A DNA stretch of 30,087 bases, taken from positions 1 to 30,087 of the forward strand of contig JBMNQS010000021.1 in assembly GCA_050944255.1 (NCBI GenBank), in the 5' to 3' direction. This stretch comes from Christensenellales bacterium. GTDB lineage: Bacteria; Bacillota; Clostridia; Christensenellales; Maliibacteriaceae. The translations under genes and the position numbers were made by a program. Below the pieces are notes generated by a model. That model saw only the letters and a list, made by a program, of their open reading frames with translations. It searched no databases and was not told the DNA's origin. Numbering within the stretch: the stretch's first letter is position 1; each line of letters opens with the position of its first letter. Below are positions 1 to 30,087 of the stretch, one piece after another.

Positions 1-235
1 AAGAACTCCAAAGAATTTTATCGCGCTTCGCGGGAGGGGTAGGATGATTTGCGGGTAAAATCGATTTACGCGGAAGAAAATGTGCGGAGCATGGGTTTTG
101 GTACGAGGCTTCTAAAGAACTCCAAAGAATTTTACTGCGCTTCGCGGGAGGGGGAAGGATGATTTGCGGGGAAAAAGGTTTTGTGTGGGGGAAAATTACC
201 GCGATTCGTGGGGGGAAGGTAATTTACGGGAAAAT
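1..235. repeat. Imperfect direct repeats. A 57-nt unit occurs at 1-57 and 115-172. A degenerate third copy of its G-rich 3' part lies at about 193-230.
   Basis: aagaactccaaagaattttatcgcgcttcgcgggaggggtaggatgatttgcggg (1-55) recurs at 115-171 with about 3 substitutions and 1 indel. The sub-motif ATTT(G/A)CG(C)GG-N-AAAA occurs 4 times. The window starts inside the element, so its full extent is unknown. Confidence 0.7.
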
Positions 236-283
236 AGACTTGAAGGGAAAATAAGGCCGAGAGGATTTTTTATAAGTGATAAA

Positions 284-325
284 CAAAGCCCTGCGGAAGA
301 TGCGCAGGACTTTGTTGTTTTTATT
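284..325. terminator. Hairpin with T-rich tracts on both sides, probably the terminator of the minus-strand aldolase gene
   Basis: caaagccctgcg (284-295) pairs with cgcaggactttg (303-314) with one mismatch. It is followed by ttgtttttattt on the plus strand and by tttgttta on the minus strand. Confidence 0.5.
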
Positions 326-399
326 TACGGCTGGGTGAGGCTTGACTGCGGCCAACATGAGCTGAACTGGCGGTGTGGAGCGCTTTTGTTTGGCTTTAT

Positions 400-1083
400 T
401 TACATCTGGGTGATGCGCACGTCGCCGCGCACATCGGTCCAGGACTGCTTGAAGGCGGCTATGGCCGCGCGCACGTTGGGCAGGTCCATGGCCTCATCAA
501 GAAGCTCCGGCATCACCGTGACGCAGTGGGCGCCGGCCAAAAGGGCGCCCGTGAGCTGCTCCGGGGTCTTGAAGCCGGCGGCCAGGATTTTAGCGTCCGA
601 TACGTTTTCATCGATCATCCGGCGCAGCGCTGCGATGGTTTCATAGATGTCCACGTTCTGGCTTTCGATGCGGTTGCAGTAGGGGGCGATGTAGTCCGCG
701 CCAGCGCAGATGGCCAAAAAGCCCTGTATCTTCGTGTAGATGGCGGTGGCCGTGACGCCTATGCCACGGGCTTTCAGAAGGCTCATGGCCTTGATGCCCT
801 GCGGATCGGCCGGCACTTTGATGAAGATGGCGTCGTCCCCGGTGCCCCCAAGTACCGCTTCGGCTTCATCCAAAATGTCTTCGGCCTTGTCGGCGGTGAT
901 CTGTACGTGGAGCGTGCGCTCATGGCCGATGAGCCGGCGGACCTGCCTTAAATGCCCGAAAAAATCCACGGGCCCTTCGCGCTTGAAGATGGTGGGGTTG
1001 CTGGTCACGCCGGTGAAAAACGGGTAGAGGTCGGCGCTTCTTTTCAGCGTGTCCAAATGCACGGTGTCAAACATAAATTCCAT
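400..1083 (-). CDS. Transaldolase-family class I aldolase (TalC/fructose-6-phosphate aldolase-like), 227 aa
   Basis: MEFMFDTVHLD...GVTSNPTIF...IFIKVPA (Schiff-base Lys context)...GADYIAPYCNRI are transaldolase type 3B/Fsa hallmarks. The ATG at 1083 is preceded by GGAGGA. The longer ORF reaching 1320 has an Arg-rich, implausible N-terminal extension. Confidence 0.85.
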   Translation of the reverse strand: MEFMFDTVHLDTLKRSADLYPFFTGVTSNPTIFKREGPVDFFGHLRQVRRLIGHERTLHVQITADKAEDILDEAEAVLGGTGDDAIFIKVPADPQGIKAMSLLKARGIGVTATAIYTKIQGFLAICAGADYIAPYCNRIESQNVDIYETIAALRRMIDENVSDAKILAAGFKTPEQLTGALLAGAHCVTVMPELLDEAMDLPNVRAAIAAFKQSWTDVRGDVRITQM

Positions 1084-1114
1084 GGGCGTCCTCCTGAAAG
1101 AAAATGCTGACTTT

Positions 1115-1123
1115 ATTATAGCA
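1115..1123 (-). promoter_or_regulatory. Extended -10 promoter element (TGCTATAAT on the minus strand) for the aldolase gene
   Basis: The reverse complement of attatagca is TGCTATAAT, about 32 nt upstream of the ATG at 1083. The -35 is weak. Confidence 0.45.
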
Positions 1124-1403
1124 CGAGCGGAGCGGGCTGTGCGTCTTTTATCAAAAGATTTATGAAAGCCGGCCACGACTTTTTGCGCAGAGAGAAGGCC
1201 GTTTCCCCTGAAAAAACGACGGCCCGGAAAAAAGGATGAAAGACGCCGGAAAAGCCCCGGGTGTACGGCGGCGGGATTCGACAGTCTTTTTGCGCGCTCT
1301 GTTGGACAAATTCTATGCAAGTTGGGCCAATTATGGCATAACGGGCCGGGATTTTGCCTATGTATGTCTTAGGATGATTTCACAGTTACGGGAGGAATGC
1401 TCT

Positions 1404-2573
1404 ATGAAGCGACGTTTTATAGGGAGGTTGGCGTGGCTCGTATTGATGATGCTGCTCATAGCCGCGCCGGCGCACGCCGCCGTGCCGGCCTTTCCCGATA
1501 CGGGCACGTGCAAGGCCAATATTTTGGTGGACGCCTCCACGGGAACGGTGCTGTCTGAAAAAAATGCGGATGACAAGCTGCCCATGGCCAGCCTCACCAA
1601 GATGATGACGCTGATTCTGGCCTTCGAGGCCATCGAAAGGGGTGAACTGTCGCTGGAAGACAGCCTGGTGATTTCCCAGAGCGCGGCGCGCGTCGGCGGG
1701 TCCACCGCGTTTTTGGATGCCGGTTCCAGTTATAAAATCAACGATCTGCTCCTGAGCATCGTGGTGGCCTCGGCCAACGACTCGGCCACGGCCATTGCCG
1801 AAAGACTGTCCGGTACCGAGGCGGTGTTCGCGCAGCGCATGAACGAAAAGGCGCAGCAGATGGGGCTGACCAATACCCATTTTGCCAACGCTACCGGGCT
1901 TCCCACCGAAAACCATTATTCATCGGCGCGGGATCTGGCCGTGATGGCGGCGGAACTGATGAATCACCCGCAGTACTTCGCCTATTCCACCATATGGATT
2001 GAAGAATTTGTACACCCCTCCGGCCGCGTGACCATGCTGACCAACACCAATAAACTGCTGCGGCAGGGCATCGGCGTGGACGGCGTGAAAACCGGGTTCA
2101 CAAACGATGCGGGACACTGCCTGGCCAGCTCCGGCGAGCGTGAGGGCATGCGTTTAATCAGCGTGGTGCTGGGGGCCACTTCGTCGAAGAACCGGTTCGA
2201 TGAGGGCGCCGCGCTTCTGGAATACGGCTTTGCCAACTATCAGCTGGTCACCATTGAGAAACCCGTGGACAGTCCGCCCTGGAGCGTGGCGGTCATCGGA
2301 GGCAAGGTGTCCAATATAGTTCTCGTACCGGCTCAAAGGCTGGAAATGGTGGTGGAGCGCGGCACGGCCATGGAACTGCAGCACGATATCCAGATACCTG
2401 AAAAAGTAGCCGCTCCCATCGGGCAGGGCCAGCGGATAGGTACGTGGACCATCACCCAAAACGGCGAAGAAAAGGCCGTCATCGACCTGGTGGCCGCCGA
2501 GACGGTGGAAAAAGCCAACTATGGCGATTATCTCAATAAAATATTCCAGAGGTGGCTTTCCAAGGCGGCATAG
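1404..2573 (+). CDS. dacB: D-alanyl-D-alanine carboxypeptidase (peptidase S11, PBP5*/DacB-like) with signal peptide
   Basis: Signal peptide MKRRFIGRLAWLVLMMLLIAAPAHA. Motifs: SxxK (ASLTKMM), SxN (SANDS), KTG (VKTGFT). GGGAGGA RBS at 1389-1395 precedes the ATG at 1404. The ORF-track start at 1236 is an unlikely extension. Confidence 0.9.
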   Translation: MKRRFIGRLAWLVLMMLLIAAPAHAAVPAFPDTGTCKANILVDASTGTVLSEKNADDKLPMASLTKMMTLILAFEAIERGELSLEDSLVISQSAARVGGSTAFLDAGSSYKINDLLLSIVVASANDSATAIAERLSGTEAVFAQRMNEKAQQMGLTNTHFANATGLPTENHYSSARDLAVMAAELMNHPQYFAYSTIWIEEFVHPSGRVTMLTNTNKLLRQGIGVDGVKTGFTNDAGHCLASSGEREGMRLISVVLGATSSKNRFDEGAALLEYGFANYQLVTIEKPVDSPPWSVAVIGGKVSNIVLVPAQRLEMVVERGTAMELQHDIQIPEKVAAPIGQGQRIGTWTITQNGEEKAVIDLVAAETVEKANYGDYLNKIFQRWLSKAA

Positions 2574-2666
2574 AATAAACTGAAAATGGCGCATTCCGCC
2601 GATTCTGCTAGCTGCGCCGCGCAAAACCAGCCCTCCGTAATCTCCAAAAGAACTTTTTGACAGCCT

Positions 2667-2696
2667 GGGGCGCCGTGTAAACCGCGCCCTTTTTTA
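2667..2696 (+). terminator. Rho-independent terminator after dacB
   Basis: GGGCGC (2668-2673) pairs with GCGCCC (2684-2689), followed by tttttta. Confidence 0.6.
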
Positions 2697-2697
2697 T

Positions 2698-2726
2698 TTG
2701 CGAATCGCGGGGCGATGAGCTATAAT
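2698..2726 (+). promoter_or_regulatory. SigmaA-type promoter TTGCGA-17-TATAAT
   Basis: -35 ttgcga at 2698-2703, 17-nt spacer, -10 tataat at 2721-2726, located 35 nt upstream of the M50 protease start. Confidence 0.6.
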
Positions 2727-2760
2727 ATCTGTATTGCCTGATAGGATAGGAGACATCGGT

Positions 2761-3390
2761 TTGAATTGGATCGTTAATTTTTTGTGCGGGCTGCCGGCCA
2801 TTATACTGGCTATCGGCGTGCATGAGTACGCCCACGCGAAGGTGGCCGATTCGCTTGGGGACAATACGCCCAGGCTGATGGGCCGGGTCACGCTGGACCC
2901 GTTTGTCCACATTGATATTCTGGGGCTGGTCTGCCTGGCGGTGATGGGATTCGGATGGGGCAAGCCCGTCAGGACCAACCCCGGCAACTTCAAGAACCCC
3001 CGAAGGGGCTCCATGCTGGTGGCGCTGGCCGGGCCGCTTTCCAATCTGTGCCTGGCGCTGATTTTTCAGGTGGTGCTCATCCTGTTCTACCGCTTCGCGC
3101 CGGCCAATGTGACGGTCTTTAACGTGACCGAGAGCATCTTAACGCCGTTTGTAACGTGGAATATACTGCTTTTTGCCTTCAACTTGTTCCCGGTGCCTCC
3201 GCTGGACGGCTACCACGTGCTGGAGGGCATCCTCGGCGCGCGCGCCCCCCGCTTCCGCCGCTTTATGAAACAGTACGGCATCGGCGTGCTGATCCTGCTT
3301 TCGCTGCTTGGCGTCACCGGCTTTTTCATCTCCATTATATCGGGTATTCTACAGCTGCCCATGCTGACGCTGGCCAATCTGATTTTATAG
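2761..3390 (+). CDS. Site-2 protease family (peptidase M50) membrane metalloprotease
   Basis: HEYAHA zinc motif (HExxH), several hydrophobic segments, and LFPVPPLDG (the NxxPxxxLDG-type second motif). The TTG at 2761 lies 7 nt after AGGAGA (2748-2753). The ORF track's longest start is the TTG at 2734. Confidence 0.85.
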   Translation: MNWIVNFLCGLPAIILAIGVHEYAHAKVADSLGDNTPRLMGRVTLDPFVHIDILGLVCLAVMGFGWGKPVRTNPGNFKNPRRGSMLVALAGPLSNLCLALIFQVVLILFYRFAPANVTVFNVTESILTPFVTWNILLFAFNLFPVPPLDGYHVLEGILGARAPRFRRFMKQYGIGVLILLSLLGVTGFFISIISGILQLPMLTLANLIL

Positions 3391-3400
3391 GTGCCCCATT

Positions 3401-4189
3401 ATGTATATCGTACAGCTTGATCAATTCGAGGGGCCGCTGGACCTGCTGCTGCACCTGATACGCAGGGCCCAGATTGATATTGCCGATATATTCGTTTCGC
3501 AGATCACCCAGCAGTACCTGGATATTATGCAGGCGGCGGAGTCCATCGATATGGAGGTCTCCAGCGAGTTCATCGCCATGGCGGCCACGCTGGTGGAGAT
3601 CAAGTCGCGCTCGCTTCTTCCCAGGCCTCCCAAAGAGACGGAGGAAGCCCAGGAGGACCCCGAGGCGCTGCTGATCCGCCAATTGGAGGAATACAACCGG
3701 TTCAAGCAGGCCTCCGAAGCGCTGCGTAATCTGGAGGCGCTGGGCAAACAGTCCTTTTATAAACTGCCGGAGGAACTTCTGCCGCCGGAGCCGGAACTCG
3801 ACCTCGAGGGCGTCGGCGTGGACGCGCTCTACGAGGCGCTCAAAAGCGTGATCCTGCGAAGCCGCGAAAGGACCATGCGGGAGCAGATACCGAGGCAGCG
3901 CGACATCATGCGGGACGCCTTTACCGTGGGCGAGCGGATCGGCTACATCCGAAATACCCTCAAGGCGCGGCGGACGATGCGCTTTGACGAGCTGTTTGAA
4001 GAGGCGGTGACCCGCCCGGAGATTGTCACCACGTTTATCGCCATGCTGGAGTTGATGCGGATGCGGCGCATCAAAATCAGCCAGAGCCGCGTGTACGACC
4101 CCATCGTCCTTTCCTGGCGGGACAGGAAGATCAATAAACTAGGAGATAGCATTGGAAAACGCAGGGGAGCAAAACCGGCAAATGAATAA
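3401..4189 (+). CDS. scpA: Segregation and condensation protein A (kleisin of SMC complex)
   Basis: N-terminus MYIVQLDQFEGPLDLLLHLIRRAQIDIADIFVSQITQQYL is the ScpA signature. It is followed by scpB. Confidence 0.93.
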   Translation: MYIVQLDQFEGPLDLLLHLIRRAQIDIADIFVSQITQQYLDIMQAAESIDMEVSSEFIAMAATLVEIKSRSLLPRPPKETEEAQEDPEALLIRQLEEYNRFKQASEALRNLEALGKQSFYKLPEELLPPEPELDLEGVGVDALYEALKSVILRSRERTMREQIPRQRDIMRDAFTVGERIGYIRNTLKARRTMRFDELFEEAVTRPEIVTTFIAMLELMRMRRIKISQSRVYDPIVLSWRDRKINKLGDSIGKRRGAKPANE

Positions 4190-4859
4190 CGATAAAGCGG
4201 CGCAGCAGCAGTTCGTCTTCGAAGGGGACGAGCTGGTATCGGTGATGGAGGCGCTGCTGTTTGCCTCCGGCGACGCCCTGGATATAAAGGAGATCGCAAA
4301 GGCGCTGTCCATTCATCCGGACGCGGCGCAGGCGGCCGTGGAACGGCTGGCCAGCCAGTACGACTACCACAGGCGGGGCCTGTCGGTGGTGCGCTTTGGG
4401 CAGAAGGTGCAATTGGCCACCCGCAGGGAGTACGGCGCCGTGATCGAGAAGCTGTTTTTTTCCGGCGGCAGGCAGAGCCTTTCTCAGAGCGCGCTGGAGA
4501 CGCTGGCGATCATCGCGTACCGCCAGCCGGTGACGCGCCTTGACGTGGAGATGATCCGCGGGGTGCGCTGCGAGTACGCGGTGGCCTCCCTGGCCGGCAA
4601 GGGGCTGATCCATGAGGTGGGCCGCAAGGATACCCTTGGCAGGCCGATCCTCTACGGTACCACGGACGCGTTTCTGCGCCATTTTGCCATCGAGTCCTTG
4701 GACGACCTGCCCAGCCTCGATCAGTTTGCGCTGCTGGCCGAGGGCAAGGCGCAGGTGCCCGCCGACGAGTTTGAGGCGCTGGAGCGCTCCATGGAAGCGT
4801 CCGATGAGGGCGGATCAGGCGAAGATGCACCCGAGGCGAAAATCACCGAAGCGCTGTAA
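4152..4859 (+). CDS. scpB: Segregation and condensation protein B
   Basis: VMEALLFASGDALDIKEIAKAL...LETLAIIAYRQPVTRLDVEMIRGV...GRPILYGTTDAFLRHF are ScpB winged-helix motifs. The TTG at 4152 lies 5 nt after AGGAGA. An alternative ATG at 4182 overlaps the scpA stop. Confidence 0.9.
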   Translation: MENAGEQNRQMNNDKAAQQQFVFEGDELVSVMEALLFASGDALDIKEIAKALSIHPDAAQAAVERLASQYDYHRRGLSVVRFGQKVQLATRREYGAVIEKLFFSGGRQSLSQSALETLAIIAYRQPVTRLDVEMIRGVRCEYAVASLAGKGLIHEVGRKDTLGRPILYGTTDAFLRHFAIESLDDLPSLDQFALLAEGKAQVPADEFEALERSMEASDEGGSGEDAPEAKITEAL

Positions 4860-4878
4860 GCGAAAAAAGGAGGTCTTT

Positions 4879-5427
4879 ATGCTCTTTGAAACAAAGCGCC
4901 TTTACGCGCGCCAATTGACGGCGGATGATTTTGACGACGCGGCGGAAATTCTCACGGACCCGCAGACCATGTACGCCTATCCCAGCCCCAAGACCCGCGA
5001 AGAGGTGCATGCGTTTATCCAAAAGCACCTGGACAACTATGAGAAGCACGGTTACAGCTGGTGGGCGTTCATCGATAAGGAAAGCGGCGAATACGTCGGG
5101 CACGCGGGGCTCTTATGGCTGGACCTTGAGGGTGAGGACATCCTGGAGGTGGGCTACCACGTGAAGAAAAAACACTGGGGAAAGGGCTACGCCACCGAAA
5201 TGGCGCGGGCGGTGAAACGCTGGGCCTTTGCGCATACCGATGCGGAGCGGGTATACTCTTTAATTGCGCAGACCAACCGGGCGTCGGTCCATGTGGCCGA
5301 GAAAAACGGCATGCGCCTGGAGCGGGCGTATACGTGGTATAATTTCTTCGGAAAGGACGTGCCGCACTTCGCCTACATGGCGCGCAGGCAGGAGGCGGAA
5401 TCCTCAGCGCCAGACGCCGGCGAATGA
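4879..5427 (+). CDS. GNAT family N-acetyltransferase (RimJ/RimL-like, Acetyltransf_3), 182 aa
   Basis: MLFETKRLYARQLTADD...GHAGL...VGYHVKKKHWGKGYATE...N.AS..V.EK.GM pattern. AAGGAGG at 4867-4873 precedes the ATG at 4879. The ORF-track start at 4612 overlaps scpB and is rejected. Confidence 0.85.
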   Translation: MLFETKRLYARQLTADDFDDAAEILTDPQTMYAYPSPKTREEVHAFIQKHLDNYEKHGYSWWAFIDKESGEYVGHAGLLWLDLEGEDILEVGYHVKKKHWGKGYATEMARAVKRWAFAHTDAERVYSLIAQTNRASVHVAEKNGMRLERAYTWYNFFGKDVPHFAYMARRQEAESSAPDAGE

Positions 5428-5517
5428 GGCCTGAATAAACGCAGAGACGCCGAATACCGCGGCGTATATTGAACCAAACGGCAGGCCAGACCTGTCAAAA
5501 AAGTCCTTCCGGGGGTT

Positions 5518-5544
5518 ATTAGGGGGCCACAGCCCCCTAATTTT
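5518..5544 (+). terminator. Rho-independent terminator after the GNAT gene
   Basis: attagggggc (5518-5527) pairs with gccccctaat (5532-5541), followed by tttt. Confidence 0.7.
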
Positions 5545-5548
5545 AATT

Positions 5549-5718
5549 CCGTGGGCAAGGGCGACATGTGCGGCCGCAGCCCACACCGCTCAGGGTTTTC
5601 CGGCCGCTGCAAAAATCCGTTTATCGATTTTTGCAGTAGGAAAATCCCTGGTAGTTCCGTCAAAAAACTTTGTTTTTTGACGGCCTCATTAGCCCGCGCA
5701 TGCGCGGGCCGCTTTTTT
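5549..5718 (+). ncRNA. Candidate structured RNA of about 170 nt (nested helices plus its own terminator), class unknown
   Basis: Helices: gtgggc/gcccac (5551-5556/5579-5584); cagggttttcc/ggaaaatccctg (5591-5601/5639-5650) enclosing the perfect 11-bp hairpin ctgcaaaaatc/gatttttgcag (5607-5617/5626-5636); 12-bp hairpin ccgtcaaaaaac/gttttttgacgg (5657-5668/5672-5683); terminator gcccgcgca/tgcgcgggc (5692-5709) followed by tttttt. No convincing ORF. No clear promoter was found. Confidence 0.3.
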
Positions 5719-5719
5719 C

Positions 5720-5749
5720 GTATGGATTGCAATCAAACGGGCCATGCTA
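5720..5749 (+). promoter_or_regulatory. Forespore-type (sigmaG/sigmaF-like) promoter GTATG-18-CATGCTA upstream of ytfI-ytfJ
   Basis: Fits the B. subtilis sigmaG consensus GHATR-N17/18-CATXHTA and lies 33 nt upstream of the ytfI start. B. subtilis ytfI/ytfJ are forespore-expressed. Confidence 0.45.
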
Positions 5750-5781
5750 CGAAATGAAAACTGTTTAATTCTGGAAAGGGG

Positions 5782-6468
5782 ATGTGCCATTTGTGGGCGC
5801 TGTTTCTGCTGTACGCGCTGTGGATACTGATCGTATGCGTGTTTTTTGTGCGGCTGCGCGTGAATGTGGATATGGATTGGTCGGAAAAGCTGCCCACATT
5901 AGCGGTGCGCGTCCATATCGGAAAAATCAAAACGGGACTGAAAGTGACCGTGACCACGCACCGGACGCAGCCGGGGCACTATCATGCGGTCATCCATCTG
6001 CCGCTCAAAAAGAAAAAGCGGTTTCAGCTCCTGCCGCCCACCAAAAAAGAAGTGACGGACATCCGGTTTTTCAGGGATATCTGGTCATCCGAAAAGCTGA
6101 AGGCGGCCGTGCGCAGGCATTTGCTGATTGAAAAAATCCGCGTGGGCCTCGCCGTTGGCCTGGGACCGCAGGCCGCCCAACAGACCGCCTTGGCCACAGG
6201 CATTTTAAAGACGCTTTTAGAGGTTGGCCTCAGTTTTTTGGCCGCCCATTGGCGCCTTTGGGAAAAGCGCGCCGACGTTGCACCGGATTTTAATAATTTG
6301 ACGTTAAAACTCAGGCTGCACTGCATATTTTCCATCACGATTGCACAAGTTATTCGTATCTTAGCGATGACATGGAAACAATATAGAAAAGCAAAGGCGG
6401 TAATACGATGCACGCACATCCAATCGAAAACATCATGCAGACAACCCTTGAAAACATCAAGGATATGA
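5782..6468 (+). CDS. ytfI: Sporulation protein YtfI-like (DUF2953), N-terminal membrane anchor
   Basis: Hydrophobic N-terminus LWALFLLYALWILIVCVFFV. It sits immediately upstream of, and overlapping, ytfJ, as in the conserved ytfI-ytfJ pair after scpAB in Firmicutes. The assignment rests mostly on context and size. Confidence 0.65.
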   Translation: MCHLWALFLLYALWILIVCVFFVRLRVNVDMDWSEKLPTLAVRVHIGKIKTGLKVTVTTHRTQPGHYHAVIHLPLKKKKRFQLLPPTKKEVTDIRFFRDIWSSEKLKAAVRRHLLIEKIRVGLAVGLGPQAAQQTALATGILKTLLEVGLSFLAAHWRLWEKRADVAPDFNNLTLKLRLHCIFSITIAQVIRILAMTWKQYRKAKAVIRCTHIQSKTSCRQPLKTSRI

Positions 6469-6884
6469 TTGACGTCAATACCATCGTCGGTGAGGCCATC
6501 ACCACGGTGGACGGAAGAACCATCATTCCCATCTCAAAAGTGTCCTTCGGATTCGTGTCCGGAGGCGGCGAGTATGAAAAAGCCAAAATGGGCTCTCAGG
6601 CAAAAGAAAGCCAGCCTTCCGGTGAATTGCCCTTTGCCGGCGGCTCCGGCGCAGGCGTTTCGCTGACGCCGGTGGCCTTCCTCGTGGTCTGCGACGATAC
6701 GGTCAGGCTGCTGTCCACGGACGTGCATACGCCGTATGACCGGATCATCGAACTGGTGCCGCAGGTGATCAGCGAGGTCAAAGGCATGTTCAAGGAAAAC
6801 GGTGGCAATGACATGATCATCATCGAGACGTCCGAAGAGGAGAACGCGGGCGAAATCCCCAAGACCACGAAAGAAGAATTTTAA
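6408..6884 (+). CDS. ytfJ: Sporulation protein YtfJ (GerW family)
   Basis: HPIENIMQTTLENIKDMIDVNTIVGEAITTVDGRTIIPISKVSFGFVSGGGE closely follows the YtfJ/GerW N-terminal signature. The start at 6408 keeps the conserved HPI motif and overlaps ytfI by 61 nt. Confidence 0.88.
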   Translation: MHAHPIENIMQTTLENIKDMIDVNTIVGEAITTVDGRTIIPISKVSFGFVSGGGEYEKAKMGSQAKESQPSGELPFAGGSGAGVSLTPVAFLVVCDDTVRLLSTDVHTPYDRIIELVPQVISEVKGMFKENGGNDMIIIETSEEENAGEIPKTTKEEF

Positions 6885-6947
6885 GCCAACCAGAGATAAG
6901 TGCCCCAATGTACTTTATCCTCCTAAATAAAGTAGCGAAAAGCCGCC

Positions 6948-6976
6948 GTATTTCGGGCGGCTTTTTGCTGGGCGCA
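6948..6976. terminator. Rho-independent terminator after ytfJ (A-tract/T-tract flanked)
   Basis: aaaagccgcc (6948-6957) pairs with ggcggc (6966-6971), followed by ttttt. Confidence 0.7.
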
Positions 6977-7113
6977 GATAGCTTTAAACGCCCTGAGGAA
7001 AAACTTTTCCCGCATATGGACCGGATGGGCGGCGGAACCGGCCGAATGGATGAAATGCCTTGCGCGCGCAGCCGCCGCGCACTATGCTGGTAGGGAAGGG
7101 AGTGAGCATTTGC

Positions 7114-7560
7114 ATGAAAGTGGATATCCAAATCGATCAAAATGCCCAGGAACCCTATGCCGTTATCTATGCCCGGGAGGTGACCGGCGAGCTTTTCGCG
7201 CTGGCGCAAAAATGGCGCGCGGGGGAGAGGATTTCCCCTTACATTATCGGGTACTCGGACGGCGCGGCGGCGCTGATCCGCCCGCAGGAGATCGTGCGCA
7301 TCTATACGCAGCAAAAAAGAGTGCTTTTGGAAACCGCCGAGCATACGTACGCGATCAGGCAAAGGCTGTATGAAATGATGAACATGGAGCTGGGCGCGCA
7401 GTTTGTGCGCATATCCCAGAGCGAGATCGTCAACTTTGACAGGGTGAAGAGCTTCGATATCAGCCTGGCGGGCTCCATGGCGGCCAAACTCGATAACGGC
7501 AAGACCACATTCGTTTCCAGGCGGTATGTGCCGCAGGTCAAGGCCTATCTGGGCCTTTAG
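7114..7560 (+). CDS. LytTR-family DNA-binding protein without a receiver domain, 148 aa
   Basis: IVRIYTQQKRVLLETAEHTYAIRQRLYEMMNMELGAQFVRISQSEIVNFDRVKSFD...FVSRRYVPQVKAYL is the LytTR pattern (F.R.hRS.iVN...I). The ATG at 7114 follows a GGGAAGGGAG purine tract. Confidence 0.85.
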   Translation: MKVDIQIDQNAQEPYAVIYAREVTGELFALAQKWRAGERISPYIIGYSDGAAALIRPQEIVRIYTQQKRVLLETAEHTYAIRQRLYEMMNMELGAQFVRISQSEIVNFDRVKSFDISLAGSMAAKLDNGKTTFVSRRYVPQVKAYLGL

Positions 7561-7572
7561 GAGGGATGAAGT

Positions 7573-8049
7573 ATGAAAACTTCGAAAAAAATATGGACGA
7601 GGGCACTGCTGGGATTTCCCCTGGGCGTGTTCATCGCCGTGACCATCACGCTGGCCGTATCCGTCGGCATCGGCGACGGAACGTACCACCCGGTGGCGGA
7701 ACAACTGGTGCTCGATACGGGAAGCCAGCTTGCGGCCAGTATATGGCAGTATGCGTTTTCGGGCGTGTTCGGCGCCGTCTGCGGCGCGCTGTCGGTGGTC
7801 TGGGAGATGGAAAAATGGAGCCTTCTCAGGCAGACGGCGGTACACTTTATCGGCCTGACGGCCTGCGCGCTGCCGCTGGCCTACTATATGGGCTGGATGT
7901 CCCGCACGCCCGGCGGCGTGGCCTCATACACGCTGCTTTTCCTGGGGATTTACCTGGTGCTCTGGCTGGCGCTGTGCGCTGCGCTCAGACGGGACGTGAA
8001 GCGGATCAACAGGAAGATCAGCGCTATGAAGGGCCGCGGGGATCCGTGA
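7573..8049 (+). CDS. DUF3021-family small membrane protein (4 predicted TM segments), partner of the LytTR regulator
   Basis: Four hydrophobic segments. AGGAGG at 7559-7564 precedes the ATG at 7573, which lies 13 nt after the LytTR stop. LytTR+DUF3021 is a recurrent gene pair. Confidence 0.7.
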   Translation: MKTSKKIWTRALLGFPLGVFIAVTITLAVSVGIGDGTYHPVAEQLVLDTGSQLAASIWQYAFSGVFGAVCGALSVVWEMEKWSLLRQTAVHFIGLTACALPLAYYMGWMSRTPGGVASYTLLFLGIYLVLWLALCAALRRDVKRINRKISAMKGRGDP

Positions 8050-8148
8050 ACGTAAAGGCTGCGCAAAAGCGGGCCGAAGGTCGTCCTCTTTTTCAGGCGG
8101 CCTTTGGCCCCAGCAGGGAATAAGCGCGGGAAAGCCCCGCAAAATCCA

Positions 8149-8177
8149 TTGTATGAAAGCGGTTACAGTGCTATAAT
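8149..8177 (+). promoter_or_regulatory. SigmaA promoter TTGTAT-17-(TGc)TATAAT upstream of rluB
   Basis: -35 at 8149-8154, extended -10 tgctataat at 8169-8177. Confidence 0.6.
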
Positions 8178-8238
8178 AATCCGAAGAAAGCTGGGCTTTC
8201 CTGAAAATATCATCCGAAAGTCGGTGAATCCGTTGTCC

Positions 8239-8964
8239 ATGCGCATTCAGCGCTATATGTCCCAGTGCGCGGTGGCCTCGCGCCGCCGGGCCGAAGAAAT
8301 GATCAAACAGGGCCGCGTGTCGGTAAACGACCAGGTCGTCACGGCCATGGGTACCACCGTTGAGGGCGGCGACGTGGTGAAGGTGGACGGCAGGGTCATC
8401 CGGCCCATCCGCGAAAAAACCACCATCATCTACAACAAGCCCGCGGGCCTGGTCTGCAGCGTCAGCGACGAGAAGGGCCGCCAGACGGTGGTGGACGCGG
8501 TAAAGTCCTTGGGCCAGAGGGTCTATCCCGTGGGGAGGCTGGACATGTGGACCGAAGGCCTGCTTCTGATGACCAACGACGGCGAACTGGCGCTTTTGAT
8601 GACCCATCCCAGATACCATGTGACCAAAACTTACGTGGCCACGGTGAAGTCAAAGATATCCGACCGGGCCATCGCGAAACTTCGAAGCGGCGTGATGCTG
8701 GAGGACGGCATGACCCGCCCCGCCCGCGTGCGGCGGCTGCCGCCTGCCGAGGATGGGCGCCACAGAATCCAATTGCAGATCACCGAGGGCAGGAACCGGC
8801 AGGTGCGCAGAATGCTCGAAACGGTGGGCGCACCGGTACACCATCTGGTGCGCACGCACCTGGGCCCTCTGTCGCTGCAGGAGCTGCGCGTGGGCCAGTG
8901 GCGCAAACTGACGGAGGAAGAAACCGCTGTCCTGAAAAGATACAACGAGCAGTCCAGGTGGTGA
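8239..8964 (+). CDS. rluB: Pseudouridine synthase, RsuA/RluB family (S4 domain + catalytic domain)
   Basis: MRIQRYMSQCAVASRRRAEEMIKQGRVSVN (S4 domain); catalytic GRLDMWTEGLLLMTNDG; TEGRNRQVRRM motif. Confidence 0.9.
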   Translation: MRIQRYMSQCAVASRRRAEEMIKQGRVSVNDQVVTAMGTTVEGGDVVKVDGRVIRPIREKTTIIYNKPAGLVCSVSDEKGRQTVVDAVKSLGQRVYPVGRLDMWTEGLLLMTNDGELALLMTHPRYHVTKTYVATVKSKISDRAIAKLRSGVMLEDGMTRPARVRRLPPAEDGRHRIQLQITEGRNRQVRRMLETVGAPVHHLVRTHLGPLSLQELRVGQWRKLTEEETAVLKRYNEQSRW

Positions 8965-9038
8965 AAATTTGATTTTTTTACCGGTGATGGTGCAGGATAA
9001 AGGTAAATGATGTCGAATAAGTTAAGTGGAGGAAATTT

Positions 9039-9072
9039 GGATTTTCTCACAGGCCGTGAGAAATTCCTTTTT
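9039..9072 (+). terminator. Rho-independent terminator after rluB
   Basis: ggattttctcac (9039-9050) pairs with gtgagaaattcc (9056-9067) with one mismatch, followed by ttttt. Confidence 0.65.
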
Positions 9073-9117
9073 ATAAAAGTCTATCCCTAAGAGAAGGTTG
9101 GAGGTGAGCCAGAAAAT

Positions 9118-9534
9118 ATGTTACAAACGATCCTGAGCGGACTTTGGGTGATGTTGATCGGCATGGGCGTGGTGTTCGCCGTGCTGATTATTCTTGTCTA
9201 CCAGGTAAAGGCTATGAGCGCCATCGTAAAGAGGATGGAAAAGAATCAGCAGCCGCAAACCCCGGTACATGCCGCAGTACCCGCAGCGCCGGTTGCATCG
9301 GTTTCCTCAGCACCGGGCGCATCGACAGCAGACCTCACGCCCCAAGCTGTGGCGGCCGTCACCGCAACGCTGGCAGCAGCGCTGAATAAAGACGCCGGAC
9401 AACTCGTTATCCGGGACATCAGAAAAGTAGGAGACCTCGCGCCCCAAGCCGTGGCGGCCATTACCGCGACGCTGGCAACGGCGCTGAATAAGGATGCCGG
9501 ACAACTCGTTATCCGGGATATCAAAAGAGCGTGA
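9118..9534 (+). CDS. oadG: Na+-translocating decarboxylase gamma subunit (OadG family) with a duplicated C-terminal module
   Basis: N-terminal TM helix LWVMLIGMGVVFAVLIILVYQV is typical of OadG, followed by a Pro/Ala linker. It is the first gene of the decarboxylase operon. Confidence 0.8.
   Translation: MLQTILSGLWVMLIGMGVVFAVLIILVYQVKAMSAIVKRMEKNQQPQTPVHAAVPAAPVASVSSAPGASTADLTPQAVAAVTATLAAALNKDAGQLVIRDIRKVGDLAPQAVAAITATLATALNKDAGQLVIRDIKRA
9331..9531 (+). repeat. Tandem 102-bp (34-codon) in-frame duplication inside oadG
   Basis: DLTPQAVAAVTATLAAALNKDAGQLVIRDIRKVG (9331-9432) versus DLAPQAVAAITATLATALNKDAGQLVIRDIKRA (9433-9531). Most nucleotides are identical. Confidence 0.9.
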
Positions 9535-9586
9535 CCCCAAAACCTGTCCAGATACGAACTTACAAGAATAGGGAGAATAAAATACC

Positions 9587-9943
9587 ATGAGTAAATTTTT
9601 GATTACCGTCAACGGCACGCAATATGAAGTGGAAGTCAGCGAAGCGGGAGCCTCCGCACCGGTAGTGGCCGCGCCTGTGGCACCCGCGCCCGCAGCCCCC
9701 GCGCCTGTCACGCCTGCAGCGCCCGCCGCAGGCGGAGAAGCCGTCGAATGCCCCATGCCCGGCACAATTATAAGCGTGAACGTGCAGAATGGGCAGAGCA
9801 TCAAAAGGGGCGACCTGGTCTGCATCCTGGAAGCCATGAAAATGGAAAATGAAATCCTTTCGCCCGTTGACGGCGTGGTTTCCTCCGTGATCGCACCGGG
9901 CACGGCGGTCAATACCGGTGATATCATCGCCGTAATTTCTTGA
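9587..9943 (+). CDS. Biotin carboxyl carrier protein (stand-alone biotinyl/lipoyl domain with Ala-Pro linker)
   Basis: EAMKMENEI biotinylation motif, APVVAAPVAPAPAAPAPVTPAAPAAG linker, 118 aa. Confidence 0.9.
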   Translation: MSKFLITVNGTQYEVEVSEAGASAPVVAAPVAPAPAAPAPVTPAAPAAGGEAVECPMPGTIISVNVQNGQSIKRGDLVCILEAMKMENEILSPVDGVVSSVIAPGTAVNTGDIIAVIS

Positions 9944-9979
9944 CGTGCCGGGTCTTTGGGTTACTGAAAGAGTAGAATT

Positions 9980-11122
9980 ATGAATATATCTTATTCGTTC
10001 GCCGATTTTTTCGAACAGACCGGTTTTGCCGCCATGACGTGGCAGCAGCTTGTGATGATGGCGGCAGCCTGCGTACTGATCTACCTGGCCATCGTCAAGC
10101 AGTATGAGCCGCTGGTGCTTCTGCCCATTGCCTTTGGCATGCTGCTGGCCAATCTACCCATGGCGGGCCTCATGTCGCCTCCGACGGCGGAAAACAACAA
10201 CGTCGGCGGCCTGCTGTACTATCTGTATCAGGGCGTGAAGCTGGGCATCTATCCGCCGCTGATCTTCCTTGGCATCGGCTGCATGACAGACTTTGGCCTG
10301 CTGATCGCCTCGCCGCGCAGCCTGCTACTGGGCGCGGCCGCGCAGTTTGGCATCTACATCGCCTTCATAGGCGCGCTGCTCTTAGGCTTTTCGCCCCAGG
10401 CGGCCGCTTCCATCGGCATCATAGGCGGCGCCGACGGCCCCACGGCCATCTATACCGCCACCAAGCTCTACCCGCAGCTTTTAGGCCCCATCGCCGTGGC
10501 GGCGTACTCCTACATGGCGCTGGTGCCCATCATACAGCCGCCCATCATGCGCGCCCTGACCACGAAAAAGGAACGCATGGTGCGCATGCAGACGCTGCGA
10601 CCGGTTTCCAGGAAGGAAAAGATTCTCTTTCCCATTACCGTAACCATCATGGTTTCGTTCATCATCCCTTCGGCGGCGCCCCTTGTGGGCATGCTGATGC
10701 TAGGCAACCTGCTGCGCGAATGCGGCGTGGTGGAGCGCCTGAGCAATACCGCGCAGAATGCGCTGCTGAATATCGTGACCATTTTCCTTGGCCTCACGGT
10801 GGGCGCCACGGCCAGCGGGGAGACGTTCCTTCAGCTACAGACCATCTTCATCGTTCTCCTTGGCCTGATTGCCTTTGCCGGCGGCACCGCCGGCGGCGTG
10901 CTGCTTGGAAAACTGATGTGTAAACTCACAGGCGGCAAGGTCAATCCCCTGATCGGCTCCGCAGGCGTATCGGCCGTGCCCATGGCCGCGCGCGTCTCGC
11001 AGATAGTGGGCCAGAAGGAGGACCCAGGCAATTTCCTCTTGATGCACGCCATGGGCCCCAATGTGGCGGGCGTCATCGGCTCGGCGGTTGCCGCCGGCGT
11101 GTTCCTTTCACTCTTCGGCTGA
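9980..11122 (+). CDS. oadB: Na+-translocating decarboxylase beta subunit (OadB/GcdB/MmdB family)
   Basis: Polytopic membrane protein of 380 aa. It has the family-typical segments [19 protein letters not shown] and [17 protein letters not shown]. Confidence 0.9.
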
Positions 11123-11163
11123 TACAATGAACCCATTCAAAATGATAAGAAGGAGGCATTTAT

Positions 11164-12633
11164 ATGGCGCATAAAGTGCTTATAACAGATACAATCCTGC
11201 GTGACGCGCACCAGAGCCAGGCGGCCACGCGCATGAGAACCGACGAAATGCTGCCCGGCTGCGAGTTGCTGGACAAAGTAGGTTATTATTCCCTGGAGGT
11301 GTGGGGCGGAGCCACGTTTGATTCTTGCCTGCGCTTCCTCAATGAGGATCCCTGGGACCGATTGCGAAAGCTCCGCGCGACGCTGCCCAATACGAAACTG
11401 AACATGCTGCTGCGCGGCCAGAATATCCTGGGCTACAAGCACTACGCCGACGACGTGGTGGACGCCTTCGTGGCCGCCGCCATCAAAAACGGCATTGACA
11501 TCGTACGCATATTCGACGCGCTCAACGATCTGCGCAACATGCAGACCGCCATTAAAGCCGTCAAGAAATACGGTGGGCATGCCCAGGTGGCCCTCGCCTA
11601 CACCATCAGCCCCGTGCACACACAGGACTACTGGGTGGACTTCGCCGTGAAGCTCGAGGAAGTGGGCGCCGATTCCATCTGCATCAAGGATATGGCCAAT
11701 CTGCTTTTGCCCTATGAGGCGTACGATCTGGTCAAGCGCATCAAAGAGAAGGTAAGCATTCCTCTGGAACTGCATACCCACAACACCACCGGTACCGGTG
11801 ATATGACCTATCTCAAGGGTATTGAAGCCGGCGCGGACATCGTGGATACGGCCCTTTCGCCCCTTGGCAACGGTACGGCCCAGCCGGCCACCGAGCCCCT
11901 TGTGGCCACGCTCAGCGGCACCGAGTATGACACGGGCCTTGACCTGGAGACGCTCTCTGAGGCGGCTATGTATTTCCGCACCGTGGCCGACCGACTGACC
12001 CGGGACGGGTTCCTTGATCCGCAGGTGCTTCGCGTTGACGCCAATACGCTGCTTTACCAGATCCCCGGCGGCATGCTGTCCAATTTGATCTCCCAGCTTA
12101 AAGAGCAGGGGCAGGAATCTAAACTGCTGGATGTGCTGCAGGAAGTGCCCAGGGTCCGCGAGGACTTCGGCTATCCGCCGCTGGTGACGCCCACCAGCCA
12201 GATTGTCGGCACCCAGGCGGTGTTCAACGTGCTGGCAGGCGAGCGCTATAAGATGGTGACCAAGGAATCCCGCGCGCTATTGCGCGGCGAGTACGGCCAA
12301 TTGCCCGGCGAGGTCAACGAGGAGGTCCGCAAGCTGTGCATCGGCGACGCTCCGGTGATCACCCACCGCCCGGCGGACGACATAGAGCCGGAGATGGAAA
12401 AATACCGCGAGGAAATCCGCGATTACATCCAGCAGGACGAGGATGTGCTTTCCTACGCGCTGTTCCCGCAGGTGGCGCTGAAATTCTTCCAGGCCAGGGC
12501 CGAAGGCAAGTTCGTGCCCGAGGAGACGCCGGCAGAAAAGAAAGCCAAGGCAGCCGCCAAGGAAGCGGCCGCCAAGGAAACGGTCAGCGCAGGCGATGTC
12601 CGCTATGTGGTGGATTTCAGGCAGATCGGTTAA
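11164..12633 (+). CDS. oadA: Oxaloacetate decarboxylase alpha subunit, carboxyltransferase only (HMGL-like + PYC_OADA, no fused biotinyl domain)
   Basis: ITDTILRDAHQS, GGATFD, LLRGQN.LGY, ICIKDMA and HTHNTTG motifs of 5S-type carboxyltransferases. No AMKM motif. AAGGAGG RBS at 11150-11156. Confidence 0.9.
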   Translation: MAHKVLITDTILRDAHQSQAATRMRTDEMLPGCELLDKVGYYSLEVWGGATFDSCLRFLNEDPWDRLRKLRATLPNTKLNMLLRGQNILGYKHYADDVVDAFVAAAIKNGIDIVRIFDALNDLRNMQTAIKAVKKYGGHAQVALAYTISPVHTQDYWVDFAVKLEEVGADSICIKDMANLLLPYEAYDLVKRIKEKVSIPLELHTHNTTGTGDMTYLKGIEAGADIVDTALSPLGNGTAQPATEPLVATLSGTEYDTGLDLETLSEAAMYFRTVADRLTRDGFLDPQVLRVDANTLLYQIPGGMLSNLISQLKEQGQESKLLDVLQEVPRVREDFGYPPLVTPTSQIVGTQAVFNVLAGERYKMVTKESRALLRGEYGQLPGEVNEEVRKLCIGDAPVITHRPADDIEPEMEKYREEIRDYIQQDEDVLSYALFPQVALKFFQARAEGKFVPEETPAEKKAKAAAKEAAAKETVSAGDVRYVVDFRQIG

Positions 12634-12675
12634 ACGATGGACCGGGAACACGGTTTCCGCAACAAAATACGGCAT

Positions 12676-12708
12676 ACAAGGGAGCGGTTTTCCGCTTCCT
12701 TGTATTTG
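12676..12708 (+). terminator. Terminator after the decarboxylase operon
   Basis: acaagggagcgg (12676-12687), loop tttt, ccgcttccttgt (12692-12703), then attt. Confidence 0.6.
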
Positions 12709-12761
12709 CTGTTAAGAACAGCCGGGCTGCAGGGATTCTGAAAGCAAACTTGCAGAAATGG

Positions 12762-12790
12762 CTGACAAAAATTTCCCGATGGTGTATAAT
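12762..12790 (+). promoter_or_regulatory. SigmaA promoter CTGACA-17-TATAAT upstream of surE
   Basis: -35 at 12762-12767, -10 at 12785-12790. Confidence 0.55.
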
Positions 12791-12842
12791 AAGTACAAAA
12801 TTGCAAAATACTTCACCGGAAAATTCATTTTGGAGGTTAATT

Positions 12843-13601
12843 TTGCGTATTCTACTGAGCAATGACGACGGCATATTCTCAGACGGTATCCAGGCGCTGG
12901 CGCAGGTGATCAAGCGCGACCACGAAATCGTGCTGGTGGCGCCGGACAAAGAGCGCAGCGCCGCCAGTCAAAGCATTACCATGAGAAAACCGCTCTCGGC
13001 TTCCCGGGAGCATTTCGACGCCCTCAAAGGCGTCACCTGCTACGCCGTAAGCGGCACCCCCGCCGACTGCGTCAAGCTGGGGCTGCTGCACATCAAGGAA
13101 GGGCCCTTCGACGCGGTGATCACCGGCATCAATCACGGGCAGAATATGGGTACAGACATCCTTTACTCCGGTACGGTGGGCGCGGCGATGGAAGCCTGCA
13201 TACAAGGCTATCCCGCCATGGCGGTCTCGCTGCTGTCCCGAAAGGGCACCTTCGACGACTTTCTGGCGGCGGCCACCCTGGCCAAAGAAGTAATCGATTC
13301 GGGGGCCGTGACGGGCCTTCCCAAATTCACCATGCTGAATATGAACGTGCCCATCGGCGCTGCCGAAATACGCTGGGCCAGGCAGGGATTCACCCGCTTT
13401 GACGAGCATTACGAAGTTACCGACGACGGTTTCATCCAGCTTACCGGCAAGGGATTTGTGGAAATCAAGCAGGCCCACCCGGATACGGATGTGGACCTGC
13501 TGCGCGCGGGCTACGCATCCATTACGCCGCTGACATACAATATGACCGATACAAAATCACTTAAAGCCATGAAAGAGAGGTTTCCCTCCTTCAACGGCTG
13601 A
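12843..13601 (+). CDS. surE: 5'/3'-nucleotidase SurE
   Basis: (M)RILLSNDDGIFSDGIQAL...GTPADCV...GINHGQNMGTDILYSGTVGAAMEA are SurE signatures. The TTG at 12843 lies 6 nt after GGAGG (12832-12836). The ORF-track start at 12336 is an out-of-gene extension overlapping oadA. Confidence 0.9.
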   Translation: MRILLSNDDGIFSDGIQALAQVIKRDHEIVLVAPDKERSAASQSITMRKPLSASREHFDALKGVTCYAVSGTPADCVKLGLLHIKEGPFDAVITGINHGQNMGTDILYSGTVGAAMEACIQGYPAMAVSLLSRKGTFDDFLAAATLAKEVIDSGAVTGLPKFTMLNMNVPIGAAEIRWARQGFTRFDEHYEVTDDGFIQLTGKGFVEIKQAHPDTDVDLLRAGYASITPLTYNMTDTKSLKAMKERFPSFNG

Positions 13602-13613
13602 CGGGAGCGTTTT

Positions 13614-14474
13614 ATGAAAGATGATTTGATCCAGCGCATCAATGCCCGCTACGGCGCCATGAGCAAGGGGCAAAAACGTATCGCCGACTACATCCGGGAC
13701 CATTACGACAAGGCCGTATTCATGACGGCGGCGCGTATGGCCCGGCAGATTGACGTATCCGAATCCACGGTGGTCCGCTTCGCAACCAGCCTTGGCTATG
13801 ACGGCTACCCGCAGATGCAGCGAGCCCTGCAGGAGATGCTCCGCACCCGCATGACCAGTGTGCAGCGCATTGAAATGTCCAGCGAGATCCCCCAGGAGCA
13901 GGTGCTCTCTTCAGTGCTGAAGGCCGATATCCAGAACATCCGCAACACGCTGGACAAGGTCGATCCCGATGTGTTCGAACGCGTGGTGCAGGGTATCCTC
14001 AGCGCCCGCAGGATTTATATCATGGGCATGAGAAGCTCCGCGCCGCTGGCCCAGTTCCTGGGCTACTACCTGAACTTCATCTTCCCGGACGTGCATATTG
14101 TCACGGGCACCGTGGGGCATGTGTACGAGGAACTGGTGCGCATAACCCCCCGGGACTGGCTGTTTGCCATCAGCCTTCCGCGCTACAGCGCCCGTACGGT
14201 GGACGGCGCGGTGTACGCCAAGGAGCACGGAGCCAAGGTGGTGGCCCTGACCGACAGCCCGTTCTCACCGCTGGGACAGGTGGCCGACTACAATCTTATA
14301 GGAGCCAGCGATATGGCGTTTTTCGCCGACTCGCTAGTGGCGCCGCTGTCGGTGATCAATGCGCTGATCATCTCCATCGGCCTTCGAAAGAAGGAGGAAA
14401 TCTCCGAGTACCTCAATCACCTTGAGGGCATCTGGGACGTGGCGCAAACCTATACGGGAAAGGAAAATACCTGA
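13614..14474 (+). CDS. MurR/RpiR family transcriptional regulator (HTH_6 + SIS domain)
   Basis: N-terminal ...MSKGQKRIADYIRDHYDKAVFMTAARMARQIDVSESTVVRFATSLGYDGYPQMQ is the RpiR HTH. The C-terminal SIS-like part has IYIMGMRSS...VVALTDS. Confidence 0.88.
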   Translation: MKDDLIQRINARYGAMSKGQKRIADYIRDHYDKAVFMTAARMARQIDVSESTVVRFATSLGYDGYPQMQRALQEMLRTRMTSVQRIEMSSEIPQEQVLSSVLKADIQNIRNTLDKVDPDVFERVVQGILSARRIYIMGMRSSAPLAQFLGYYLNFIFPDVHIVTGTVGHVYEELVRITPRDWLFAISLPRYSARTVDGAVYAKEHGAKVVALTDSPFSPLGQVADYNLIGASDMAFFADSLVAPLSVINALIISIGLRKKEEISEYLNHLEGIWDVAQTYTGKENT

Positions 14475-14479
14475 AAGTC

Positions 14480-15736
14480 ATGAACCGCGTCATCGTAGTG
14501 GGCGGCGGGCCGGCGGGAATGATGGCCGCCGTCTGCGCTGCCGAAGCCGGAGCCGAAGTCTCTCTTTACGAAAAAAATGAAAAGCTGGGCAAGAAACTGT
14601 ACCTGACCGGAAAGGGCCGGTGCAATCTGACGAACGATTGCGATACCGACGCGTTTTTGAGCGCTGTGGTTCGCAATCGTCGTTTTCTCTACTCCGCTTT
14701 CGCCCATTTTACCAACAGGGACCTCATGCGCTTTTTTGAAGAGGCCGGCCTGCCGCTGAAAGTGGAGCGCGGCGGACGGGTCTTTCCCGCAAGCGACCGG
14801 TCCTCGGACGTGATCCGTACCCTGGAGCGCATTTTATCGGCAAAAAACGTCAAAATTTGTTTGAATGAAAGCGTCCGATCCATTATGATAGAACAGGGTA
14901 TATGTGCCGGGGTCAAAACCGGCGGCGGCCCGCGTAGCGCCGATGCGGTGATTCTCTGCACCGGAGGGCTGGCCTACCCGCAGACCGGCTCCACCGGAGA
15001 CGGGTACGCCCTGGCCAAAGACGCAGGCGGCCACCTGGTCATCGAGACGAAACCGTCTCTGGTGCCGTACCTGACCGGGGACGGCTGGACGGGGGAGCTT
15101 GCGGGGCTTTCCTTAAAGAATGTGCGCCTGGAGGCGCGCCGCGGGAAAAAGACGCTCTTTAGCGAAATGGGGGAGATGCTCTTTACCCATACGGGCATTT
15201 CCGGGCCGCTGACGCTCTCCATGAGCGCGTATCTGACGGATGTGGAGACGGAAAACGTCCGGTGCCATATCGATCTGAAGCCGGCGCTGGAGGAAAAGAC
15301 GCTGGACGAGCGGATACTGCGGGAGATCGACGCCGCGCCAAGAAAGCATTTTGCCCACGTCTTAAACACGCTTTTGCCCAGGCTGCTGGTACTGGTGATG
15401 GCCCGGCTTTGCGAAACAGACCCGGACATGCCGTCCCACGGCGTCACCAGGGCGCAGCGGCAGAGCCTGGCGCGGATGCTCAAGGCCATGCCGGTAACGC
15501 TGCTTGGCCCCGCCGGCTACGATGAGGCCATCATCACCCGCGGCGGCATCGACGTGAAGGACATCGATCCGGGAACCATGCGGTCCAAAAAGCTACCGGG
15601 ACTGTATTTTGCCGGGGAGCTGATGGACCTGGACGCGCTGACCGGCGGGTTTAATCTTCAGATCGCGTTTTCCACCGGCGCCCAGGCGGGAAGAAGTGCC
15701 GCGGCGCAGCAGGCATACACACGGGAGGAACGGTAA
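14480..15736 (+). CDS. HI0933/BaiN-family FAD-dependent oxidoreductase (NAD(P)/FAD-binding)
   Basis: VIVVGGGPAGMMAA dinucleotide-binding motif, GKGRCNLTN, TGGLAYPQTGSTGDGY and ITRGGI...LYFAGELMDLDALTGGFNLQ are typical of this family. Confidence 0.88.
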   Translation: MNRVIVVGGGPAGMMAAVCAAEAGAEVSLYEKNEKLGKKLYLTGKGRCNLTNDCDTDAFLSAVVRNRRFLYSAFAHFTNRDLMRFFEEAGLPLKVERGGRVFPASDRSSDVIRTLERILSAKNVKICLNESVRSIMIEQGICAGVKTGGGPRSADAVILCTGGLAYPQTGSTGDGYALAKDAGGHLVIETKPSLVPYLTGDGWTGELAGLSLKNVRLEARRGKKTLFSEMGEMLFTHTGISGPLTLSMSAYLTDVETENVRCHIDLKPALEEKTLDERILREIDAAPRKHFAHVLNTLLPRLLVLVMARLCETDPDMPSHGVTRAQRQSLARMLKAMPVTLLGPAGYDEAIITRGGIDVKDIDPGTMRSKKLPGLYFAGELMDLDALTGGFNLQIAFSTGAQAGRSAAAQQAYTREER

Positions 15737-16399
15737 ATGGCTGTACAGATTGCAATCGACGGGCCGTCGGGGGCGGGCAAGTCCACACTGGCCAGGGCGG
15801 TGGCCCGGGCGCTGGGGTTCATCTACCTGGATACGGGGGCCATGTACCGCGCCATAGGCCTCAAGGCGCTGAAAATGGGCATCGAGCCCGGCGACGCCGA
15901 AAAGGTCGTCCCCATGCTGCCGGATACGGACATTCAAATCACCTACGTGGACGGCGAGCAGAAGATTTTCCTGGACGGGGAGGATGTGACCGGCCCGATC
16001 CGCGACAATGAGGTGTCCAAGGCGGCCTCGGACGTATCGGCGATTCCCCAGGTGCGCATCAAGCTGGTGCAATTGCAGCGCGAAATCGCAAAGAGCGGCA
16101 ATGTGGTGCTGGACGGCCGGGATATCGGCACCTACGTGCTGCCGGATGCCCGGTTCAAGTTCTACCTCACCGCCTCCAGCCGCGAGAGGGCAAGGCGCCG
16201 CACCCTGGAGCTTCTGCAAAAGGGGGATGAAGCGGACTTTGAGACGATCCACCGTCAGATTATCCAGCGCGACCACGCGGACTCCACCAGGGAGTTTGCT
16301 CCCCTTAGAAAGGCGGAGGACGCCATAGAGATCGATTCCACGCAAAACACCATCGAGGAAGTGCTCGAGCTGGTGATTAAAACGGTCAAAGGAGCCTGA
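15737..16399 (+). CDS. cmk: Cytidylate kinase
   Basis: IAIDGPSGAGKST P-loop, YLDTGAMYRA, GRDIGTYVLPDA. Confidence 0.93.
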   Translation: MAVQIAIDGPSGAGKSTLARAVARALGFIYLDTGAMYRAIGLKALKMGIEPGDAEKVVPMLPDTDIQITYVDGEQKIFLDGEDVTGPIRDNEVSKAASDVSAIPQVRIKLVQLQREIAKSGNVVLDGRDIGTYVLPDARFKFYLTASSRERARRRTLELLQKGDEADFETIHRQIIQRDHADSTREFAPLRKAEDAIEIDSTQNTIEEVLELVIKTVKGA

Positions 16400-16404
16400 C
16401 ACCC

Positions 16405-17043
16405 ATGCTTTACAGAATCGCCTGGTTTTTGGCCCAAATCTACACCCGCCTTTTGTTTCCCACCGTCGTGGTGTCGGGGCTGAAGTACATCAACCGCAAG
16501 GGCCCGTGCATCCTGTGCTCCAATCACAAGACGGGCAGGGACCCCATTTTGCTGGTAACGAACATATGGCGGCCGGTGTCCTTCATGTCCAAGGAAGAGT
16601 TGTTCAGAAACAAGCTCTCCGCCTCCTTTTACCGCAGGCTGCACATGTTCCCGGTCAAACGGGGGGCCTCGGACCTGCACTCGCTGCGCACGTCCCTGAA
16701 GGTGCTGGAGGGCGGCGGCATGCTGGGCATCTACCCCGAAGGCACCAGGTACCCCGACGCCGAGGGCGTACAGCCGCTGCACAACGGCGCCGCCATGATC
16801 GCCCTTAGAAGCGGCGCGCCAATGGTGCCGGTCTACCTGGACAGCGCGGCGGGCCCCTTTAAATTGAACCGCATCTACGCCGGGCCGCCCATCGTGGTGG
16901 ACAACAGGGAGGGCGTGGTCAATTCGCGCAGGATGAAGATGGTCACCGACAGGCTCCATGACGCCATGCAGGCGCTCTACCTGCAGGCGAAACAGGATCG
17001 CCTGCTGCGCGAAAACAGAAAAAAATCCGGGCAGAAAGGCTGA
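16405..17043 (+). CDS. plsC: 1-acyl-sn-glycerol-3-phosphate acyltransferase
   Basis: HX4D motif NHKTGRD, FPVKRG, IYPEGTR. Confidence 0.88.
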   Translation: MLYRIAWFLAQIYTRLLFPTVVVSGLKYINRKGPCILCSNHKTGRDPILLVTNIWRPVSFMSKEELFRNKLSASFYRRLHMFPVKRGASDLHSLRTSLKVLEGGGMLGIYPEGTRYPDAEGVQPLHNGAAMIALRSGAPMVPVYLDSAAGPFKLNRIYAGPPIVVDNREGVVNSRRMKMVTDRLHDAMQALYLQAKQDRLLRENRKKSGQKG

Positions 17044-17207
17044 TGTTACGTCTTTTTATGCCGAGGATTGCCGGAAAATGTTAAATTTGTATTGATTTTT
17101 TATAGATGATTGCACTATCGAAACGAATGTAATAAAATATAATTTGTGGATTCTGCCGCATTAGATGGTTTTTGAGATTTGGGCCACAGATCGCACAAAG
17201 GAGTGTT

Positions 17208-19781
17208 ATGCAGATCGTTCTCGCACCCCATGGCGGATTTTGCTTCGGCGTTAAACGGGCGCTCAAATTGGCCGAAGATGAAATCGGCGGCGGGCCCGTA
17301 TATACCCTCGGCCCCATCATACATAACCGCCAGGTGGTGGAATACCTGAGTGAGAAGGGCGTAGGCGTCATCGAAAGCGCCGGCGAGGCCCAAAAAGGCG
17401 ATAAAGTCGTTATCCGCTCCCATGGCGTATCCCCCAAAACCATCCGGGCCTTGGAAGAGAAGGGCGCCCATATCATCGACGCCACCTGTCCCTTCGTTTC
17501 CAGAATCCACCAGAAGGTAAAAGAGGCCGCGCAAGAGGGCAGGCAGGTCATCATCGTCGGAAAGGCCGATCATCCGGAAGTCATAGGCATCGGCGGCTGG
17601 GCGGATGAGGACGCCATCGTGGTGTCCAGTCCCGAGCAGGCCGATACGCTGGGGTACTTTGATAAGGCGCTTGTGGTGGCGCAGACAACCATTATCCAGA
17701 AGCTGTTCGACGAGGTGCTCGAAACGCTCAGACCGCATATCCGGGATATAGAAGTGTTTTGCAGTATCTGCCAGACATCGGCGCAGCGCCAGATGGAGGC
17801 CACCGAAATTGCCAAAACATGCGATGCGGTCGTCATTATCGGAGGCAGGCATAGCGCCAATACCAGTCATTTGTATCATATTTGCAGCGAGGTATGCCCA
17901 AACTGTATAATGATAGAGACAGCTAAAGAGCTGCGAGAAAAAGCGTTTTCCGGCGCGAGGCGCGTCGGGATCATTGCCGGAGCGTCCACTCCGGAATGGA
18001 TAATTGAGGAGGTCACTACGAACATGAGCGAACTGGAAAACACCCCCGTACTTGCCGGCGAAGAAGAAAACATCGCCCCGGCCGCTGCGGAAGAAGCGGC
18101 CCAATCTGCCGTAGAGGAGGCTCCCGCCCAGGAGCAGGCCGCCCAGGCGGAGGCAGTGCAAGAACAGCCCCAAGCAGCGCAGGATGCTGACGCAGGTCAT
18201 ATGCCCGAGGATGCGCCCGCCCAGGAAACGGCTCAAGAGCCCTCTCCCGCGGCAGACGACGCCGACGCAGGCCATATGCCCGATGCGGATGCGCAGGCTG
18301 CAAGCGAATCTTCGGAAGAGGAAGCCGAAGCCAATTTTATGGAGGATTTCGAGAAGACCCTTGTGCAGATTCGCAATGGCCAGGTGATTTCCGGTACAAT
18401 CGTTCACGTTAATGACTCGGAAGTGTGCGTCAACATCGGTTATAAATCCGACGGCTTTGTCTCCAAGGCCGAGTTCTCCGCCGACGGCAGCGTCAATCCC
18501 GCCGAAGTGGTCAAACCCGGCGACAAAATCGAAGTCGAAGTGCTGAAAGTCAACGACGGCGACGGCAACGTGATGCTGTCCAAAAAGAGCGTCGACGGCA
18601 AAAGGCACTGGCGCGACGCGGTGGCCGCCTTCGAAGAGGGCAGAAACATCGTGGCGGAGGTCAAGGAAGTGGTCAAGGGCGGTATCGTGGCCGATGCCAG
18701 CAGCATCCGCACGTTTATCCCCGCCTCCCAGCTGGCCCTTGGCTACATAGAGGATATGAGCGGCTTCGTGGGCCAGAGCCTCGAACTGAAAATCATCGAG
18801 CTGGACCGCAGTAAGCGCCGTATCGTGGCCTCCAGAAAAGCCGTTCTCCAAGAGGAGAGCGAGCAAAAGAAAAAGGAAGTCTGGGATAACCTGGAAGAAG
18901 GCCAGAAGATCACGGGCGTCGTGCAGCGCCTGACCAACTTCGGCGCCTTCGTGGATATCGGCGGCGTGGACGGCCTGATCCATATCACCGATCTTTCGTG
19001 GGGCCGCGTGCGCCACCCCTCGGATGTGGTCAAGCCCGGCGAGCAGGTGGAAGTATCGGTCCTGAATCTGGACCGCGAGCGCGAGCGCATCTCCCTGGGA
19101 TACAAGCAGACGCAGCCCCAGCCCTGGGACAACGCCAAAGAGCGCTATCCGGTGGATGCCGTCGTCAAGGGCAAGGTGGTCCGCATCGTCAGCTTCGGCG
19201 CCTTCGTGGAGCTTGAATCCGGCCTTGACGGCCTTGTGCATATCTCCAACATCGCCAACCGCCGTATCGAAAAGGTGGAGGACGTGCTTAAAGTCGGCGA
19301 TGAGGTGGATGTGATGGTGCTGGAAGTCAATCCCGACGCCAAGCGCATCAGTCTCTCCATACGCGCCACGCTGCCACGGGAAGAGCGGGAAGAGCGCGAG
19401 GAAGTGCCCAGACAACCCCGTGACCGCGATGAGCAGCCCAGGCGTGAGCGCAATGCGTCGGCCTACGAGCGGGCCTCTCAGCTTCGTCAGGGCGGCGGCC
19501 AGCGCAGAGAGCGCCAGCCGCGCTCAAATGAGCCCACCAGCTATTCCGAGGATTCCAGCGTGACGCTGGGCGATCTGATGCCCGGACTGCGCGAGCTGTT
19601 CGGCAATGCGCAGGAGGTCGAAGAGACGGTGCCGGCCGCAGCGGAAACGGAAGTCGCCACCGACGCCGCGCCGGAAGTGGCCGAGGAAGTGGCGGAAATC
19701 CTTGAAAACGACGGTGAAACCGTAGGCGAAATCACCGCCGAGGATATCGAAAAGACGGCTGAAGCCGACAAAGAAGAATAA
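17208..19781 (+). CDS. ispH: Bifunctional 4-hydroxy-3-methylbut-2-enyl diphosphate reductase (IspH/LytB) fused to ribosomal protein S1 (four S1 domains)
   Basis: N-terminal MQIVLAPHGGFCFGVKRAL...ATCPFV...HSANT is IspH. An acidic Ala/Glu/Gln linker follows at about 18050-18340. Four S1 OB-fold repeats follow (GQVISGTIVHV, GRNIVAEVKEV, GQKITGVVQRLTNFGAFVDI, AVVKGKVVRIVSFGAFVEL). The C-terminal tail is Arg/Glu-rich and acidic. AAAGGAG RBS precedes the ATG at 17208. Confidence 0.92.
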   Translation: MQIVLAPHGGFCFGVKRALKLAEDEIGGGPVYTLGPIIHNRQVVEYLSEKGVGVIESAGEAQKGDKVVIRSHGVSPKTIRALEEKGAHIIDATCPFVSRIHQKVKEAAQEGRQVIIVGKADHPEVIGIGGWADEDAIVVSSPEQADTLGYFDKALVVAQTTIIQKLFDEVLETLRPHIRDIEVFCSICQTSAQRQMEATEIAKTCDAVVIIGGRHSANTSHLYHICSEVCPNCIMIETAKELREKAFSGARRVGIIAGASTPEWIIEEVTTNMSELENTPVLAGEEENIAPAAAEEAAQSAVEEAPAQEQAAQAEAVQEQPQAAQDADAGHMPEDAPAQETAQEPSPAADDADAGHMPDADAQAASESSEEEAEANFMEDFEKTLVQIRNGQVISGTIVHVNDSEVCVNIGYKSDGFVSKAEFSADGSVNPAEVVKPGDKIEVEVLKVNDGDGNVMLSKKSVDGKRHWRDAVAAFEEGRNIVAEVKEVVKGGIVADASSIRTFIPASQLALGYIEDMSGFVGQSLELKIIELDRSKRRIVASRKAVLQEESEQKKKEVWDNLEEGQKITGVVQRLTNFGAFVDIGGVDGLIHITDLSWGRVRHPSDVVKPGEQVEVSVLNLDRERERISLGYKQTQPQPWDNAKERYPVDAVVKGKVVRIVSFGAFVELESGLDGLVHISNIANRRIEKVEDVLKVGDEVDVMVLEVNPDAKRISLSIRATLPREEREEREEVPRQPRDRDEQPRRERNASAYERASQLRQGGGQRRERQPRSNEPTSYSEDSSVTLGDLMPGLRELFGNAQEVEETVPAAAETEVATDAAPEVAEEVAEILENDGETVGEITAEDIEKTAEADKEE

Positions 19782-19798
19782 ACGGATTTTACGGCCGG

Positions 19799-19826
19799 AC
19801 GGCGCCCCTCCCAGGGCGCCGTTTTG
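19799..19826 (+). terminator. Rho-independent terminator after ispH-rpsA
   Basis: acggcgccc (19799-19807) pairs with gggcgccgt (19814-19822), followed by tttt. Confidence 0.7.
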
Positions 19827-20123
19827 GATCGTTTTAAAAACATTAGAATGATACGCGACCCAAGCACATGGATCAGGGCGCGTCCGGCAGTAAAACAACC
19901 TGCTGATACCCAATCATCCGCTATGCGGGCGGGTCTGCAGAGATTTTCGGTTCCCGTATGTATTTTTTAACAAAACGCACGGCCTATGGACATATCGCGC
20001 GCAAACGGCGTATACTAAAAACAGCGCGAAGAAGATTAAAAAATTTTTTGCATAGCCTTGCGTTAAATGGGAAATGCTTTTATTGCATGGGTCATAATCC
20101 CTTATGCAGCCCCCTTACCGTCA

Positions 20124-20158
20124 GGCGCAACGCATCAATCGCGTTGCGCCGTTTTTTG
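20124..20158 (+). terminator. Strong plus-strand rho-independent terminator with no annotated gene upstream
   Basis: ggcgcaacgc (20124-20133) pairs with gcgttgcgcc (20141-20150), followed by gtttttt. Confidence 0.65.
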
Positions 20159-20180
20159 CCCGAAATCAACTGAAAAAACG

Positions 20181-20209
20181 TTGACATATAGACGTTTATC
20201 ATGTATATT
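20181..20209 (+). promoter_or_regulatory. Strong sigmaA promoter TTGACA-17-TATATT for the tRNA operon, with upstream A-tract
   Basis: Consensus -35 at 20181-20186, -10 at 20204-20209, about 33 nt upstream of the first tRNA. Confidence 0.7.
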
Positions 20210-20241
20210 AAGATACGTCGCCTGCGAGTGGATGTGTGTTT

Positions 20242-20318
20242 CGGGGTGTGGCGCAGTCTGGTAGCGTACGTGCTTTGGGAGCATGGGGCCGGGGGTTCAA
20301 ATCCCTTCACCCCGACCA
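20242..20318 (+). tRNA. tRNA-Pro (anticodon TGG)
   Basis: Manual cloverleaf: acceptor cggggtg/caccccg, anticodon loop tttggga, T-loop ttcaaat, encoded CCA. Confidence 0.85.
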
Positions 20319-20431
20319 GTCCGGATGGCCGGACGGCCAAATGCGCATCGGCCACGGTGCGCGATACGGCTTCTCCGCCGCCCTTGGGCATCAGCGCCGT
20401 ATCACAACGCATACCCTTCATCGCAGTTCGT

Positions 20432-20506
20432 GGCCCCGTGGTCAAGCGGTCAAGACACCGCCCTTTCACGGCGGTAACAGGGGTTCGATTCCCCTCGGGG
20501 TCACCA
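20432..20506 (+). tRNA. tRNA-Glu (anticodon TTC)
   Basis: Acceptor ggccccg/cggggtc, Glu-type D-arm gtcaagcggtcaagac, anticodon loop ctttcac, T-loop ttcgatt, encoded CCA. Confidence 0.85.
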
Positions 20507-20511
20507 TTTTT

Positions 20512-20587
20512 GGGCCTTTAGCTCAGTGGTTAGAGCGACCGGCTCATAACCGGTTGGTCCGGGGTTCAAATCCCTGAAGGCCCACCA
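20512..20587 (+). tRNA. tRNA with CAT anticodon, more like tRNA-Ile2 (lysidine-modified) than Met/fMet
   Basis: gggcctttagctcagtggttagagc...ctcataa...ggttcaaatcc...ggcccacca. The 5' half and anticodon arm resemble Bacillus tRNA-Ile(CAT) as I recall it. Identity cannot be proven from sequence alone. Confidence 0.8.
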
Positions 20588-20593
20588 TTTTCT

Positions 20594-20671
20594 GGCCCGG
20601 TAGCTCAGTTTGGTTAGAGCGCTAGCCTGTCACGCTAGAGGCCGAGGGTTCGAGCCCCTTCCGGGTCGCCA
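20594..20671 (+). tRNA. tRNA-Asp (anticodon GTC)
   Basis: Acceptor ggcccgg/ccgggtc, anticodon loop ctgtcac, T-loop ttcgagc, encoded CCA. Confidence 0.85.
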
Positions 20672-20678
20672 TTTTTTT

Positions 20679-20754
20679 GCCTCGGTAGCTCAGTCGGTAG
20701 AGCAAGGGACTGAAAATCCCTGTGTCGGTGGTTCGATTCCACTCTGAGGCACCA
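20679..20754 (+). tRNA. tRNA-Phe (anticodon GAA)
   Basis: gcctcggtagctcagtcggtagagc, anticodon loop ctgaaaa, T-loop ttcgatt, encoded CCA. Confidence 0.88.
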
Positions 20755-20759
20755 GTTAA

Positions 20760-20835
20760 GCTGGTGTAGCTCAACTGGCAGAGCAGCTGATTTGTAATCA
20801 GCAGGTTGCGGGTTCAAGTCCCATCACCAGCTCCA
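20760..20835 (+). tRNA. tRNA-Thr (anticodon TGT)
   Basis: gctggtgtagctcaactggcagagc, anticodon loop tttgtaa, T-loop ttcaagt, encoded CCA. Confidence 0.85.
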
Positions 20836-20855
20836 GTCCGGAAGACCGGACAGTC

Positions 20856-20958
20856 AATATCGCGAATCGTACGTTGCGGTTTGCGATATTTTATACCCGC
20901 GTCAAATGTTATAGCATCACCTGTTCCAACCAAAATCCGCCTAAACAGCGGGTTTTTT
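20856..20958 (+). terminator. Two terminator-like hairpins closing the tRNA operon
   Basis: aatatcgc (20856-20863) pairs with gcgatatt (20883-20890), followed by ttat. ccgc (20937-20940) pairs with gcgg (20948-20951), followed by gtttttt. Confidence 0.45.
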
Positions 20959-21226
20959 ATTGTTCGTGTTGTATTTCGTGTTGCATCTTTATACGCCTAT
21001 CGGCTCTTGAGTTGTCAATATTAGAAAATGCAGGATGAGTAAAAATCAGAATAAAAGGCGCAACTCCGGCTTTTATTATGGCGGCGGGCATGCTAAAATT
21101 TGGTAAAGGCTTTCGGTGCCCAATCTGAAGCGCAATATAAAGAATATGACCGGCATTGCCGCATGGATGATGGGGGAGGGCCGCCGCCGAAATATATAAA
21201 ATCAATACAGGAGCAAGGAGGATTTT

Positions 21227-21826
21227 ATGAGCAGTGATTTTTATGAGATTTTAAAGACCCGAAGGTCGAATTACACCATTGGCAAAACTGAAACGGTGCC
21301 TATTGACACCATTGAAGAGACGATCATTACGGCCATGACGCATGCGCCAAGCGCGTTTAATCACCAGCCGGCCAGGGTGGTGGCGCTTTTTCGGGAACAC
21401 CATCAAAAGCTGTGGGACATCGTCTGGGAAGTGCTAAAGGAAACGGCGCCGCCTGAGAATCTGGCGCAAACCAAGGAAAAGCTGGATGATTTTGCCGCGG
21501 GGTACGGCACGCTGCTGTTTCTGATCGACGAGGATGCGGTCAGGCAGATGCAGGAGCGGTTCCCGCTTTATGCCGATAATTTCCCCACATGGGCCGAGCA
21601 GTCCACGGGTATGCTGCAGTACGTCCTGTGGGCGGCGCTGGACGCGCAGGGGCTGGGCGTAAACCTGCAGCACTATAACCCGCTGATCGACAGCCGGGTG
21701 CATGCCCAGTGGGATATCCCGCAAAACCACCGCTTGATATCGCAAATGGTTTTGGGAAGCCGCGAAGCGCCGCCGGAAGAAAAGGAGTTGATCGATCCGT
21801 GGCAGCGGGTCAGGCTATTTAAATAG
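21227..21826 (+). CDS. Nitroreductase family protein (FMN-dependent), 199 aa
   Basis: ILKTRRSNYTIG...HAPSAFNHQPARVV...LQHYNPLID matches the nitroreductase-fold pattern. AAGGAGG at 21215-21221. Confidence 0.82.
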   Translation: MSSDFYEILKTRRSNYTIGKTETVPIDTIEETIITAMTHAPSAFNHQPARVVALFREHHQKLWDIVWEVLKETAPPENLAQTKEKLDDFAAGYGTLLFLIDEDAVRQMQERFPLYADNFPTWAEQSTGMLQYVLWAALDAQGLGVNLQHYNPLIDSRVHAQWDIPQNHRLISQMVLGSREAPPEEKELIDPWQRVRLFK

Positions 21827-21916
21827 AGTTGGATGCAGAAAAGCAGGGCCTCTTGTGAAGATTTTTAACTGGAAAGGGGTAGTCTGGTTTCCTGCGTAGA
21901 AAAGACAAACGAAGAT

Positions 21917-21959
21917 GGCCCGGATACCGAGGATCAAGGCAGCGCGGTATCCGGGCTTT
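21917..21959 (+). terminator. Rho-independent terminator after the nitroreductase gene
   Basis: gcccggatacc (21917-21927) pairs with ggtatccgggc (21945-21955), followed by tttt. Confidence 0.7.
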
Positions 21960-22044
21960 TCATTTCGGGACAACTTCATCGTATAATCAGGCAGAGCAAG
22001 TAATTTATATAGAAAAACATCCCTGATTTTAAAAGAGAAAACAC

Positions 22045-22073
22045 TTTACTTTTTCATGTTGACAGGATATAAT
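22045..22073 (+). promoter_or_regulatory. Candidate sigmaA promoter TTTACT-17-TATAAT for the radical SAM operon
   Basis: -35 at 22045-22050, -10 at 22068-22073. A consensus TTGACA at 22059-22064 has no properly spaced -10. Confidence 0.5.
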
Positions 22074-22089
22074 AAGAACAAATGTTCTT
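22074..22089 (+). promoter_or_regulatory. LexA (SOS/Cheo) box AGAACAAATGTTCT immediately downstream of the -10
   Basis: GAAC-N4-GTTC core at 22076-22087. It matches 12 of 14 positions of the Gram-positive consensus CGAACRNRYGTTYC. The palindrome arms taagaac/gttctta are 7 bp. It sits over the expected transcription start. Confidence 0.7.
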
Positions 22090-22107
22090 ATATTTGGAGT
22101 GTGTGCC

Positions 22108-23439
22108 ATGGAATTGATGGATAAGCTGACCGTGCTTGCCGACAGCGCCAAATACGACGCGGCGTGCACGTCCTCGGGCGTGGACCGGCCCGGCCGTAGG
22201 GGCGCGCTTGGCTCCGCCGTGGCGCCGGGATGCTGCCATAGCTTTTCCGCGGACGGCAGGTGCATCTCGCTTTTGAAAGTGCTGATGACCAATCATTGCA
22301 TCTACGACTGCAAGTACTGCGTGAACCGTCGTTCCAATGACGTGCGGCGCACGGCCTTCACGCCCAGGGAACTGGCCGATCTGACGATCCAGTTTTACCG
22401 GCGCAACTACATCGAGGGGCTCTTTTTGTCCAGCGGCGTGGCCGGGAGCCCGGACCATACGATGCAGCAGATGATCGATGCGCTGGAACTGCTGCGTGAC
22501 GGGTACGGTTTCCAGGGGTATATCCACGCCAAGACGATACCGGGCGCCTCTGCGGAATTGGTGTACCGGCTGGGGCTCCTGGCGGACCGGCTGAGCGTGA
22601 ACATAGAACTGCCCAGCGAGCAGAGCCTGAGGCTTCTGGCGCCCAATAAGACGAAGCGGGCGATCCTGGAGCCCATGCGGCAGATTGCCGACGGGCTGCA
22701 GCAAAGCGGCCGGGAGATGGTCCTGTATAAGCACGCGCCGCGCTTTGCCGCCGCCGGCCAGGCCACGCAGATGATCATCGGGGCCACGCCGGAAACCGAT
22801 TATAAGATACTGAAGCTGGCTGCCGGTCTCTACGACCGCTACGCTTTGAAGCGGGTGTTTTACTCGGCGTATATTCCCGTGGTGGAGGATTCGCTTCTGC
22901 CGGCGCTTCAGGCGCCGCCGCCGCTGCTTCGGGAGCACAGGCTGTATCAGGCGGATTTCCTGATGCGGCAGTATGCGTTTACGGCCGATGAGATACTCTG
23001 CGAAGAGGTGCCCAATTTCAACCCGTATATGGACCCTAAATGCAACTGGGCCATCCATAATATGGAGCGCTTTCCCGTGGATGTGAACCGGGCCCCTTTG
23101 AACGAGCTGCTGCGGGTGCCCGGCATCGGCCCCAGGAGCGCCAGAAGGATTATCGCGGCCCGGCGCACCGGCGCCCTGGGCATGACGGAGTTGAAAAAGA
23201 TCGGCGTGGTGCTCAAGCGCGCCCAGTACTTCATACTGACGAGGGACCGTCCGGCGGGCCTTCGGATGAACAGGCAGACCGCGGCGCGGGCACTGATGGA
23301 CCCGGCGAGCTTTTCCTACGGGTTGGAGCAACTGACGCTATTCACCGATACGGGACTTGCGCTGCCTGGCCCGGGGGACGTCAAATCCATTGAAGCGGCG
23401 AAAAAGGAGGCGGTATTATCAGTGGCGCAAAACCTTTAG
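22108..23439 (+). CDS. Putative DNA modification/repair radical SAM protein (TIGR03916-like) with C-terminal helix-hairpin-helix
   Basis: CxxxCxxC cluster CIYDCKYC after an N-terminal Cys-rich stretch. HhH motif LLRVPGIGPRSARRIIAAR. GGAG lies 8 nt upstream of the ATG at 22108. It is paired with a DUF4130 gene. Confidence 0.85.
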   Translation: MELMDKLTVLADSAKYDAACTSSGVDRPGRRGALGSAVAPGCCHSFSADGRCISLLKVLMTNHCIYDCKYCVNRRSNDVRRTAFTPRELADLTIQFYRRNYIEGLFLSSGVAGSPDHTMQQMIDALELLRDGYGFQGYIHAKTIPGASAELVYRLGLLADRLSVNIELPSEQSLRLLAPNKTKRAILEPMRQIADGLQQSGREMVLYKHAPRFAAAGQATQMIIGATPETDYKILKLAAGLYDRYALKRVFYSAYIPVVEDSLLPALQAPPPLLREHRLYQADFLMRQYAFTADEILCEEVPNFNPYMDPKCNWAIHNMERFPVDVNRAPLNELLRVPGIGPRSARRIIAARRTGALGMTELKKIGVVLKRAQYFILTRDRPAGLRMNRQTAARALMDPASFSYGLEQLTLFTDTGLALPGPGDVKSIEAAKKEAVLSVAQNL

Positions 23440-24191
23440 CGGCGCCGTCATCCGGCGAATACATCTACGACGGCAGCCTCAGCGGCTTTTATTGCTGCGT
23501 ATACCGGTGCGTTTACTCGGGACTGATGCCCGCCAGCATCGTGCCCGAAAGCCGCTGCCAGCCCGCTTTCTTTGCCCAGATGCGCATCGAAACGGACGAA
23601 AAGAGGGCCGGACGGGTACGCGATTCCATCTATGCCCGGATATCCCCTGCGGCGCTGGACCTTGTAGAGACGGTGTTTTTCAGCTGTATGCCCGACAAGG
23701 AGGCGGCGATGCTCCGCTTTCTCCTGAAGGCGTACCGACAGGGGCCCAAAGTGATGGATATGCTGGGCGATCCGGCGGTGGCGCCGCTTTTAAAGGCGGA
23801 AAAGCACCTTCTGGGAGAGCGGCAGCTGCTGCTGGGCTTCATACGCTTTTCGGACTATGACGGCAACCTGGCCGCCGCCATATCCCCGAAGAACTTTGTG
23901 CTGCCGTTTCTGGCGGATCACTTTATCCGCAGGTATTCCGGAGAGAACTTCATGATCTTCGACAAGGTGCACAAGGCGGCGCTGATCTACCAGGGCGGAC
24001 GGGCCGGCATCATTTCGGTGGAGCATATCGAGTTTCCAGAGGCCTCCGTCGCGGAACGGCAGTACCGCACGCTGTGGAAACGGTTCTACGACACCATCGG
24101 CATAGAGGCCCGATACAACCCCAAATGCCGCATGACCCATATGCCAAAACGCTACTGGGAGAACATGCTGGAGGTGAAGGACCTGCTTTAA
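23415..24191 (+). CDS. TIGR03915/DUF4130 family putative DNA metabolism protein (start codon uncertain, see findings)
   Basis: The frame is open from 23394. The family-typical N-terminus YIYDGSLSGFYCCVY is encoded at 23460-23504, upstream of the first ATG (23526). AAGGAGG at 23404-23410 is followed by an in-frame ATT (23415) and ATC (23418). C-terminal NPKCRMTHMPKRYWENM is typical of the family. Confidence 0.75.
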   Translation: MISGAKPLAAPSSGEYIYDGSLSGFYCCVYRCVYSGLMPASIVPESRCQPAFFAQMRIETDEKRAGRVRDSIYARISPAALDLVETVFFSCMPDKEAAMLRFLLKAYRQGPKVMDMLGDPAVAPLLKAEKHLLGERQLLLGFIRFSDYDGNLAAAISPKNFVLPFLADHFIRRYSGENFMIFDKVHKAALIYQGGRAGIISVEHIEFPEASVAERQYRTLWKRFYDTIGIEARYNPKCRMTHMPKRYWENMLEVKDLL

Positions 24192-24318
24192 AGTTTAAGA
24201 AAATCGAAAGAATAAGAATTTCCACTTATTTTGTGATAAAATGCCTGCGGGATGATGCAGAACGGATACACCCGGGCGCTATGATGGGAGCAATCTACAA
24301 GGAAAGGAAGAAACTTCC

Positions 24319-25032
24319 ATGAAAAAGACGGCCCTACTTCTCCTGCCGTTTATCTTTGCAGGCATATTTTTATCCGGGTGTGCCAGCATCGGACAGATCG
24401 AAGCTCCCGGCGTGAATATCGCAGGCGATGGGATCGGGCGCATGGATGTGGCCGCGGCTGTCCAGGTCGTTGCCATTGACGCGGGACACTCCAATGAACC
24501 GGGGGACAAGCATACCGATCCCGCGTACGATCCTGCCATGACGCCCGAATGGGTATTGAACGACCGCATCGCCGCCCGGGTGGAGAAAATCCTTGAGGAC
24601 TACGACGTGAAGGTGGTGCGCACCGACGATGTCACCGGCGCCACCAACGTGCCGCTGGACGAGCGCTGCCGCATAGCGAATGAGGCCGGCGCCGACGTGT
24701 TTGTCAGCATCCATCACAATGCCGGCGGCGGTACGGGCATCGTGGTCTACAGGCATGAGCAGGCCGATGACCAAGACACCCGGGCGCTTCAGGATACGGT
24801 CTATGACGCGCTGATTGAAAAGACCGGCAATACCGGCAACCGCCGGACCCCGAAGGATACGGAGGACTTTTTAGTGCTCAGAAAGACCCGGATGCCCGCC
24901 GTTTTATGTGAAATGGGCTATATGGACCATCCGGTGGATACGCCTCTGATCCTCACGGAGGAATACGCCGAAAAGTGCGCCCAGGCGCTGGCCGAGGCGT
25001 TGGTTGCCTACGGAGGGCTCGAGAAGCGGTGA
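24319..25032 (+). CDS. N-acetylmuramoyl-L-alanine amidase (Amidase_3) lipoprotein
   Basis: Lipobox MKKTALLLLPFIFAGIFLSGC. AIDAGHS...DERCRIANEAGADVFVSIHHNAGGG...E.GYMDH are Amidase_3 zinc-site motifs. Confidence 0.85.
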   Translation: MKKTALLLLPFIFAGIFLSGCASIGQIEAPGVNIAGDGIGRMDVAAAVQVVAIDAGHSNEPGDKHTDPAYDPAMTPEWVLNDRIAARVEKILEDYDVKVVRTDDVTGATNVPLDERCRIANEAGADVFVSIHHNAGGGTGIVVYRHEQADDQDTRALQDTVYDALIEKTGNTGNRRTPKDTEDFLVLRKTRMPAVLCEMGYMDHPVDTPLILTEEYAEKCAQALAEALVAYGGLEKR

Positions 25033-25136
25033 GGCGTTTATCCGCAAGGCGCCGCCTGTGCGGTGGGGCCGGTTTGCATTGGATAAGGGTGCAAAGGCCG
25101 TTTATCTGCAGGCGCAGGACAGATTTTCCAATATAG

Positions 25137-25169
25137 AAAAAGCCGCCGGGCTGGGTCCCGGCGGTTTTT
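25137..25169. terminator. Bidirectional rho-independent terminator between the convergent amidase and AAA+ genes
   Basis: aaaaa, then gccgccggg (25142-25150), then cccggcgg (25157-25164), then ttttt. Confidence 0.75.
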
Positions 25170-25207
25170 GATCATCCGTTTAAATATAGGCGCGGGAAGG
25201 CGAAAAA

Positions 25208-27589
25208 TCAGCCCTTGTAGTCGCTGCGCCGGTAGACGCGCAGGCCCACCCGGCTCATCAGCGCGATGGTGTCCCGTCCGGCGTCCTTGAATAACTGCTT
25301 GCCGCCTTCGGGCAGTTCGTCCCATTCCAGCAGATAGGGGGACGTCTTTTGCTCGACGCTGAAATCGGGTCCGTGTTTCCAGCCGTCGTCTTCCAGGCGG
25401 CCTTTCCACGCGGCGTGATGGGCTTTGCCCAGCTCCAGAATTTCGTAGGTCGTGAAGGAATCCACCGTCGGATAGCGGGTTTCGCCGGCGTCGTAGTAGC
25501 AGCCGATGCTCCTGAGGCACTCGCCCATCTGCGCCGCCTGCCCGATGAGCTGATGCTGCTGGGCCGGCGTAAGATTCTCCCATGGGGAAGGCGGCGCCTG
25601 GGCCAGCGGGCTGTCGTCCTGGCAGGCCTTTTCGTGCAGGACCCTGGCCAGGGGCATGGTGTAGCTTGAAAGGGACACGTCGCGAAGCACAAGGCGCATG
25701 AACGCCTCGGCGTTCACATGCAGGTTCAGTTGATCGAAAGAGGGGAGATCCGCCGCGTTCCAGCGCTTGCGCTCCCCGATACGGCTCATGTCCAAAATGG
25801 CCTGCATGCTCCTGGCGCCGTGACGGTATTCGGGTACCAGAAGCATGGCCCGAAGGACGTTTTCGTCGATGAAGGCGCCGTAGGCGTCCGCATCGTCCAG
25901 ACCGAAGCGGCGCTCCAGCATCGTGCACAGAAGCAGCGCCCGGCGCAGGATGTAATTCTGGTCCTGGGCGTCTCTGGGATTGGGGCCCAGAACATTGATG
26001 GTGCCTCGCAGGCGGCTGACAAAATCCGGGCCCTTTACGTCCTGGAAGGCCTTTTTCTGCTTCCAGTGATCCGAGCGCATGGGCAGAGTGAAATTCTCAA
26101 AGCTGACGGCGGTGGCCCCCGCGAACACGAAAATACAGTTGCCGATGGGATGCACCTGTGTGCCGTCCTTGAATACGCCGTCCTGCATGGGCATCAGAAA
26201 GCTCTTGAGCCAGCCCAGGTCGCGGCCGTCCTTGTCCGAATCGAACTCGTCGAAAAAGACCAGAGGCAATTTGCCCATCAGCGCCACGTCGCGAATCCGG
26301 TGGAAGGCATAGGTCAAGTCCTGATCCGAAGTGAACTGGGAGACGTTAAAGGCGATGTCCTGCACCACGCCGGGCAATAGATGCGTGGCGATGCGTGTGA
26401 CGCCGAATGTCTTGCCGCTGCCCGGCGCGCCGAATACGGCGATGGACAGGGGCTTTGTGGACTTGCTGGAGGCGTAGTGCAGGATCAGGTTCTTGATGTT
26501 CTGATACGCCTCGATCTCGCTGCGGTCAATGGTCACCAGGCTTCCCAGCTGCAGCCTGGGCAGGCCGCGCAGGTAATTGAAGCCGTAAAATACGGTGTTG
26601 AACGCCAGCGCCGCCGGCGTCTGGTCGTGGAAGCCGTCTGTGATGCACCAGTAGTTCGGATCGGAGCCCTCGGTGGGATCGGTGTCCGGCACCGAAAAGG
26701 TGCGCACCTTCATCTGGGCGATGAGGCTGTCGTTGAAGGTGATGCCCTGCCGCATCAGCTCGGGCAGGTAACCCACTCGAAGCAGCGACAGCGCCGCACG
26801 CATAATGATGTCGGCGGAAAGTTTCGCTTCGCCCTCCAGCACGCAGGCGAACTGCAGCGCCGTCTGGTAGACGATCATGGGCCAGGTGTCCGGAAGGAGC
26901 CCCACCGCCTGGTCCCGGGCGGTGCCCTCGGCGTTGCCGCTGGCCAGAATGATGCAGGCCTTGAGGCTGCCCGCCTCATTGCGGATATACACCGCCGCCT
27001 CCTCGGCGCAGGGGATCAGTATGTGCCCGGACAAGAGAAGATGCGACAGGTCATGATTGCTCCTGAACTGCCAGAGAAGATCGGTGGCGGTGCGCTCCCA
27101 GGAGATGCCCCGGGAGATCATGGCGCCGCTGCTTCGAAGAAGATCCGCGTCAACCAGAAGAAAACAGCGCCCGGACAGGGCCTTCATCTGATCGGACGAG
27201 GGAAGCCTCTTGTTGCTGGCCCACAGGACCAGGCCCGATTCGGGAACCTCGATATCGTCCCAGCCTTCGTCCCAGACCACGGCGGCATCCGCATCCTCGC
27301 AGGTGATGGTCATGGGATCGAAATCGCTGTAGCCGATGTGCCGGCTGACCAGGAAACGATCCTTCACCTCGTCCTTGGCCGGAGGATAGATGTTCAGCTC
27401 CATATATTCGGTTTTGCACTCATCGGGCAGCATATAGCGCTGCGAATCTTTATCGAGCATGGCGCCGATCTGCGCCGCGCCCGATCGAAGCGTGAACTGA
27501 TGGTATATATCTTCTCCGGAAGAGGGCCTCTCCCCATAGAAAAACGTTCGTTTCCAGCTGTGGCCGGCCACCGCCAGCGATTGACTCAT
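25208..27589 (-). CDS. 793-aa multidomain protein: unassigned N-terminal domain of about 380 aa, AAA+ ATPase, helical linker, C-terminal RyR (ryanodine-receptor repeat) domain
   Basis: Walker A GAPGSGKT (26408-26431). Walker B LVFFDEFD (26240-26263). Sensor-1-like FVFAGAT, SRLRG Arg-finger region, YRHGARS sensor-2-like. RyR-like HAAWKGRLEDDGWKHGPDFSVEQKTSPYLLEWDELPEGGKQLFKDAGRD (about 25229-25444). RBS GGAGGAAAGG. Confidence 0.85.
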   Translation of the reverse strand: MSQSLAVAGHSWKRTFFYGERPSSGEDIYHQFTLRSGAAQIGAMLDKDSQRYMLPDECKTEYMELNIYPPAKDEVKDRFLVSRHIGYSDFDPMTITCEDADAAVVWDEGWDDIEVPESGLVLWASNKRLPSSDQMKALSGRCFLLVDADLLRSSGAMISRGISWERTATDLLWQFRSNHDLSHLLLSGHILIPCAEEAAVYIRNEAGSLKACIILASGNAEGTARDQAVGLLPDTWPMIVYQTALQFACVLEGEAKLSADIIMRAALSLLRVGYLPELMRQGITFNDSLIAQMKVRTFSVPDTDPTEGSDPNYWCITDGFHDQTPAALAFNTVFYGFNYLRGLPRLQLGSLVTIDRSEIEAYQNIKNLILHYASSKSTKPLSIAVFGAPGSGKTFGVTRIATHLLPGVVQDIAFNVSQFTSDQDLTYAFHRIRDVALMGKLPLVFFDEFDSDKDGRDLGWLKSFLMPMQDGVFKDGTQVHPIGNCIFVFAGATAVSFENFTLPMRSDHWKQKKAFQDVKGPDFVSRLRGTINVLGPNPRDAQDQNYILRRALLLCTMLERRFGLDDADAYGAFIDENVLRAMLLVPEYRHGARSMQAILDMSRIGERKRWNAADLPSFDQLNLHVNAEAFMRLVLRDVSLSSYTMPLARVLHEKACQDDSPLAQAPPSPWENLTPAQQHQLIGQAAQMGECLRSIGCYYDAGETRYPTVDSFTTYEILELGKAHHAAWKGRLEDDGWKHGPDFSVEQKTSPYLLEWDELPEGGKQLFKDAGRDTIALMSRVGLRVYRRSDYKG

Positions 27590-27649
27590 AACCTTTCCTC
27601 CTATAGGATGATAAGAGATGGTGATGGAAATTCATGCCATCACAACTCA

Positions 27650-27678
27650 AGTATATCGTGATTCATCCGGCGGCGCAA
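27650..27678 (-). promoter_or_regulatory. Candidate sigmaA promoter TTGCGC-17-TATACT (minus strand) for the AAA+/RyR gene
   Basis: -35 is the reverse complement of 27673-27678, and -10 the reverse complement of 27650-27655. A 7-bp hairpin (27621-27627/27637-27643) lies in the predicted 5' UTR. Confidence 0.4.
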
Positions 27679-27795
27679 GCGAGCCGTTATCGGATATTGT
27701 GTGTCGAAACCGTGCATCTTAACGCAGAAAATCGACCGCTTACCGGCAAAGAACCTACCTGTAAGCCAAATCAGGTATCGCGCCGGCTGCAAGGC

Positions 27796-27804
27796 TGATA
27801 TAAT
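27796..27804 (+). promoter_or_regulatory. Extended -10 element TGATATAAT upstream of the second LytTR gene
   Basis: tgatataat at 27796-27804, 26 nt upstream of the GTG at 27830. The -35 is weak. Confidence 0.45.
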
Positions 27805-27829
27805 GCCACCAGGGAAAGGAGGGAAGCTC

Positions 27830-28294
27830 GTGAAGATAAAAATAGAGGTCACGGACGATCTTGCCGAGGACGAAATCACCATCCGCTGCAAAACGGTGGA
27901 CGAAAATATCATGCGGCTGCACGACGCCATCCGCCAGCAGGCGCAAATGAGCCGCAAAATCGTCTTCTACAAGCAGAACCTGGAATGCTATTTTCCCATC
28001 GACGAGGTGCTCTTCTTCGAGACGGATGCGCAGCGGGTGTTCGCCCACACCGTGAGCGACAGCTATCGCATACGCCTTCGCCTCTATGAGCTGGAGGAAA
28101 TGCTCCCCAAACAGTTTGTGCGGGCGGCAAAGTCCACCATCGTCAATACGTCCAAAATTTTTGCCATCACAAGCGACCTGACCGCCTCCAGATTGATACG
28201 GTTTTCCGGCACGCACAAACAGGTGTACGTGTCAAGACACTACTACAGGGCCCTCAGGGACCGGCTGACTGAAAGGAGCACTCATAATGAATAA
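27830..28294 (+). CDS. LytTR-family DNA-binding protein without a receiver domain, 154 aa
   Basis: IVFYKQNLECYFPIDEVLFFETDAQRVFAHTVSDSYRIRLRLYELEEMLPKQFVRAAKSTIVNTSKI...YVSRHYYRALRDRL is the LytTR pattern. The GTG at 27830 lies 7 nt after GGAGG (27818-27822). Confidence 0.85.
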   Translation: MKIKIEVTDDLAEDEITIRCKTVDENIMRLHDAIRQQAQMSRKIVFYKQNLECYFPIDEVLFFETDAQRVFAHTVSDSYRIRLRLYELEEMLPKQFVRAAKSTIVNTSKIFAITSDLTASRLIRFSGTHKQVYVSRHYYRALRDRLTERSTHNE

Positions 28295-29027
28295 CAAAAA
28301 TTGGTTTTGGGGCGTGTACCTGATACTGGCGGCGGCGCTTTTGATTGCCTCGCAGTTCGTATCCTTTGCCGCCATCGGCTTTTGGAGCATCGTGGCCACC
28401 ATATTGCTGGTCGCCATGATCATCCAGAGCCTCATCCGCAGGCATTACCCGTTCGTGCTTGTGCCTGCGGCCATACTCTACGTGATTTACCAAAAACCCC
28501 TTGGCCTGGCCTACGTTTCGCCCTGGATGCTCATCACGGCGGCGGTGCTGGCCGCCATCGGCCTTTCGCTGATCTTCAGAAAGCATCCGGAGCACTTCTT
28601 CTGCTCGCATACCAAAGGGCATAGCCACGGAGCCTGCGAACATTACGCCGTCAGCGAAGCGGGCGAAAGCCAGGGCAATCAGGACGACAACAACCCTTAT
28701 GCAAAGGTGCGTTTCGGCTCGGTGAGCCGCTACCTTCATTCCACAAACCTGACCGCGGGCCACTTTGCCGTCAGCTTTGGCGCCATCGAAGTCTTTATGG
28801 AGGAAGCCCAGATCGATCCCGCCGGCGCGCAGATTTTCCTGGAGTGCAGCTTCGGCGCCATCACACTGTATGTCCCCAAGCACTGGAATGTGGTGGACCG
28901 CACCAACAAGGCCTTCGGCGGCGTGGAGATCGATACGAGGATACACCGCCCGGCCGAAGGCGCGGCGCCCACGCTGGTGCTGACCGGCAACGTCAACTTT
29001 GGCGGCGTGGAGGTCCGGTACGTCTGA
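28287..29027 (+). CDS. LiaF-like membrane protein (N-terminal TM segments + C-terminal LiaF/DUF2154-type beta-rich domain)
   Basis: Three to four TM helices come first. The repetitive pattern FGAIEVFM...FLECSFGAITLYVP...AFGGVEID...LTGNVNFGGVEVRYV is typical of the LiaF C-terminal domain. The start ATG overlaps the LytTR stop (ATAATGA). Confidence 0.7.
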   Translation: MNNKNWFWGVYLILAAALLIASQFVSFAAIGFWSIVATILLVAMIIQSLIRRHYPFVLVPAAILYVIYQKPLGLAYVSPWMLITAAVLAAIGLSLIFRKHPEHFFCSHTKGHSHGACEHYAVSEAGESQGNQDDNNPYAKVRFGSVSRYLHSTNLTAGHFAVSFGAIEVFMEEAQIDPAGAQIFLECSFGAITLYVPKHWNVVDRTNKAFGGVEIDTRIHRPAEGAAPTLVLTGNVNFGGVEVRYV

Positions 29028-29057
29028 ACCGCTGAAAATTCCGCGAAGCCATAAAGA

Positions 29058-29100
29058 AGCCATAAATCCGTCATCTTCAGGGCGGATTTATGGCTTTATC
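29058..29100. terminator. Terminator hairpin after the LytTR/LiaF-like operon
   Basis: agccataaatccg (29058-29070) pairs with cggatttatggct (29083-29095), followed by ttat. Confidence 0.55.
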
Positions 29101-29198
29101 CGGGGTGTTTTGCAACGGCGCCATCATCAATAAGGCTGCCGGCCTGCACTATCTGGCCTGCGGATATACCGGGGCGAGCGCCGTCGGGCAAGAGGGGA

Positions 29199-29618
29199 CT
29201 ATCCGCTCAGGGTGCCGGCAAATAAATCATAAAGCCGGGGCAGGGTCCGCTTTAAATTGACGGGGCGGCCCTGACGGCCCATGTAGCAGTGCCCGCTTTC
29301 GCCGACGGTTCTCAATTGGCCCGTCTCGCTGTCCTCGATGCGGTACGCAACCGTCATGCGCGCAGGCGTCATGGCGGTGATGCGGCTGTAAATCTTTACC
29401 GTCTCGCCGTAGCGGATCATGGATTTATACTCGGCTGATACGGACAGCACAGCGAAGCTGACGCTCGCATCCTCGGCATTTTTATAGGTGAAGCCAAGCT
29501 GCTCCATGAAGTCGGTTCTGGCCTCCTCAAACCACCGGATGTAGTTGGCGTGGTGGATGATGCCCATCTGGTCGGTTTCATAGTACTGTGTTTTGCGGAT
29601 ATAAGGCTTGATTTCCAT
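29199..29618 (-). CDS. Acyl-CoA thioesterase, hotdog fold (YbgC/4HBT family), 139 aa
   Basis: MEIKPYIRKTQYYETDQMGIIHHANYIRWFEEAR is the 4HBT catalytic N-terminus (xxD..G.V.HA.Y). The ATG at 29618 was chosen over the long ORF start at 29756. Confidence 0.85.
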   Translation of the reverse strand: MEIKPYIRKTQYYETDQMGIIHHANYIRWFEEARTDFMEQLGFTYKNAEDASVSFAVLSVSAEYKSMIRYGETVKIYSRITAMTPARMTVAYRIEDSETGQLRTVGESGHCYMGRQGRPVNLKRTLPRLYDLFAGTLSG

Positions 29619-29661
29619 ACTCGTCCTTTCAGCATCCGATGGGGCAGGGGGCGCTATCGCT

Positions 29662-30087
29662 CTAAAGGGCCTTTTCGTACAGGTAAAACAGCCCTTTGCG
29701 GAAATGTACGTCGCCCACGTAACGGTATCCGTTGTTCTCATACAGGCGCAGGGCATGGGGGTTTAGGGAAAAGGCGTCCAGACGCATGGATCCGGCGCCG
29801 TTTTCCCGGGCGTAACGCTCCGAGCAGGCAAGGGCGCGCGCGGCGATACCCCTGTTCTGGTACCTGGGGTCCACGCACAGCCGATGAAGCACGTAAAAGG
29901 GTTCGCCATAGCGCCACGGGGCCCCGTGATACTGCTCGTCGCAGTCCCGGTTCAAAGTGAATGCGCAGGCGATCTCACCATCGCAGAGAAGCACAAACAT
30001 CTCGCCCGCCGCAATGTCGCTTTGGATGTCCGGCCTTGCCGGATAAACCTCGTCCCATTGCGGGATGCCGCATTCGTTCATATGGCG
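29662..30087 (-). CDS. GNAT family N-acetyltransferase, probably 5'-truncated by the window end
   Basis: HRLCVDPRYQNRGIAARAL (acetyl-CoA binding Q/RxxGxG/A), NPHALRLYENNGY. The frame stays open to the window edge, and the N-terminal beta1-alpha1 of the fold appears to be missing. Confidence 0.8.
   Translation of the reverse strand, partial: RHMNECGIPQWDEVYPARPDIQSDIAAGEMFVLLCDGEIACAFTLNRDCDEQYHGAPWRYGEPFYVLHRLCVDPRYQNRGIAARALACSERYARENGAGSMRLDAFSLNPHALRLYENNGYRYVGDVHFRKGLFYLYEKAL

Follow-up and report, generated by a model that had tools for sequence, protein, structure and literature searches.

A cellular protein family joining a ribokinase-like domain, an AAA+ ATPase and tandem RyR repeats, with a possible link to TIR-based signalling

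Described systems and the gene in the window

Animal ryanodine receptors are 5,000-aa Ca2+ channels with the Repeat12 (R12) domain as a regulatory module at their periphery, and in the solved structures of this domain the pocket between the two repeats is occupied by ATP, ADP or AMP-PCP. The relationship between R12 and cADPR is debated for these animal receptors. RyR repeats (Pfam PF02026) also occur as stand-alone proteins, such as the phage RyDEP proteins and the 'putative ryanodine receptor' of B. thetaiotaomicron (PDB 3NRT/6UAG). Proteins of the RyDEP type are single repeats of ~100 aa that form homodimers and serve in viral anti-defence. The R12 domains of phage RyDEP bind or cleave TIR-made 2'/3'cADPR, with nanomolar affinity and through H75, W78, H100 and D117, and their catalytic dyad is a His/Asp pair, H75/D117 (PMC13232231). 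Together with the RyR3 R12 structures that carry ATP or ADP, this work makes the earlier note on this DNA outdated in one respect, since it held that RyR domains had no established function.

Thoeris systems (types I-XI) combine a TIR signal generator, ThsB, with a signal-binding effector, and no described effector has a RyR, AAA+ ATPase or ribokinase-like domain. In the accessible parts of the text and supplements of a Thoeris survey (10.64898/2025.12.03.692087), the terms RyR, PF02026 and ATPase do not appear, and the architecture described below is not among the 29 effector types as given there. This absence, within those parts of the survey, fits novelty and also fits a gene that is not enriched in defence islands. 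The architecture is likewise undescribed in the literature found on bacterial RyR with AAA, RyR with SLATT or SLOG, anti-phage ryanodine receptors and DefensePredictor. Profiles of PADLOC-DB v2 and NCBIfam gave nothing significant on the protein (best IetA, E 0.065, and IteA, E 0.25). The earlier statement that no described system has such an architecture thus holds for PADLOC, NCBIfam and the papers searched.

The window, meaning the whole 30,087-nt stretch of DNA that was analysed, encodes the protein in a complete CDS of 793 aa on the minus strand (25208..27589, ATG start; ORF listing). The sequence contains a Shine-Dalgarno motif, AGGAGG, 7 nt 5' of the ATG (27597..27602, minus strand). 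A scan of both strands, together with the sequence, placed an intrinsic terminator at 25143..25164, between this gene and the convergent Amidase_3 gene. Its GC-rich hairpin, with an 8-bp all-GC stem, lies between an A-run and a T-run and is therefore able to terminate both genes. The minus-strand gene, strong ribosome-binding site and bidirectional terminator of the earlier note were thus recovered; its promoter-like element was not, as a promoter scan detected no sigma-70-like site on the minus strand upstream of the gene. The surroundings in the window are chromosomal, including an IspH-S1 fusion, tRNAs and cytidylate kinase, and contain no mobile-element genes. P0001, from a Christensenellales MAG, has exactly this sequence (100% identity), and the same protein, flanked by the same neighbours, is on record from three independent samples.

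Three modules in one polypeptide

The full-length AF2 model of the protein has a pLDDT of 87.1 and a pTM of 0.82, and the models and fold matches bear out the three-module architecture that had been proposed from the sequence. The protein consists of a ribokinase-like N-terminal domain, a divergent AAA+ ATPase and a C-terminal tandem RyR (R12-like) domain.

Structural comparison points to a divergent ribokinase/PfkB-like fold for the N-terminal domain (aa 1-345; 26555..27589, minus strand; model pLDDT 92.9). The best 11 PDB fold matches are all ribokinase-superfamily kinases, among them ribokinase, nucleoside kinase, pseudouridine kinase and pyridoxal kinase (E 7e-4 to 1.4e-2, probability 0.75-1.0), and the similarity is low (TM 0.27-0.44, rmsd 7.5-12 A, identity 7-11%). 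The fold search against viral structures yielded nothing (best E 0.35). No Pfam PfkB match was found in the window protein or in 48 relatives, and two sequence profiles of the domain, one built on the close family and one on the wider family, retrieved no PDB kinases. The earlier note saw no assignable motif in the first ~380 residues, and this stands for sequence motifs, whereas residues 1-345 can now be given a likely fold. The GG dipeptide, NxxE and DTxGAGD motifs of PfkB proteins are absent, and the residues invariant in the homologue alignments (R152, G155, S159, S163-W164-E165 and E221) differ from the PfkB signature. Given the low TM scores, the lack of sequence support and the missing PfkB motifs, an enzymatic effector role for this domain is speculative. 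The window copy keeps R152, E165 and E221 and departs from its relatives at P35/G36. A profile search with the N-terminal domain for homologous proteins returned a single 273-aa fragment, an outcome we put down to the word index of the search.

The AAA+ ATPase module (aa ~360-640; 25670..26512, minus strand) was delimited by motifs, conservation and fold search. All five motifs listed in the earlier note could be located: GAPGSGKT at 387-394, LVFFDEFD at 443-450, FVFAGAT at 487-493, SRLRG at 525-529 and YRHGARS at 588-594. They supply Walker A K393, Walker B D447/E448, the sensor-1 T493, the Arg finger R526 and the sensor-2 R593, residues that are conserved in 79/80 homologues and all six of which are kept in the window copy. 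Fold matches to ClpB, FtsH, ClpC/ClpC1, ClpX, p97 and LuxO (probabilities 0.7-1.0) include the alpha-beta-alpha nucleotide-binding core and the C-terminal helical lid. Pfam AAA (PF00004) scores 19.8 bits in the window protein, below the gathering score of 21.2, and matches 43 of the 48 wider relatives at E<=0.01. A sequence profile of the module found no AAA+ match in the PDB; as the PDB profile searches gave neither a kinase nor an AAA+ protein, the assignments of the N-terminal and ATPase modules are based on fold and motifs. The module resembles classical and HCLR-clade AAA+ proteins (ClpB, ClpC, ClpX, FtsH, p97) in its core and lid, Walker A and B, sensor-1 Thr, Arg finger and GAR-type sensor-2, but the window protein lacks any protease or substrate-adaptor domain, and an aromatic pore-loop motif of the canonical kind was not identified. 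Membership of the STAND NTPases was rejected, because nSTAND and AAA_16 gave only weak sub-threshold matches and the protein combines a GAR sensor-2 with a lid, as AAA+ proteins typically do.

The C-terminal region holds two RyR repeats. Repeat 2 (aa 715-787; 25229..25447, minus strand) is recognised by Pfam RyR, by solved RyR repeats in the PDB and by an HMM of stand-alone RyR neighbour proteins, and the motif itself was located as a RyR-like stretch at aa 725-773. Repeat 1 (aa ~644-700; 25490..25660, minus strand) is degenerate in the window copy and was recognised through fold search and alignment with a tandem-RyR neighbour protein, which aligns to aa ~647-778 at E 2.8e-7; in some relatives it is detectable by HMM (e.g. 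L018, E 2.7e-5). The earlier description of a RyR domain was therefore right in kind but too narrow in extent, as the domain is a tandem and not just the last 75 residues. PF02026 taken by itself falls short of its gathering score by 0.4 (27.0 against 27.4 bits; E 5.5e-6, aa 720-785), and a failure of significance here had been named as a possible objection. The match is nevertheless real, since solved RyR repeats match the window protein at E 3.7e-12 to about 3e-5, the stand-alone HMM does so at E 6e-8, PF02026 is matched by 42 of the 48 wider relatives at E<=0.01 (best E 1.8e-36), and the fold search agrees. Foldseek aligned ~190 columns, over both repeats, to whole Repeat12 domains (6uhi, 9l9b, 6uhe; probability 1.0, E 3e-5 to 1e-3), in which the paired repeats make up a four-helix domain with pseudo-symmetry. 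Animal RyR Repeat12 is thus the best structural match (target-normalised TM 0.5-0.6), although identity is only 12-18% and the domain sits here on a soluble AAA+ ATPase. The whole R12 domains among the fold matches have ATP, ADP or dantrolene bound, and solved RyR3 R12 structures contain ATP, ADP or AMP-PCP. With the RyDEP-type proteins the region shares the RyR repeat fold and the pattern H-x2-W ... [H]P ... LPE..K..D; it differs from them in that two repeats are joined in cis and form the end of a cellular ATPase of 793 aa.

Family distribution and gene neighbourhoods

The gene was described as an orphan, which is wrong. The protein belongs to a large, uncharacterised family: at E<=1e-30 it is matched by no fewer than 1,896 clusters at 50% identity, and at E<=1e-3 by 3,900 representative clusters. 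The family's distribution is very patchy and crosses domains, as the earlier note had suggested checking, with 444 matching stretches among 185,579 species genomes, in many bacterial phyla and in methanogenic archaea. The fused architecture is cellular and not viral: a tblastn search with the whole protein gave no match in 50,697 phage records, as against 276 phage records with stand-alone RyR proteins, and relatives are present on 3 of 72,556 plasmids. A phage anti-defence role was rejected on these counts. Some members carry fusions, namely a C-terminal TIR_2 domain (P0238), a NUDIX domain or extra N-terminal RyR repeats.

Partner genes encoding TIR, extra RyR, SLOG-like/SLATT or DUF4062-NACHT proteins occur within a few genes of the homologue in 31/80 homologous loci, including that of the closest relative, and are on the same strand in nearly all cases. 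Offsets -2 to +4 contain all 15 TIR genes (in 13 of the 80 loci, within or beside the operon) and all 13 extra RyR genes, and the 483 genes at greater distance include neither kind (Fisher p 8e-5 for TIR, 3e-4 for RyR); four of the TIR genes are separated by gaps of 0-24 nt. The commonest Pfam families among 150 immediate neighbours are RyR (9) and TIR_2 (6). Relatives of the window protein have near-identical small RyR genes directly upstream, and in the clade nearest to the window protein TIR, RyR, SLATT and NACHT genes are tightly linked to the homologue by position. In the closest relative, P0002 (49% identity), a SLOG-like/DUF4231 gene overlaps by 4 nt, and the P0002 gene is translationally coupled to a membrane-protein gene. 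The idea of a single-gene system therefore applies to partnerless copies only.

The TIR partners share an invariant Glu, a candidate catalytic residue. SLATT-type and SLOG-like proteins are known effector and sensor modules of Thoeris or CBASS, so that their co-occurrence with relatives is, like the TIR genes, a point of likeness with Thoeris; the loci differ from Thoeris in often being multi-gene with several candidate effectors. Two classes of partner proteins (c6 and c16) may be SLOG-like, a guess prompted by DprA/Smf, their sole match (three sequences, E 0.006-0.08). A PADLOC scan of the 150 neighbours, run without a background control, gave scattered single matches (Fic/PDC-S04, PD-T4-6, mads, WYL).

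The remaining 49 of the 80 sampled loci and the whole ~860-aa Clostridium-type clade are partnerless and have unrelated metabolic or regulatory neighbours. The window copy is also partnerless: no TIR or other partner genes were found in the 30-kb window or to the contig end, and tblastn found no remnants of any partner-gene class in the window. The neighbours that the earlier note had read as context, envelope-stress regulators and a tRNA cluster, are not conserved around the gene, and LytTR/LiaF-type genes adjoin no relative. A functional tie to the adjoining LytTR/LiaF-TM or Amidase_3 genes was rejected, as such neighbours occur in no homologous locus.

Partnered and solitary copies also differ in their putative ligand-contact residues. 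By motif spacing rather than structural superposition, RyDEP H75, W78, H100 and D117 were mapped to positions 725, 728, 750 and 767. Among 44 aligned close homologues, the window copy included, the contact residues are H725 in 44, W728 in 37, H750 in 29 and D767 in 42. D767 is present in 31/31 partnered copies and in 7/41 solo copies, counts that are not corrected for phylogeny, and within the close clade its association with partner presence reaches only p=0.03. Solo copies retain H725/W728, the adenine-contacting pair. The window copy keeps H725 and W728 and has S at 750 (family H) and F at 767 (family D), so that, like other partnerless copies, it appears to have lost the phosphate-contacting His and the ribose-contacting Asp, the equivalents of RyDEP H100 and D117. 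In repeat 1, H652 is kept and Y/F655, E675, N681 and R682 are replaced by A, P, L and I. Overall, the window copy departs at 13 of 34 RyR positions conserved in >=85% of relatives (D767F, N681L, R682I and E675P among them), the highest number among the 44 aligned homologues. Lacking two of the four contact residues, it is a derived member and not the best representative of the putative system.

Possible functions of the family and of the window copy

Because 31 loci have partner genes nearby, and nearly always in the orientation of the homologue, the family looks like an undescribed Thoeris-like receptor/effector. Of the readings considered here we take as the likeliest, if short of probable, that the family acts as the receptor and effector of TIR-based nucleotide signalling, with the window copy as a stand-alone, derived member. 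We hypothesize that the neighbouring TIR protein would produce an ADP-ribose-derived signal, which the R12 domain of the family member would bind, as the R12 domains of phage RyDEP do. Binding could gate the assembly or the ATP turnover of an AAA+ ring, and the output might be the N-terminal ribokinase-like domain, driven or exposed by the ring. The SLATT membrane protein, NACHT-WD40 and small RyR proteins could be parallel effectors or buffers, and the pathway may have an anti-phage function. The earlier inference of a conflict or signalling role thus gains support at the level of the family.

The window copy combines the absence of partners and the substitutions F767 and S750 with conserved H725/W728, ATPase motifs and N-domain invariants, and is thus probably active as an ATPase but no longer able to read the TIR signal. 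Its ligand may instead be a different adenine compound, for instance ATP or ADP, or a signal whose source is encoded elsewhere in the genome. As most of the sampled loci are partnerless, TIR-independent function may be the commoner state of the family.

This abundance of solitary copies is also what gives weight to an alternative that we regard as unlikely, in which the protein is an AAA+ remodeller regulated by energy or nucleotide state and has no immune role. Its R12 domain would bind ATP, ADP or AMP and tune the ATPase on a substrate held by the ribokinase-like domain, and the TIR linkage would be a secondary recruitment. The nucleotides in the RyR3 R12 structures, the retention in solo copies of the adenine pair with loss of the ribose-contacting Asp, and the lack of a PADLOC match are all in line with this. 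The very patchy, cross-domain distribution, however, argues against a housekeeping role, and neither the tight linkage to TIR, RyR, SLATT and NACHT genes in the clade nearest to the window copy nor the TIR and NUDIX fusions within the family are what a remodeller of this kind would lead one to expect.

The D-type R12 domain could also belong to a host enzyme that ends the signal, a RyDEP-like glycosidase that linearises 2'/3'cADPR so as to reset TIR signalling or prevent autoimmunity, with the ribokinase-like domain processing ADP-ribose or ribose. The His/Asp dyad maps to H725/D767 and is intact in every partnered relative, ribokinase-family enzymes act on ribose and nucleosides, one member is fused to a NUDIX domain of the ADPR pyrophosphatase type, and RyDEP itself cooperates with NAD-salvage enzymes (PMC13232231). 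Retention of the dyad does not, however, predict catalysis, since the signals were bound by six of the eight phage RyDEP homologues tested and cleaved by none, despite high sequence conservation (PMC13232231). The conserved AAA+ motor has no obvious use in a signal-clearing enzyme and the N-terminal domain is without any PfkB catalytic motif, so that we judge this explanation improbable for the family; the window copy, in which F767 breaks the dyad, would at most be a binder.

That the window copy is a decaying remnant, drifting without a selected function after the loss of its partners, seems very improbable to us. Its unmatched number of changed RyR positions, its deviant P35/G36 and the absence of partner genes or their remnants would suit such decay, but the 793-codon reading frame is intact and equipped with a strong ribosome-binding site and a terminator, six ATPase motif residues and R152, E165 and E221 are kept, and the sequence is identical in three samples. 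A hydrophobic residue at 767 is moreover the norm in the large solo clade and hence suggests a functional state, not damage. Finally, it is barely credible that the protein is a mobile-element factor that sponges or degrades host TIR signals like phage RyDEP, for although phage RyR-domain proteins are anti-Thoeris factors (PMC13232231), three relatives are plasmid-borne and a serine recombinase gene lies 4-6 kb from P0002, the architecture is missing from the phage genomes and nearly so from the plasmids, the window neighbourhood is chromosomal, and relatives are operonic with TIR genes themselves.

The receptor/effector reading can be extended into a broader and rather unlikely proposal, that an undescribed class of TIR-dependent immune systems in bacteria and archaea uses RyR (R12) domains to receive its signals. 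The effector of these systems would be a ligand-gated AAA+ motor with a ribokinase-like output, beside small RyR, RyR-channel-like, SLATT and NACHT modules; the relationship between R12 and cADPR in animals would go back to a prokaryotic immune sensor, and partnerless copies, such as the one in the window, would represent a side branch retuned to work independently of TIR.

For the window gene itself, a diverged and solitary member of the family, the practical value is smaller. Partnered copies, with Asp at 767, and solitary copies, with a hydrophobic residue there, are a natural experiment on the ligand specificity of R12 domains. If the family-level reading is true, the RyR/R12 domain would be a new receptor module of TIR-based immune signalling, the AAA+ motor with its ribokinase-like domain would be a new kind of effector in TIR immunity, and the RyR sponges and glycosidases of phages would be explained as mimics of a host receptor.

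The three modules of the AAA+-RyR protein

The minus-strand gene at 25208..27589 encodes a protein of 793 aa that starts at ATG, exactly as an earlier note on this DNA described it. This is a real gene; an identical entry is known from a Christensenellales MAG, and the identical protein is found in three samples, with the same neighbour genes. An AGGAGG motif lies 7 nt 5' of the ATG, in agreement with the strong RBS claimed for the gene, and the proposed bidirectional terminator is an 8-bp all-GC hairpin (25143-25164) between an A-run and a T-run, which can terminate both the AAA+-RyR gene and the convergent Amidase_3 gene. A promoter-like element had also been suggested, but a consensus scan of the minus strand 5' of the gene found no sigma-70-like promoter.

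The ATPase module carries its five motifs where they had been placed: GAPGSGKT (387-394), LVFFDEFD (443-450), FVFAGAT (487-493), SRLRG (525-529) and YRHGARS (588-594). This AAA+ motif set is complete and invariant, and the Pfam AAA score is near threshold (19.8 bits versus a cut-off of 21.2). A sequence-profile search of the PDB finds no match to the module. After Repeat12 domains, the PDB matches of a full-length AlphaFold2 model, built from 44 homologues (pLDDT 87, pTM 0.82), include the AAA+ unfoldases ClpB, FtsH, ClpC, ClpX and p97, and the protein is of AAA+ type by both motif and fold.

A single RyR domain of ~75 residues had been recognized at the C-terminus, where Pfam also scores RyR near threshold (27.0 bits versus a cut-off of 27.4) and the RyR-like stretch spans residues 725-773. 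The C-terminus is instead a two-repeat domain resembling Repeat12 (R12) of ryanodine receptors, because the best PDB matches of the full-length model are complete tandem Repeat12 domains (~190 columns, probability 1.0), and the R12 fold is present. Repeat 1 (aa ~644-700) is supported by fold match and by alignment of a tandem-RyR neighbour protein to residues 647-778 (E 2.8e-7), and is picked up by HMM in some relatives. Repeat 2 (aa 715-787) is supported by fold match and by solved RyR repeats (E 3.7e-12 to 3e-5).

Residues 1-360 have zero Pfam matches. A separate model of residues 1-345 (pLDDT 93) gave ribokinase/PfkB-superfamily kinases as all of its top 11 fold matches (E 7e-4 to 1.4e-2), at TM scores of only 0.27-0.44, and searches with single sequences and two family profiles found no kinase by sequence. 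Because the TM scores are low and the sequence searches detect no kinase, we would call this domain, as modelled, a divergent ribokinase-like fold and not a kinase. The protein lacks PfkB motifs and is not a member of the PfkB kinases. Neither PADLOC nor NCBIfam has a model that covers it.

Spread and variants of the family

The protein had been regarded as an orphan. This is overturned by HMMER, run exhaustively against 1.84 billion representatives: 3,900 clusters match at E<=1e-3, of which 1,896 reach E<=1e-30, and the closest relative is only 49% identical. Among 185,579 species genomes scanned, we found 444 matching stretches, from Bacillota, Bacteroidota, Actinomycetota, Chloroflexota, Deltaproteobacteria, Planctomycetota, Patescibacteria and methanogenic archaea. 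The family is thus patchy, as the earlier note had proposed to check, and scattered horizontally. Relatives are lacking from the 50,697 phage records searched, and 72,556 plasmids yielded just three. One of the relatives, on plasmid pA of Methylobacterium sp. FF17 (L082, 1-9566), adjoins a SIR2-family protein of >2,000 aa and a transposase. Stand-alone RyR genes, unlike the fused family, are present in 276 phage records. In Pseudomonas phages (H23, H56-H63) such genes are labelled 'Anti-CRISPR protein' or 'alanyl-tRNA synthetase', and are probably misannotated genes resembling those for RyDEPs, phage RyR-domain proteins that bind or cleave TIR-made 2'/3'cADPR (PMC13232231).

Some members of the wider family have, in addition, a C-terminal TIR domain (TIR_2 at aa 1070-1175 of protein P0238), a NUDIX domain (on the same core in one alignment member) or a further N-terminal RyR repeat. 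Fused to the family core, TIR_2 and NUDIX are NAD/ADP-ribose-handling modules. The additional RyR repeat, which is very highly conserved (E 1e-39 to 1e-45), replaces the first ~90 residues at loci L008, L019, L030 and L036 (the first ~95 aa), where it is the stand-alone RyR neighbour fused to the family protein; protein P0008 likewise has an additional N-terminal RyR repeat. A RyR-less subgroup of 635-723 aa from Defluviitaleaceae/Clostridiales MAGs (L026-L034 and L039) stops after the AAA+ lid, and none of its copies has a partner. In a Methanobacteriaceae MAG, two paralogues occur in tandem (L046:10001-14166). The Walker B, Arg-finger and sensor-2 residues of the second one (660 aa) are degenerate, and it includes a TIR domain; close by are a further TIR gene and one for NACHT-WD40.

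Genomic context of the relatives and of the window gene

Neighbours were clustered, and recurrent clusters annotated, at the 80 best genome loci, a sample skewed to the best-scoring relatives in which ORFs were called by a simple longest-ORF rule. There is no universal partner gene across the 80 loci, and 31 of them have one or more recurrent partner classes close to the gene, nearly always sharing its strand. TIR-domain partners comprise 15 genes at 13 loci, lying 0-24 nt away in L003, L007, L009 and L014, and share one invariant Glu, which we take to be the catalytic position. RyR partners are a 96-aa stand-alone RyR protein (120 bits) and a TM-TrkA_N-RyR protein. The other classes are a membrane protein of SLOG-like plus DUF4231/SLATT type, DUF4062-NACHT(-WD40) proteins and a 495-aa HTH-containing protein. 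Every TIR and extra RyR gene lies at offsets -2 to +4, with none among 483 more distant genes (Fisher p 8e-5 and 3e-4, statistics that ignore phylogeny). The Pfam families seen most often among 150 immediate neighbours are RyR (9) and TIR_2 (6).

The nearest relative, P0002, overlaps a downstream gene of SLOG-like/SLATT type by 4 nt. A serine recombinase (Recombinase/Zn_ribbon_recom/DUF4368) and a KAP-family NTPase are encoded 4-6 kb downstream of this pair (L086:14785-18436), a hint that the setting of this copy is mobile or a defence island.

Neither the partner classes nor their remnants occur in the window or beyond it as far as the 43.6-kb contig reaches. The window neighbours are a nitroreductase, a radical-SAM/DUF4130 pair, Amidase_3, LytTR/LiaF-TM, thioesterase and GNAT genes, and these recur in none of the homologous loci. 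The pair consists of a radical-SAM protein with a helix-hairpin-helix motif (22099-23439, +) followed by a DUF4130 protein (23526-24191, +), and resembles a recurrent gene pair for which putative DNA modification or repair is the usual annotation. The LytTR DNA-binding protein gene (27701-28294, +) overlaps the LiaF-TM membrane protein gene (28287-29027, +) by 8 nt; gene callers choose a later LytTR start, giving 154-163 aa versus 197 aa for the longest ORF. Elsewhere in the window, a single 869-aa ORF (17172-19781, +) fuses IspH/LytB to four S1 RNA-binding domains, and six tRNA genes (Pro, Glu, Met, Asp, Phe, Thr) are clustered at 20242-20835 (+). The AAA+-RyR gene lies 4.4 kb downstream of this cluster, a placement not kept in relatives.

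Ligand pocket and possible functions

The statement that no function had been established for RyR domains is outdated, given that ligand contacts are documented for RyDEPs: H75 (catalytic, and contacting ribose), W78 (stacking on adenine), H100 (phosphates) and D117 (catalytic acid) (PMC13232231). The same preprint, whose scope is viral proteins only, describes animal R12 domains as having these residues conserved. Matched by motif spacing, they correspond to residues 725, 728, 750 and 767 of the window protein. Among 44 close homologues these positions are H in 44, W in 37, H in 29 and D in 42; in the window protein they read H, W, S and F. At the 80 loci, an Asp at 767 is found in 31/31 partnered copies (those with TIR, extra RyR, SLATT or NACHT genes nearby) versus 7/41 solo copies, where I, V or L usually takes its place (overall p 6e-14, and p 0.03 in the close clade, neither phylogeny-corrected). 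The pocket residue pattern therefore tracks partner presence.

The three-module architecture belongs to a large, scattered family, many members of which are tightly linked to TIR, RyR, SLATT and NACHT genes. We hypothesize that in partnered members the TIR protein would produce an ADPR-derived signal that the R12 domain would bind, and that binding would gate AAA+ assembly or ATP turnover, with the ribokinase-like domain as the putative output. Such a scheme would follow Thoeris logic, although both receptor and effector would be new. A Thoeris survey predicts 29 effector types, and the portions of its text and supplements available to us contain no mention of RyR, PF02026 or an ATPase effector (10.64898/2025.12.03.692087). 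The window locus itself has no TIR gene and is not a Thoeris locus. Likewise, the window protein is not strictly a RyDEP-type enzyme, as the Asp is missing, its origin is not viral and its repeats are in cis.

For the solo clade, a non-immune remodeller regulated by ATP or ADP is plausible; several of the matched Repeat12 PDB entries contain ATP, ADP or AMP-PCP. A host enzyme that clears the signal via a His/Asp dyad, residues that most close homologues have and of which the window protein keeps only the His, seems improbable. We give still less weight to the window copy being a decaying relic: it is off-consensus at 13/34 strongly conserved RyR positions, the maximum among aligned homologues, and it keeps the N-domain invariants R152, S163-W164-E165 and E221 and all ATPase motifs. 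An anti-defence factor of a mobile element is unlikely because the family is absent from the 50,697 phage records.

The window copy seems to be a solitary derivative that has retained the motor and output domain and re-lined the pocket, and it probably answers another adenine ligand, or none. We therefore regard the family as a candidate variant among TIR/nucleotide-signal conflict systems, of which the window gene would be a diverged solo member.
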